Shown piece by piece: positions 1-64,000 of a stretch of 64,000 nt of DNA. The position numbers were made by a program, and so were the translations under genes. The stretch lies in contig CBFDEM010000003.1 in NCBI GenBank assembly GCA_965603825.1, positions 124,001 through 188,000 on the forward strand. The letters are read 5' to 3'. The DNA comes from Blepharisma stoltei ATCC 30299 (taxonomy: Eukaryota; Protista; Ciliophora). The notes under the pieces were generated by a model. The model did no database searches. It worked only from the letters and a program-made list of their open reading frames with translations, and was not told the origin of the DNA. The stretch's first letter is position 1. Every line of letters begins with the position of its first letter.

Positions 1-292
1 CTTGAAAAGTTCCGAGAATTTTTGTTATGAAGGAATGGTCAAGTTGTTCCATTATTTCTTTTTCGTTCCTAAGGTGCTTTATTTGCCTCATTTTCAAAAT
101 CGAGGTCTTTTTGAGGATTTTCAGAGCTAATGGCTTCATATGAGACTGATCCTTGCTCCGAACTAGTCTTACTCGACTGAAAGTGCCTACACCTAGAGTT
201 CCTAGGACGTCAAATGAGTCCATGGAGTATTTTTCTGATCTGAAATGGTCTGAATTCTGCTTCTCTGATGTTTCTGTCTTCTCCGGTTCCAT
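1..292 (-). CDS. AGC kinase, PKA catalytic subunit/PRKX-like (5' part; runs off window start)
   Basis: ATG at 292; translates MEPEK...FDVLGTLGVGTFSRVRLV...LALKILKKTSILKMRQIKHLRNEKEIMEQLDHSFITK, typical PKA-C subdomains I-IV. Absent from the ORF track because it is truncated. Confidence 0.85.
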   Translation of the reverse strand, partial: MEPEKTETSEKQNSDHFRSEKYSMDSFDVLGTLGVGTFSRVRLVRSKDQSHMKPLALKILKKTSILKMRQIKHLRNEKEIMEQLDHSFITKILGTFQ

Positions 293-978
293 ACTGATTG
301 TAGCTATATATAAGAAAGAAATTATTATTAACTTTAACAGATAATGCTACCGATTTAAATATTTTTTTCCAGGCTGTTATATGAACTTTTTCCAATAGAA
401 GGCATCTTGCTACGCTAAATACAGATTTCACAGCATTCGTAAGTGCTCAATTTTTATAAAAAATTTACTTTCAAAAATGATATGTTTTTTGCCCTTGGAG
501 AACTTAATTTACATCAGACTTTTTTTATTTAAATGTTGGATCAGAAAATAGTAAATTAAGTCATTTCATTGGATTAAAACTATGGTAAGCTCTTAGAAGA
601 GTCTTATTTCTGGGCCAAAATTCTTTTTTGTCTTGCATCATCTTTAAAATTTAGCTCGCCCTATTGATTTACTGAACTTTTTTTGTTTTGAGATTTTGTT
701 GAGAAATCCAGAGAAATTTGGCACAATCTTGACGATCTTGATGAATTTTTTTAATATTTTCTATAAAATTAAAGGAAATGACTTATTTCTTAACTTTTGC
801 TACTTATTAGAAGAAAAACACAGACCCAACAAAAAAGGAATTTTCTTATATAAGAATACTTATTAAAATAATGAATCTTCATTAAAGATTAATTCTTTTC
901 CATATTATCATTCATAATAAATTTAATGGATTTATTACAATTAATTTTTTTATTAAACTTATCAATTGCTTTTTTTCT

Positions 979-3669
979 TTATTTTATTGAATCAAAATAT
1001 AATTTTGCATTTTCTGGTAGCTCTTCAAGCTTCACTTTAACTGGAATTTCAGTTGGAGCTCTCTTTATAGTTCTTTGAGGTATTTCATTGGCTTTCTCTG
1101 AAAAAGTCATGTATGTGTCACTTTTTATATTAGGAGTAAATGCTAGTGATGACCGATTAGTTTTTACTGGAATCATGCTTGATTGTCTGCTTAGAGTTTT
1201 GCTGTTGGCATCTTCATATTTTGCTCGTTCTTCCTTTCTAATTATCAGCATATTTTGTATAAATTTTGAAGCTACGATATCTTTTAATATTTTTTTATAT
1301 AAAAGTGTGTCTTTATATCGAATAAGAAGAGATCCAAGCAGCAAATTTCCTGTCGCTAATTGCTCTACTAATAAAGCTGTCAACACAAACTTTTTGGCTT
1401 TGAATCATTTAAATGCTTTTTGAATTTTTACAGCTGCCTTTTTCCATGCCCTGACTTTTTTTCTAACAAAATATCCTTTTACATAAGCCTGAATTTTCAT
1501 AGCCGATTTTAATGATGATTTTTTATTTTTTTCTGAAGGAGAAGGCGGGAAATTTCATAAAGAAAGCTGATTTAGGCTTTCTTTCGGAACATTAATACGA
1601 ACCTTTTTTGCAGTGTTTGGGTCGAAATCTTTAATAGGCCGGGGCTGAGGGCTATAAGAACGAGACAAGTATCCAAGCTTGATCATAAAAGATTTAAATC
1701 TTGGGGATCCTAAAGGATGAGCAGTTGTTTCTAAAACTCTACGTGGGCCAAACTTCATAGTTCTCCCATATCTTTCTTTGCAAATATTCCTATATATTGT
1801 GACATCTCTTTGAAAATTTTCTTGTCTCTGTCTTAACTCTTTCCTTCTTTCTTCAGCTTCTAGCATATATTTATCACTTAATTCAGTACTTGCTCTTTGA
1901 TGGGCAACTTTTGCAGAAAGATAAGAATATCTTGCTTTATTTAATTTTTTCATATCAATTTGGCAATTTCCAATAATATGGTCTGCAAATTTTACCTTTG
2001 CAGCTTCATAATCAGATTTATTTCTTTTTCATTTTTTAATCATTTTACACCCACTTATAGCTTGGTCAAAATCTTGTACTTTATCTATATATTTTGCCTG
2101 GTTTTGCAAAGCTAATAAATTTGAGCTTGAAATTCCGGTTTTTTCTTGGAGTTCTTTAAGCCGCCTTATTTCTTCTTGTGATGGGTCTAATTCTTCTCTT
2201 TCTTTGGTAATTTTTTTTAAATTTGAGATTGATGACCTTTTGGTATTTTTTTTCTCCTGGTCAATTTGAAAATAATTGTCGTCGTTGTAGTCTAAATCAT
2301 TAACCCATGGAGAATGTCTATCATATTTTCATTCAATATTTTGTGTGGTGCGGGTAGGCGGCAAGTCTTTTTCAACTTCTTTAAAAAGTCTGGTTTTTAC
2401 GAGGGAGTTAAAACTGTGGGTTTTTCTTAACATTGATTTAAATGCTGATTCTTGCTCTTCAGTCCATTCGTTTCCTTGGTGAAGATCTTTTCGAGATAAG
2501 GAATCTTTAAAATAGTCAGGATGATTTAAAATTCGATAAAGCTCTGAAGGGTTTTCCCTTATCATGCTGTATAGTTTTTGGTTTAAAGCTTTATATTGAG
2601 CAGCTTCTCTTGGGTTAATATTTTCTTCAACTATTGGCCGAGTTTTAAACATTATTTGCATTAATTCACCTAAAGAATTTTTATTGGTCTCTTCTTCTTT
2701 ATTATAAGATTTTCGAATTTCGCTGAGGATTTTATAGTATTTCTTTTTTTCTAATATTTTTGGGTCATCTGAATTTTTAGGAGACCGACTTTTTGGCCTG
2801 AAATCTTTTACACTACCTAAATCTAAGGTGCTGTCTGAGTTTTCTCTTTTTAATTTTCTTTTTTTATAATTTATGTGTTTAGTAGTGACTGAGCCTGAAG
2901 GTAGCAAACCTTCTGAAGGATTTGTACTTCCTTCTGAGTCTTGGGGAATATGAGAATTTACTTCAATTAAATATTTTTTTAAAGTTTTTTTACTAGGTCT
3001 TGTAGTAAACGGAAATCTTGAAGAAATTTTTGATAATTTTTGATTATCAAATTCAAATAAATTTGAATCAATATTTAAAGAAGATGCTCTTCTGTTTACA
3101 GCTTTATTTTCTTGAAAATCATTAGAAGCTTCATTGTTTGGGAAAACAAAATTGATTTCATTACCAGAAGTTTCTTCATAGGTGTCGTTTTTAATATTTA
3201 CTGAATTTTTAGTGACTTTTTTTTTAAGCAAATTTTTTCGCTTCTCTTTTTTCTTAGGAGAGCTGTTAGGTGAAGCTGGCGTTGAAGTAAATTTTATTTC
3301 CATAAAATTTTTCACAGAGGTCTTGCAACGGTGCTTTGGTGTTTTTGCATGAAGTCTCGACATCACTGTATTTTGGTGATTTAGGTTTAGAAATCTGTGA
3401 TCTGGAATTCGAATTGGGTTAATTTTTGATTTTGAACCATCAGGAACAAGCGAAAGATCAAGACTATCCAAAATTTTCAGGAAATGGTGTTTGGATTCCT
3501 CTCTTAACATATTTTCAGCAGCTTTACTACTATCAGTCTCTATTTTCTGCGAAGGAATGTAGCTATTTAATGGAGAAGAAGGGGTTGACTTATTTGTGCC
3601 GACTTCTTTTTGACTTTGAACATATTTTTGAAACTCTTCTTCAGTAAGGATCAAAATTTCTGAATCCAT
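979..3669 (-). CDS. IQ-motif protein, largely low complexity (~896 aa)
   Basis: ORFs 2329-3669, 1555-1953 and 979-1386 join in frame through TGA only; two IQ motifs (AMKIQAYVKGYFVRKK, AAVKIQKAFKWFKAKK) at about 1390-1500. Confidence 0.8.
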
Positions 3670-3964
3670 TTATAATTATATGTATATCAATATTTTTCAT
3701 AGATTATATTATAGCATGGCACTTATATAGTATATAAAGAACGTTAATGTCTTAAAAAATATAAAAAATATAAATTACTTTGTTATATTTTAATTATATA
3801 ATGAATTATGCTTTATGAATTTATGATAAAGAAATTGATAAATAGTAATTACACTGGTTTTAATTAAAAATTGTTTTTAATAATTTCATCAAAATTTATA
3901 ATTCAGCTTTTAACATACGTGCTTCCATAAATTATAGCGCATTACTATAATTTATTATTCAAAT

Positions 3965-4672
3965 TTAAAATCTGAATGGTTTTTTTGGTTCAATTAAAAA
4001 ATATTTCCTTAAGTGGCTTAGTGATATTTTAGATTTTGAATTATTTGGTATTTTGGGTTGAAAATTTTGTCTATGCAAATCACATTTAATTTTCTGGCTA
4101 CTAAAATTTTTCTTCAAAGGGCTTGGGCTTCTCTCATAATAAATATTTGTGCAATTTTTGCTTTCTTGAGTTGGTAATCTATCATATTTTATTTTTGAAG
4201 AACTTGCTAGCTCAGTTTTCAGCCTTTGCACTTTTCTTCTAATCTCTTCAGCTTCTTTTTTTATTATCATATTCTTATAAGTCGATTTGATTCATTTATC
4301 CAGTTTTCCTTTATTATTGTGAAAAGTCTTTAAAAAATCATCATTACCCATTGGCTGATGAAGTGCAGAGGTTGATGCTCCACGCGAATTTTTCTTATGA
4401 AAACTTGTTTGGAGCATTTTAGGAATCCCTGATTTTCTATCTGAAACTTGTGGGGAAGGCGAAATTGTTTTATTATTACAAAGAGTCAGGTAAGACTGAT
4501 AGTCAAAGTTGAAATTTGAGTAATCTTCAATAAATCTCCTTGGGGAGCCAACACAGCTGCTGACTACGCTGAAGACTGGATTTTGAGAGTCAAGCTGCCT
4601 TGATCTAGAGTTGCTTCTGAGCTTGGACTTTCTTGTGAGAAAGTCTAAAGAGTATCTATTTTCCTTCTTCAT
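3965..4672 (-). CDS. hypothetical basic, Ser-rich protein
   Basis: ORFs 4292-4675 and 3965-4270 join in frame via TGA at 4292; ATG at 4672, TAA at 3965. Confidence 0.7.
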
Positions 4673-4867
4673 CAAATATTAGAAATTATTATATCTTTAC
4701 GTAGAACGGTTTATTTTGTAATATATAATTTTGAGATAAATCAGTTATAACCGACATTTAACTTTTATGAGAAATAGCAAAAATTGCCTTTTTATTAAAG
4801 AAAAATAGATTCATCATAGAAAATCCTTATAAATAAAAACTAAATTATATTATATCGGCTTCTTAAT

Positions 4868-5752
4868 TTAGAAGTAAACTTCCCTCGCTTCTCTAATTTT
4901 AGTTTTACAAAGCGGACATACAACACCTTGCGCTCTACGTCCGATTGGAGTATTCAGCTGCAGCTTCATCTGAATAATAGTACAGTCTTTACACGCAACA
5001 ATATGCCCACACGGCAAAAACACAACATTTTTCATAGAATTCCTACAAAGCAAGCATTCTAAATCTTGTTCAATATTATCCTGACCTGTGCTCTGTTGTC
5101 TCTTTAATTGTGAATTTAAATTTTTTATCTGTTCTGAAGCATTATCATGCTGCTCTTTTAATGCTTTTATTTTTGTAAATAAGCTGGCACTCAGCTGGGC
5201 ATATTGGTTACTTTCTTTATTTTTCTGTTCAATAGCTTCTTTTAAGGCCAAAGTTTGTGTAAAAATCTCATCTTTGACGATTTTTACAGCTTTAATGTAA
5301 TTTATTATCGAGTCCATTCCTTCCCCGAAAAGCTCGACATAAGTAAATTTGAAAATAGCCAGCTTAGCAGCACAGAAAAATGACCCTAGGCCAGGGCGGT
5401 CTTGCATATGTGCAATTAAATAGACAAAATCTGGATTTTGAGGGTTGGAAAATTCTGCCATTCGTATTGAAGAACCTGAGTAAAGTCCTTGAAGTAGCAG
5501 CTGCTCAAATCCACAGAATAAATTTTGTGTTGTTTCTTGGTCTGTACATTCATAGAGAAGTGCACAAATATGAGTAGAAAGATCTTGATTTAAAAGGAAA
5601 GGCAAGTAAGGAAAATCAAAGACGCTGATTAGCCTTTGAAATGTCAGAGATGAGATAGATGGCGTTTCAGTCATTTCTTGGTATGACTGAACGCTAAAAT
5701 GTCCTTCTGGTAATGTAAGATCAAGCTTGTAAAATGAAGAGTGTATTAGCAT
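4868..5752 (-). CDS. coiled-coil plus C-terminal C3HC4 RING protein (putative E3 ligase)
   Basis: CLLCRNSMKNVVFLPCGHIVACKDC...CPLCK at the C-terminus; start codon uncertain. Confidence 0.8.
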   Translation of the reverse strand: MLIHSSFYKLDLTLPEGHFSVQSYQEMTETPSISSLTFQRLISVFDFPYLPFLLNQDLSTHICALLYECTDQETTQNLFCGFEQLLLQGLYSGSSIRMAEFSNPQNPDFVYLIAHMQDRPGLGSFFCAAKLAIFKFTYVELFGEGMDSIINYIKAVKIVKDEIFTQTLALKEAIEQKNKESNQYAQLSASLFTKIKALKEQHDNASEQIKNLNSQLKRQQSTGQDNIEQDLECLLCRNSMKNVVFLPCGHIVACKDCTIIQMKLQLNTPIGRRAQGVVCPLCKTKIREAREVYF

Positions 5753-6020
5753 TTTTTTTTACCAAAAGTTACTATATAACTCATTAAGATTCTGGTACAA
5801 AATTTTCCTGGATTTTTGTTAGAATTTGATAGAACAAATAGAAAGAAGGATGATGGCATTATTTAAAAGATTGTTTAACTGATGAGATGAACGGGAAAAT
5901 TATAAAAAAATAAAAAATATTTGAGTTTGTTTATAGTAAATAAGATCAATGTGGATTAATTAATATACTAATTTTATGGATTTATTTTATAAGAAATCTG
6001 GCTCTGGGATTCACATGTGC

Positions 6021-6767
6021 CTAGATATCCCAAGTTTTGAGTTGCCTTCTCCACTTGCTAGTAATTTTTTTTATTTCTTTAATCGTAATATCTTTTTCTA
6101 CGTTATGGTACCTCTGGTTAAGTCTTCTTATTCTACGTTTTCAAAGTATTTCGTCTGTATCCATTTTGGTGATATGCTTCAGTCCTTTTATTAAGTCTTC
6201 CAAATCAGTTTTGGTCTGCTTAAATTGGCTTTTCAAGTCTTTTGTGCTTTCTTTGTCCAGTGAACTTATAAAATTTTCAATCTTCTCATGATGTGGACTG
6301 ATTGGTGCTTCACACACTTTCCCAGAAAAATTATTTTTTGAGTCGTGTCCGAGTTTTTGTCGATAAGCAGACCGTGAACTTCATAATGGGTCTTTAAAAT
6401 CTCCAAAATTCATAAATCTAAGGGTAGCACTATTAGGGCTTGAAGGAGAATTTGCTCTTAAATTACTCGAAATTGAGATTAATGAAGGAGACTTCGGCAG
6501 AAAGTTTAATGGGTGAATATCGTCATGATGCAAATGTTTTTGTATCGCAGCGTTCATTTCTTCTTTTGAAGTAAAAATCGGGGTCTTAGAATGGTGATTT
6601 AGGGTATTTTGGTAATTCAGACAATTTAATTTTAAAGGCTCTGGCTGTGGGGAACTTGGATTTGTTTTAGCATTTGGCTCTAAAATAACCAATCTTTTTG
6701 CTTTTTTTGGGGCGGCAGTCTTTGTTTTTGATTTTTTCTTTCGGTGAAGGCCTTTTTGAGTTTCCAT
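6021..6767 (-). CDS. hypothetical protein (~248 aa)
   Basis: ORF 6381-6767 reads on through TGA (6381, 6141) to TAG at 6021. Confidence 0.7.
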
Positions 6768-7126
6768 TTAATAATTGACTTATAAGGTAAAAAAACGTCA
6801 AAAAAATTTGTACAAAATAAATATTATATGGCTATTTCTGATAGTCAAGAGAATGACTTTTATAAGAAATAATTTTTAATTATTATCAACAGAAATTTAA
6901 AGAAAATAAAATTTTTTATATAAACTCTAGTTTATCTATATCAAAATGGCATGATACTGCTTATTTTCCCCAGTACAAAATTTATCCTCTTGTCTTCTCC
7001 TAATAACTCCTACAACTCTTTAATAAATTTATTAAACATCTATTCCTTTGAAATTTATTAAAAATCCTCAGATTTTCTCGACTTTTAAACAAATTTTTAG
7101 AAAACATTCACGACATTGCCATAAAT

Positions 7127-8608
7127 ATGGAAGAGGTCGAGGAAACAAAGCCTCAAAAAAGGCAGCACGATAAAGTGACTTTAGAGACTGTAATTCCTCC
7201 ACTACCATCTAAACCAGAACGAATTCCAGCTCCAGACCAAATAAAGCTAGAACGTGATATCAAGGCAATAGAAAGGGATATTGAAAAATTAAAGTCACAG
7301 AAAGAAGCCATTCAGAACATAATCACACTCAAAAAAGAAGGTGGCAAAGCTGAAAGCAAAGATGTCTCTGTCCAGGAAGACAAAAAATCAAAAATCAGTA
7401 GCATAAAAGATTGGAGAGGAGAACTCAATCGCTTGCATGAGCGATTCAACGCTCTTAAAGAAGAGTACTCAAACCTTATTGAGGATAATAAAAGAATCAA
7501 GCCAAAAATCCAACTTTTCGACGAAGAGGACATTGATAAGACTATTGAAGAAATTGAGGTGAAGCTTGAGACGACTACTATGCCTCTTCCAGAAGAAAAA
7601 AAGCTTATACAAAAGTTAGGACTTTTGAAACAATCAAGACCCCTTGCTACTGAATATAAAACCAGATCAGCAAGGATCGCAGAACTAAAAAAAGAAAAAG
7701 ATTCAACCTGGGCCCAAATTGAAGCTCTCAAAAAGCAAGTCATCGACACAAACGCTGAAATCGGAAGCATCACAGCTAGACTTAAAGAAAGCAAAGAAAA
7801 ACTCCAAACAGAAATCCCACAGCTTATAGAAGAAAGAAAACAGATCCAAGAAAAAATCAAAGAGCTCATTGAGAAGAAAAAACAAGTCAATGACGAATTT
7901 TATGAAGAAAAAAGAAAATACAATGAACAAAGGCAACAAATTCAGTATATAGAATGGGCTACAAAAATAAAGGAAAAATTAATAAAACAAGAAGAATATA
8001 AGAAAGCTGAAGAAGAAAGGAAAAAATATGAAGAAGAAAATAAGCCTCATCCATATGAAAAAGAAATTACACAGTGTGAGAATTTTATTGCTTATCTTCA
8101 GAGACTTGTACCAAATGAAGAAGAAAGCAAAGAAGAAAGTAAAGAAGAGACAAAAGATGAATTTTTAGCCAAAAAAGAACAAAGAGGAGCTCAGGAAAGT
8201 GAGCAGTGGTTTGGGCAAGCTAAGAAAAAGACCAAGAAAAAGAGAGAAAGAGGAAGAAAGAAAGAATCAGAGCCATTGTTGGCATTGCCGATTGAGCTTT
8301 TGAATTTCTTTTCATTCGCTGGAATCAAAGTGCCTACTAAATCTGAAGAACTTTCCTCTACCATTGAAGAGCTCGAGAAAAAGCGAGATTACTTCGAGTC
8401 ATTAGAAGAAAGAGTTGAAACAAAAGAAGAAAAAACTAATGTAAAAGCCAAGCCAGCTCAGCCTGAAATCAAACCTACAGATTTCCCAGCACCTATTGAA
8501 AGCCAAGTTAAAGAAGAATACGGAATTTTCAAAGATGACGGGCCTGTACCCAAAAAAGAAGAAACCAAGCAAACAAGAGGTAGAAGGAACTTCAAGAGAG
8601 GTAACTAA
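7127..8608 (+). CDS. coiled-coil protein, Bfr1/proton-pump-interactor-like
   Basis: Long coiled coil, PYEKEITQCENFIAYL, a Lys tract, then a LPIELLNFFSFAGIKVP...LEKKRDYF block resembling the Bfr1/PPI family. Confidence 0.6.
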   Translation: MEEVEETKPQKRQHDKVTLETVIPPLPSKPERIPAPDQIKLERDIKAIERDIEKLKSQKEAIQNIITLKKEGGKAESKDVSVQEDKKSKISSIKDWRGELNRLHERFNALKEEYSNLIEDNKRIKPKIQLFDEEDIDKTIEEIEVKLETTTMPLPEEKKLIQKLGLLKQSRPLATEYKTRSARIAELKKEKDSTWAQIEALKKQVIDTNAEIGSITARLKESKEKLQTEIPQLIEERKQIQEKIKELIEKKKQVNDEFYEEKRKYNEQRQQIQYIEWATKIKEKLIKQEEYKKAEEERKKYEEENKPHPYEKEITQCENFIAYLQRLVPNEEESKEESKEETKDEFLAKKEQRGAQESEQWFGQAKKKTKKKRERGRKKESEPLLALPIELLNFFSFAGIKVPTKSEELSSTIEELEKKRDYFESLEERVETKEEKTNVKAKPAQPEIKPTDFPAPIESQVKEEYGIFKDDGPVPKKEETKQTRGRRNFKRGN

Positions 8609-9039
8609 GCTTAATATGGTCAGTAGGCTATTTATCAATTTAATTTATTTTGTGTTGAAAAATATCTTTTGATTTTATTATATCATAATAATTTTGCCTT
8701 CATTTTATTATCTTTGGTTAAGAATCTGGCAATTTCTAAGACTTCTGAGTCGCATTCAGCAGTATAACAATTTTGAGGTATGAAAGTTTATTTTTTAAGA
8801 TGTGGAAGCTAAGGATATTACTAAATTATTATAGAAAGATGATTGCAACATAAAGTGATATTTTGAAATTATTTTGTTGATTAAGAAATGTAAAAACAAT
8901 TGAATAAAACTTGGCTTAATGTCTTAGCCTTAGTAATTATAGGAGGGAGAGGAGGCTTAAATCTTAAGATTAGTGCTCGCTAACCTTAATTCTACTGTTA
9001 ATTTAAACAGTAAAGTTATAATAATCGTAAAAATAATAG

Positions 9040-10938
9040 ATGAGCTGGTTTGCAAGAAAAAAGGAGGTAGTCACAGAAGATCATCAAATAATCCAGGAAA
9101 GAATTATCAAAATCAATGGAGACCCAGGGACAAAATCCTACCGCAAAGGCAAGTTCCTCGGCAAAGGCGGTTTTGCAAGAGTTTACGAATTTTGATGCCA
9201 AGAATCCAAACAACTTACCGCTGGCAAAATTTTGCCGAAATCTGCCCTACTGAAAGCTCGTGCTCGTCAGAAACTTATGAATGAAATCAAAATCCACCGT
9301 TCCTTGCACCACACAAATATAGTTGGCTTTGATCATTATTTCGAAGACGGTGAGAACATCTATATTTTATTAGAGCTCTGCACAAATCAAACGCTTTGTG
9401 AAGTCATGAGACGTCGAAAGCGCATTACTGAGCTTGAAGTACAATATTATATGCTACAATTAATCAAGGCTTTGCAATATTTGCATGCCCATAAAATTAT
9501 TCATAGGGATATAAAATTAGGAAATTTATTTATAACTGACCAAATGGAACTCAAGCTAGGTGACTTTGGTTTAGCAGCTAAAATAGAATTTGATGGGGAA
9601 AGGAAAAGAACTATTTGTGGGACACCAAATTATATAGCTCCAGAAGTCATTGACGGCAAGCAAGGGCATTCTTATGAGGTCGACATATGGAGTCTTGGAG
9701 CTTTAATGTTTACACTTCTCGTCGGAAAAGCTCCTTTTGAGGCTGCAGATCTTCGGGCCACCTATAAAAACATCCAAAAACTAGTTTATACCTTTCCTGA
9801 TCATATTCCAATCTCAAAAGAAGCCAAAACGCTTATTTCAAATATTTTAAAAATCGACCCAACAACGCGCCCAAACTTAGAACAGATTTTAGCTTCACCT
9901 TTTTTTACAAAAAACCCTATCCCTAAGCAGCTTCCTGCAAGTACTTTAGCAGTGCCTCCAAGTAATTCATTTTTGCAGCAATTTAATATACAAATTAAGC
10001 CTTCAAGAAATAGTGATGAAATAATATTGGAGCATGGGGCAATGACGACAAGGGAAAATTGCCAAAAAATCATTAATTTTGAGGAAAGCGAAACAATTAG
10101 AAGTAGATTTAACCCTACTCCTTTGAGTACTAAAGGTGACTGAGATGCACCAAGAGAAAGGCTGGCGGCTACTCCTACAAGCTTAGAAAGCGGCTGAGAC
10201 ACTCCTAGGGAAAAATTCAGCTCGACACCAACAATTTCAGAAAGAGGCTGTGAGACCCCGAATCCTTCAGAAAGAGGATCATTGACTCCTAGGTCACACA
10301 AAAAAGTAGCTGTGGCGAGTAATTATAATGGATCAAGTAATGATGGTGGGCCAAATACATGAATAAAAAAATGAGTGGATTATTCAGATAAATATGGGGT
10401 TGGGTATATGATGAATGATTATTGCATTGGGGTTTATTTTAATGACGCTAGCAAAATGATAGGGATTGCTAAAAGCAGCGGTTTTAAATACATTTCTAAG
10501 CAGTCATCTGTAGATGAAGCTGTGACAAGCTATACTATTCAAGATTTCCCGAAGGAGCTGCATAAAAAAGTAGCACTTTTGCAGCATTTCCAAAAAAATC
10601 TTTTGATTAATGAAAAAATTGGAAATGCAAAAGGAAATGAACCTTTGGTTTATATTAAAAAATGGCTCGGAACTAACCATGCTCATGTATTTCGGCTGAG
10701 CAACAACGTTGTGCAAGTGTTTTTTATTGACAAAACTGAGCTGATACTTTGTAATGATGGAAAAACAGTCATTTATGTAAACAAGCTCAAAGAGAAGCAG
10801 TCATATCAGCTAAGTAAGATTGTGGACAGTGGAAATAATGAGCTTTCAAAAAGGCTGAGATATACAAAAGAAATTTTAAAAATTATGCTTCAAAACCAAA
10901 GCCCTTCACAGTTGCCAGAAGATAGTTTGTTTAACTAA
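9040..10938 (+). CDS. PLK: Polo-like kinase
   Basis: ATG 9040; GKFLGKGGFA, HRDIKLGN, GDFGLA, TICGTPNYIAPE; polo box W-I-K-K-W-V-D-Y-S-D-K-Y-G with both Trp encoded by TGA; second polo box KWLGTNHA...FRLSN. Confidence 0.95.
10090..10295 (+). repeat. degenerate ~54-nt (18-aa) repeat in the PLK linker
   Basis: TIRSRFNPTPLSTKGDWD / APRERLAATPTSLESGWD / TPREKFSSTPTISERGCE / TPNPSERGSLTPR. Confidence 0.6.
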
Positions 10939-11144
10939 TTTATTTACTTAAAATCTATATCCCCTTACTTTCTATGATTTATTTTAATGTGTATAACATT
11001 AAAAATATTTTTCTCTTCATCAAGAAAATAAAGATTTACTAATTTCTCCTGAAATTTTATATATAAAGCCATAATAGACAGTTCGAAATTCAAAAATTTT
11101 TACTCCTAGAGCATCTATTATGGAACTAATAAAATTTATCTTAG

Positions 11145-12470
11145 ATGGAAAATATGGACTCTCGGCTATCTGATTTTTCAATTCAAGGCGAGCTTGGCAC
11201 AGGAAGCAGCGGGACTGTTTATAAAGCTAAAAGCTTGATAGATAACAATATCTATGCATTAAAAAAGATTAACATTTCAAATCTTTCTTTTGAAGAAAAG
11301 TCTGAAGCTCAAACTTTGAAAAAACTAGACCATCCAAATATCATAAAATACTATGGATCATTTAAAGAAGGCGACTGATTTTATATCATCATGGAATATG
11401 CTGAAGGCGGCGACCTCCACAAACTTTTTAAGCACCATCAAACTTTAAAAGTGAATTTTGACGAAAAAGAAATTTGGAAAATAATTATAGGCTTAGTCAA
11501 AGGTATTTCATATTTGCACTCTCAGCACATAATTCATAGAGACATTAAATGCTTGAATATTTTATTGACAAAGGATAGGAAGCCTAAGCTTGGGGATTTA
11601 GGCTCCTCGAAATTAGTATCAAGCACCATGAATTATAATAGAGTAGGAACTCCTCATTATTTGTCACCAGAAATGGTCCGGTGTCTTCCATATGATTATA
11701 AAACTGATATTTGGGCATTAGGATGTGTCGTTTATACCTTGGCATGCTTAGAAATCCCTTTTAAAGGGGAAAGTTTGTTATCATTAGGATTAAGTATAGT
11801 AAATAGTGAACCGAAAAGGCTTCCTGGAATGTACTCACAGGATTTAACGAATTTGTGTATGAAACTTCTTATGAAACAGCCAGTTGATAGACCAACTGCT
11901 GAAGAAATTATGGAGTTGATACCAAGTCAGTATAAAAATGAGCATGAAACTTTTATAAATATAGAAGAAGAGATAGGTAAACAATATAAAACTGATTATT
12001 TTAGAAAACCAAACATATCGCCTATAAGGACTTTTTCGCTGCAAGAAAAACCAGATTTTTCTGAGAAATATTTAAATAAGCAAGAAATTAAAAATTCACC
12101 AGCCACAGATTCTCCACTCATTGGGAAAGTTTTAGTCTCATTAGAAAGAAAAAGGAATAGCAAAAGGCTTTTAATCAAAAGAGCATCAGTAGGCCAGAAT
12201 AAAAAAGCTAAACTTATCAGCCTTGCTAATCAAAGAAGAGAGCCTGAAAGTGCTAGAAGACCATTGACTTCTGCAAGAGTTTTATACCAAACTGTAAATG
12301 ACAGCTTAACTCCGAAAGATAGATCAGCATCAGCTTTGAAAGCTCCACATCTGACCAAGCATGAAGCCCATCCCCTAGCCTTCAGTACCAAAATGCCTAG
12401 TCTTGATGGGGATGATGAGCATGTAGGATTGAAATCTCTGGCAATGTCGAGGACGAAGAGCTTATCTTAA
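11145..12470 (+). CDS. NIMA-related (NEK) kinase
   Basis: GTGSSGTV, YALKKI, FKEGD-W(TGA)-FYIIMEYAEGGDL, HRDIKCLN, LGDLG, VGTPHYLSPE; two ORFs join via TGA at 11376. Confidence 0.9.
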
Positions 12471-13259
12471 TGTCCATTTTTATGAAAAGACAGATTCTTT
12501 GCTGCGTGGAATTGATAATGGAGAAAGATATTTCTGGAATTGAAATTGAACGAGCAAGTGGAAAAGACAATGGAGAAAGAGCTGGAGCTGAGCATAGGAG
12601 CAATGCAGAGTTCTAGAACAGTTTTGTAGTAAGAGAAAGATTTGCCATGAAAAGATGCATGCAGAGAATGTCGAAGGAAAACTCAGCTAAACGGACACTA
12701 AGCGATGCTTTGAGCCAAAAAGCCAGCAGAAAAATGAATATATATGTATTGAACTTTTCCCGAGACATATTATAAAAGATTTTTAGACAAAAAGAATAAT
12801 GAAATTAGCTCAAATTTTATGTTTATCAATTTTATGAAATTGTGCTTTACGAAGCGAGATTCTGGAATTGGTGGGAGAATGAGCATAGAGAAGACACAGA
12901 GGAAGTGGACAATTTAATTAAAAAATTTATTTATGCGGCTATGAAGAAAAAGAGAGAAATTCTGCATTAGATCAGCTGTAATTAATAGTATTAGTATATT
13001 TATCAGTTTTAAAAAAGAGAGCATATCAGATATCTTTTGGTTAAGATAGTAGAGGAGGATCAAATTGAAGTCTAAACATGACACTTGGGGATTTATTGGA
13101 GAGACTGGAGAAAAAGTTTTTTCTGTTTGCAATTGAAGTTGAAGTCCAAATGAGAAAAAAAGTTTGAAAATAATTGTAAGTCCTAGATTAGGGCGATAAT
13201 AGATAATATTTCTTATCAAGACTAGGCAGTTTAGTATTAAGGGGGTGGGTTTCATGCTT
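12357..13259. repeat. imperfect inverted repeat pair (12357-12407 and 13215-13259)
   Basis: aagcatgaagcccatcccctagccttcagtaccaaaatgcctagtcttgat versus reverse complement aagcatgaaacccacccccttaatactaaactgcctagtcttgat: 39 of 45 aligned bases match, with one 6-nt indel. Confidence 0.75.
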
Positions 13260-13523
13260 TACCACACATCCGCTTTTTAGGCCACGAGACATCTGCATTT
13301 TACAGCTTCCTTCAACAAGTCTTACTTATTATTCTCCGAATAATAAAAAAGAAAGCAAAAAGCTTATAAGGGTAAGTGACCTAAACAATGTTAAAATGCC
13401 AATATAAATTTTCTTAACTTCCACAATTTTTATAACCTTATTTTAACCCAAAATTAGTGAAAAACCCATATCATCAAATATTTTAAGCAAAAAATAATAT
13501 GCTTGTATAGTGATTTAATGTTA

Positions 13524-13841
13524 CTAATTAAATCCTTCTCTTCGGTTCACTTCCCTATATTCTTGAGTTACAGCACAAGGTGCACAAATCCACTCGATCA
13601 AACAATCTGTGATAAAGGATCCTTCAATGTGATATTTTTTTCTTATCTGGCCTCGGTTTATTGCAGCTCCAAAACAAAACAACAGACATGGGAGGATAAA
13701 AGGTTTCAATAATCCTTCTTGATATGCCTTATTCACACTCCAAGCTTGAAGACAACATGTACCACAAGGAACAAAACAGGCAATTAGACAACTGCACATC
13801 TCTGATAAGCAGCCGCATAAAGGTTCGTCAAATGCTGCCAT
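13524..13841 (-). CDS. PLAC8/cornifelin-family Cys-rich protein
   Basis: LCGCLSEMCSCLIACFVPC...RGQIRKKYHIEGSFITDCLIEWICAPCAVTQEYRE. Confidence 0.9.
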   Translation of the reverse strand: MAAFDEPLCGCLSEMCSCLIACFVPCGTCCLQAWSVNKAYQEGLLKPFILPCLLFCFGAAINRGQIRKKYHIEGSFITDCLIEWICAPCAVTQEYREVNRREGFN

Positions 13842-13947
13842 TTAGATATTATACTACACGTCCCATTAATATATAATTAAATTCGGAATGATTTTATTCC
13901 CCTCTCATCAATATTCCTTTTTTACTATTAAATGACAATTTAATTAT

Positions 13948-16095
13948 CTAAGTGAATTTATAGTCAAATCTCATCTTGAAAAGAAACTTCATTTTTACTT
14001 GTTTCACATCATAGACGATATATTCATTGTAAAGGAGAGACCCGTTATATCCTGTTTCTTCTCCGTTTCCAATTGGTACTTTGCAGCCTTCAAAGTCAAT
14101 ATAAGACGTAGCAGGAGGAGCATTTCTGCCACACCCTTTTGTACTATGTGCTCCAGGAGGAAGGTTAGCTGCATTGCAATCAGCTGTCATCTTCATACAA
14201 GGAGTTCCTACTGCTACTTCACATAGCAGCATTATTCCAATATTATTTTCTCTATTTGTAAAGCAATAATTGGCGGATTTGGAGACCATGTCTGCGAAAT
14301 AGACACCTTTGCCAAACATGTAACCACTTACTGGTGCTTCTGGAGGGGCAATTCTTAGTCCTTGTGATAAAATTCCTGCCCAGTTTGTCAGCCTGCTTCC
14401 ATGCCACAGAAGCATGCTATTTCCAATGTCCTTAGTAAATCTCTCATCCTCCTCTGCTTTATGCAGTCTAAATATTTCTAAAATAGTTAAACCATAAGAA
14501 TTATGAGTTTTTGCATGAGTATTTGAAACATACTCGCTCAATATTGCAAATGTAGGGTCGTTTTTCTCAATAGGTGTTATATCGCAATTCAATCTTAAGT
14601 AGTGCTGGTCAATAGGAGACCCTACTGCTTTTGATTCAATTATATTTGTAGCAATTTTCATGTCAGTTAAAGACTCGATCATTGTGATTTTTTCTTGTAA
14701 GCGTTGTCTGGAGTTTATAATAAAGTTACAAACATTGGTAAAGCCAAAATCATGAGGGATTAAAGAATAAAATTTGCTTGAAAGTCCTTCAAGACTGCTG
14801 TTTTCTCTCCCATCTAAAACAGACTCAATTTGTTTCAGTATTTCAAGGCCTTGTTTCAAGTTATTTGTCGATAGCTTGCCTAATGGCATTTTTTTGGCAT
14901 CATATCCTATTTCAGCAAGGACTTGTTTCATTGCGTTTAAATCAAAGATTAATTTGATTAAATCTTGAATCCTTCGATCAAGCTTGCTTTCTACTTCTTT
15001 TTCTTCTTTTTCTTCTTTTTTTACTATTTTTTCTTCAGCTTTTTCGGTTTTTTCCTCTTCATCATTATACATAATTTCAAGTTCTACGTAGCCTCCTCTT
15101 GTTTTATCAGTCAGTTTTTTCTGATACTCTGCCTTAGCCCTATCTAGCTCACTTCATGGTCCTTTATAAGCATTTTGTCCATCATACCCTACTCTTCCTC
15201 ATCTATTTCAAACATAAAACTGTTTGGCATCTGAATCTGACTGTAATAACTGGATAATATAAAATTTATTTGCATTGGTTTTTAAGTCTGTTTGGTTTAA
15301 GGTAGAGGACCATACTTTAGTGCCGTCATCGTAAACATGGCAATCTTTGGCTTTTGGAAAAAAACTGTCAACAGCGGCTCTGCCCTTACGAATAGTCGTA
15401 ACAATTTTTTCTTCTTTTGGGGCTTCTTGTATTTTAGGTGGCTCTGGGCTAGGTGATTTCTTTTTAGATGGCTCAGGCTTTTTAGGTAATTCTGTAGAAG
15501 GACTAGGCGATTTTTTTTTGTTTGGCTCAGGCTTGGGAGGTAATGGAGGAGGGCTATCTGATCTTTTTATAGGTTTTTGATCAAGTTCTGGGGATGGAGA
15601 TTTTTCTTTTGGCTTTTGCTTTGTTTTTATCGCCCTTTTGGCGGGGATAATATTTTTTGAATTTTTCTTTTTAGGAATTGGAGATCCAGAAGATGATTCA
15701 TAAGAGCTTGAAGAGTCTGAGATTTGTTTTTTCGGTTTTTTGGTTACAGGCTTTTCTGATTTTTTATTAAGCTTTGTTTTTGGAGCTGATAAATCTGGAG
15801 ATGATTCTTCAGAAACTGGAGGAGATTTCTCTTTTTTACTTTTAATAATTTTTTTCTTGGGTATTGGTTTTTTAGCTTTAGATTTATATATTTCTTCACT
15901 TGAGCTGGATTCTGGAGATTTTTCTGGCTCACTTTCATAAGATGACGAGGAATCTTCGTCTTTTGCTTTTTTGATTGCTTTTATTTTTGTAGGTTCTCCA
16001 GCTTTAGCTTTACCTTTTCCTTTAGGCATTTCTTCTACTTTCGAATATTTCTGAGGAGCAGGACCTTTCTTCGCAGCGCTCCTTGTTAAAACCAT
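13948..16095 (-). CDS. PARP: poly(ADP-ribose) polymerase, PARP2-like (basic N-terminal tail, WGR, regulatory and catalytic domains)
   Basis: Two ORFs join via TGA in NKFYIIQLL...FYV-W-NR-W-GRVG (WGR domain); catalytic H-Y-E triad in LLWHGSR, GKGVYFAD, YNEYIVY. Confidence 0.95.
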
Positions 16096-16126
16096 ATTTA
16101 ATTAAAATCAATAAATTTAAAATTTA

Positions 16127-17902
16127 TTATGCCCCTTTATAATTTGTCTCAATATTGCATAACGTCGAAAAGATCAGATTGAAATCTGGTCTTCTAGCAG
16201 GATCTACATTCCAGCAGCTTTTCATAAGCTCTTTGATCCCATCATTCATTTTTTCAGGTATCGCCGGTCTAAACCCGTCTTCCACAATCATTTGTTTAAG
16301 TTTCTTTATCGTAAAATCAGGAAACGGCACCTGCATTGTCATAATTTCCCACAAAATCATGCCATAGCTATAACTATCGTCACTAGCCTGTGCTTTAACT
16401 GCTACAGGATTTTTTTCATCTTTTAATAATTCAGGAGAACTTCATGATCCTTTATTGCAGTATTTATCTACCAGTCCTGCGAATTTTTTCAAATGGTCTA
16501 ATCCCACGTCACTTATTAACACCCTTCATTCACTGTCTAATAAAATATTTTGGCTTGTAAGGTGCCCATGGACTAGTCCTTGCTCATGGAGAAATCTTAT
16601 TGCAAAAGCAATTTCTCGAGAAATCCTAAGCTTGTCGTAGAACTCAAATAAAACACTTCTTTCATGAAGAACTGAATAAAGAGAGCCATTTGGAATATAC
16701 TGAGTTATTAAATCAATGGTATTGCCGTCTATAGCTGCAGCTCGTACAGGCATAAAATGAGGGCATTCTAATTCGGTCATTTTTTCAATATCATGCTTGA
16801 TATTTTCAATTACATATTTATTTGTCCTGGGAAGGACAATTCTTCTGATTACGACTGGGATATTTTTGACGATCCCTCTATATAATTTTCCAAGCTTTCC
16901 TGGTTTTTCTGAAAGACTGTCTTGAATTATTATTTCGTCCGTAGAAATAAATCCTAGATTTAGCTCCAAAACAGAATTTTGGTTCGACCCAAATGACTGT
17001 GTTACTGTACTATCAAGCGGCAATGGTGCTCCAGATTTATTAATCAGAGGCAAAGATGCTGAAAGCTCTTCTTCATATGAAAAAAGCTTATAAAATGAAG
17101 AATCAAGGACCAAATAAAAACAAATTAGCTCAGTCACTAATAAATCCACAATGAAAACTATTGTAGGGACCATGTCATTTAAATTCAAACTGCTTAAATC
17201 AGAGCTTTCTCTTTCCAAATCCCTCCTTCTAAAAATATAAAGAATTCCATGTGTAATTCTCCCAGCAGTCCATACAAGCGTTGAGAAAATCACGACCTTC
17301 ATAAATTGGGCGCTTTTTTCATTCTTATAAGGAACTCCTGAATATTTGCATTGGACTCTTAAAAGTCCTACGATAACAATAATAGCCGTTATAAAAGCTT
17401 GTATGCACTGTTGTAGAACAATATAAGTAGGCTCTATCACTGAGCAGAATAATAAAATATACATCACACCTTCAAAAACCATTAAAATCGCTAGCAAAGT
17501 CAATGTAAGTTTTCCTACAATTTGAAGCCTATAGCGGCCAGGATTTAATTTGTAGTCATAGCTTGAGTCTGAGTTTAGCCGGGTATAAATGTTTGCCGTT
17601 ATCATAACCCAAAAAAGCATAAAATAGGAAGAAATAAATAAAGCTTCAGGCAAAGACAGTAATAAAAAGCCGATATTTGCGTCGTTTAGGTTTATTTGAG
17701 AGTCAAAAAAACAAATCAGCCAGAAACTTAGCATGCGGAAAAATATTTCTGCGAGCTGGAAAATGTATAAAAGCTTCGCATGTTTTCATCTGACCAAGAA
17801 GTTTTTGAATCCTAAAGCTCGGATTACAGTATAAGCGAAAAAGCAGCTATAGATGATTGCTAAAACGAAGAATACAAGAAATAGTTCAGCGTCAAGAGCC
17901 AT
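16127..17902 (-). CDS. 7-TM (TOM1/THH1-like) receptor fused to a TKL-type pseudokinase (~591 aa)
   Basis: ATG 17902, continuous frame via TGA; seven hydrophobic segments, then a kinase fold with VVIRR, HGHLTSQN, SDVG, WSSPE, YSYGMILWE, RPDF. Confidence 0.8.
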
Positions 17903-18089
17903 TTATGGAAATTTAATGAGACTAGATATTTGTTGAAAAAATAAATACGTTTAAAATATTCTAATATAAAAATGATTAATATTAAATTAATTCATAATTG
18001 AGTATCACGGGACACATTTTTATAGCTCTATTCGGTTATAAAGCGCCTATGCTTATTTAAGAATAATTAAAAATATTGAGGAATTAAGT

Positions 18090-18632
18090 TTAATATCCAA
18101 TTACCTGAATTCCAGACCCACAGACCAATCCAAAGCAAGTCCCAAGATAAAATCCAAAATCTCTCCACTTTTTAGCTTCATAGAATTTAATTGCTTCGTT
18201 GAGGTACCAATAAATTTCTCTTTCATTGACTTTGATACTTTTATTTCCCACAAAATCAAAAGTAAGTGGGTTTCTAAATACATTAAGGGAATGGTAGACC
18301 TTCATTAAATCTCTTTCAACAGGATTGCATTCTAAGAACTTTGGAACTTGACTAATTGCTTCACCGAGATACCTGAGTGCTTCAATAACTGATTCTTTTG
18401 TTGATGCTCTATAAGAAGTTACTGCTTGAGCGAAATTTTCAGAAATTTGATCAGCTCCATACAAACAGTCTTTGATTTCAGAAATATGAGCTTCAGTTGG
18501 GAAGCCTTCTAATAAACCTTGGATTATTTGGTAAGTTTCACTTTCATTTGGAATTGTTTTTCCAAAAGCGCCACCATATGTTCTGGTCTCTATAGCTATT
18601 CCAATCAAAAATGCAAGAACTAATGCTCTCAT
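18090..18632 (-). CDS. secreted helical protein of unknown function
   Basis: Signal-peptide-like MRALVLAFLIGIAIE; 180-aa ORF ending in TAA. Confidence 0.7.
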   Translation of the reverse strand: MRALVLAFLIGIAIETRTYGGAFGKTIPNESETYQIIQGLLEGFPTEAHISEIKDCLYGADQISENFAQAVTSYRASTKESVIEALRYLGEAISQVPKFLECNPVERDLMKVYHSLNVFRNPLTFDFVGNKSIKVNEREIYWYLNEAIKFYEAKKWRDFGFYLGTCFGLVCGSGIQVIGY

Positions 18633-18685
18633 TTTTATTCACCACAGTTAATGTATTTGTTATATTACTGTATTTTAAGAAATAG

Positions 18686-19861
18686 TTAAAAGGCTTTAAA
18701 CCCAGTTATTGATCTCCCAAGGATCAATGCATTGATATCAGCAGCTGTATCATATGCAATGCTTGTCTCTAAATTAGCTGAATGTCTTATAACTTCATAC
18801 TCATCAATAATTCCGTTCGCCCCAAGCATATCTCGAGCCTCTCTTGCGATTTGTAAGGATTTTTGACAAGCATTTCTTTTTAGCATAGATGCTATTTGTA
18901 AAGTAATTTTTCCTTCATCTCGGAGTTTAGAAGCATGATAAGCAGAAAGTAGTCCTAAAGAAATTTCAGTGGCAATATCAGCTAGTTTTTTCTGGATTAA
19001 TTGGGTTTGTGCTAAGGGTTTTCCAAATTGTTTTCTCTCTATTGCATAGTTTCTAGCAATTTTGTAGCAGCTTTCTGCAGCTCCATATGCAGACCAAAGA
19101 AGCCCAAATTTTGCTTCTCCTACACAAGCAAGCGGTCCTTTCATGCCTGCAGCTTTTAATACGTTCTCTTCACATACTTCGACGTTATTTAAAGAGACTG
19201 TAGCTGTTTGGCAGGCTCTTAATGATAATTTGCCTTCTAATTTTTCTATAAAAAGTCCTGGGGTATTTTTTTCGATTACAAAACCAGTGACTTCTTGTTT
19301 TTCATTTTTTGCCCAAATAATAAAAATATCTGCAATAGTCCCGTTAGAAACCCAAGTTTTGGTTCCGTTAATCACATATTTAGAGCCTTTTTTAACGGCA
19401 TTTGCTTCAATTCCTTCAGCATCTGAGCCATGCTTTGCTTCAGTTAGACCAATTGCTCCAACAAAGTCTCCAGATTCCAGCTTTTCAAGATATTTTTCTT
19501 GCAATTTTTTGCTACCATATAATCTTATAGGGAAAATTGTAGCTGCATATTGAGTCGATATGTTTGTCTTATACCCTGTATCAATGGCTTCTATTTCTTT
19601 ATTAATTAGCCCAAAAACGACACTATTTTGTGTGGTTTCTTGCCTGAATACTCCGTAATCTCCTAAAAGTTTTACGATTTCTCTACCTCCACTTTCATTT
19701 CTGTAGTCATTTAAAATTCGGGGTTTTAGATATTGTTCAGCGAATCTTTTAGCGCTGTCTCTTGCTAGTTTTTCTTCTTCATTTAATAAGCTATCTAAAT
19801 TCAGTGGGTCTTCTCATGAAAAAGATATAAATCGCTTAAGTTTTTTTGATAAATTAATCAT
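18686..19861 (-). CDS. GCDH: glutaryl-CoA dehydrogenase-like acyl-CoA dehydrogenase (divergent)
   Basis: ATG 19861; FS-W(TGA)-EDPLNL, GLTEAKHGSD, NGTKTW, RKQFGKPLA, ARDMLGANGIIDEY, ALILGRSITG. Confidence 0.85.
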
Positions 19862-20172
19862 ATTATATTGTTGACCATAATTTATAGATTTAAATTCTGG
19901 TCTTTTTAATGACAAATGAATGATAATTTTTGATTTTAGAAAAATGATTATCTAATAATTATGATTTAGCGTAGATATATAGCGAAAACGAGGTTAAAAG
20001 CCTTTTATATCGATATATTATTTATCTAATATGTAGAAATAATTAAAAGATTTATAGCTTGCATCCCACTATTAAACTGAACACTTAAAAATCATTATTT
20101 ATCGTTATAATAGCTATTTTTCTTTTTATATTCCATTACTCAGAATTCCTTAAAAACCATTTCAGATAATAA

Positions 20173-20780
20173 ATGGAATCTAGAAGACTTCAGAAAGAAT
20201 TCGAAGAGCTCTTCAAGCTTAACTCCTCAGGCAGCCAAAGCATTGTTTCAGCTCACATGGTTGGGAATGACACTCATCATTTAAAAGGAGTAATCAGAGG
20301 ACCAGTAAGTTTTTATAATAGTAGCCAGACACACCATATAGTGGAGGCACCTTTATCGTAGACATCACAATTCCTCCAGAATACCCTTACAAGCCGCCAA
20401 AAATGAAATTTGATACCAAAATCTGGCATCCCAATATTTCATCTCAGACTGGAGCCATTTGTTTAGATATTCTGAAAGACGAATGAAGCCCTGCTCTTAC
20501 AATTAGAACTGCCCTGCTCAGCTTGCAAGCCCTGCTATGTGCCCCAGAGCCAGATGACCCTCAAGACGCAGTTGTTGCGAGCCAATATAAAAATCATCCT
20601 CAAGAATGGGAAAGAACTGCTAGACAGTGGACTCAGGAATATGCAAAAGATATTGAAGAAGTACATAGAGAGCAGGTACAGAGACTAATGGAGATGGGAT
20701 TTGAAGAAGCAGTTGTAAGAAAAGCGTTAGAAGATGCAGGGTGGGATGAAAATTCTGTCGTGAACTCTTTATTAGGCTAA
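20173..20780 (+). CDS. UBE2K: ubiquitin-conjugating enzyme E2 with C-terminal UBA (Ubc1/UBE2K); one intron at 20305-20324
   Basis: After splicing: [12 protein letters not shown]...[23 protein letters not shown](TGA)-SPALT...PDDPQD, then UBA (LMEMGF). Confidence 0.92.
20305..20324 (+). other. spliceosomal intron, 20 nt (gtaagtttttataatagtag)
   Basis: Removal restores the frame and the conserved GPPDTPY motif. Confidence 0.7.
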
Positions 20781-21255
20781 TAAATAAGCAGATAATTATT
20801 TGAGTTTTTGAGTTTTATTTAGATGAAATATCTTCGTTCAATTAGCCTTATTTTTATAGAATACTGTCAGTTCTATTAAAATTAGAAATATTTTAGAATT
20901 AGCTATGAATGTTTTTATATTCAGCCAACTTAAGCAACTTACTTTAAGTGTTTACTAATCAAAAAGAATAAAAAACTTATAAAAAAATATTTATAATTTT
21001 CTATTTAAAATTAAATCCTTTTATTTCAAGTTATAGTAAGCAGCCCATGCAATAGCATCAAAAAATCTAATATAATTTACATAGTAAATAAACCAAATAT
21101 ATCTCCTTATTTTTCCCTATAAATCATATCAATCCTCTTCCTAATCATTCACCTTAAATAATCCACAAAAAAGTACGCTTTCATATTCTCAAATCTCAGA
21201 TCCTTAATCTTTTCTTAAGCCACCCATAATTAGATAATAAATTTAGTGGCCAAAG

Positions 21256-21990
21256 ATGAAGTTTAACATCTCATTCCCAGAAACAGGGCAGCAAAAATGC
21301 ATAGATATCGATGACGAGCGCAAAGTTAGGCTTTTCTATGATCGCAGAATGGGCCAAGAAATAGATGGAGAAGCTTTAGGCGAAGAATTCAAAGGCTATA
21401 TTTTCCGTATTTCTGGTGGCAATGACAAGCAAGGGTTTTCTATGAAGCAAGGCGTCCTTGAGAATAAGAGAGTTAGACTACTTCTTTCAGCTGGACATAC
21501 TAATTACAGACCTCGTAAAAAGGGAGAACGCAAGAGAAAATCAGTCAGAGGATGCATTGTAGGTCATGACATCGCAGTCTTGCAATTAGTCGTAACAAAG
21601 AAAGGACCAGGTGAGCTTCCTGGAATTACAGATAGTCCTATTCCTAGAAGACTAGGACCTAAAAGAGCTTCAAGAATTAGAAAGCTCTTTGCTCTTGACA
21701 AAGGAATGGACAAGAAGACAAAAGCTGAAGAAAGAGATGATGTGAGAAAATATGTCGTTAAAAGAAAAATAACAAGAGAAGGCAAAAAAGAGTATTTCAA
21801 GGCTCCTAAAATACAAAGATTGATCACTGCTGAAAGACTAAGAAGAAAGCAAAAAGAAAAAGCACAAAAGAAAGAAAGATGGACCAGAGCAAAAGAAGCA
21901 GCAAAGAAATATAACATCTTACTCAACAACGTTTTACATGAAAGACACGTTGCAGAGGCTAAAGCAACTCAAGAAACAGCTAAAGCATAA
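21256..21990 (+). CDS. RPS6: 40S ribosomal protein S6 (eS6)
   Basis: [20 protein letters not shown]...GGNDKQGF...[11 protein letters not shown]...[15 protein letters not shown]...KAPKIQRL. Confidence 0.98.
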
Positions 21991-21997
21991 TAGGACA

Positions 21998-23128
21998 TTA
22001 AATAGCTTTATCTAGTGAATTTTTAATGTTTCTTAATTTTTCCAATGCTGCTTCAAAATCAGGCGAGAAAACTGAAATTCCGTACATAGTCACTACAATT
22101 AATTCAAAAATGCCATCACGGTTAATGTCAAGCTCACAGATGCTCATAATAGGCTGAGGAAATGTTTTTGACCAAATCAGCTCAAAAACGTTTCCTTTGA
22201 GTTTATAGCAGCAAACTGTTTGATTGTATGTGCCAAGTATAATTTCTCGCTGCCCATCAAAATCGATATCAGAAGTAACTACACAAGTTATCGCATCCTG
22301 TGTACAAGGAATAATATTTTTCCTTGCAAGCCCTTCTTGTGCTACATCTCTATATACAACTGCATAGCCAACAGCAGAAGCTACCAATAAATCTGATATT
22401 CCCGCTTCAAGTTTAAACAATAGCAGCCCTGATATTGGACCATCTAAAATTACATGCCAGCTTGCTTCTTTATTTCACTGTTTATTATGTGAATATTTTA
22501 ACAATTTTGTATCCCCATTTTGGCACGCAATTCCTATCAAAATAAAAGTGATATTTCTCTGTGTATGCATAGCCATAACTGGAGCTTGGTGCTGTATAAG
22601 CTCATCATCTCTAGTTAAAGACTCTAAAGGGCCAGACACCACAGGGGACAAATACTCGAAATCTGCCTTATAAAGATGCAGCCTACAGTCACTTCCTCCT
22701 AAAAATATGATTAATTCATCATCTAGATCTCTCTGTATAGGTTTTACCATATAAACTTTATAAGGGACAAAATCCAAGTCCTGGGCAAAAGAATGCTCAG
22801 TCATCCCTGTGACATCGTCGGCCCGTCTTATATAAAGATTCATAGAAAAAGTGTTATTTCGATTCCTGCAGATAATACAAGTGACAAGCATGCTTTTTCA
22901 ACACATTCCGGCGTTTCCCAAAATCTCAGTGTCAGCTTCTTAGAGTTTACCATAAATTCGGGGAAAATTAAGCTTGACAAGTTTGACTTCTCCTTCTTTG
23001 CTGCATCATAGTCTATGGACATTTTTGCAAGTATTGATTACACAGCCTCGTTTTGATTTTATATCAAAAGTACTCAAAGAGTAAATATTAGTGTAATTTG
23101 AGAGTTCATGAAAACTTCTTAATTCCAT
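21998..23128 (-). CDS. KPTN: kaptin-like protein (KICSTOR subunit); 15-nt intron at 22936-22950
   Basis: ATG 23128; TNIYSL, LDFVPY, FLGGSDCRLHLY, IGIACQNG, LDGPIS, LLVASAVGYAVVYRD, DIDFDGQREIILGTY, DINRDGIFELIVVT. Confidence 0.8.
22936..22950 (-). other. 15-nt intron (gtaaactctaagaag)
   Basis: Contains the only in-frame TAA; removal gives FPRIYADTEILG. Confidence 0.75.
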
Positions 23129-23206
23129 CTTTATATTATAATTAGCATTACAAAAAATCAATAAATTTCTAATTAAATTAAAATTCTGCCCTATTACGAT
23201 TAATTT

Positions 23207-24487
23207 TTAGACTCTGCAGACATATGAGCTTGCTTGTGTCACATATCTTACCCATCTGTTTGGAGTTGGGACTTTTCCTTGGTCAGCAATTCTGAGGTAT
23301 TTCACTTGCATGTTTGAGGCATTGTACATTGGGATTTCAAACTGCATTGAGATAGGCCCAATTTCTTTTGTGGTAGCAGGCGCACTAAGGCTGATTTTAG
23401 TTTTTAATGCGTATTCAGCGTTTCCTGGGAACTTTTTAATGGTCCATTCTGCGAGTTTTTCTTGATCCCGATATTCTGATTGTTGGCCGCTAAGTTTGCT
23501 AGGCATTTCAAATGCGACTGAGGCTGTAGTTTTTGGCAAATTAAACTTTACCGACACATTTGTCCCAAACTGTCCTTCAGGGAAGCACGACTTAATTTTC
23601 ACTAAAAATTCCACCTTATAAGGAGTAATTGTCTCCACAAATGGGAAAATCCTAAAAGGTGTCTGATAATCTCCTCTGATTCTATAGTTCATTGCTATAA
23701 ATTCCCCATCTGGAGGATTAATTGTAAGGATCTTGAATTCATTAAATTCACTAGAGCTTACACACTCATGAAAATTGCAGTCATCAAGCACCACACTTCC
23801 ATAATTCCCGCTTCCTCTACCAATAACTAAGTCTTCATTCAATGCTAATCTAAGCTGCGGATTTCCATACAAATAAGATTTCATCTGTATACAGCCATCT
23901 ATTGACGAGTTCAATATATATCCATTTGAGTTGAACAAAACTGAGACTTTTTCTAAAATATCGACAAAAATCTCGTTTTTTTGTTTTTTATTCGAAAGTG
24001 GACGCTGAGCTGCTGCATGTGGGACTGTGTTAGAAAAAGGGTTTGCCTTGAACAAAGGAGTGGATTGGGCTATAGCAACTGGCTCGTTTACTATATATGG
24101 CCTCACTTGTTCAGCAGAAGTACTTTGTGGGTAGCCATAGTCGATTATTTCGTCAATAATCTCATAGACGAGGACAAAGTTTTTCCTTATGCTTTCTTCA
24201 GTTAAAACGCCACAGAAGTCTTTAATTACTGTGACAAGTCTGTAGAGTAAGTCAAAAACGTAGGATGGTGATACATTGTGAAGAGTCGTGACGACGAGGT
24301 AAAGGCCATTTCGCTTTATGTGAAGAAAGTTGATTCCTTCGATATTAAATGCTGGGGGTGGGTCACCTTTCCAAAATTTGGCTTTTCTGAAGAAAATTTC
24401 GTTAGTTCCTCGGACTAGATCGCCTCGGAAGTCACGAGTAATAATTGTATCACCTCTGGCAGAAAGAATAAAAAGCTGAGAAAGCAT
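23207..24487 (-). CDS. AP4M1: AP-4 complex mu subunit
   Basis: MLSQLFILSARGDTIITRDFRG, IRKNFVLVYEIIDE, NEIFVD, LDDCNFHECV, PPDGEF, RWVRYVT. Confidence 0.9.
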   Translation of the reverse strand: MLSQLFILSARGDTIITRDFRGDLVRGTNEIFFRKAKFWKGDPPPAFNIEGINFLHIKRNGLYLVVTTLHNVSPSYVFDLLYRLVTVIKDFCGVLTEESIRKNFVLVYEIIDEIIDYGYPQSTSAEQVRPYIVNEPVAIAQSTPLFKANPFSNTVPHAAAQRPLSNKKQKNEIFVDILEKVSVLFNSNGYILNSSIDGCIQMKSYLYGNPQLRLALNEDLVIGRGSGNYGSVVLDDCNFHECVSSSEFNEFKILTINPPDGEFIAMNYRIRGDYQTPFRIFPFVETITPYKVEFLVKIKSCFPEGQFGTNVSVKFNLPKTTASVAFEMPSKLSGQQSEYRDQEKLAEWTIKKFPGNAEYALKTKISLSAPATTKEIGPISMQFEIPMYNASNMQVKYLRIADQGKVPTPNRWVRYVTQASSYVCRV

Positions 24488-24762
24488 TTATTCTAGCAAT
24501 TTATTTTGATTAATTTAATAAAATAACTAGTAGATAAACTGAACTTAAATAATTATTATAGCTAATTCACAAATAGATTTTTCTTAACAAATGATTTTTA
24601 TTAAATTGGATTGGCTTTAAATTTTATTTAAAATAGAGGATAAAAGCTAATAACGATTAATTTATTTAGATTATTGTCTTTAAACATGCATATTAAATAA
24701 ATTTCATAAAAAAACAATTTGTAATTTTATCCGAATATTTCTAATAATTCTCAACCTTTTAA

Positions 24763-26154
24763 TTATTGAAGTCTTATATCGTGCTTTATCAGCTCATAAT
24801 TGCTTGTTGAAGCATCAAGCTCCCAAAGTTCTCCAATTCCGTCATCTTCAGTTATAAAGAAAATTTTAGTCCCCACACATATTTCTTTACTTGGCATTCA
24901 CCAGTTTCCTTTGCGCCTCAAATTATCTTTAACAAGCATAAAATTGATATCTTTTAAATCTGACTTGTACAATGACTTATCAGTCAAACAATAAATAGCA
25001 TCGTTGGATTTCAATAAAATTTTTTTCCCTGCAATCGAAGCTTGAGTCGTGATCTCTTCTGTATTTGGGTCAAAAAGATAAATACTTGGAACTTTCTCTC
25101 CTGCGATAAGGATCCCACTTTCAATTTTGCAAGATGAGGTCGAGCCTAAGACTTCCACAGTATTAAAAACTCTACACCATTTTTGGGTAGTTAAGTTGAA
25201 TTTTTCAATAATGTTGAGTCTGCTTTCATTCATTTTCCCACCTATTGCATAGATGTTATCATTGAACATCTCGATTGCATGATTTGATCTAGAATTTTGC
25301 ATTACAGCATGATCTTCCCATATCATATAAGGCTCTAAATAAAACAGCAAGGAAGTTGTTTTTCTCAAAGAGTCTTTGAAAATCCCTTTATCTATACCAC
25401 CACAGTGGAAAATTGGACCTAAAGGCAGCTTGATTCAGCTTGCTCCTTTTGTTGGATTTCACTCTTCAATGATAATTTTTTGGGTGTTTTCTCTATTTAC
25501 AACATCTATATCATATATCACTTTATTTCTAGTGCTGAAAAACTGAATTTTATGGGGAGAATTATGGGGAGAAAATAGGTCATAGGGACTGCTCCATTCA
25601 AATCTCATAGTGTTTGCTACATAGCCTACTAATTTATTAAAATTTTCATGAATTGAAGAAATAATGCTGGCCCCTAAAACATTTTGATAATTCGTATATG
25701 CTGCCATTTCAAGGGAATAAGGATCAATACTGTCAGAAGTCAGCTGATTTTGCAAAGAATTTAGCATCTCATCTCGAATTCTTGAAAATTCAAGCAGATA
25801 GGCGTTCAGGAGTTCTTGATTTTCACGAAACAATTCATTTATCCAACCGCATCTTTCTTCGTATAAGGACTCTAGCATTTCCAGCGCGACGTTATATTGA
25901 GAGAGCTTATTGTCTAGGAGGTCGGATAAGACTTCATAAGCATTTTTTTGGATTTGGTAAATTTGGTATTGCTCTGGGGTATTTACATTATTTAAGATGC
26001 TTGCTGAGATTGTTTCTTCTTTTAACTTGTGTGCGCAATCTTCACAGAGTTTTTTTTCAAGGTTTAAAGTAACAAGAGTGCATTTTTTCATTATGCACAT
26101 ATCACACAGCAAGTTGGAGTCAAAATAGATGCTAGGGTCAATGGTTTCTCTCAT
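24763..26154 (-). CDS. B-box-like / coiled-coil / Kelch-like protein (~463 aa)
   Basis: CDMC...LCEDCAH N-terminus, helical middle, Kelch motifs IFHCGG and IYAIGG; ORFs join via TGA; TAA at 24763. Confidence 0.7.
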
Positions 26155-27017
26155 TGTAAAAAAATTATTATTATTTGACGGGGAAAATTTTAAATTTCTA
26201 TAAAATTCATTTTAGAGAAAAATATTAGAAAAGGCATATCAGGGTTTTTAGAAATTTTAAAATATTAAATAGTAAGTTTGCTTAAAAAATAATAATATTT
26301 TTGAATTAAGTTTAATTTAATGCTTATTTATTATAAAACAGATATAATAGGTAATTAAAACGTGGATTTCTATAAACTTTTCTATATTAAATAAATTTGT
26401 TTTAAATATGTCGACTTGAATTGATCTTACTTCTCATTAAATAATCTTTCTAAATATGCACTTCACATTTTTTTGGGAGAAAAAGATGCGCTTATTGATT
26501 ATATAAAGCTTTGGAAATTTAAAGTGTGGAGATGAAAATATAATATTTTATTTAGGATTTGAAATATATTAAAAAGCATTATTAGATGTCAACCAAAAAT
26601 TAAATAAATCTACTGTATCGTTTATTACTAGTAAAGAAGAGTTAAGAGGAACTATGATAATTGAAATAAATTGATACTAATTGATTTCTATTAAAAATTG
26701 TTTATAAATCCTTAAACTTTATTGATATAGCAAATTACTCTATAAAAAGACTATTGCATTTGAAATAAAAAAATTAAGATTTAACTATCAAGATCGACTT
26801 GAAATAAAATGATTCTCATAAGAGCCTAAATCATTAAAGAACTGGGTTTAAATTCAATCGATTTCAAAGCTAATATTTTCACAAATTTTTTGCTTAATTC
26901 AAGATCTTTAAGTCCAAAATATCCCAATATCCATTCAAATTCTCTTAAACAACCCCATTCTTCATATAATTAATTAATTCATCATCTCTATTCCATTTTA
27001 AAATCAAAATTATTGAA

Positions 27018-30000
27018 ATGTTGCAACCCAAGAGCAGAGGTCCTAAAGCTACAAGTCTCACCCCCACAAAGAAAAAATCCCTCCAGAAAAAGCCTTGAGA
27101 TGACCGATTTTGGCTTGGTTCGCTTCCATTAAATGACTCATCCCTTGACACAAGTTCATTCATATCTGGAGATGAAGGAAAATCATCAAAAGAGATCAAA
27201 TCTCGCAAGCTTATTCGGTTGCCTCAATTGAGTTCTCGTCCTACATCAAGCAGAGCTCGAAGTGTGGAAAGGACGCCTCAAAATAAATCAATAAATCATC
27301 TAATAGTAACTGAAGAGATGCTTAATGAAATAAAAGAAAATATTGAATGCGAATGAATTACATGGGCAATCCCTGAGCCTCAAAGAGAAGCATTTAGAAA
27401 TAGTGTTTTCAATTTGCCAAGAAATAAAGCCTATGCCATTATTAATCGAGAAATCGATGACCTTCAAAAAAGCCGCTCATTAGTCCAACTTGTGCTTAGG
27501 GCAATTACAGCAAGAGAAGAGAGCTTAAAAAGTATACAAGAAATGAATGAGTATTTATCAAAAGCTCCTGATTGAGATAAACTAAAAGAAGTTCAGCTTG
27601 AATGTGCAGAGCTTCTTCATGCTCATAGGATTTTGACTTTAAATGTTGTTGAAAGCATTGTAAAGTGAAGAGAGCAGCTTGTATACGCAATGCTGCTAAA
27701 TCAAACTGATAGTTCTAAAAAAACCTTAATACCTTTTATATGGGAAGGAATCAATTATATTGAAAAAATGAGGCACGATTTAGACTTTCTCTATAGCTCA
27801 GATTTTTCTAAAGTATTTCTATTCAGCGAAAAGCCAGACCCACTGCTAAAAACTCCATCAAGAATCCAAGGTGGATCTCGGCACAAATCAAGGATAAAAG
27901 ATGGCTATTTTATGGATGACGGAAAAGTTGTTATTCCTTTGCCTAGCGCTTTAATGAAAAGAGTAAGTATCGCTGAAATGGTGATTTTAGAAAACACCAG
28001 CAGCGAATGGGAAACTATACAAATCGACTCAACCCCAACCTCAAAATCATCAAGAGAATTATCTACTACAAGCAATAATAGGCTAAAACAAAGAAAACCT
28101 AATGAAGAAGCTAGAATGGCACAAAATATGTTGGATTGTATAATTGAAGAAGAAGTAGAGATTGATGTGCAAGAAATTGTGGTAAAAGTAAGAAAAGAAG
28201 AACAGCAGAGGGTCAATAATGATGCCACCGCTAAATATGTAATGGACGAAATCCTGAAAAAGGAGATTTTAGAGACTATAAGAGAAATTGCAGTTAGCAC
28301 TTATAGCCCACAGTTTAATGCAAACATGGAAAAATACGTAGAAAATATGGCTAACAAAATGATAGAATCAGAAGTCCTAAGAACAATCGATACAATTGCT
28401 AAAGACGAGTTAAGAAATGCCAAGGAGCAACTTAAAAAGGCAAAGGAAGACGATAAACGGAAAAAAGGTGAAGATATTAATTTGAATAAATATTTTTTTG
28501 AAGTGATTTTGGCGGAAGTTGTTAAAAGTATGACCGAATTTGAAGTGGAAAATATTTCAAAAGAAATCAAAGATAGAGCTGCTAAAAAGAAAATGGAAAT
28601 TGAAAAGAAAAAAATCGAGGAAGAGAATACAACTTTTTCAAGACAAATTTTTATGAATTTCTTATATGAAATTGTGGGGGAAATTGCGAAAGAAATGTAT
28701 GAAATTAAAGAAAATGAAGAAAGAGAGAAAAAAGAGATAGCTAAGAAAAATAATGAAAACTTGGAGCTTGCGAAGCTGATATATGAAAGTTTATTTGAAA
28801 TTGCTATAAAAATCAGGCTAGAGGAGTTTTCAAAAGTATCAATAAATGAAGTTAAAACGGAATTAGAGAACGCAGAAAAGAGAAAAGCTGTAGAATCTGA
28901 AAAGAAAAAGAAAATGGAAGAAATATGCCAGCTTACAAATATTTTCATAAAAGATCTCACTTGTGAAGCTATTTCAATAATGATCCAAACTGAGCTAAAA
29001 TCTTGTGAAAATGAAAGACTTGCAGAATTAATATTTGAAGACTTCATAACTCTCAGTGTGAAAACCCTAAAAGAATCACAAGCAAATGAATCTTTAATAG
29101 AAGAAAAAACTCTTCAAGCTTCAGAAAACGACACAAAGCTCCAAAACTCTATAATTGCTGACCAAATTTATGAAGAAATGTACCGAGACATAGAATCTGA
29201 CATCCTGCCGCTCATTAAAAAAGAAATTGATGATATGACTCAAAGAAAACTCCAAGAAGAAGAAAAGCTACAAAGCACCAAAGCAAGGCAACTTTTACAG
29301 TCACAAATTGAAGAAATGATCCAAAGAAATTTAATTGAAACGGTAATAGATGAGCTAAAAGTGAATATTTTTGCAGAAAATATCATAAATGAAGAAATTG
29401 AAGCAAAAAAATTATCAACTCAGAATGAAACGGAAAGGAAAAAAATTGAGGAAAAAGAAAAAGCGTTGGAAAATGAAAAAATTTGTAGTATTTTGTATGA
29501 TGAAATTGTGAATGAATTTTTAAAAGAAGCTTGGGTTGGACAGCTGTCAGAAAATATGATAGAAAATGCAAATATGCTGGAAAGAAGAAGAACCACAGTA
29601 GTTCCGCAGCTAATTTTTAGTGACTCAATTGCAGTGGAGGTTAAAGAAGCTGAAGATTACGCAATTGAAAATTTCACTCCAGGGATGCATAGTCCTAATA
29701 TATATTCAATCCGAGATAATGATATTCCAGAAGAAGAAAAATCAATATCTTCTGTGAGAAGTGGCATTTTTGAAGACCTTGGGCTTGATTTTGCAACTAT
29801 AGACTCCTTTAGAGACCTAGGCTCTTTAGAGTTCAAGCCTTTAAATATCCAAGAACACCTAATCGGTCACGTTTTAAACGAATATTTCCGATTTATCCCA
29901 TCTTTAATAAAAGCTGCATTTCCTAACATTGAACAGCTAAAACAAGAAGTCATGAACGGAATTGACGCATGCTGATACTGGGCTTTAAAAAATGAAAAAA

Positions 30001-31289
30001 TCCTTGGACTCTTGATATATTCTTTAGATCCTTCATATAAAACAGGCAGGAATTTAATAATTCACCACATCTCGTGTTTACACGAAAAATCGTACCCTCA
30101 AATCATAGATTTAGCGACTACTTTTTTATGAAATATAGACACCTGTGACGAAATTAGGGTAAATTTATTTTCTGGGATGGGAAATGACATCCCAAGCCAA
30201 ATTAAAAAAATTTTTACAAATTTGAAATTTAAATGGAAAACTCATTCATCAATAGTGAAATATAATGCAGATTTGACGGTGATGGGGAAGATGAGGACCA
30301 ATATTAAGCCAAATGCTGATGCAAGAAGCCAGAATAGTGACCCATTTGTGCTTAAAAGTTTTTGTATAGTAGAGCCAAGCAATGAAGAAGCGAAGTCTCA
30401 TGATATCACTTGTCCTGAAATGATACAGGTAGGAAATCGACAGTGCCTAGTCAGTGCAATTTTAAATCTGTTTGGCCAGCTAGCTAAAAGTGGCATTAAT
30501 TTGACAATGGAGCCTAAAACAAGGCTGCAAAGAGACATTTCTGACGTCTTAGAAATCATCAACTCTACCGACTCCTATACCTTCCCTTTCATAAAATCCA
30601 GCTTTTTTTCTTCCCAGCCCTCAGCCCAATCATTTCTTCAAGAAAATAAAATTTCTCCATCCTTAATTTCTTCCTCAAAATCCTCAATTTCCATTTTAGA
30701 GCTCAATTTCAACTGAATTTCCTGTACAAATCTCATAACTTCCTTAAAATCCCAAAACTACAAATTTATCAGATTTAAATCATCAGAAATCAAGCACTGC
30801 AAAAACGCCGATAATTGTGAACTTTTTTGGGTTCCTACAGGCCAAGCAGGGATTTCTGCATTTTTTATAGATTTTGAAGGAATAAAAGACGAGCTTTCAG
30901 CAGATTTGAGAAGAAATAAAACTGATTTGTTTTATAAGCTTGAAGATTTATTTCAGAGCATGAATTTAGCGAAAGAAGGAGTTATTGAGTTGTGGGTCCC
31001 TGCGTTTAAGAAAAAAGTAAGTTGGGTAATCCCGTGGATCCAAGGGTATGAAATACCTGAGCAGCATGGAGAAAATGAGTCACAATATGTCAAAAAATGT
31101 ATTGAGGATGTAAATATTGAGATTAATGTGCCACCACCTGCACCAGGGATACTTGAAGTAGGAAAAATAAGGGGGAAATTTTTTAAAAATGATTTTATAT
31201 TTGGGCTGGTTAATAGGAATGGGGATAAGATCTTGGATTTGCCTTTGATTACATGTCTTGTTGAGCAAAATGACTGGACATTAGCATAA
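27018..31289 (+). CDS. large multidomain protein, paralog A (~1423 aa): conserved N-domain, acidic helical stalk, GNAT-like and serpin-like regions
   Basis: Single frame from ATG 27018 to TAA 31289 with only TGA interruptions; colinear homology with 43616-47296. Confidence 0.85.
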
Positions 31290-31485
31290 TGATGGAATTA
31301 ATTGTTAAATGTTAATAAATTTAGATTTTGTAGTCAAGCCAAGCAAATTTTATATAATTTTAGCTCGAATACTCAGTTTTCTTTCTGTTGATAATTATAT
31401 AGATATATAGGTAAATAAAATCTTTTGTTTTATGCATATAAAAGCATAATATATATTTTTCAATAAAAACAATATATTTTTTAGA

Positions 31486-32445
31486 ATGAAAAAATGGGCC
31501 GAAGAGTTGGTAGAAGCATTTCAAAGTTGCAACAAAAATAAAATTCGACAAATTTTCAACAATGGTTTCCCACACAGTGGAGTTTTGCATTTAAAAAATA
31601 CCTCTGGAGAAATCTTAATTAGTAGAACTTATCCTATTCATTTTGCTGCAGAATATGGATATATTGACATATTACAAGAACTTTTTAATGCAGGCGCTGA
31701 TGTAAATGCTCTTGATTCTTATCAAAGAACGCCTCTTATGGTGAGTTGTGGAATGGGAAATTTAGATATCGTAAGATATTTAGTAGAAGAAGCTGATGCT
31801 AATATAGGAGGTTATGATTATAATGGAAATACAGTTATACATATCTCATCTTTAGCTGGGCAGTATCACATTTTACGATATTTAGTTGAAGATTTACAGA
31901 TTCCTATAAATTTATCAAATAAATATAAACGAACTGCTTTAACACTTTGCCAGAAATCTCAAGAAAAAGCATCTGGTGAATTATCTTGGAAATTAGAAAG
32001 AGTAATCGGCTATCTTTCATCTCAGCAAAATAAGCACACTCCTGCCTTGTTTACTCCTTTAAGGCCAAAGCAGCAAGAGTCAGTTAGAAGAAGCTGCCAC
32101 TCAAATTGTATAAGCCGATATAATCAAAGCTTGTGGGCTGATTCTGTGGGGATTAGGGTCCATCAGTTTCATTCTCCTAAGCAAGATAGATTTGCATTTA
32201 GCCAATTTGCGCATAAAAATTTAGGCTCAAACAGAAAATTTTCTGTGGATACTCCATCAGTTGATAGAATGATTAGGAATAAATGTGACTTGATATATGA
32301 TAAATATATGAATAGTCATCAGCTGATGGTTACAATAAGAGAAAAATCAAATGATCAAAGCTTGGTGCCACTGTATAGAAAGAATTCAGCGCCTTCGCTG
32401 ACTGGTATTTCAACATCAAAATATAATAAATCAGAATTATATTAA
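31486..32445 (+). CDS. ankyrin-repeat protein
   Basis: YPIHFAAEYG...GADVNA, RTPLMVSC, GNTVIHIS, RTALTL. Confidence 0.9.
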   Translation: MKKWAEELVEAFQSCNKNKIRQIFNNGFPHSGVLHLKNTSGEILISRTYPIHFAAEYGYIDILQELFNAGADVNALDSYQRTPLMVSCGMGNLDIVRYLVEEADANIGGYDYNGNTVIHISSLAGQYHILRYLVEDLQIPINLSNKYKRTALTLCQKSQEKASGELSWKLERVIGYLSSQQNKHTPALFTPLRPKQQESVRRSCHSNCISRYNQSLWADSVGIRVHQFHSPKQDRFAFSQFAHKNLGSNRKFSVDTPSVDRMIRNKCDLIYDKYMNSHQLMVTIREKSNDQSLVPLYRKNSAPSLTGISTSKYNKSELY

Positions 32446-32524
32446 ATTTTTTAATTAAATTTTCCTTTTATATGGCGAAAAATATAAAAAAGTTAATGTT
32501 TTGATTTTTTGACAAAAGCAAGAT

Positions 32525-33466
32525 TTAGCAAATTATCATATTTTCTAACAAAAATTTATCGAGCATCTTGGGGGCATTCAATTTCATATCTTTATGTGAC
32601 ACAATAGATATTGGCGGAATAGTGCCATCTTTTTTGATTTTAAACATCACTGCATAATAAATATCTCCTGATAGCTTCCTACACCCCAAAATTCTAGCAG
32701 GCTGCAAATCTTGTCAGTTTCCCTTATTTGCTTCATCCTTAGACTTATTAGAAACTCTACTCGAAGTTTCTGACTCTTCTTCTATATTGCTTTCCTCTAC
32801 ACTATCCTGAGAATTTCTATATGAAATTTCTTCTTCATTTTCTGCATCTTCTAACCCTTCACTACTGGCTTGTTTTGCATCTTCTTCACTAATTTCTCTA
32901 TAAGCTGTTTCCGATTTTCTTGGAATTTCTGCCTTAAATCTTGAATTATTATTAGTTACTGGTATTTTTGGTTCATAACTTTGTATAGACTTTTTTTGAG
33001 GAAAAGACGAAGCCATTGTAATTCTTTTTTCCTCTCTTACTTTATTTAAAATTTCATTAACTTCTTGACATTGTGATGATCCTGTAGGTTTTTTCTCTGG
33101 AGGGCTTTGGATTTCTAATGTATCATTTGGTAATAAATCGTCAAGTTTTAGCTTTTTGTTTGCATCATCTCCATAGAGTTTTCCTTGCTCTGCAAGCTTT
33201 TGCTCTCTTTCAAGTCGGCGCCTTTCTCTCAGTCTAGCATTTCTTCTCTTGCACTGTTCTCGCCTTAGCAATTGCTTCCTTTCTTGCTTTTCATTAAATT
33301 GCTCAAGAAGATCAGGGACAGACTTAACTGTTTCTTCAGGTTCTCAGGTGTTATCGGCAGAGGAAAATCCTTTTCATTTGATTTGGTAGCGCCAGGAATT
33401 AAGCGCGGTTGAAAATTTCTTATCTACAATAGATTCAATGACATAAAGGCTATCGTGATCCCCCAT
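32525..33466 (-). CDS. HP1-like protein (chromodomain, hinge, chromo-shadow domain; ~313 aa)
   Basis: ATG 33466; YVIESIVDKK...YQIK-W(TGA)-KGFSSADNT-W(TGA)-EPEE; C-terminal PARILGCRK...YYAVMFK...NAPKMLDKFLLENM. Confidence 0.85.
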
Positions 33467-33625
33467 TAAATTTATTTAGTTTTTTATTATCGTTAATTAA
33501 AATTATGGAGTCATATTTTTATGGGAAAATTATTGATAAAATCAACAAAAAATTATAAGAGAAGATTGTAAAACCTAAAAACAATAAAGATTTATTATTT
33601 ATTCTACTGATTAAAAAAGAGATCA

Positions 33626-35692
33626 TTAGTTACTAGAAATATTCCAATTCCTAAGAATATTTTTGGCACCTCTTAACAATGCAATCGCTTCTTTGCAGTC
33701 TTCTCTTTTCTTTGGAATGATTTTTCCCTCATCCAAAATTTTTTCATTGAATTTTTCACCAAGTAATTGAGCAACCAATGAATCCTTGAGCGACTCCTGC
33801 ACATCATGAATCAGAAAGCTTAAAATTGCCTTTGGAACATAGTCTCCAATGTTTTTTCTAACGATTCCAAAATATGACTTTACAAGGATTCTCACAAGCT
33901 CTATATTTTTTAAATCACTCTGATTTAATGTTATTGTTTTATTTGTTGGGCTTTGGCCAACACCCGAAGTTTGCTGGCTACTAGGGAAAATACTATTTGT
34001 TTTATTTGTTGGGTTTTGGCCAAAACCCAAAGTTTGCTGGCTGCTTGGGAAAAGACTATTTTGGGCAGGTGCTTGCTGATTGCTAGAAAGGCTGGTAAAT
34101 GGCGATTGTTTAGATAGGTTTCCATTATTTTGAGTAGTGCCAAATAAACTGTCGCCTTGGACTGGTACTTGCATTTTTAGCTGATTTCCATTAGCTTCAT
34201 CAAACTTTTTTGTTTTTTCAATAGCAATACGTCCCCCAATGAAATCAGGATGATGAATATTTATATAATTGTTTTCCATATCAAATATCCTTTTTATCAT
34301 ATCATAAGTACTCTCATATTTATCTTCAATAATTTTCTCTGTAATTTCGCTTATTAAAAGATGCAGATTTTTAAACCTACTAAAATAAGGACTTGAAATT
34401 TTCTGAGTCAAAGCTAAAAGTGAATCTTTTACTAAATGAAGAATTTGAAAAGAAGGTGCTCTAATGCTTTCTATTGCTTTTCTCGAAAATACTCTGAATG
34501 TTTGTTCTGGGATCAGCAAAGTTCCATGAATTCCATTTGTGCTGCTTATTTGCTCCAATATTTCATTATCTGTAATTTCTTCCATTGGATTAATTTGTTT
34601 TAGTTTATCTTCAAAAAATGAAAATAAAATTTTCCTGATTTGCGTACCTGTCTCGTCTTTGTCAGTTCTTCCTTCTATAGTTTCCTCTAAAAATCTACAA
34701 TAATCGCTAGCTATTTTTATAATTATATTTTGCTGCAAAGCCTTATTTTCACCGATAGGATCTCCGTAATTTTCGAGCTCATTACTTCTATGTTCAAGTT
34801 GGAAATCGATTCCCTCCTTTATGCTAGGAAGTGCACGTTTGAGTTTTTCAAATAATATTTCTTGAAGTCTTTGAGTTAAATAAGGAATCCCTGCTTGATC
34901 TTGAATTAGCTTATAGTCAGGATGGGTCCTGAAGAATTCAGCCTCTTTATCCAAATGATCTAAAATTGAGACATTATTGGTAATATCAGCTTGAGATCTA
35001 CAAACAACACCAACATACCCATGAGCTAATGGATACTCTTCACCAAGCAAGACATTTATTGCACTTGTTCCTTTATCCATAATATCTAGCTTTGTAAGCA
35101 CACCTAAAGTTCTTTCTCCTCTTGGATCGACGTCTCTTGCAATTTTTAACGCATCGGAATTTGCTATATCATTATTTCCAGGAGAAATAGCTAAAATAAT
35201 GGCATTTTCCTTTTTAATATAATCTAAAACCATTTCTTCGATTAAAACTGATATATTTCGTGGCTGGTCTCCAACAGGATTTTTCGTTAGCCCAGGCAAA
35301 TCAACCAAAGTTATATTTACAACCAGTGGTGAATAAATCTCAAGAAGAATTGGCTGGTCAACAATCGCTTTTCTGCTCCCTGCTTTTTTGTTTGTTTCAG
35401 CAATAATTTCGTCTCTAACCTTGGCAAAGTCTTTAAATATAACACTTGGGAGATGCTGGAATATTGCAAATTCTTCTTCATCATTATGGCATTGGATGAT
35501 TAGAGGCATTCTTGTCACTATTCCTTGGCCTCGGGGAAGAAAATCTTTTCCAACAATACTTTCTAGCACGCTTGATTTCCCCGCAGATTGAGCACCAACG
35601 ACTACAATTTGAGGGAGTGAAATATCAACTTTAACATGGGAGAGATTGACTAGTTTTTGTAGCTCGTTAACTTTAGCTAGCAGACTTTCCAT
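33626..35692 (-). CDS. dynamin-related GTPase, copy 1
   Basis: LPQIVVVGAQSAGKSS, GIVTR, LVDLPGLT, TKLD, middle domain, GED (SYF..VRKNIGDYVPKAI); no PH domain. Confidence 0.95.
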   Translation of the reverse strand: MESLLAKVNELQKLVNLSHVKVDISLPQIVVVGAQSAGKSSVLESIVGKDFLPRGQGIVTRMPLIIQCHNDEEEFAIFQHLPSVIFKDFAKVRDEIIAETNKKAGSRKAIVDQPILLEIYSPLVVNITLVDLPGLTKNPVGDQPRNISVLIEEMVLDYIKKENAIILAISPGNNDIANSDALKIARDVDPRGERTLGVLTKLDIMDKGTSAINVLLGEEYPLAHGYVGVVCRSQADITNNVSILDHLDKEAEFFRTHPDYKLIQDQAGIPYLTQRLQEILFEKLKRALPSIKEGIDFQLEHRSNELENYGDPIGENKALQQNIIIKIASDYCRFLEETIEGRTDKDETGTQIRKILFSFFEDKLKQINPMEEITDNEILEQISSTNGIHGTLLIPEQTFRVFSRKAIESIRAPSFQILHLVKDSLLALTQKISSPYFSRFKNLHLLISEITEKIIEDKYESTYDMIKRIFDMENNYINIHHPDFIGGRIAIEKTKKFDEANGNQLKMQVPVQGDSLFGTTQNNGNLSKQSPFTSLSSNQQAPAQNSLFPSSQQTLGFGQNPTNKTNSIFPSSQQTSGVGQSPTNKTITLNQSDLKNIELVRILVKSYFGIVRKNIGDYVPKAILSFLIHDVQESLKDSLVAQLLGEKFNEKILDEGKIIPKKREDCKEAIALLRGAKNILRNWNISSN
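33935..34060 (-). repeat. 63-nt (21-aa) tandem duplication in the dynamin copy 1 insert
   Basis: NSLFPSSQQTLGFGQNPTNKT / NSIFPSSQQTSGVGQSPTNKT; one unit in copy 2, none in copy 3. Confidence 0.9.
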
Positions 35693-35694
35693 TC

Positions 35695-36185
35695 AATAAT
35701 TATGCAAATGTCTATAAAATGGACAAAATTTCTGCTTAAAAATAAGGAATAAATAGTTATCAATTTCTTAAATTAATAATTGAATAATTGCATTTTTTAA
35801 TGATATTTATAAATAGGGCTTTTAATTATTCCCGAAAAATATTCATAATGTTTATTATAGTTAATACAGATTTAAATGCAAAATTACTTTTATTTATGAA
35901 TTTTTTTTGATGTAAGAGTATTAAAATAATAGAAAAAAAATTACCTGTCTAGGACAAATATCTAGCTTATTATTAGATATAGATCTCAATAAGAAAAGTT
36001 TTATATTCACAATTCTTATGAAATTAATGAGAATTTTGTGATGCGAATTGCTTAAAATCAGCAATATTCTAACATTTATCTCTATCTAGAGCTTCTCATT
36101 TTCTAATCTTAAAAGCTATTACGAATAAAATCATTTTTAAACACGAATGTAGCCAATTTGATTATTAAGTTAAATAAATTCTGAG
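35695..36185. repeat. duplicated intergenic blocks of the dynamin array
   Basis: 35695-35755 matches 39747-39800; 35789-35911 matches 38459-38575; 35941-36185 matches 39835-40096. Confidence 0.85.
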
Positions 36186-36299
36186 TAATATTTTTTGAAA
36201 AAGTTATTAATAAAACCCAAAAATTATAAGAGAAGCATATAAAACCTAAAATAATAAAGACTTATTAACAAAAAATATTCTATTAATTAAAACATATCA

Positions 36300-38291
36300 T
36301 TAGTTATTAGAAATATTCCAATTCCTAAGAATATTTTTGGCACCTTTTAATAACGCAATCGCTTCTTTACAGTCTTTTCTTTTCTTTGGAATGATTTTTC
36401 CTTCATCTAAAAGTTTTTCATTGAATTTTTCACCAAGTAGTTCAGCAATCAATAAATCCTTGAGCGACTCCTGCACATCATGAATCAGAAAGCTTATAAT
36501 TGCCTTTGGAACATAGTCTCCAATGTTTTTTCTAGCAATTCAAAAATATGAATTTACAAGGATTCTTACAAGGACTATATTTTTTAACTCGCTCTGATTC
36601 GCTGCTATCGTTTTATTTGCTGGGCTTTGACCAAAAGGCTGAGTTTTCTGGTTATTAGGGAAAGGACTACTTTGAGCAGGTGCTTGTTGAGAACTAAGTA
36701 AACCTGTGGAAAAGGGTTTAAACAGGCCTTCAAAATTTTGATTAGGGCTAAACAAGCCTGCCCTTAAGTTTGATGCTTGGAATTTTAGCTGATTTTCATT
36801 AAGAGCTTCAATTTCTTCAATAGCTTTGCGTCCCCCAATGAAATCAGGATGATGAATATTTATATAATTCTTTTCCATATCAAATATCCTTTTTATCATA
36901 TCATAAGTATTCTTATATTTATCTTCAATTATTTTCTCTGTAATTTCACATATCAAACGATGTAGATCTTTAAACCTGCTAAAATAAGGGTTTGAAATTT
37001 TTTGAGTCAAGGTTAAGAGTGACTCTTTTACTAATTCAAGAATTTTAAAGGAAGGCACTCTAATGCTTTCTATTGTTTTTTTTGAAAGTTTTCTGAATGA
37101 TTGTCCTGGAATCAATAAAGTTCCATGAATTCCATTTGTGCTGCCTATTTCTTCCAATATTTCGTTATCTGTTATTTCTTCCATTGGATTAACTTTTTTT
37201 AGATTATCTTCAAAAAGTGTAAATAAAATTTTCCTGATTTTTGTGCCTGTATCATCTTTGTCAGTTCTTCCTTCTACAGCTTCCTCTAAAAATCTGGAAT
37301 AATCGTCAACTATTTTTATAATTATATTTTGCTGTAAAGCCTTATTTTCACTGATAGGATCTCCGTAATTTTCGAGCTCACGATTTCTTTGTTCAAGTTG
37401 GGAATCGATTCCTTCCTTTATGCGAGGGAGAGTTTGTCTGAGCTTTTCAAATAATATTTCTTGAAGTCTTTGAGTTAAATAAGGAATCCCTGCTTGATCT
37501 TGAATTTGGCTATAGTCAGGATTGTTGCTAAAGAATTCAGCCTCTTCACCCAAATGATCTGATATTGAGACATTATTGTTAATATCGTCTTGAGATCTAC
37601 AAACAACACCAACATACCCATGAGTTAATGGATATTCTTCACCAAGCAAGACGCTTATTGCACTTGTTCCTTTATCCATAATATCTAGCTTTGTAATCAC
37701 ACCTAAAGTTCTTTCTCCTCTTGGGTCGACGTCTCTTGCAATTTTTAACGCATCGGAATTTGCTATATCATTATTTCCGGGGGAAATAGCTAAAATAATG
37801 GCGTTTTCCTTTTTAATATACTCTAAGACCATTTCTTCAATTAAAGCCGATATATTTCGTGGCTGGTCTCCAACAGGATTTTTTGTTAGCCCTGGCAAAT
37901 CAACCAAAGTTATATTTACAACCAGTGGTGAATAAATCTCAAGAAGAATTGGCTTGCCAACAATCGCTTTTTTGCTCCCTGCATTTTTGTTTGTTTCAGC
38001 AATAATTTCGTCTCTAACCTTGGCAAAGTCTTTAATTATAACATCTGGAAGATGCTGGAATATTGCAAATTCTTCTTCATTGTTATGGCATTGGATGATT
38101 AGAGGCATTCTTGTCACTATTCCTTGACCTCGAGGAAGAAAATCTTTTCCAATAATACTTTCTAGCACGCTTGATTTCCCTGCAGATTGAGCACCAACGA
38201 CTACAATTTGAGGGAGTGAAATATCAACTTTAACATGGGAGAGATTGATTAATTTTTGTAGCTCGTTTACTGTAGCTAGTAGGCCTTCCAT
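36300..38291 (-). CDS. dynamin-related GTPase, copy 2 (~663 aa)
   Basis: Close paralog of copy 1; TGA at 36540 reads as Trp and the frame continues (IARKNIGDYVPKAII...WNISNN) to TAA at 36300. Confidence 0.92.
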
Positions 38292-38722
38292 TAATTATAA
38301 AAGGGGGAACTACTTTAAAAATGGAATAAATATTAATTAATTTCTTAAATAATTATGTTTTTAAGATTGAATTAACTCTTTAAAGGTACTAATCTATTAA
38401 TAGCATCCAGTTAGATAATATCTTTGCCGATTTAACTTCAAATTTAATTCTAATAGAGTGCATTGTTTAATGATATTTATAAAATAGGGCTTTTAATTAT
38501 TCCAGAAAATATTTATACTATGGTCAATACAGATTTAAATGCAAAATTAATTTTATTTATGAATTTCTTTTGATGCAAGCAGATTTAATATATACATATA
38601 GAAAATCTACTCTATCTTATAATTGATTAATTCACTTGCTGCTAAGAGCATAAACAAACATTTATAGAGAAAATAAATTAGACCTTTTGCATTTTAATAT
38701 TGCGCCAAATATAATTCCTATA

Positions 38723-38800
38723 AAAGATGAGCCTAATAGATAACACAAGCAAAACTCCACAATCCCAAAGATGTGCCTAATAGATAATGCAATACAAACT
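38723..38800. repeat. 44-nt-period direct repeat
   Basis: aaagatgagcctaatagataa (38723) and aaagatgtgcctaatagataa (38767). Confidence 0.7.
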
Positions 38801-39009
38801 TCATAATACAAATTAAATTATTTATTTGTTAAAAAATGTAAATTTTATTGATACTTTATCAAGATTTGCCGAATAAACCTTTTTAATAAAATCTTTAGTC
38901 TTCATTACAATTTTTAATATTTTTGAAAATTTAAGACTAATGCTTAATTAATCAAAAGTGATCCTTCTAATTCGCAAAAATATAATTTTGAAGTTTTGAA
39001 TTAAAAAAT

Positions 39010-39744
39010 AATATATTTTTGCCTGCCTCATAAATGTCACCTATACTTTTATTCTTCTTCTATCCAAAGTATTCTCTAAATATTTGTGATAATCATCAAT
39101 GATTTATAATAATATTTGCTTGAAAATCTTTATTATCAACAATAGGGTCCCCGTATTTTTAAACTTTTTTTCTTTCTTCACGTTACTCTACTTGGGTCTG
39201 AATCTCTTGCAATTTTAATGCATTTGAGTTGGTATGTAATTATTTCCAGGGAAAGTTGCTAAAATAATGACATTTCTTTATCAATTCATTCTAGTATCAT
39301 TCTTTTGATTAAGGCAGACATATTTCGTGGCTGGTCTCCAACTGGATTTTTAGAAAATCCAGGCAAATCAACCAAAGTTATATTGACGACATTTGGTAAA
39401 TAAATTTCAAGAAGAATTGGCTGATCTATAATCCCTTTATTATTTCCTGCCTTTTTATTGTTTCTGCTATAATTTCCTCTCTAAATTTAAATATCACTTG
39501 CGAGCTATACTGAAATATTGCAAATTCTTCGGAATGTAATGGGATTGAATAATTAGAGGTAATCTTGCTACAATTCCACTTCCTCTAGGAAGAAAATTTT
39601 TCCCAATAATATTCCTAAAACACTGGACTTGCCTACAGATTGAGCTCCAACAGCCACAATTTGAGGAAGTGAAATTTTAACTTTAGCACGTGAGAGATTG
39701 ATCAGTATTTGTAACTTATTTGCAATAGATAGCAAGCCTTCCAT
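39010..39744 (-). pseudogene. dynamin-related pseudogene
   Basis: MEGLLSIANKLQ...GAQSVGKSSVL, then frameshifts and TAA/TAG stops; retains NITLVDLPGFSKNPVGDQPRN; large internal deletions jump to YGDP.../KIIDDY and then to an RQAK-like C-terminal remnant. Confidence 0.9.
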
Positions 39745-40093
39745 TAAATAATTATGCAAATGTCTATAAAATAGGTAAATTCCTACTTAAAATTAAGGAA
39801 TTATAAAATTGAGATTTTTATTAAAATTAATATTTTACCTGTCTATGACAAACATCTAGCTTATTATTAAATATAAATTTCAAGAAGAAAAGTTTTATAT
39901 TCACAATTCTTATGGGTTAATGAGAAATTTGTGATGTGAATAAATAAATTATTCAAATAATTGATTAAAATCAGCAATATTCTAGCATTTATATATAATT
40001 AGAGCTTCTCATTTTCTAATCTTAAAAGCTATTATGAAAAAATTTATTTTTAAGCATGAGTGTAGCCAACTAGATTATTTAGTTAAATAAGTT

Positions 40094-41953
40094 CTAAGTG
40101 CTTGGCAGACCCCATTGCCTGAGAATGGCTTTTGCTTGTCTAAGTGTTTTTATAGCTGATTTGCAAGCTTCTCGTTTTTGTGGTATGAGTTTTCCTTCGT
40201 CTAAAGTTCTTTCAAGAATCTCATCTTTTAATAACTTATCACTCAAGTGATTGCCTAATGTCCTCATAACCTTCATAACAAGGAAAAACATTATTGCCTT
40301 TGGAACCATATCTCCAATAGTTTTTTTTACTATATCAAAGTAAGACTTTATTAGCAATTTTGTTACTTCAACATATTTCTTTTCATCAGATATTATAGGA
40401 GTGCTGACTTTTTGGCCTGGGTAGTTTTGTGCAATCTTCTCTTTTTCCTCTTCAATTTTTTGATTAATTTTAGCAAGAGCTACAATTCCTCCCATGAAAT
40501 CAGGGTGCTGGATATTAATATAATTGTATTCCATAGTAAATATGTCATCTATGATTTCAGATGTAGTTTTGTAGCAATCTTCAATTAGTGATTCAGAAAT
40601 TTCGCATACTGACACATGGAAAATACTAAACCGTCTAAATTCATCAACTTTAATGCGTTTTATTAAGGCTGAAATCGTATCCTTTACAGATTCAAATGCA
40701 TCAATAGCCGGCTCTTTAAGCAAATTAACTGTAGACTGTGCAAGAGTTCTAAATGCTTGCTCAGGAATGAGTAAAGTTCCATATATACCATTTGAGTTGC
40801 TAATTTCGTTTTGGATTAATCTATCGTTGGAGCATATAAGAGGATTTATCTCCCTGGTTTTTCTTTCCAAATTGTCAAATAAAATATTTCGAATTTTAGT
40901 GCCTTCGTTATTTTCAGAGCTATCTTTGCCTTCTAATACTTCTTCTAAGTTTCTGGAGAATTCACGGATAACTTTAAGTATAATATTTCTCTCCAAATCT
41001 CTATTTCCTTTAACTGGTTCGCCATAAATTTTTGCTTCAACTTCTCTTTCCCTCAACTGACGATCAATGCCAGCTTTTATGCTTGGAAGAGTTTTTTGTA
41101 AATGATCAAAAAGGATTTCTTGAAGTTTTTTAGTTAAAAATGGAATGCCTGTTTGGTCCTGAATTTCTTGATAATCAGGATGATTTCTAAAAAAATCGGC
41201 TTCTTTTTCTAAATGATCTGCTATTGGAACATTATTCTTGATATCTTCTTGATTTCTACAAACAACTCCAATATGTCCAAACTTTAAGGAGTATTCTTCA
41301 CCAAGAAGAATATTTATGGCACTAGTCCCTTTATCCATAATATCCAGCTTTGTAATCACGCTTAAAGTCCTTTCTCCTTTCGGATCAACATCTCTTGCAA
41401 TTTTTAAAGCGTCTGAGTTTGCGATATCATTATTTCCTGGAGAAATTGCTAAAATTAAAGCATGTTCTGCTTTTATATATTCCAAGGCCATCTCCTCGAT
41501 CATAGAAACAATATTTTTTGGCTGATCTCCAACAGGGTTTTTAGTGAGTCCAGGCAAATCTACTAATGTAAGATCAATAACTTGTGGGGAATGAATTTCA
41601 AGAATGATTGGCTGGCTAACAACACCTTTATTATTTCCTGCTTCTTTTATTGTATCTCTTTCGATTTCTTTTCTAACTTCATTAAAGTCATCAAATAAAC
41701 GATCCTGGCAATGATGGAATACAGCGTACTCACCCTCTTCTGTATGATGACATTGAATAATAAGAGGTCTACGTGTTACAATCCCACTACCTCTAGGAAG
41801 GAAGTCTTTTCCAACAATACACTCTAGCACACTTGATTTGCCAGCAGATTGAGCTCCAACCACGACGATTTGAGGTAGCGAAATGCTAACGCGGACATTG
41901 GAAAGGCTGATTACTTTTTGTAGCTGGTTAACGATTGATAGTAAACCTTCCAT
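40094..41953 (-). CDS. dynamin-related GTPase, copy 3 (most canonical)
   Basis: GAQSAGKSS, GIVTRRP, LTLVDLPGLT, ITKLD, GED SYFDIVKKTIGDMVPKAIM; short variable insert. Confidence 0.95.
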   Translation of the reverse strand: MEGLLSIVNQLQKVISLSNVRVSISLPQIVVVGAQSAGKSSVLECIVGKDFLPRGSGIVTRRPLIIQCHHTEEGEYAVFHHCQDRLFDDFNEVRKEIERDTIKEAGNNKGVVSQPIILEIHSPQVIDLTLVDLPGLTKNPVGDQPKNIVSMIEEMALEYIKAEHALILAISPGNNDIANSDALKIARDVDPKGERTLSVITKLDIMDKGTSAINILLGEEYSLKFGHIGVVCRNQEDIKNNVPIADHLEKEADFFRNHPDYQEIQDQTGIPFLTKKLQEILFDHLQKTLPSIKAGIDRQLREREVEAKIYGEPVKGNRDLERNIILKVIREFSRNLEEVLEGKDSSENNEGTKIRNILFDNLERKTREINPLICSNDRLIQNEISNSNGIYGTLLIPEQAFRTLAQSTVNLLKEPAIDAFESVKDTISALIKRIKVDEFRRFSIFHVSVCEISESLIEDCYKTTSEIIDDIFTMEYNYINIQHPDFMGGIVALAKINQKIEEEKEKIAQNYPGQKVSTPIISDEKKYVEVTKLLIKSYFDIVKKTIGDMVPKAIMFFLVMKVMRTLGNHLSDKLLKDEILERTLDEGKLIPQKREACKSAIKTLRQAKAILRQWGLPST

Positions 41954-42296
41954 TACTATTAGCTAATATCTACATAATTTTTAGAGATTTCTTTTTTAAC
42001 TTAGGGGTCTTTATTAATAAATCTTATTAATGAGTGTCTCTGTGAATTTTATTTATAATTTTAGCATTTTTAGAGTTAAGAAATTTGGGCTGATTTGTTT
42101 TAATATTAATTTTTCCACTCCAAATTTCATATTATGTAAACAGCCTAGTTTAAAGTCTTTTAGATATTAGTAAGTATTAAAAACTGGACAGTTAATAATA
42201 ATTAATTTTAAAAATTGCATTTTAAAGTAATATTAAGATGTTCCAAATTCTATGCTATTCTAAGCAGTCCATTTGCATTTTAATATATAAGTATTT

Positions 42297-43478
42297 ATGA
42301 CTACAAAAGAAGAGCTTAAAAGATATATCCAAACTAAGCTTCACAGCCTTCTCGAAGATATGGTGACAAGTATTCTTTTAGAACAGCCAAAAACACCTGA
42401 ACAATTTATGCTTGATTGATTAATATCTCGATCAAATACCCAATTAACAGATAGCGAAAGAAATGAATTGGCTTCTTTAAGATCAGAATACAAGTCCTTG
42501 ACTGAACAAAACAAAGATTCCTCAGCTTCTAACAGTGAAACTGATGAAAGTGACCAAGAATCTGAAGAAGAAGTACCTGTAGCTCCTCAGAAAAAAATGA
42601 AGGCAAGAGCATCTGTAAGCGCTGAAGCTTTTGGGCTTTGAAACAAAAAATCTGCTTTTAAGCCAAGATTTATACCTAAAAGTGATGAACAAAAGGCAAG
42701 AATTTCAGAAAGACTTAGTAAAGCGTTTATGTTCGCCGCACTAGATGATAATGAAAGAGAAATTGTAGTCAATTCTATGGAAGAAAGAAGGTTCCAAGGA
42801 GGCGATCAAGTAATTACACAAGGTGATGATGGAAACGAGCTATTTGTAGTCGATAGTGGAAAACTTGAGTGCAGCAAAGTTTTTGTTAAAGGAGAGCCAT
42901 CTAAGTTTTTGAAGTTTTATGAGCCTGGAGACTCATTTGGAGAGCTTGCACTGCTATATAATGTTCCAAGAGCTGCATCAATAAAAACAGTCACTGATTG
43001 CATATGTTTTGTTTTGGACAGAGATTGCTTTAATCATATCGTAAAAGATTCAGCTGCAAGAAAAAGAGAAAGATATGAAAACTTTTTGGCAAGCGTAGAA
43101 CTATTAGAAAATATGGACCCATATGAGAGGTCACAGATTTCTGATGCCTTGAAGACTGCAGTTTTTAAAGAAGGCGATAAAGTAATTACTGAAGGAGAAT
43201 GGGGTGATGAATTCTATATGATTGAAGAAGGAACTGCTATAGCAACAAAAACATTTAATCCTGGAGAGTCGCCAAAAGAAGTGAAAACTTATAAGCCTGG
43301 GGATTATTTTGGAGAGCTTTGCTTACTTAGAGGGCAGCCTCGTGCTGCTAATATTATTGCAACGAGTAAGCTGTCATGTGTGACTTTAGGTAGAAAAGCA
43401 TTTAAGAGGATGCTAGGGCCTCTAGATGATATTTTAAGAAGAAATGCTAGAAAATATGAAGGAATATTAGGGATTTAA
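42297..43478 (+). CDS. PKAR: cAMP-dependent protein kinase regulatory subunit
   Basis: ATG 42297; N-terminal dimerization/docking-like helices, inhibitor site KARASVSAEAFG, two cNMP domains (FGELALLYNVPRAA, FGELCLLRGQPRAA). Confidence 0.95.
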
Positions 43479-43615
43479 TAATAATATCAAGTATAAATTT
43501 AAATGTAAATCAAAATTAATCAATTGAATAAGTATTTTTTATTATCATGTGAGCTCCTATTTAATTTATAAATTAAGCATTCAATAATTATTAAAGAAGT
43601 AATTAATTCATTAAT

Positions 43616-46600
43616 ATGTCAACGCTTCAGCTGCTTAAACAGAAAAATAACTCAAAAACTTCAGCAGCAAAAGTATCTTCTAAATAGGATCAATGAGGAC
43701 CACCAAGATCAAGATCAAGCTCATCTCAAGCATTAAAAACAAATCGTATCAGATATGCTTTGCAAGATGAAACAAAATCCTCAATAGAAAGCCAAAATTC
43801 TTTAAAAGCTCTCAAACTTCCGCCACTACCAGTAGCTGAAATTTCGTCCAAACCTTCATTTATAAGTGAAGATGACCCTAGCAAGTTAGCTTCAACATCT
43901 GAATCCGATTTAGAAAATATAAAAAATAGCTTAGAGTCAGAATGATCAACAAGAAACATCCCTGAAGACCTGAGGATTCCTTATAGAGAGTCCATTTTTC
44001 AATTGCCTCGCCATAAGGCGCATCTAATAATCTCAAAAGAAATTTATGATTTGTCTAAATCCAAAGCCTTAATTCAAATTGCAATTCGTGCAGTTATAGC
44101 AAGAGAAGAAAGTTTGAAAAACATTCACGAAATGGATGAGTTTTTGCAAAATTCAGGAAACTGGGAGAGTATAACTGATGTTCAGTTAGAGACTGCAGAA
44201 CTGCTGCATGGGCATAGAATGCTCACATTGAGTGCAGTTGAAAGTATTATAAGATGAAGAGAGTCTTTATATGCGGCATCTCTTATTAATCAAGTTGAAA
44301 AGCCAAAAAAAATCCCTTTCATATGGAATGGAGAAAACTATATTAAAAAAATGAAAGCAGATATGGACTTTTTAAAAAGCTCCTCCTATAGCAAAGTTTT
44401 TAATTTTGAAGATGGTGCTGACCCTCTTCTTGTAAGGCCTTCAAAAATCGAAAAAAAAGAAAAAGTAAACAAAAGAAATACAAATTATTTTATAGACCAA
44501 GGACAAGTTTTTGTACCACTACCATCATCGCTACAAAAACGAGTCCAAGCAGCAGAAGAAGCCATCTTTGGAGAAGATATTGAAAAAATCCCTGAAGAGT
44601 CCCCATCAATTTATATGAGCCGAACCAGCAGCTCTTCAGACTTAAGTGATAAATTATCAAATTCCCCTCAAATGACCCACAGCAAAGTGTTAAAAACAAT
44701 TGTAGAAGAAATCATTGAAGAAGAGATTGATGAAAAATTAGAAGACACAGTCAGAGAAGCAAAGCAAGAAGAAGAAATAAAAAATCAAAAAATAAATTTG
44801 ACAAAAATGATTTTTGATGATATTTTAAATGAAGTTATAGAAAAAGAATGCCCAATAATAGCAGAAAACGAAATTAAAAATAAGAAAGATGTCAATGAGA
44901 AACTGAAAGGGTATTATGTTAGCTCTTTTATTGAAGATGAAATAATTAAAAATTTAAGAGAAATTGCGAAAGCGGAAATAGAAGCTGCTAAAAAAAAGCA
45001 AAAAGAAAATAAATTGGTTTCTGAAGATGTTTTCGAAAAATTATTAATTATATTGATAAGAGAGGTGGTTGAGTTAGAAGTTGATAGAGAAAAGAAGATG
45101 GCTAATAATACAAAATTAGCAAAAAATATTGTAGGCTCTCTTGTAGATGAATGTGTTGAAAGGCTTTTAAAAGAATTCGCTGATACTGCAATAAATGATG
45201 CAAAAAAGGTGTTTGAGAAAGATTTAAACGATATGAACTCAAAAATTGCATTAATAATTGCAAATCAATTAATTGATGAAATTGTTCTAAATAATGAAGA
45301 TTTTGGGATCAATAGCATTTCTGAGTCAGCATTGCAAGAAATGAAACAAAACCACAAAGAAAAAATTGAGCAGTTCAATTCAAATTTGGCACTTTTGATT
45401 TATAATGAAATAGTAGACAGTCTTATTAATGGAAACTCAGATCTTAATATGCATAAAATAGCAGAAATAGCCTTGAAATCAACAGAAAAAGAGAGCGCAA
45501 AAATGATTGAAGATATAAGCTTGATTATATATAACGAGCTCTTTGATTATCTTATATACCAATATTCAGAATTCAACCTATCTAATATTGCAGAAATGAC
45601 AGTAGATGAAATTAAGAAAAAAATTAAAGAAACAAAAGATAAAGAGCTGCAGGGGTTAGCCAATGTAATTTATGGCTCATTATTAGATGAGCACATTGCT
45701 GATACAAATTTAAATCGACTAAGCAATAAGGAAATAAGACTTGAAGAACAAAGAGCAAGAGACTTAAAAGCAAGAAGCGAAGTCATAGAAGAGTTAGGGC
45801 TTGACTTTGCTTACCAAGAAGATTTCCAAGACCTCTCAAACGTAGAATTTCGACCTATTGGTGTCCCTGAAATTATGATTATCAGTGTTCTTGATGAATA
45901 TTACCGCTTTATTCCAGAAATCTGCAAACCTTCACTTCCCACCATAATGCAGCTTCTAAATGAAATCACCCGCGGTATCAATCCTTGCTGATACTGGGCT
46001 TTAAAAGAAAATCGCATTCTTGGGCTTATAGTCTACACTCAAGATTGTATAGGTCAATTAGAATCCAATTTAATTATCCATCACTTCTCATGCCTAAACT
46101 GAGAAGCATACCCCGGCTTATTAGAAGCCACCAAAAAGTTTTTATTCAGCAACGATAAATTTGATGAAATTAGGGTCAATTTAATTGCAGGAGAAATCCA
46201 AGAAGTCCCACTTGATGTTAAAAGGATTTTTAGTAAGGGAAAATTCAAATGGAAAGCAAACTCTGAAACTGAGGATAAATATGATATAGCAATTATGGGC
46301 ATAACTAGGGCTAATACTAATATTATTTTGACGCCTAGGAAAACACAAAACCAGACAATAAGAGTTGTCTCTGGATGCTGTATCGAAATTGATAATGAGA
46401 CAAATGGATTAAATCTAGAAATAGGGGAAGAGTCTATGCAGATAGGAAATAGACAATGCTTGATTAATTCTATACTAGGACTTATGGGACAACTTGTGAA
46501 AAATCAAATTAAAGTGTCACAGCTTGGCCTGAGTAATCTGCATAACGATATTTCTAATATTTTAGAATACGCAAGCAGCTCTGAAAGCTTTAATTTCCCA

Positions 46601-47296
46601 TATATGAGCTCTATAATAGCTACAAATAAAATTGAGGCATCTGAATTTATTCAAAAAAATAAAATGATGCTTCCTACTCCAAGAGGCAAAAGTTCAATTT
46701 CTTGCCTTGATATTTCATTTCGATGGCCAAGCTGCACTTTTATTCACCAAAAAGTTTTTGAAAATGACTATCATTTTATGCGATTTAAATCAAATAAACT
46801 TTCCTGTGCCAGAGTAAATGATTTTATGATATTTAAAGTCCCTACTGAATTTTCTAATTTATTTACATTTTTTATTACAACAAATGATGATTTAAAGCAG
46901 GATTTGGCTTCTGAAATATATAAAAGGAAAAATGATATTTTTTATAAAGCTAATAGTATATTGAAACAAGTAGTAAATTTTGAGCCTATTGAAGAGCTTA
47001 GGCTGCCATGCTTTAATAAAGATTTATATCATAAACTTAGCTGAGTAAAAGGATATGAAATTCTTCCTCAAAAAGATGAGACAGGAATTCAGAAAATTGC
47101 ATCATGCAATGAATGCGTAAAACTTGAAATGAGGAACTATTCTCAGTTTGAAGGGATTTTAAGGATAAATCCACACACAGGATATATAATAGACCAAGAT
47201 TTTATTTTTGGGATTATGCACAAAAAGGTGGATATGGTATTGGATATACCTTTATTTGTATGTCTTATAGAAAAGTGTAATTGGATTGCTTGTTAA
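43616..47296 (+). CDS. large multidomain protein, paralog B (~1221 aa); 15-nt intron at 43673-43687
   Basis: Continuous frame after removing the intron and reading TGA as Trp; homologous to 27018-31289 (AREESLK, PFIWNGENYIKKM, LGLDFA, CWYWALK, DEIRVNL, QIGNRQCL, DFIFG). Confidence 0.85.
43673..43687 (+). other. 15-nt intron (gtatcttctaaatag)
   Basis: Ends in an in-frame TAG that otherwise stops the frame from ATG 43616. Confidence 0.75.
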
Positions 47297-47460
47297 TATT
47301 AATATAAGTATATTGCTATGTTTTTAGAAGATTTATCTTTGATTTTACATTGACTATTTGTAAAAATATAAATAATTAATTTTTAATCGTGAATTTTTAC
47401 GAAATTTATGATAGAACTATATATAATAAAAGTTCCCGCACTAATTTTATGCAATTTTAA

Positions 47461-47733
47461 ATGGAAGAGCGGAAAGAAGTTTGTGAGGCATGTGAAGCTA
47501 AGCTAGAGCATATTCAAGCACTGCAAGAAGCTCTAGGAGAAATTGTTGATCAAAATGAAGCTTTTAGGCTTAGAGTGGTTGAATTAGAAGCATGGGTCAA
47601 TAAGGCAAATGATAAGCTGGATAGAAGAGAAAAAAGGATCAGTTCTTTAAATGAAGAAATTAAAGAAGCTGCAGAAAAAATAATTGGCACTAATAATCAA
47701 GATGCAAATCACGATTCTAAACGATCAAATTAA
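47461..47733 (+). CDS. small coiled-coil protein
   Basis: 90-aa ORF, CEAC then a heptad pattern, higher GC than flanks. Confidence 0.65.
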   Translation: MEERKEVCEACEAKLEHIQALQEALGEIVDQNEAFRLRVVELEAWVNKANDKLDRREKRISSLNEEIKEAAEKIIGTNNQDANHDSKRSN

Positions 47734-47978
47734 TGTTTTTATGCAAAAATAATTCACGCAAAGACTAATATTTTATTCTAAAATTTTGATAAATTAATTT
47801 ATTGATTTAATTAATCAATTTTAATTGAGATGGCAGTTAAGGCTCCCGGTTTTACTATTTAGCATTAGCTAATAAAGAGCTGAAAGACCTGAACGTGATA
47901 TGAAAATCTTAATTAAAATAAATTCAAATTTAATTCACAAATTTTTAAAAAACTTGATTAAATCCCCTTAAAATTATT

Positions 47979-48599
47979 ATGATTAATGATAGCTATGAGC
48001 CCCGCGATGTCATTGAATACTGTCTCCTCACAAACTGAACAAAAACAAAACCGGATCATCTTAATTTCGATTCCAAAAATCTTAAGGAATGCATGATATA
48101 TCTCAAAACCTCAAAATTTCGTAAATCCATAGCTCTATCCCTTAATAAATGATACATAGATGACCCAAATTTATTATCCCAGCTCTCTATTTCCAAAACT
48201 TTATTTGACCTATTAACTGAAGAATCCAATGATACAAATGATGACAAAAAATACCTTTGCTTTATATGTGGGGATAAGACTTTTTTCAATATCCTCTCTC
48301 ATTTAAAGCTCCAGCACAAAATGACAAAAGATCTAATAAAAGATTATTTTAAAATGTATAAAAATGACTATGAGGCTATAGGGTATAGTCTGGAGGCTTT
48401 TGATGATGCAACCCATGCAAGATGTGATATATGCAAAAAAAAATTTTTGAAGATTTATTATAAAAAACATCTTTATGTGCATTTCGATTTAAGGTTTGTG
48501 ATTTGTCCTATTTGTGGGAAATCAAGGTCGAAGTTTAATTTGAAGGGGCATATACAGAGAGCACATGTAAGGCCTGGAGGACTGATTAGGGATAGATAA
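47979..48599 (+). CDS. C2H2 zinc-finger protein (~206 aa)
   Basis: Frame extends upstream through TGA to ATG 47979; CFIC...HLKLQH, CDIC...HLYVH, CPIC...HIQRAH. Confidence 0.8.
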
Positions 48600-48676
48600 G
48601 CAGGATAAATTATTTATAGAGTTAGAATAATTTATTTAAGAGTAATAGCTAGAATTGTTAATAAAAAATCCAATAG

Positions 48677-51600
48677 TTAAGGGGGTCCTGTGACATCTAG
48701 TTTAATATTTCGTCCAATGCTATCTAGCATAAGACTATGTGTATCGATTTCTGTATTATGTCTTGCTTTAAGAGTTTGGCATTCTAATATATTAAAATTG
48801 CACTCCAATGTTTCTTTTGCATTTTCAATATTCAAAAAATTTTCCTTTGCCTTTATTTTATTAGAAATTTCATCTGCTTTTCCTTCGAAATGCCCCATTA
48901 TAGCTCCAGCAAGACCAATAATTCCAGTTACTGATCCTAATAAAGCACTCACAAAAAGTAGAAATGTGCTTTTTAAAGATCTCACTGTCAAAAGTCCAGT
49001 ATTTTCTAATTTCAATAATATAAGAAGCCTTAATGTCCTTCAAACAGTCAGCTTATCAACTCCTACGCTAGATCCAGGACTTGCATTTTCTCTTTTAGAA
49101 ATATAATACCCTGTTTGATTGTTTTTCCATCGGCTGGATTCAGAAATAAATAGCTACATAGCCATTACGCTTGAAGTCATTGAAAAATTGATAATTGTGG
49201 AGGTCAGACCAATAAAAACTTCTCCTGATACTGATGGAGATACATATATTTTATAAGAACTGATTTCGTCTGGAATTGAAGAATTTGTAGTCACATTAGC
49301 TGATATAAAACTTGCAAAAGAATTTGCTTCCCCAAGGTTATAATAAGCATAAGCACCTGATAATAGAGTGCATTGTGAACAAAATACAGAAATATGGCAA
49401 TGGCTGCCGATTAGTTGGCATGCAATTGAAGAAAATGTTCCTTTAATATTTGCTGGAACAAATGTTATATATTCGGTACACGAGGCATTATAGCCACAAT
49501 TCCCTCCATAATAATAAAATACTACTTCTATCCATAAATCACTTTTAATATGCCCAGCTTGCTCTTGTAAATTATTATATGGTATTAAACTTTGTGATTC
49601 TGAAATATTATCAAAAATCTGCGTAAGAATTGATATAATAATTAAAAATCCAGCTCCTAACACAGCAAATAACGAAAACAAGCCTCCAATTTTGGTCTTT
49701 TTCATCCACATGGGCTGGTTATTTTCATTATGATCAGCACTATATAGATCAAATTTTTCAAGCATATTAAAGAATTGTCTTCATAGCGAAGCCAAAGCCA
49801 AAGTAATTATAACTGACACTGCAAACATAATTCCTAAAATTATTGTTCACTCGTCAACTATAGATGCATCGCTTTCAAAGGTAGATGGCTGAACTCAAGA
49901 GTCATTTAATGCATAATCATTGCTATAAAGCGATTTACTGCCCACTGGACAACTTATTCCATTTTTACAAATTGCGCATACAGAAGCGCCTTCTATATTT
50001 GAAAAAGTTCCAAGACTGCAAGGAATGCAAGCAGTGCTGGCATAAGACCCAGAAAATTTTGAGTAGGTTCCTGCAGGGCAGTTTTCACATTTTTCGGAGT
50101 CAAACTCTGCAGAAAACGAGCCTGCAGGACAAAGGTTGCATCCTGGTTTTGTAATAAATGTGCCTGGGCTACAATGATACTCAGAATCTTGCTTTTCAAA
50201 ACTGATTTTATATAGAGCTGAAGACTTTCACTTGTCTGCTATTAAAAAGTCTGAAGCAACCCCTCCTCCAAAAATATAAGCACTGTGCTTAAAATATCCT
50301 ATACCACTTCCATAGAAAGAATGATTCAAAGATCCAATTGATTTCAATTGAAGATTGGTTGTATTAACAAAGGTTATTGAACTAGGTGAATATATATTTT
50401 GATATTTGCCACCAATTATAATAAGTTCTTGAGGGATAGCGATAATTGAAGAAAAGCTAGCAGTGAGTGGCAGATAAGGAGAAAAATCATATACAATACT
50501 TCAAGAATTTGTAGAAAGAGAGTATCTAAATAAATATGGATTTTGTGTATTTCCTTCGAATTCTCCCATTAGTACATATAAAACATAATCTCCATACTCT
50601 GTTGACATAAAGCAGCTATGCCAAGTAATTGGAGGAATGATATAATTTGAAGAATCCATATGATATCATTTCAATCATATCAAATCGAAAATTCACAAAT
50701 CGTTTGTCAAGCCAACTTTGTTGATTCCTCCAAAAAGCATCATAACCGGATCTAATATATTTATACAAGCTCCTTTAGTAGGATCTGGTTGAGCTTCATC
50801 TTCAATATTAATTAAAACCCACGAATCTGAAACAAGGCTAAAAATATAAAAATCGCTTAGCAAGCCTGTGCTGTCTTCTCCTCCAAACATCATGAAGCCA
50901 TGACCAATAGAAATGCTCGCAAAGCTAGATCTAGGGGTTGGGGTGTCATAGGTATTTTTCAAGGATCATTTTCCTTTTTCTATGTCAAATAATCATAAAT
51001 CATTTAGCCTAATTTAAATTTACAATTCACCATTGTTTCCTTCTCCTCCAAATACAGCGAGATATGAATTAATGATGTGGACAGCTGATTTAGATCTGCA
51101 AGGAGGATAAATTCAGTGCTCTGTTTTTATCGTAAATGTGGGATTTTCTGCTGAAATATCGATTGATATGAGATCATTTGTGAAGGAAGAGCCACTAAAT
51201 TGAAATAGTGATGAGTTTATAAAAATATTGGAAGACTGCGTTCTTAAGCTTATATTATAATCGACTGTAAAAGATACATTTTCTCATTTTTTAAGTTCGT
51301 TTAAATCAATCATTCATATATCGTCAGATTTTTGATGGAAAAAATTAGTCCCAGGAAAAGCATATAAATAATTTTTATAAATAGCTACATGATGTCATGA
51401 TCTCCCATTAGGCATTTGATCGAATGCTAACTTGCTTCATGTATAAGTAGTAAGATTATATACATATAAAGCTTGGTCATAATTTGAAAATCAGGAATAT
51501 CCACCCCAGACATATAAAGCTCCATTATAAAAGTCCATTCCTGGTCCATTATATGAATATGGAGCATCCCCATAATTTGGCATTAAATAGCAATTCAAGC

Positions 51601-52159
51601 TTTTTTCTTCTATTCTAAATAGATTTTACAGGTACAAAGTGCTATAAAAATTGTTGTTGACATATGATCCATATATAGCGTAATAGTTTTCATTATTGGA
51701 CTTGAAACGGGTAAAAGCAGGTGAAAAACTGGCTTGCAATTTATCAGTTTGAAGTGTGAGTTGGCTTCACTATTTAAAAAATACAGCTAAAGTGGTTAAA
51801 TCAAAGCTTCACACATCAGAAGACGCTCCTGAAAGTGTTTTTCCACCTGCAATAATTACTTGATTGCTGGCTTCATTAAAAAATATAGCCGCCCCAATTC
51901 TTGGACCTGGAGTATTTGTATTAGATGGATAGAGCTCTTTTCATGTAGATGAATCCAGATTAAAGCTTCAAATATCATCATAGTAGACCCCTTCATCAGA
52001 AATCCCTGAAAATAAAATAATTCTATTTGAGTTCGAATCATAAATCATTGAGGAAAGCTTCCTCGGATTGGGAGGATTCCCTCATTCAGGAATTGTCTCT
52101 ATTTTTCAAGCTGTAATGCTTGAAATAAGAATAGTAGTAAGGATATAGAGGGAAATCAT
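48677..52159 (-). CDS. membrane protein: signal peptide, Kelch repeats, GCC2/GCC3-type Cys repeats, TM, Erv46/ERGIC-like 2-TM module (~1140 aa, four 15-nt introns)
   Basis: ATG 52159; one frame to TAA 48677 after reading TGA as Trp and removing four introns; many (F/A/W)GG...(N/S)D(L/V/I)W.F Kelch motifs; CSPGTF, CPAGSF, CPAGTY, CSLGTF repeats. Confidence 0.85.
49154..49168 (-). other. 15-nt intron (gtaatggctatgtag)
   Basis: In-frame TAG; the frame continues after removal. Confidence 0.85.
51009..51023 (-). other. 15-nt intron (gtaaatttaaattag)
   Basis: Contains in-frame TAA; removal gives the Kelch motif GELLNDLWLFD. Confidence 0.9.
51615..51629 (-). other. 15-nt intron (gtaaaatctatttag)
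   Basis: Contains in-frame TAA; the frame continues after removal. Confidence 0.85.
51770..51784 (-). other. 15-nt intron (gtattttttaaatag)
   Basis: In-frame TAG; removal gives DVWSFDLTTLAWSQL. Confidence 0.9.
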
Positions 52160-52211
52160 AAAAAAATTTCACCTATACAAATATTAATAAAAAAATTGAA
52201 ATAAACTACTT

Positions 52212-53150
52212 TTACTTATGAATTTCTTGAAAATTAGTATGTCCAGTAGTTTTGCAGTGCTCCAGTGCATCGCTTTCTCCTTTAAGCCCTTTATTGCACA
52301 CTCCACACATCAAATCGAAATTTGCAAGATCTGTGAACTGTCTTCTATTCCTCATATCATTTGCTAAAAATACCGCGCCTTGATAAGCTTCTTGATCATT
52401 TTGACTAAAACATGTTTCGTCTTGGTCTTCAGGTGAATCTTCGCTCCTATTCCTCACTAACACATCATAATGGATCCCATCATAAATCACATAAATCCTA
52501 TTATTATACCCTCCATCTTCCCCAAAAAGATCCACCCTAGCATTTTGTACAGACACAGCTGCAATTTCTACTTGATAATAATTAGACAAAATTGCAAGCT
52601 CAATAGCTCCTCCCCACGAATTCGGCTGTTTTATCCAATTAATATAGTCCTCAACTTGCTTTCCTAGCATGACTTCGTTGAAATTTACTGGGTCGCTTTC
52701 TACAAAAACTCCAATAATACTTCTAAGATACTCTCCCATATGTTTTTGTCTTCCTTCCATTGCATACCCTACTGAATTAAACAAACAAGAGTTATCAGCT
52801 GGGATAATTCTCCTTATCATTACTTTTCCATCTCTATTTGGAATTTGACTTTGTGGAGGAACCTGTGGCACAGGTTTATTTTCATTCTGTTTTGGTATTG
52901 GTTTAGGAGCTTCAGGCAAAGCTTCAATAATAAGTGTTTCGCCTGACGATATCCCAAGCTCAGAAATACTTATAGAATCATCAGCAGAAATTCCTTTTGG
53001 CGGGTATCCAGATTTAATTACTTGGCAATCAGGCATGATATTTGTAAGGGAATAGATTAAATGCTTCAATTCATCATATGTGGCTTGTGGAGAAACTGTT
53101 ATTGCTTTATTTCCTCCAGGGTATCTTAATCTAATAGCAAAATCTCCCAT
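52212..53150 (-). CDS. OTU1: OTU1/YOD1 deubiquitinase (UBX-like, OTU, C2H2)
   Basis: GYPPK, IPADNSCLF, WGGAIEL, YDGIHYD, CGVC...HCKTTGHTNF. Confidence 0.93.
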   Translation of the reverse strand: MGDFAIRLRYPGGNKAITVSPQATYDELKHLIYSLTNIMPDCQVIKSGYPPKGISADDSISISELGISSGETLIIEALPEAPKPIPKQNENKPVPQVPPQSQIPNRDGKVMIRRIIPADNSCLFNSVGYAMEGRQKHMGEYLRSIIGVFVESDPVNFNEVMLGKQVEDYINWIKQPNSWGGAIELAILSNYYQVEIAAVSVQNARVDLFGEDGGYNNRIYVIYDGIHYDVLVRNRSEDSPEDQDETCFSQNDQEAYQGAVFLANDMRNRRQFTDLANFDLMCGVCNKGLKGESDALEHCKTTGHTNFQEIHK

Positions 53151-53160
53151 ATATAAATTA

Positions 53161-54141
53161 TTAGATAGTGAATATTTTTAATGTCTGATCATATGAGCTT
53201 GTAACAATTGTCCTGTTATCTCTGGCTATTGCTGCAGAGGAGACTATTTGAGTATGACCAATTAAGCTTAATTGAGGAGTATTGCTAGCAGCATCCCATA
53301 CTCTTACTGAGCCATCTTGAGCAGTGCTGACATAGAATCTTTCGTTGCTAGAGATCTCGACATGCCTTACATAGTCCCAATGGTTTCTGTGATATGAAAT
53401 TTGGGTGAGGTTTCCATTATTTAATTCAAATTTTCGAACTGCATGGTCTTGGTGAGAGGATAAAAAGGTATTTCTTTGATTTCTGAAAAATCTTGCATTA
53501 TAAATAATAGCAGGAGGCACAAGGAATTCTTTTTCTTGTGGAAATACCCTCATATCATAATTAATAGTCTGATTAGCAATTGGTCTCCCTGATGGAAATT
53601 CATAAGCCTCAATCCCAGATTCAGCCGTTGTCGCAAGTAAAATTGAGTTATCAGGAGACAAAGCCACACTTCTAAAAGTCCCGCTTTGAGGAGTTGCGAA
53701 GTTTTTTGAAGGTGCTCTCATGTTTCTTAAGTCCCAGAGGAAAATATTTCTGTCTCTTCCACAAGAAAGAAGCTGGGAATCAGATATAAAAAGCACAAAA
53801 TAAACTTTGTGGGTATGATTTGTAGCTCTTGCGATGTTATTACGGTTGCTGATATCCCATAAGGCAACTGTTTGATCTGGAGAGCATGATGCGATTTGCC
53901 TTCCATTTGGGGATACGTCACAGCAAAATACTCCTTCTTGGTGAGCTAGAATGGAGGACAGCTCATTTTTTCTTGATAAATCCCAAATTTTTACAGTACC
54001 ATCGTGGGATGCAGAGATGATTTGAGGAGATGAAGCGTTTTCGTTGATTCTTACAAAGTCAACTGAGTCAGTGTGACCTTTAATTGTAGAGGAAGCTTGA
54101 TGCTCTGGAGGAATTTCGACGATTCTGAGTTCTGAGTCCAT
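53161..54141 (-). CDS. WD40-repeat protein
   Basis: Multiple GH...SASHDGTVKIWD-type repeats. Confidence 0.9.
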   Translation of the reverse strand: MDSELRIVEIPPEHQASSTIKGHTDSVDFVRINENASSPQIISASHDGTVKIWDLSRKNELSSILAHQEGVFCCDVSPNGRQIASCSPDQTVALWDISNRNNIARATNHTHKVYFVLFISDSQLLSCGRDRNIFLWDLRNMRAPSKNFATPQSGTFRSVALSPDNSILLATTAESGIEAYEFPSGRPIANQTINYDMRVFPQEKEFLVPPAIIYNARFFRNQRNTFLSSHQDHAVRKFELNNGNLTQISYHRNHWDYVRHVEISSNERFYVSTAQDGSVRVWDAASNTPQLSLIGHTQIVSSAAIARDNRTIVTSSYDQTLKIFTI

Positions 54142-54473
54142 TTATTATAAAGAAAATTAGGATTAAGCATATAAAATCCATTTATCGTAAAAAGAAATAA
54201 ATTGTGGATTAAATTTTAGATATGATCAAAATTTTTAATAATTTTAATAGTTTAAGAACTTGGCTTTGGATGCTTTTTATATGCAAAATATTTCCTTTTT
54301 TCTAGTTTTTATGAATGTTAACTGCCCTCCCCTTTTGATTCTATGAATTTCTATCATCTATGAATTTTAAATTTAGCAATTTTTTATTATCTTTTTATCA
54401 TATATCTATTCGTTTATTTATTTTAAATATTTCCTCAGCTTATATTCTATTTAAAAGATCCAAAAGATTATAT

Positions 54474-54917
54474 TTAAGTATTTCTTATAAGTTTTTGAAC
54501 ATATTCTCTCAGTTCCAGATCTTTATCACTAGTTTGAGGCTTCCTTAGTACAAGCTCTTCTAAGGACTCACCAAAATTGCTTCTTGCATTAATATCAGCT
54601 CCATGCTCAACTAGATATTTTACACATTGAAATTTCCCATGAAAAGCACACAGCAACAGCGGGGTATACCCAGATGAATCTCTTACGTTCACATTTCCAC
54701 GGTGTTTTTCCACAATGCATCTTAAAATTTCATCAGTTTGGCACAGACTCGCCCAAAAAATCAGACTTCAATTATTTTCAAATCCTTTAGGATTGTAAGG
54801 CAAAGGTGAATCTACGTTAAACCCTGAAGCCAAAAATTCATCAATTAAACCAATGGCAGTTTGAACATCATTGCATTGAATAGCCGCCTTTATGTTATCT
54901 GCTTTTTGAACGCTCAT
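54474..54917 (-). CDS. small ankyrin-repeat protein
   Basis: ATG 54917, reads through one TGA; GYTPLLLCAFHG...LVEHGADINAR. Confidence 0.8.
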
Positions 54918-55015
54918 TTTACTTTTATTTAATAAGTAGAATAATATATTTATGTCCTAAACTATCACAATTCTGATATTAATTTTGATGAATATTCAAA
55001 TTTAAACAAATGTAG

Positions 55016-56782
55016 ATGAGTATACTTAAAACTGATTATGTTAAAAATTGTAATATGGATTCAGCATGTGAAAGCACCACATCTGAAAGAAACATCAATG
55101 AATCTGAAATCATGAAGTATTTGATTGGATTTTCAGATGATGCAATTGAGTTTATCAAGGATGGACAAACTGAAGATGCCTTGGACGTTTTTATAAAATG
55201 CCAAGAGCTAATAGAATCAGTTATAAACCAAGGAGAAAATATTGATCCTGATATGATAATAACGATTTCACACAACATAGCGGTTTGCCATCAAAATCTA
55301 AACAATTATGAAAAATCTATAGAGTCTCTAGAAAGATCTCTCCCCAACAGAAATTCAATAAGAGTTCAAAATTCTACTGACCAATCTATTGAAATTCAAA
55401 TAGCCAGAAAAATATTTCGAGACGTTTATCAATGCAAAACCAATCTTAATTTATGAGCTACATCATCAAAACTAAAAAAGCATGAAGCTTCTTTACTTTA
55501 TGCAAGAAAATCAGTTGGAAATGTTTATGAAATTCTTCAAGACTGCTTTAAACTATGTACCAATTTTATATTAAGATATAAAAAATTGCAGACTTATAAT
55601 AAAGCTAAAGCTATTGTGATGAATTCCAATAATGTGACAGAAAATTATGTTGAAGAAAAATATAAAGAGGTTGTAGAAAGAAGCTTCCCAGTAGTCGATT
55701 ATTTAAATCAAATAATTTTGGAAAAACTTGGAAAAAAGCAGAAAGATGAGAGATTATTAAAATCAAATACGAGAGCAGTTGATGGGATACAAACCAATGG
55801 GGACGCAATATTTAATTTAACGATTGAAGAGCTGATTATGCTACGTCCTATCACTTATCATCAATTTAAAGCTCCTTCTAATTTTATTATAGAAATCTCA
55901 AAGCAAAGCTTATGCCAAAAAATCTGTTTACTTGCTATTTCATACTACAGCATTGCTACAGAGCTTTGGCATCTTAGAGAAAATTATGAAAATAAAATTT
56001 CTGAAGGAAAATCATGGCATTCAAAGTCCTTGGAAATCGCTGAAAAGCTAATCCCTTTCAATTCCCCAATTTTACGACATATAAAAGAAAGCTACTATGA
56101 ACGATATCCTCCGTCCTTGACCCAAAATATTTTTATTAAAAAAGTTAAAGATTTTTCCCAAACCAGAATGACTGATAAAGAAAAAAAATTAAAATCAGTC
56201 TATGGCAGATCTGCATCAGTAAAGCCTCATCAGACAAATTTTTTAAAAACAATAGATAAATTCCAGTCTAGAACGAAAACCCCTGCATTAGTTACAAAAC
56301 AAAACTCAATAAAATCTTCCAAATCGCCATCAAGAAATAAAAGAAAGTCAATTACAGATCGCGAAAAAAAAGATCATATAGTAACTAACTTCAATAAAAC
56401 AGCAAGAAATCTTAAGGGAATAAAAGAGTTAGGAAGCTCAGAAAATAAAGCTTCTAATAAATCTACGACTAACCTTATAAAAACTATGAAAATTGTCCAT
56501 ATTTCTGATGATTCAAGTGCAAATTCAGAGTCATCTTTTGATGAAGATTATTTCCGAGAAAATTTTGTGCTTACTTCTAATGACTTATATGGAGTTTTTT
56601 CAGATGAAGAAACTAATAATGAAAATAAAAAGAAAAACTTAAGCAAACAGAGACTGAGGAAAAAAAACACAGAAACATCTGAGACAAGCAATGAAAATGA
56701 GGTCATGCCAGCTTTAAGACTGATAAACCCTGATAAAGTGAGCGCTATGTCAAGTTCAGGTTTCCGTGGACTTGTGCATTAA
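55016..56782 (+). CDS. TPR-like helical N-terminus plus low-complexity tail
   Basis: Two ORFs join via TGA at 55454; TISHNIAVCHQ...YEKSIESLE is TPR-like. Confidence 0.7.
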
Positions 56783-56810
56783 TCTAATTTTATCGTAAAA
56801 TGTCTATTAT

Positions 56811-59800
56811 TTAAAGTGTGTGCTTAAAACCCAGTTTAATATTCATAGCTGCTAGCTCGTTTGATAAATATCTTAATACGTATGGTAACGCGACCTTTAC
56901 ACCTTCTCCTTGGCATGCGTGGCAAACTGCTTTTTCTTTTCCTTTTACTAAATAGCAGCCTAAAATGCTTCCACATTTTTTACATAAATATCCTTCACTG
57001 TAATCACTACATTTCATGAGTCTATCGTATAGTAAAAATGAAGCCCCATGGCCAAGTAAAGAGTCTCTTTCCATTTCTCCCAGTCTGATTCCTCCATGTC
57101 GTTTTCTACCTTTGACAGGTTGATGTGTTAAAATATCAACAGGCCCTGTAGATCTAGCTTGATACTTGTCAGCAACCATATGACGAAGTCTTTGATAATA
57201 CACGACTCCTAAAAATATTTCCGCCTTCATCTCAGTGCCAAATATCCCTGAATACATAGTTTCGCTTCCATAATAGCTATACCCTGCTTCTAGTAGCTGT
57301 TTTCCAAAATAGTCTACCTTATCTTTTTCTTGAAAAGGTGCTGCTTCTTGGAATTCTCCTTTAATAGCTCCCACTTTTCCTGCCATAGACTCAATAAGCA
57401 TTCCAATAGTCATACGAGATGGAAATGCATGTGGGTTAATAATAACATCAGGTGTTAAGCCTTCTTCAGTAAATGGCATGTCTTCTTGTGGCCACAAAAC
57501 TGAAAGGACTCCTTTCTGTCCATGCCTTGAGCTGAATTTGTCCCCAATAATAGGGTTTCTTTGAAAACGGTACTTGAAATTGACTTTGAATTCCCTTGTG
57601 TCGGTTCCGATGATTTTAATATCGTCATATGTAGATTTTTCCATATCTTTGTAAGAAAAAGTTTTGTTGGAACTGGTAACTCCGTTAAAGAGCAGCAGCT
57701 CAGGCTGTTGGGAAATCCCATTTTGGCCTACAAAAGGAAGACCATCAGTGTCAAGGCCTTTTTCGGTCGCTTCTTTTTTGGCTGCTTCAGACTGGATCCA
57801 TGAGAAGTTTTCTTTTTTTGTGGTGTTGAGATCTCTTATATTAGCTTTGTAGACAATCCCATGGCCAAATCCTCTTTCATATGCTGATTTGTTAACAATC
57901 ATAGCATCTTCCATATCGTAGCCTGTATAAGAAATGACAGCAACTACTGCATTGGTACCTGATGGGTATTTTTCAAACCCGTTTCTGCGGACTTGTCGAC
58001 ATTTTGAGGAGACAAGGGGCTTTTGAGGCATCGTGAGTCGATAAAGTTTGTTATCATTTCTGAATTGATAATTGTATAAGGGAGTTCCCATTGTTTGTTT
58101 AGCCATTTGGCATTGATACATATTACGTGGAGACTGATTGTGGTCAGAAAAAGGAGTTGTGCAAGCCAAAATGCTTAGCATGTTCAGTGGCGAAAATTCT
58201 TCATGACTTGTCTCAGGTTTTCTATCCTTAGGAAGACATGCTATTGACAAGTTTAATTGCTCTAAAGGCCCAATCCAATCTTTTTCTCCTGTTTCTATAT
58301 GTCTTACAGGCCTAACCAACCTCCCCTGTGTAGTCGCCAAGAAAATCCCCAAAAATAACGGTTTCCTTGATAAATACGCAATTTCCATAGTTCTCGGAAT
58401 AGTCTCTCTAATTTTTTCCAGCCTCAATTTCTTCTCAAATTCTTCTGGCTCATTAGTATATCCAATAATACACCCATCAAGCATGACAGGTATATATTCC
58501 ACAGGAAAAATTGTGATTTCTTCTCTAGACATGAGTCTCATACCTAGCGAATGGCACACGTCAATTACTTCTTTTTTATTAAATTCTAGATTTTTTGAGA
58601 CAGGCACACATGTAGACGAAAGATGGTTTAAAAGCCCACAAGGCGCACCATCAGGTGTATGAACTGGGCATAAAAATCCCCATGACTCTGGCAGCAATTT
58701 TCTGACACTTGAAATTTTCATTTCTATGAAATAAGAACCTCTATGGACACTTTGGAAGTGGGAAAGGTATCGAGCATAATTGATTTTTTCTGCAATAATA
58801 GTAAAACCTGCAGCTTGCATTAGATCAAGGCCAGTTCTGCTTATCAAATTTCCTGTAGCTAAGAAATATTCAAGCTTTTTCCCAATATTAGCATGCTGTT
58901 CAAGGATTTTTTGGATATAAGTTTTATCACGGATTTTAATCCCTTGCTTAGGAGCTTCTTTTAAAATTCTGACTTTAACAGATTCGAGGGTGTTTTCAAG
59001 GTTTTCCTTCATAATGTTCAAATAAAGATGCCCTGGCAGTAAAAATTCTTGTGAGCTCAAAACATCAGCGCTTTCTGGTGAAATTTCATTTTCGGCTAGA
59101 GCATATAGCTTTTCAATCATGAGGACTAGCAAATTGAACTTATCGTTATCATTATCAGTATGCACGAATACATGCTCTCTCAATACAAGTTCTCCTACCT
59201 GCTCATCTGCCATATAGCTTGGAGGATTCATAATTTTCCTTACTCTTGAGCCAAGATACTTCAATGCTGACTCTCTTGTAAAAATTGCAAGCTTTGCTGC
59301 TGTTCTTATAAGCACTTCAACTCTGCTATAAGTTTGGTTTGATGAATAAGACCCTCTTACTAGTCTATTATATAGATCTAGATCAGTGATATCTTTTAAG
59401 CATTTCAAAATGATAATTGCTGGAATAAACACTTCCCCTCTTCTTAATATAAACCTCACATTGCAATCTCCATCAGTCAAATAATGCACAGTGACTGACT
59501 GTGTGAATAAATCATCTCTAACGCAGCGAATCACCACAGCAAATTGTGTATACATCTTCCCACGATTTGTAAAAGCTCCTCTGACAATTGCGAGTGGGTA
59601 GTTTTGCTTTTGGATGATAAGAAGTCTGATGATTTTTTCGACTCCGTTTACTATGAAATAGCCACCAAGTTCTTGAATGTCTTCGCCTAATTTGATTAAT
59701 TCTTCTTGGTTCATTTTGGAGAGGTGGCAGAACTCGGATTTGACCATAACTGGGACATTTCCAAGGTTAACTTTGAATCTGTCAATTGATAAATTGTCGA

Positions 59801-60107
59801 TTTGCCAAGCTACTTGAGCTACTAAAGGTGCAGCGTAGCTGGAGTCACTTAGACGGCATTCTGTTGGGAATAGTCTTGGCTCTTTTTGAATTCCTTCTGT
59901 TGGAGGTGCTTTGTAAGGACGTCCTAAATGTAAATTCTCAAACCAAATCTTGCAGACTCTCATTCCGACATCTGAATTTTCAGGAAATTCAATTTCACAT
60001 GGAAGCAACCTTTCGCATAGATGCAAGAGTCCTTCTGTCATAGCATAATCAAAAGAATCAATATGAGTCTGAGTTATGTCTTGAGCACTCCTTCCATGCT
60101 TTCTCAT
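56811..60107 (-). CDS. RPA2: RNA polymerase I second-largest subunit
   Basis: HIDSFD, GGYFIVNG, VHRGSYF, LLPESWGFLCPVHTPDGAPCGLLNHL, NQSPRNMYQCQM, GDKFSSRHGQKG, YYQRLRHMV. Confidence 0.97.
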   Translation of the reverse strand: MRKHGRSAQDITQTHIDSFDYAMTEGLLHLCERLLPCEIEFPENSDVGMRVCKIWFENLHLGRPYKAPPTEGIQKEPRLFPTECRLSDSSYAAPLVAQVAWQIDNLSIDRFKVNLGNVPVMVKSEFCHLSKMNQEELIKLGEDIQELGGYFIVNGVEKIIRLLIIQKQNYPLAIVRGAFTNRGKMYTQFAVVIRCVRDDLFTQSVTVHYLTDGDCNVRFILRRGEVFIPAIIILKCLKDITDLDLYNRLVRGSYSSNQTYSRVEVLIRTAAKLAIFTRESALKYLGSRVRKIMNPPSYMADEQVGELVLREHVFVHTDNDNDKFNLLVLMIEKLYALAENEISPESADVLSSQEFLLPGHLYLNIMKENLENTLESVKVRILKEAPKQGIKIRDKTYIQKILEQHANIGKKLEYFLATGNLISRTGLDLMQAAGFTIIAEKINYARYLSHFQSVHRGSYFIEMKISSVRKLLPESWGFLCPVHTPDGAPCGLLNHLSSTCVPVSKNLEFNKKEVIDVCHSLGMRLMSREEITIFPVEYIPVMLDGCIIGYTNEPEEFEKKLRLEKIRETIPRTMEIAYLSRKPLFLGIFLATTQGRLVRPVRHIETGEKDWIGPLEQLNLSIACLPKDRKPETSHEEFSPLNMLSILACTTPFSDHNQSPRNMYQCQMAKQTMGTPLYNYQFRNDNKLYRLTMPQKPLVSSKCRQVRRNGFEKYPSGTNAVVAVISYTGYDMEDAMIVNKSAYERGFGHGIVYKANIRDLNTTKKENFSWIQSEAAKKEATEKGLDTDGLPFVGQNGISQQPELLLFNGVTSSNKTFSYKDMEKSTYDDIKIIGTDTREFKVNFKYRFQRNPIIGDKFSSRHGQKGVLSVLWPQEDMPFTEEGLTPDVIINPHAFPSRMTIGMLIESMAGKVGAIKGEFQEAAPFQEKDKVDYFGKQLLEAGYSYYGSETMYSGIFGTEMKAEIFLGVVYYQRLRHMVADKYQARSTGPVDILTHQPVKGRKRHGGIRLGEMERDSLLGHGASFLLYDRLMKCSDYSEGYLCKKCGSILGCYLVKGKEKAVCHACQGEGVKVALPYVLRYLSNELAAMNIKLGFKHTL

Positions 60108-60390
60108 GGGTTATAATAAAAGATGGTGCTAAAGTGCATTATCATGCAGTCAATAGATTAAAAAATGATTGAAAATATTATCTATGAGCTAACTTTCATT
60201 TTTTCAAATAAAGAACTTTATATCTTATAAAGAAAAAATGCTAACTGATTTATTTTTGAAGTTTTCACTTATTTGCTTTGATTAATAAATTATTAGCCTA
60301 GAATAAATTTCTTAAGTCTTTGCTTAGCCAGAAATTATGGCATTTAAACATTTGCCAATATATTTAAAATCTTGTTTAGTTTCATAATTT

Positions 60391-60984
60391 ATGTCAGAGA
60401 GGCCAGAGACTTATTTTTCGAAAGCTAGAATTACTAAAACATGTGCACTTGATAAAGAGCTGTCACTAAAGCTGGATTTGCAAAGCATTTTTACTCCAAA
60501 CTCCTCAAGAGGATTTAATTATAACAAAAGGCTGGCTCATGCATCATGCTATTCAAACCAAAATTCAGACCGATACGCTTCAAGCACAATAAACATGTAT
60601 GATACAAAATGCCGCTTAAGCTCAACACCTAAGCCTTTTTCTAAATCAAAAGGCCCTATTATTAGAGCTCAAGAAGATTTTGATAATTTTTATAACAGCA
60701 TAACTCCCTCTTCACGCTCAAAAATTTTAAAACAAGAAGCCCAGGAAGCCCACAGTCTCAACCCAAAATCATCATTTTTGCTGAATCCAAACTTTTCTAA
60801 CAAACTAATAAAAAAATCAGAAAAAATCAGCGATCTGTTACCACTTGATACCCTAAAAAAACTCAAAGATTTTATCAAGGAAAACAAAATTACCGAAGAC
60901 GAAATGTAAATTATATTTAGGTATACCCAAGAATTAAGAGAATTCGCGCTTGAAGTTCTTTCACAAAAACTAAAAGAGATATAA
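60391..60984 (+). CDS. hypothetical protein; probable 15-nt intron at 60906-60920
   Basis: The ORF's TAA lies inside gtaaattatatttag; splicing adds YTQELREFALEVLSQKLKEI to TAA 60984. Confidence 0.65.
60906..60920 (+). other. probable 15-nt intron (gtaaattatatttag)
   Basis: Matches the window's intron consensus. Confidence 0.7.
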
Positions 60985-61007
60985 AAAAGATTAATGATAT
61001 AATTCAG

Positions 61008-62114
61008 TTAATGATTTTTTGCTTCTTCTTTTAAGCTAGAATTCGTTCTATTTGTCTCAACATTTTGCTTATGGCCTGGATTTGTCAGCTTTTTCACTGG
61101 TCTATGTCTTATTACTGAAGGCTCTTCTTGCTCATATGGAGATTCAGACCCAACGACTTTTTTACTAACTTCATATTCTTGTACATCCAAGGTTATTTTT
61201 TTTAAATCTATAAACCTTTCCCTAATATTTTGCAGCATCGTTATAAGCTTTTCAGGCTTTTCTTCAGTCTCATCTTTGCGGCCTGCAAAGGTCTGTTTAC
61301 TTTTTAGTGCTTTTGAGTGTAAATTTTTAATTGCCAGTACAATTTTCCCAGTGATTCCTTTGCGTAAAATTCTTTCTTTTCTAATATCTTCTTGTTTACT
61401 TTCTAAAGCAGTAATCTGTGTGTTAAGGTCATCAATTTCATTCCCAAGCAGGGTCATTTTTCCAGTTTCTTCAGCAATGTCATCTTTCATTTTGTTGATT
61501 ATTTTGCTATAAGATTCTTTTTCAGCGCTTGTAGCTTCTTCGACTCTGGCGCCATTTAAGTCTTGGTCTTGTTTACTTGTTTTTAATGTTATATATCTTT
61601 TCATAAGCTGAGGAATGTCTTCATATTCTTCACTAACCCTGACGACTTCTTCTAAAAATGATTTATAGATGGAGTATTGCTCGATTTTCCTTTCAATTTC
61701 TTGAAGCTGGGCTTCTGCTTTTCCCAGCTGCTCTTCTTTTCGCTTTATTTCTTCTTCTTTTATTTTGATCAAGTCGTCTTCTTTTTTGATTTTGTCAGTT
61801 TCTTGTTTAATTTTGCGATCGTACATGAGGATTTGGGGCTCTTTTTTGTCGATTTTGGTTTTTATTTCAGTCTGGCGCTCTTTAAATTGCCGATGCTGCT
61901 CTTCTATGATGGCTCCTTTTTCTTCAATTTCTTTTCTTTTCTTTTGAAGCTGCTCATCGACTTCTCTTTCTTTTTTCTCTTTCTTTAGCAGGCGGGTAGT
62001 TTGGTTCATATAGTGATAATTTTTTAAATCAGCGTGAGTAGATTGAAATAAGGCTTCTCTTTCTGCTTTTGATAAGGTTTCAATTGGCCTCAATCCTCTT
62101 TTCTTCTCTCCCAT
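61008..62114 (-). CDS. CCDC42/CFAP73-like coiled-coil ciliary protein (DUF4200-like)
   Basis: TRLLKKEKKEREVDEQL, YSIYKSFLEEVV...EYEDIPQLMKRYITL, GKIVLAIKNL. Confidence 0.7.
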   Translation of the reverse strand: MGEKKRGLRPIETLSKAEREALFQSTHADLKNYHYMNQTTRLLKKEKKEREVDEQLQKKRKEIEEKGAIIEEQHRQFKERQTEIKTKIDKKEPQILMYDRKIKQETDKIKKEDDLIKIKEEEIKRKEEQLGKAEAQLQEIERKIEQYSIYKSFLEEVVRVSEEYEDIPQLMKRYITLKTSKQDQDLNGARVEEATSAEKESYSKIINKMKDDIAEETGKMTLLGNEIDDLNTQITALESKQEDIRKERILRKGITGKIVLAIKNLHSKALKSKQTFAGRKDETEEKPEKLITMLQNIRERFIDLKKITLDVQEYEVSKKVVGSESPYEQEEPSVIRHRPVKKLTNPGHKQNVETNRTNSSLKEEAKNH

Positions 62115-62356
62115 ATAATTATTTTAAATAATGCTGTGAGTGTTTCTATATAAGTTTTGTAAGAATAGGATATGCTGGTAAATGCAAGGTAGGCTAATAG
62201 ATCGCAAAAATTTCTTATTTAAATAATTATAAAAATACTAAAAGTCTAAGACTGCGATTTTTAAGCTTAATTAATGTTTTTGAATGTATTATATTTGTAA
62301 TTTACGACATAACTTTTTTGATTTAAAAAAAAATACTAAACTGTGCTATAATAAAA

Positions 62357-63427
62357 ATGACTGAACAGCGATGGAATGAAAGACTTGGCGAAATGATGAA
62401 AAAGCAACGAAACACCCAAGAAAAGCTTAAAATGCTAAAAACTCAAAAGATTCTCGATGAGATGAAAGAGGTTACTGGTGTTCCTAAAATAAATGAGGTT
62501 AGTCGAAAAGTGGCAGCTGAGCTCGAAAGAATTGAAGCTGAAAAAAAAATTTCGAGTGACTCCCATGGTAGAGAATCTACCCCGCCCCCACAAACTCCCA
62601 AAAACAACACTAAATCTCAGCTAAGTAAATCCCTTGCCCGAGATTTTATGAGGTTAAATAAGGATGATGATCCTGAGTCAAAAAGACTTCCCCCTCCAAC
62701 CGATATTATTTTTCCTCCAAAAAAGTTTGAAAATGTTCCTAGTAAGAATTTCAAAGATCTACAAGAAGCCTACGTCAGAGCTCAAACTCTTCACTGTCAA
62801 CAACAAGATCCTCAGCCTCTTTCCCCTAGATGCCATGTGAATTTGCCATCAGGACAAGCTTCTGAGCCGTACATTAATTTAAGAGCTCCAGCCAATGGAA
62901 AAGTCATCAATAAAATGGGAGTAAGCCAAGCAGAAACTTTGAGAAGAGACTTTCTGACGACTGAAGAAAAAAAGAAAGAAAGTCTTGACACATATAAGAA
63001 AAATATTCAATGGGCTCAAAAGCTTGAAGATAAACTTAACGAGCAAAGATGGGATAAGCAGGTTTCTGAAATTGCTTCATGCACTTTTAAACCTGCAGTT
63101 AATAAAACTCAAAACCTCAGAAACAGCTTCTCAGGAAATAATGAAGGAAAAGGTAAAAGCTATACTCAAATACATGACCAAAGGAAAACCATGCAAGCCA
63201 GCTTAGAAAACCAAGAAGCTCAGCTGAAAAAAGCAACGAGTGTGAAAAATATCGAGGGCTCTATTGATGACCTAGGAGAATCTCAAAATCCTTTTACGAA
63301 CAATAAGCCATTTACTTATTCATCGCTGACTCCAATGGGAGCTAAAGTCAAATATAGAGAAGGATTTAATGTAAAGAAATTTATGAATACTGCCAAGCCA
63401 ATGGTCAGTTATCAACAATTAGGATAA
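62357..63427 (+). CDS. hypothetical protein with PKIN..S / CTFKP motifs
   Basis: 356-aa ORF; TGVPKINEVSRK and SCTFKPAVN motifs. Confidence 0.75.
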   Translation: MTEQRWNERLGEMMKKQRNTQEKLKMLKTQKILDEMKEVTGVPKINEVSRKVAAELERIEAEKKISSDSHGRESTPPPQTPKNNTKSQLSKSLARDFMRLNKDDDPESKRLPPPTDIIFPPKKFENVPSKNFKDLQEAYVRAQTLHCQQQDPQPLSPRCHVNLPSGQASEPYINLRAPANGKVINKMGVSQAETLRRDFLTTEEKKKESLDTYKKNIQWAQKLEDKLNEQRWDKQVSEIASCTFKPAVNKTQNLRNSFSGNNEGKGKSYTQIHDQRKTMQASLENQEAQLKKATSVKNIEGSIDDLGESQNPFTNNKPFTYSSLTPMGAKVKYREGFNVKKFMNTAKPMVSYQQLG

Positions 63428-63491
63428 ATAATAAAATTTAAATACATTATTGTAATATTTATTAGGACCTCGGAGAGGTTTAAATATTATT

Positions 63492-64000
63492 ATGGCAGCT
63501 TGGTATTTCAATGTTTCTCTCAAAGAAATAAAAGAAACTGTGCTGCAAGGTGACATAAAAAATCGCTTTGTTATATGAAAAATTCTTCTTGGAGTCCTTC
63601 AAGGCTCGCCTTCCGATTGGGTTTCCAATAATTTAAAACTTCGGGAAGAGTATAATCACATGAAATCGACCCTCACCCCTTCAATAAATCTAAAGCAAGA
63701 AGGGACAATAAATAATCCTTTATCGACAAGCACAGATGTAAATTACAATTAGAGTCCTTGATATACTCATTTTAAATACCAAGAAGTAAGAAGAGTTATA
63801 AGAATTGATGTTGACAGAACATATCAAAAGTATCAAATTTTCCAGGATGAGCACAATAAAAATCTATTGGAAAATATTTTATTTGTATGAAGCGCAACAC
63901 ACCCTATAGGATATAACCAAGGACTTAATGAAATTTGTGCTGTTATAATGTATGCAGTTTTAAATGATTCTGAAACTGAAGATGGGCTCACAAGCTGAGA
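63492..64000 (+). CDS. Rab-GAP TBC-domain protein, TBC1D5-like (partial); 15-nt intron at 63738-63752
   Basis: RFVI-W-KILLG, NNPLS...SP-W, IRIDVDRT, ILFV-W, GYNQGLNEI; runs off the window end. Confidence 0.85.
63738..63752 (+). other. 15-nt intron (gtaaattacaattag)
   Basis: In-frame TAG; removal restores NNPLSTSTDSPW. Confidence 0.9.

What the first reader, a model, noticed from the sequence alone, without database searches (positions are those of the whole stretch)
27018..47296. Paralog pair with an apparent GNAT-like plus serpin-like fusion on a variable helical stalk
Seen: two same-strand genes (27018-31289, 43616-47296) share three conserved blocks separated by a poorly conserved acidic helical stalk of different length. 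Block 1 is an unknown N-domain (HRxLTLxxVESIxxWRE...PFIWxGxNYIxKMxxDxDFL). Block 2 (CWYWALKxxxILGLxxY...NLIIHHxSCL...DEIRVNL...KxIFxxxKFKWK) follows GNAT strand/helix order but lacks the Q/RxxGxG acetyl-CoA loop. Block 3 follows serpin C-terminal motif order: ISxLxxxFxW (like NAIYFKGxW), FxVPT...FFI (like LELPY...MLII), ELxxPxFxK (like LPKFK), VKKCIEDVNIEIN (like VSKVVHKAxIEV) and DFIFG...LDxPLxxCL (like HPFLF...ILFxGRV), with no EGTEAAA hinge. Inference: a pseudo-acetyltransferase fused to a non-inhibitory serpin fold. I do not recognise this architecture, and it is invisible under the standard code.
Basis: partly seen in the sequence, partly recalled or inferred. Interest (0 to 1): 0.8.

Follow-up and report, generated by a model that had tools for sequence, protein, structure and literature searches.

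The report
Ciliate pseudo-GNAT–serpin microtubule scaffold family
These two genes belong to an uncharacterised ciliate protein family that joins a probable microtubule-binding end, through a spacer of very variable length, to a rigid head made of a probably dead acetyltransferase fold and a shrunken serpin fold that is unlikely to inhibit proteases, a combination I could not find described.

Summary
Observation confirmed. Both genes are intact Blepharisma stoltei genes (TGA=Trp; gene B has a 15-nt intron). The acetyl-CoA P-loop is absent in 102 of 102 homologs; no homolog has the serpin hinge and the loop is short. New here: the N-domain's best structural match is the microtubule-binding spectrin domain of PRC1/MAP65 (Z 7.3, weak alone; language-model features agree), and the basic N-tail of many homologs carries a motif resembling the sperm microtubule protein SPMAP1 (half in gene A, absent in gene B). 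The architecture occurs in 53 of 152 proteins examined (Stentor, Tetrahymena, Protocruzia among them), with stalks of 0-780 aa; this genome has 7 full copies. Best reading (0.5): a non-catalytic microtubule-associated spacer or scaffold. An N-terminal strand may fill the serpin s4A slot (unproven). No paper found describes the family. The scan flagged the GNAT+serpin head on three other pieces of this genome.

The parts
27018..31289 (+). Gene A, 1423 aa, no intron, 7 TGA=Trp codons
   Evidence: identical to deposited protein P0002
27018..27314 (+). A: basic (+11), Ser/Lys-rich N-tail, presumed disordered
   Evidence: disorder inferred from composition
27096..27128 (+). A: first half of the conserved N-tail motif (W-D/N-x-R-F-x-L-x-x-I-P-x-Y-N/D-A-x-x-D in the family); the second, SPMAP1-like half is not kept in gene A
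27315..27995 (+). A: N-domain (res 100-326), helical bundle with a short beta-hairpin; PRC1/MAP65-like spectrin module plus a family-specific extension
27996..29759 (+). A: acidic helical stalk (res 327-914), amphipathic segments alternating with E/K-rich runs
29760..30308 (+). A: GNAT-fold domain (res 915-1097) without the acetyl-CoA P-loop; conserved Y956, G997, H1017, S1019
30345..30380 (+). A: long strand (res 1110-1121) that travels with the serpin domain; candidate occupant of the s4A slot
   Evidence: placement not shown
30408..31286 (+). A: reduced serpin-fold domain (res 1131-1423); short ordered loop (about 31125-31181) in place of the reactive centre loop, no hinge
43616..43672 (+). 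Gene B exon 1 (19 codons)
43673..43687 (+). 15-nt GT...AG intron containing the in-frame TAG
   Evidence: not covered by reads
43688..47296 (+). Gene B exon 2 (1202 codons, 6 TGA=Trp)
43907..44572 (+). B: N-domain (res 93-314)
44573..45799 (+). B: acidic helical stalk (409 aa)
45800..46315 (+). B: GNAT-fold domain (res 724-895)
   Evidence: homology to the modelled region of A
46358..47293 (+). B: strand plus reduced serpin-fold domain (res 910-1221)
   Evidence: homology to the modelled region of A

Best explanation
A family of non-catalytic, cytoplasmic microtubule-associated scaffolds of ciliates. The basic N-tail (with an SPMAP1-like motif in most members) and the PRC1/MAP65-like spectrin module hold the protein on the outside of a microtubule. 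The acidic helical stalk is a spacer whose length differs between paralogs. The pseudo-GNAT and the reduced serpin domain form one rigid head that binds a partner, or itself, at a set distance, as a link or projection in ciliary or cortical microtubule arrays. Shown: genes, family, modular architecture, loss of the catalytic and inhibitory motifs. Predicted: the folds and the rigid head. Inferred: microtubule binding, spacer role, the head's binding function.
For: N-domain model (pLDDT 92): top match among 48,161 chains is the PRC1 spectrin domain (3nrx, Z 7.3, 99 aligned, 2.8 A); longer PRC1 (4l3i) aligns over model 1-167 to chain 286-443. Language-model features put MAP65_ASE1 clusters first (0.89, 184 of 256 shared). 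N-tail motif in 42 of 66 homologs against 1 in 97,624 background residues; its best Pfam match is SPMAP1-like (6 of 29 members, best E 0.0017) and its only PDB match is bovine SPMAP1 (E 0.49), an outer-surface doublet MAP (PMC11779644, PMC13406575). N-tails are net positive in all 66. No signal peptide or membrane helix by hydropathy. Stalk 0-776 aa across 71 homologs. Head pTM 0.93. P-loop 0 of 102, hinge 0 of 110. The Tetrahymena member is detected in TMT proteomes of isolated cilia (PMC12399478, Supplementary Table 18).
Against: Each microtubule cue is weak alone: Z 7.3 is in the range that helical bundles reach by chance, Foldseek and Pfam give no MAP65 match, the SPMAP1 scores are below cut-off, gene A keeps only half the motif and gene B none. 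The N-domain is not basic overall (-2, 0). The family is in no solved structure by sequence. The Tetrahymena protein is at low intensity in a list of about 4000 proteins, absent from the label-free list of the same paper, and was not found in the stored supplements of centriole, central-pair or Stentor studies (several files are cut).
Confidence: 0.5

Rival explanations
1. A scaffold with the same dead-enzyme head but a non-microtubule job (epiplasm or alveolar skeleton, membrane traffic, or another complex); the N-domain is a generic three-helix bundle.
For: The PRC1 match is statistically tied with STAT, syntaxin and other bundles (Z 6.5-7.0); no sequence-level link to PF03999; gene B lacks the tail motif.
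Against: Structure search, language-model features and the tail motif are separate methods and all point to microtubule proteins.
Confidence: 0.2
2. The GNAT domain is an atypical active acyltransferase (for instance on tubulin or a cortical protein), carried on a stalk, with the serpin domain as substrate adaptor.
For: H1017 (95%), S1019 (91%), Y956 (88%), G997 (95%) and the E-I-R and W-K motifs are conserved; two paralogs keep the GNAT domain without the serpin domain; active GNATs with atypical P-loops exist (PMC4964394).
Against: The beta4-alpha3 link is only two residues in the model, has no conserved Gly or Arg in 102 sequences, and by my register is about three residues shorter than the canonical loop, so the pyrophosphate site looks deleted rather than altered.
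Confidence: 0.15
3. The serpin domain builds polymers: the strand before it fills the s4A slot of its own sheet A or of a neighbour's (donor-strand exchange), so heads chain into filaments or lattices.
For: The 18 best serpin matches are dominated by six-stranded forms: by title, 7 peptide-filled and 6 cleaved or loop-inserted. The strand has small inward residues in its middle and travels with the serpin domain in paralogs lacking GNAT.
Against: Z differences between conformers are about 1 (near tie); I had no coordinates; coevolution did not place the strand; a monomer model says nothing about exchange between chains.
Confidence: 0.1
4. The serpin domain is a working protease inhibitor.
For: Whole serpin topology is recognisable.
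Against: No hinge in 110 sequences; the span from strand s5A to s4B is 27-33 residues against 36 in alpha-1-antitrypsin (from memory); the loop is predicted ordered (pLDDT 95-98); helix F appears to be missing.
Confidence: 0.03

Closest known systems
MAP65/Ase1/PRC1 microtubule crosslinkers (PF03999; PDB 3nrx, 4l3i)
   Same: Best structural and language-model match of the N-domain, covering the end of the rod and the spectrin domain; paired with a basic unstructured tail.
   Different: No Pfam match; no match to the N-terminal dimerisation region; the basic tail is N-terminal, not C-terminal; followed by a stalk and a GNAT/serpin head that MAP65 proteins lack.
Serpins, especially peptide-filled or cleaved forms (PAI-2 2arr/1jrr, antithrombin 1r1l) and small bacterial/phage serpin-like clusters of the ESM Atlas
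   Same: Sheet A/B/C topology, about 250-270 residues aligned at 3.5-4.2 A; TM 0.73-0.79 to the 282- and 312-aa Atlas clusters.
   Different: About 315 aa; 8-16% identity; no hinge, short ordered loop; helix A shortened and helices D/F and strand s1A apparently missing (my assignment from element order); cytoplasmic C-terminal domain packed against a GNAT fold.
GNAT acetyltransferases (3exn, 4lua, 1v0c, Naa30/Naa60)
   Same: Strand and helix order over about 140-150 residues, Z 10-11, 3-4 A.
   Different: No Q/RxxGxG/A loop in any homolog; no Pfam match above noise.
SPMAP1 / C17orf98 (PF15075; PDB 8otz, 9fqr)
   Same: About 20-residue I-P-x-Y-N-A-x-x-D-x-H motif in the N-tail of many homologs.
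   Different: Sub-threshold, 20 of 134 profile positions; SPMAP1 is a small protein; genes A and B keep half and none of the motif.
Enzyme-like folds used as structural parts of the axoneme (e.g. CFAP61; from memory; an 1135-aa chain of the sperm doublet model 9fqr was among the GNAT matches)
   Same: GNAT fold probably used without catalysis in a cytoskeletal setting.
   Different: No closer than other GNATs (Z 10.0); different partner domains; no sequence match.

Membership tests
GNAT acetyltransferases | GNAT alpha/beta fold | tested here: met
   Predicted model, residues 15-183, Z 10-11 to many GNATs; Foldseek E 4e-6 to NatC
GNAT acetyltransferases | Q/R-x-x-G-x-G/A pyrophosphate loop before helix alpha3 (PMC4964394) | tested here: not met
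   0 of 102 homologs; two-residue link in the model
GNAT acetyltransferases | Acyl-CoA binding and transfer | not testable with these tools
   Needs biochemistry
Serpins | Serpin fold | tested here: met
   Foldseek E 2.4e-7, probability 1.0; VIA Z 14-15 over about 250-265 residues; reduced relative to canonical serpins
Serpins | Sequence match to PF00079 | tested here: not met
   own genome has no PF00079 match
Inhibitory serpins | P17-P9 hinge ExGTEAAAA (bioRxiv 10.1101/2020.09.09.289108) | tested here: not met
   0 of 110 rows
Inhibitory serpins | Loop long and mobile enough to insert; stressed-to-relaxed change | tested here: inconclusive
   Span 27-33 residues and high pLDDT argue against; the transition itself cannot be tested here
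MAP65/Ase1/PRC1 | Spectrin-fold microtubule-binding domain | tested here: inconclusive
   Top VIA match but Z 7.3; Foldseek blank; ESM features 0.89
MAP65/Ase1/PRC1 | Sequence match to PF03999 | tested here: not met
   0 of 71 members among listed families; no PDB sequence hit
MAP65/Ase1/PRC1 | N-terminal dimerisation domain and C-terminal basic tail (PMC7927185) | tested here: not met
   Only a tail of about 100 aa precedes the domain; an acidic stalk follows
MAP65/Ase1/PRC1 | Conserved basic tubulin-contact residues in the spectrin domain (PMC7927185) | tested here: inconclusive
   Conserved R144, R161, R166, R204, R218 exist but no residue-level alignment to PRC1 was available
SPMAP1-like | PF15075 above cut-off over the domain | tested here: not met
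   13-14 bits against 27, positions 26-47 only

The most novel reading that the evidence does not exclude
Ciliates turned a serpin fold into a locked cytoskeletal building block: an upstream strand permanently fills the slot that inhibitory serpins use for their reactive loop, the domain is welded to a dead GNAT, and the head is set at paralog-specific distances from microtubules by a hidden MAP65-like module, so that the family acts as the crosslinker or spacer of cortical microtubule arrays in cells that show no canonical MAP65.
Probability: 0.15. Interest if true: 0.88.

Novelty: new variant of a known kind. Interest (0 to 1): 0.64.

Why it matters
For serpin biology: a Pfam-invisible, reduced, probably locked serpin fold used as one domain of a cytoplasmic multidomain protein, kept from heterotrichs to Tetrahymena. 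For ciliate cell biology: the proteins that space and link cortical and ciliary microtubule arrays are poorly known, this genome shows no Pfam-level MAP65, and here is a conserved family with a MAP65-like module and stalks of graded length. It is directly testable, since named members exist in Tetrahymena (TTHERM_00688590) and Stentor (SteCoe_29918).

Tried and rejected
Pfam scans of pieces, domains and all alignment members: nothing above noise. PDB sequence searches: nothing significant. The UniRef label 'RGS domain-containing protein' on the closest paralog is not supported: only an E 0.21 match to RGS3 over a region modelled as serpin strands. Coevolution on 94-107 effective sequences could not place the extra strand. 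No homology between N-domain and head. No tblastn match in phage records. Two PRC1 structure papers were not held. Assembly artefact or pseudogene rejected: deposited proteins, 31:7 synonymous excess, many full-length homologs. Following the operators' notes I searched pieces between TGA codons by reference or used tool-returned proteins, did not join the exons of gene B for any search, and left out the loose-end letters because they have no reference.
Full report
Source and genes. The window lies on a 41.46-Mb, 64-contig assembly, GC 33%, in which long frames appear only with TGA=Trp; the closest paralog is deposited as Blepharisma stoltei. Gene A (27018-31289) is a single frame of 1423 aa with seven TGA codons and equals the deposited protein P0002. 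Gene B begins at 43616, has a 15-nt GT...AG intron at 43673-43687 that holds an in-frame TAG, and ends at 47296; its two exons account for the deposited 1221-aa protein P0003. At six TGA codons of A that fall in aligned blocks, 54-84% of homologs have Trp. Contigs of four public runs, probably RNA, cover gene B, drop to zero in three of four runs on either side, and differ at 38 sites, 31 of them synonymous. A and B share two blocks (E 5e-73 and 1e-110) around an unconserved acidic stalk.

It is a family. The genome holds 16 N-domain loci (one weak) and 11 substantial head loci: seven with N + GNAT-like + serpin-like, two with N + stalk + GNAT-like only, two with the serpin-like domain only, the rest with N and no head. 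Because the family scans and the first word search were blank, I used the large search: 406 representatives at E below 0.001. Of 152 proteins examined, 53 carry all three blocks. Named members come from Tetrahymena thermophila (TTHERM_00688590), T. utriculariae, Stentor coeruleus (SteCoe_29918) and Protocruzia adherens, all labelled hypothetical or unnamed; one is an unnamed EukProt transcriptome entry. Metagenomic members lie on gene-dense eukaryotic contigs, two with 15-nt introns of the heterotrich kind. Every member I could name is a ciliate; range beyond ciliates is not established. The stalk runs from 0 to 776 aa in 71 homologs.

The head. AlphaFold2 on A915-1423 with 110 sequences gave pLDDT 95.5 and pTM 0.93, which predicts one rigid two-domain unit. 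Residues 15-183 of the model match GNATs (Z 10-11.3, 135-155 aligned, 3-4 A) and 217-507 match serpins (Z 14, 259 aligned, 4.0 A; Foldseek E 2.4e-7). In the ESM Atlas the nearest models are small bacterial or phage serpin-like clusters of 282 and 312 aa (TM 0.79 and 0.73 by the match). The GNAT signature loop Q/RxxGxG/A (PMC4964394) is missing in all 102 sequences and beta4 runs almost directly into alpha3. Conserved residues remain (Y956, G997, H1017, S1019), and GNATs with atypical loops can be active, so catalysis is unlikely but not excluded. The serpin domain has no hinge (0 of 110), a span of 27-33 residues between the conserved Glu of s5A and the Phe of s4B, an ordered loop, and by element order a shortened helix A and no room for helix D, strand s1A and helix F (inference). 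It has the serpin fold but fails the tests for an inhibitory serpin and for PF00079.

A possible lock. A 12-residue strand (A1110-1121) precedes the serpin core, is kept in paralogs without GNAT and absent in those without the serpin domain. Among 999 re-aligned chains, 13 of the top 18 are by title peptide-filled, cleaved or loop-inserted serpins, that is six-stranded sheet A forms, and the strand has small inward-facing residues at its middle. This suggests that the strand fills the s4A slot. The Z margin is only about 1, I had no access to coordinates, and coevolution did not place it, so this is a lead.

The N-terminal end. The model of A95-335 (pLDDT 92) is a helical bundle with a short hairpin. 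Foldseek found nothing. VIA-align ranked the PRC1 spectrin domain first of 48,161 chains (Z 7.3) and aligned model 1-167 to PRC1 286-443; ESM features ranked MAP65_ASE1 clusters first (0.89). Z 7.3 is not decisive for a helical bundle and there is no Pfam match. From memory, the W...F-x-x-x-G-x-x-Y...K-M-x-x-D ending resembles PRC1 and more closely CCDC87; I could not test this. The tail before the domain is net positive in all 66 homologs long enough to check, and 42 carry a motif starting W-D/N-x-R-F (background 1 in 97,624). Its second half matches Pfam SPMAP1-like weakly and, as only PDB hit, bovine SPMAP1, an outer-surface doublet protein (PMC11779644). Gene A has the first half only, gene B neither. 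In MAP65 proteins the spectrin domain binds microtubules and an N-terminal domain dimerises (PMC7927185); the latter is absent here, so this is not filed as a MAP65 member. The genome search found no PF03999 match, which does not prove absence.

The stalk. Acidic, without Pfam match or clear period. An AKAP-type amphipathic pattern (consensus from memory) occurs 116 times in 38 stalks against about 44 in shuffles, and 0 times in three helical controls; gene A itself is not enriched. This may mark docking helices or merely amphipathic ones.

Outside evidence. TTHERM_00688590 appears in TMT proteomes of isolated Tetrahymena cilia at low intensity, unchanged in RSP3A-KO and 0.33 log2 higher in RSP3B-KO (PMC12399478). 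The list has about 4000 proteins, so this shows that the protein is made and is only weak evidence for location. No main text in the library names it or SteCoe_29918, and searches for serpins or MAP65 in ciliates returned no description of this family.

Mechanism. Most likely (0.5) a non-catalytic microtubule-associated spacer: tail and spectrin-like module on the microtubule, stalk as ruler, rigid pseudo-GNAT/serpin head as binding module. Rivals: non-microtubule scaffold (0.2), atypical acyltransferase (0.15), polymer by strand exchange (0.1), protease inhibitor (0.03).

Verdict. Real, conserved, undescribed as far as these tools reach. The folds are known; their union and probable repurposing are not. 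Function rests on predicted structure and three weak but concordant cues. Novelty: new variant of a known kind. Interest 0.64. First-stage readers noted the same head on three other pieces of this genome; these are most likely paralogs counted here and are not independent support.

Noticed in passing
window 33626-41962 (-): Three tandem dynamin-family genes lie between genes A and B; already noted by the scan.
   Followed up: partly
window 42291-43478 (+): A gene with two cyclic-nucleotide-binding domains, like a PKA regulatory subunit, ends 137 bp before gene B; adjacency not tested in other genomes and probably chance.
   Followed up: no
window 44787 and 44990: Loose contig ends at the same two places in three of four public runs; perhaps short A-rich matches from another gene, or an allele with a different stalk segment. 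Not searched, since the letters have no reference.
   Followed up: no
L033:12045-12065; L034:5310-5330: Homologs from 47-51% GC metagenomic contigs carry a 15-nt intron at the same site in strand s4B, which truncates or lengthens by 5 aa many database proteins.
   Followed up: yes
L029:6001-9423: A pig-gut metagenome contig (31% GC) encodes a homolog with six in-frame TGA read as Trp, while another pig-gut contig uses the standard code.
   Followed up: partly
L051:898-1917 (G000:C28): 340-aa frame with a distant copy of the N-domain (E 3e-4), possibly nearer to CCDC87/MAP65; Pfam and PDB blank.
   Followed up: partly
L048 and L049 (G000:C53, C39): N-only paralogs with a 15-nt intron at the same place, both followed by the same Lsm14-like neighbour, suggesting a segmental duplication.
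   Followed up: partly
G000:C60:567641-568198: Broken second copy of the serpin-fold domain about 4 kb downstream of an intact one.
   Followed up: no
L018 (G000:C50), stalk: The 1599-aa paralog has near-perfect short E/R/K-rich repeats in its stalk, showing how stalk length grows.
   Followed up: no
G000:C5:615417-615611 (-): Weak separate match to the SPMAP1-like family (E 0.014).
   Followed up: no
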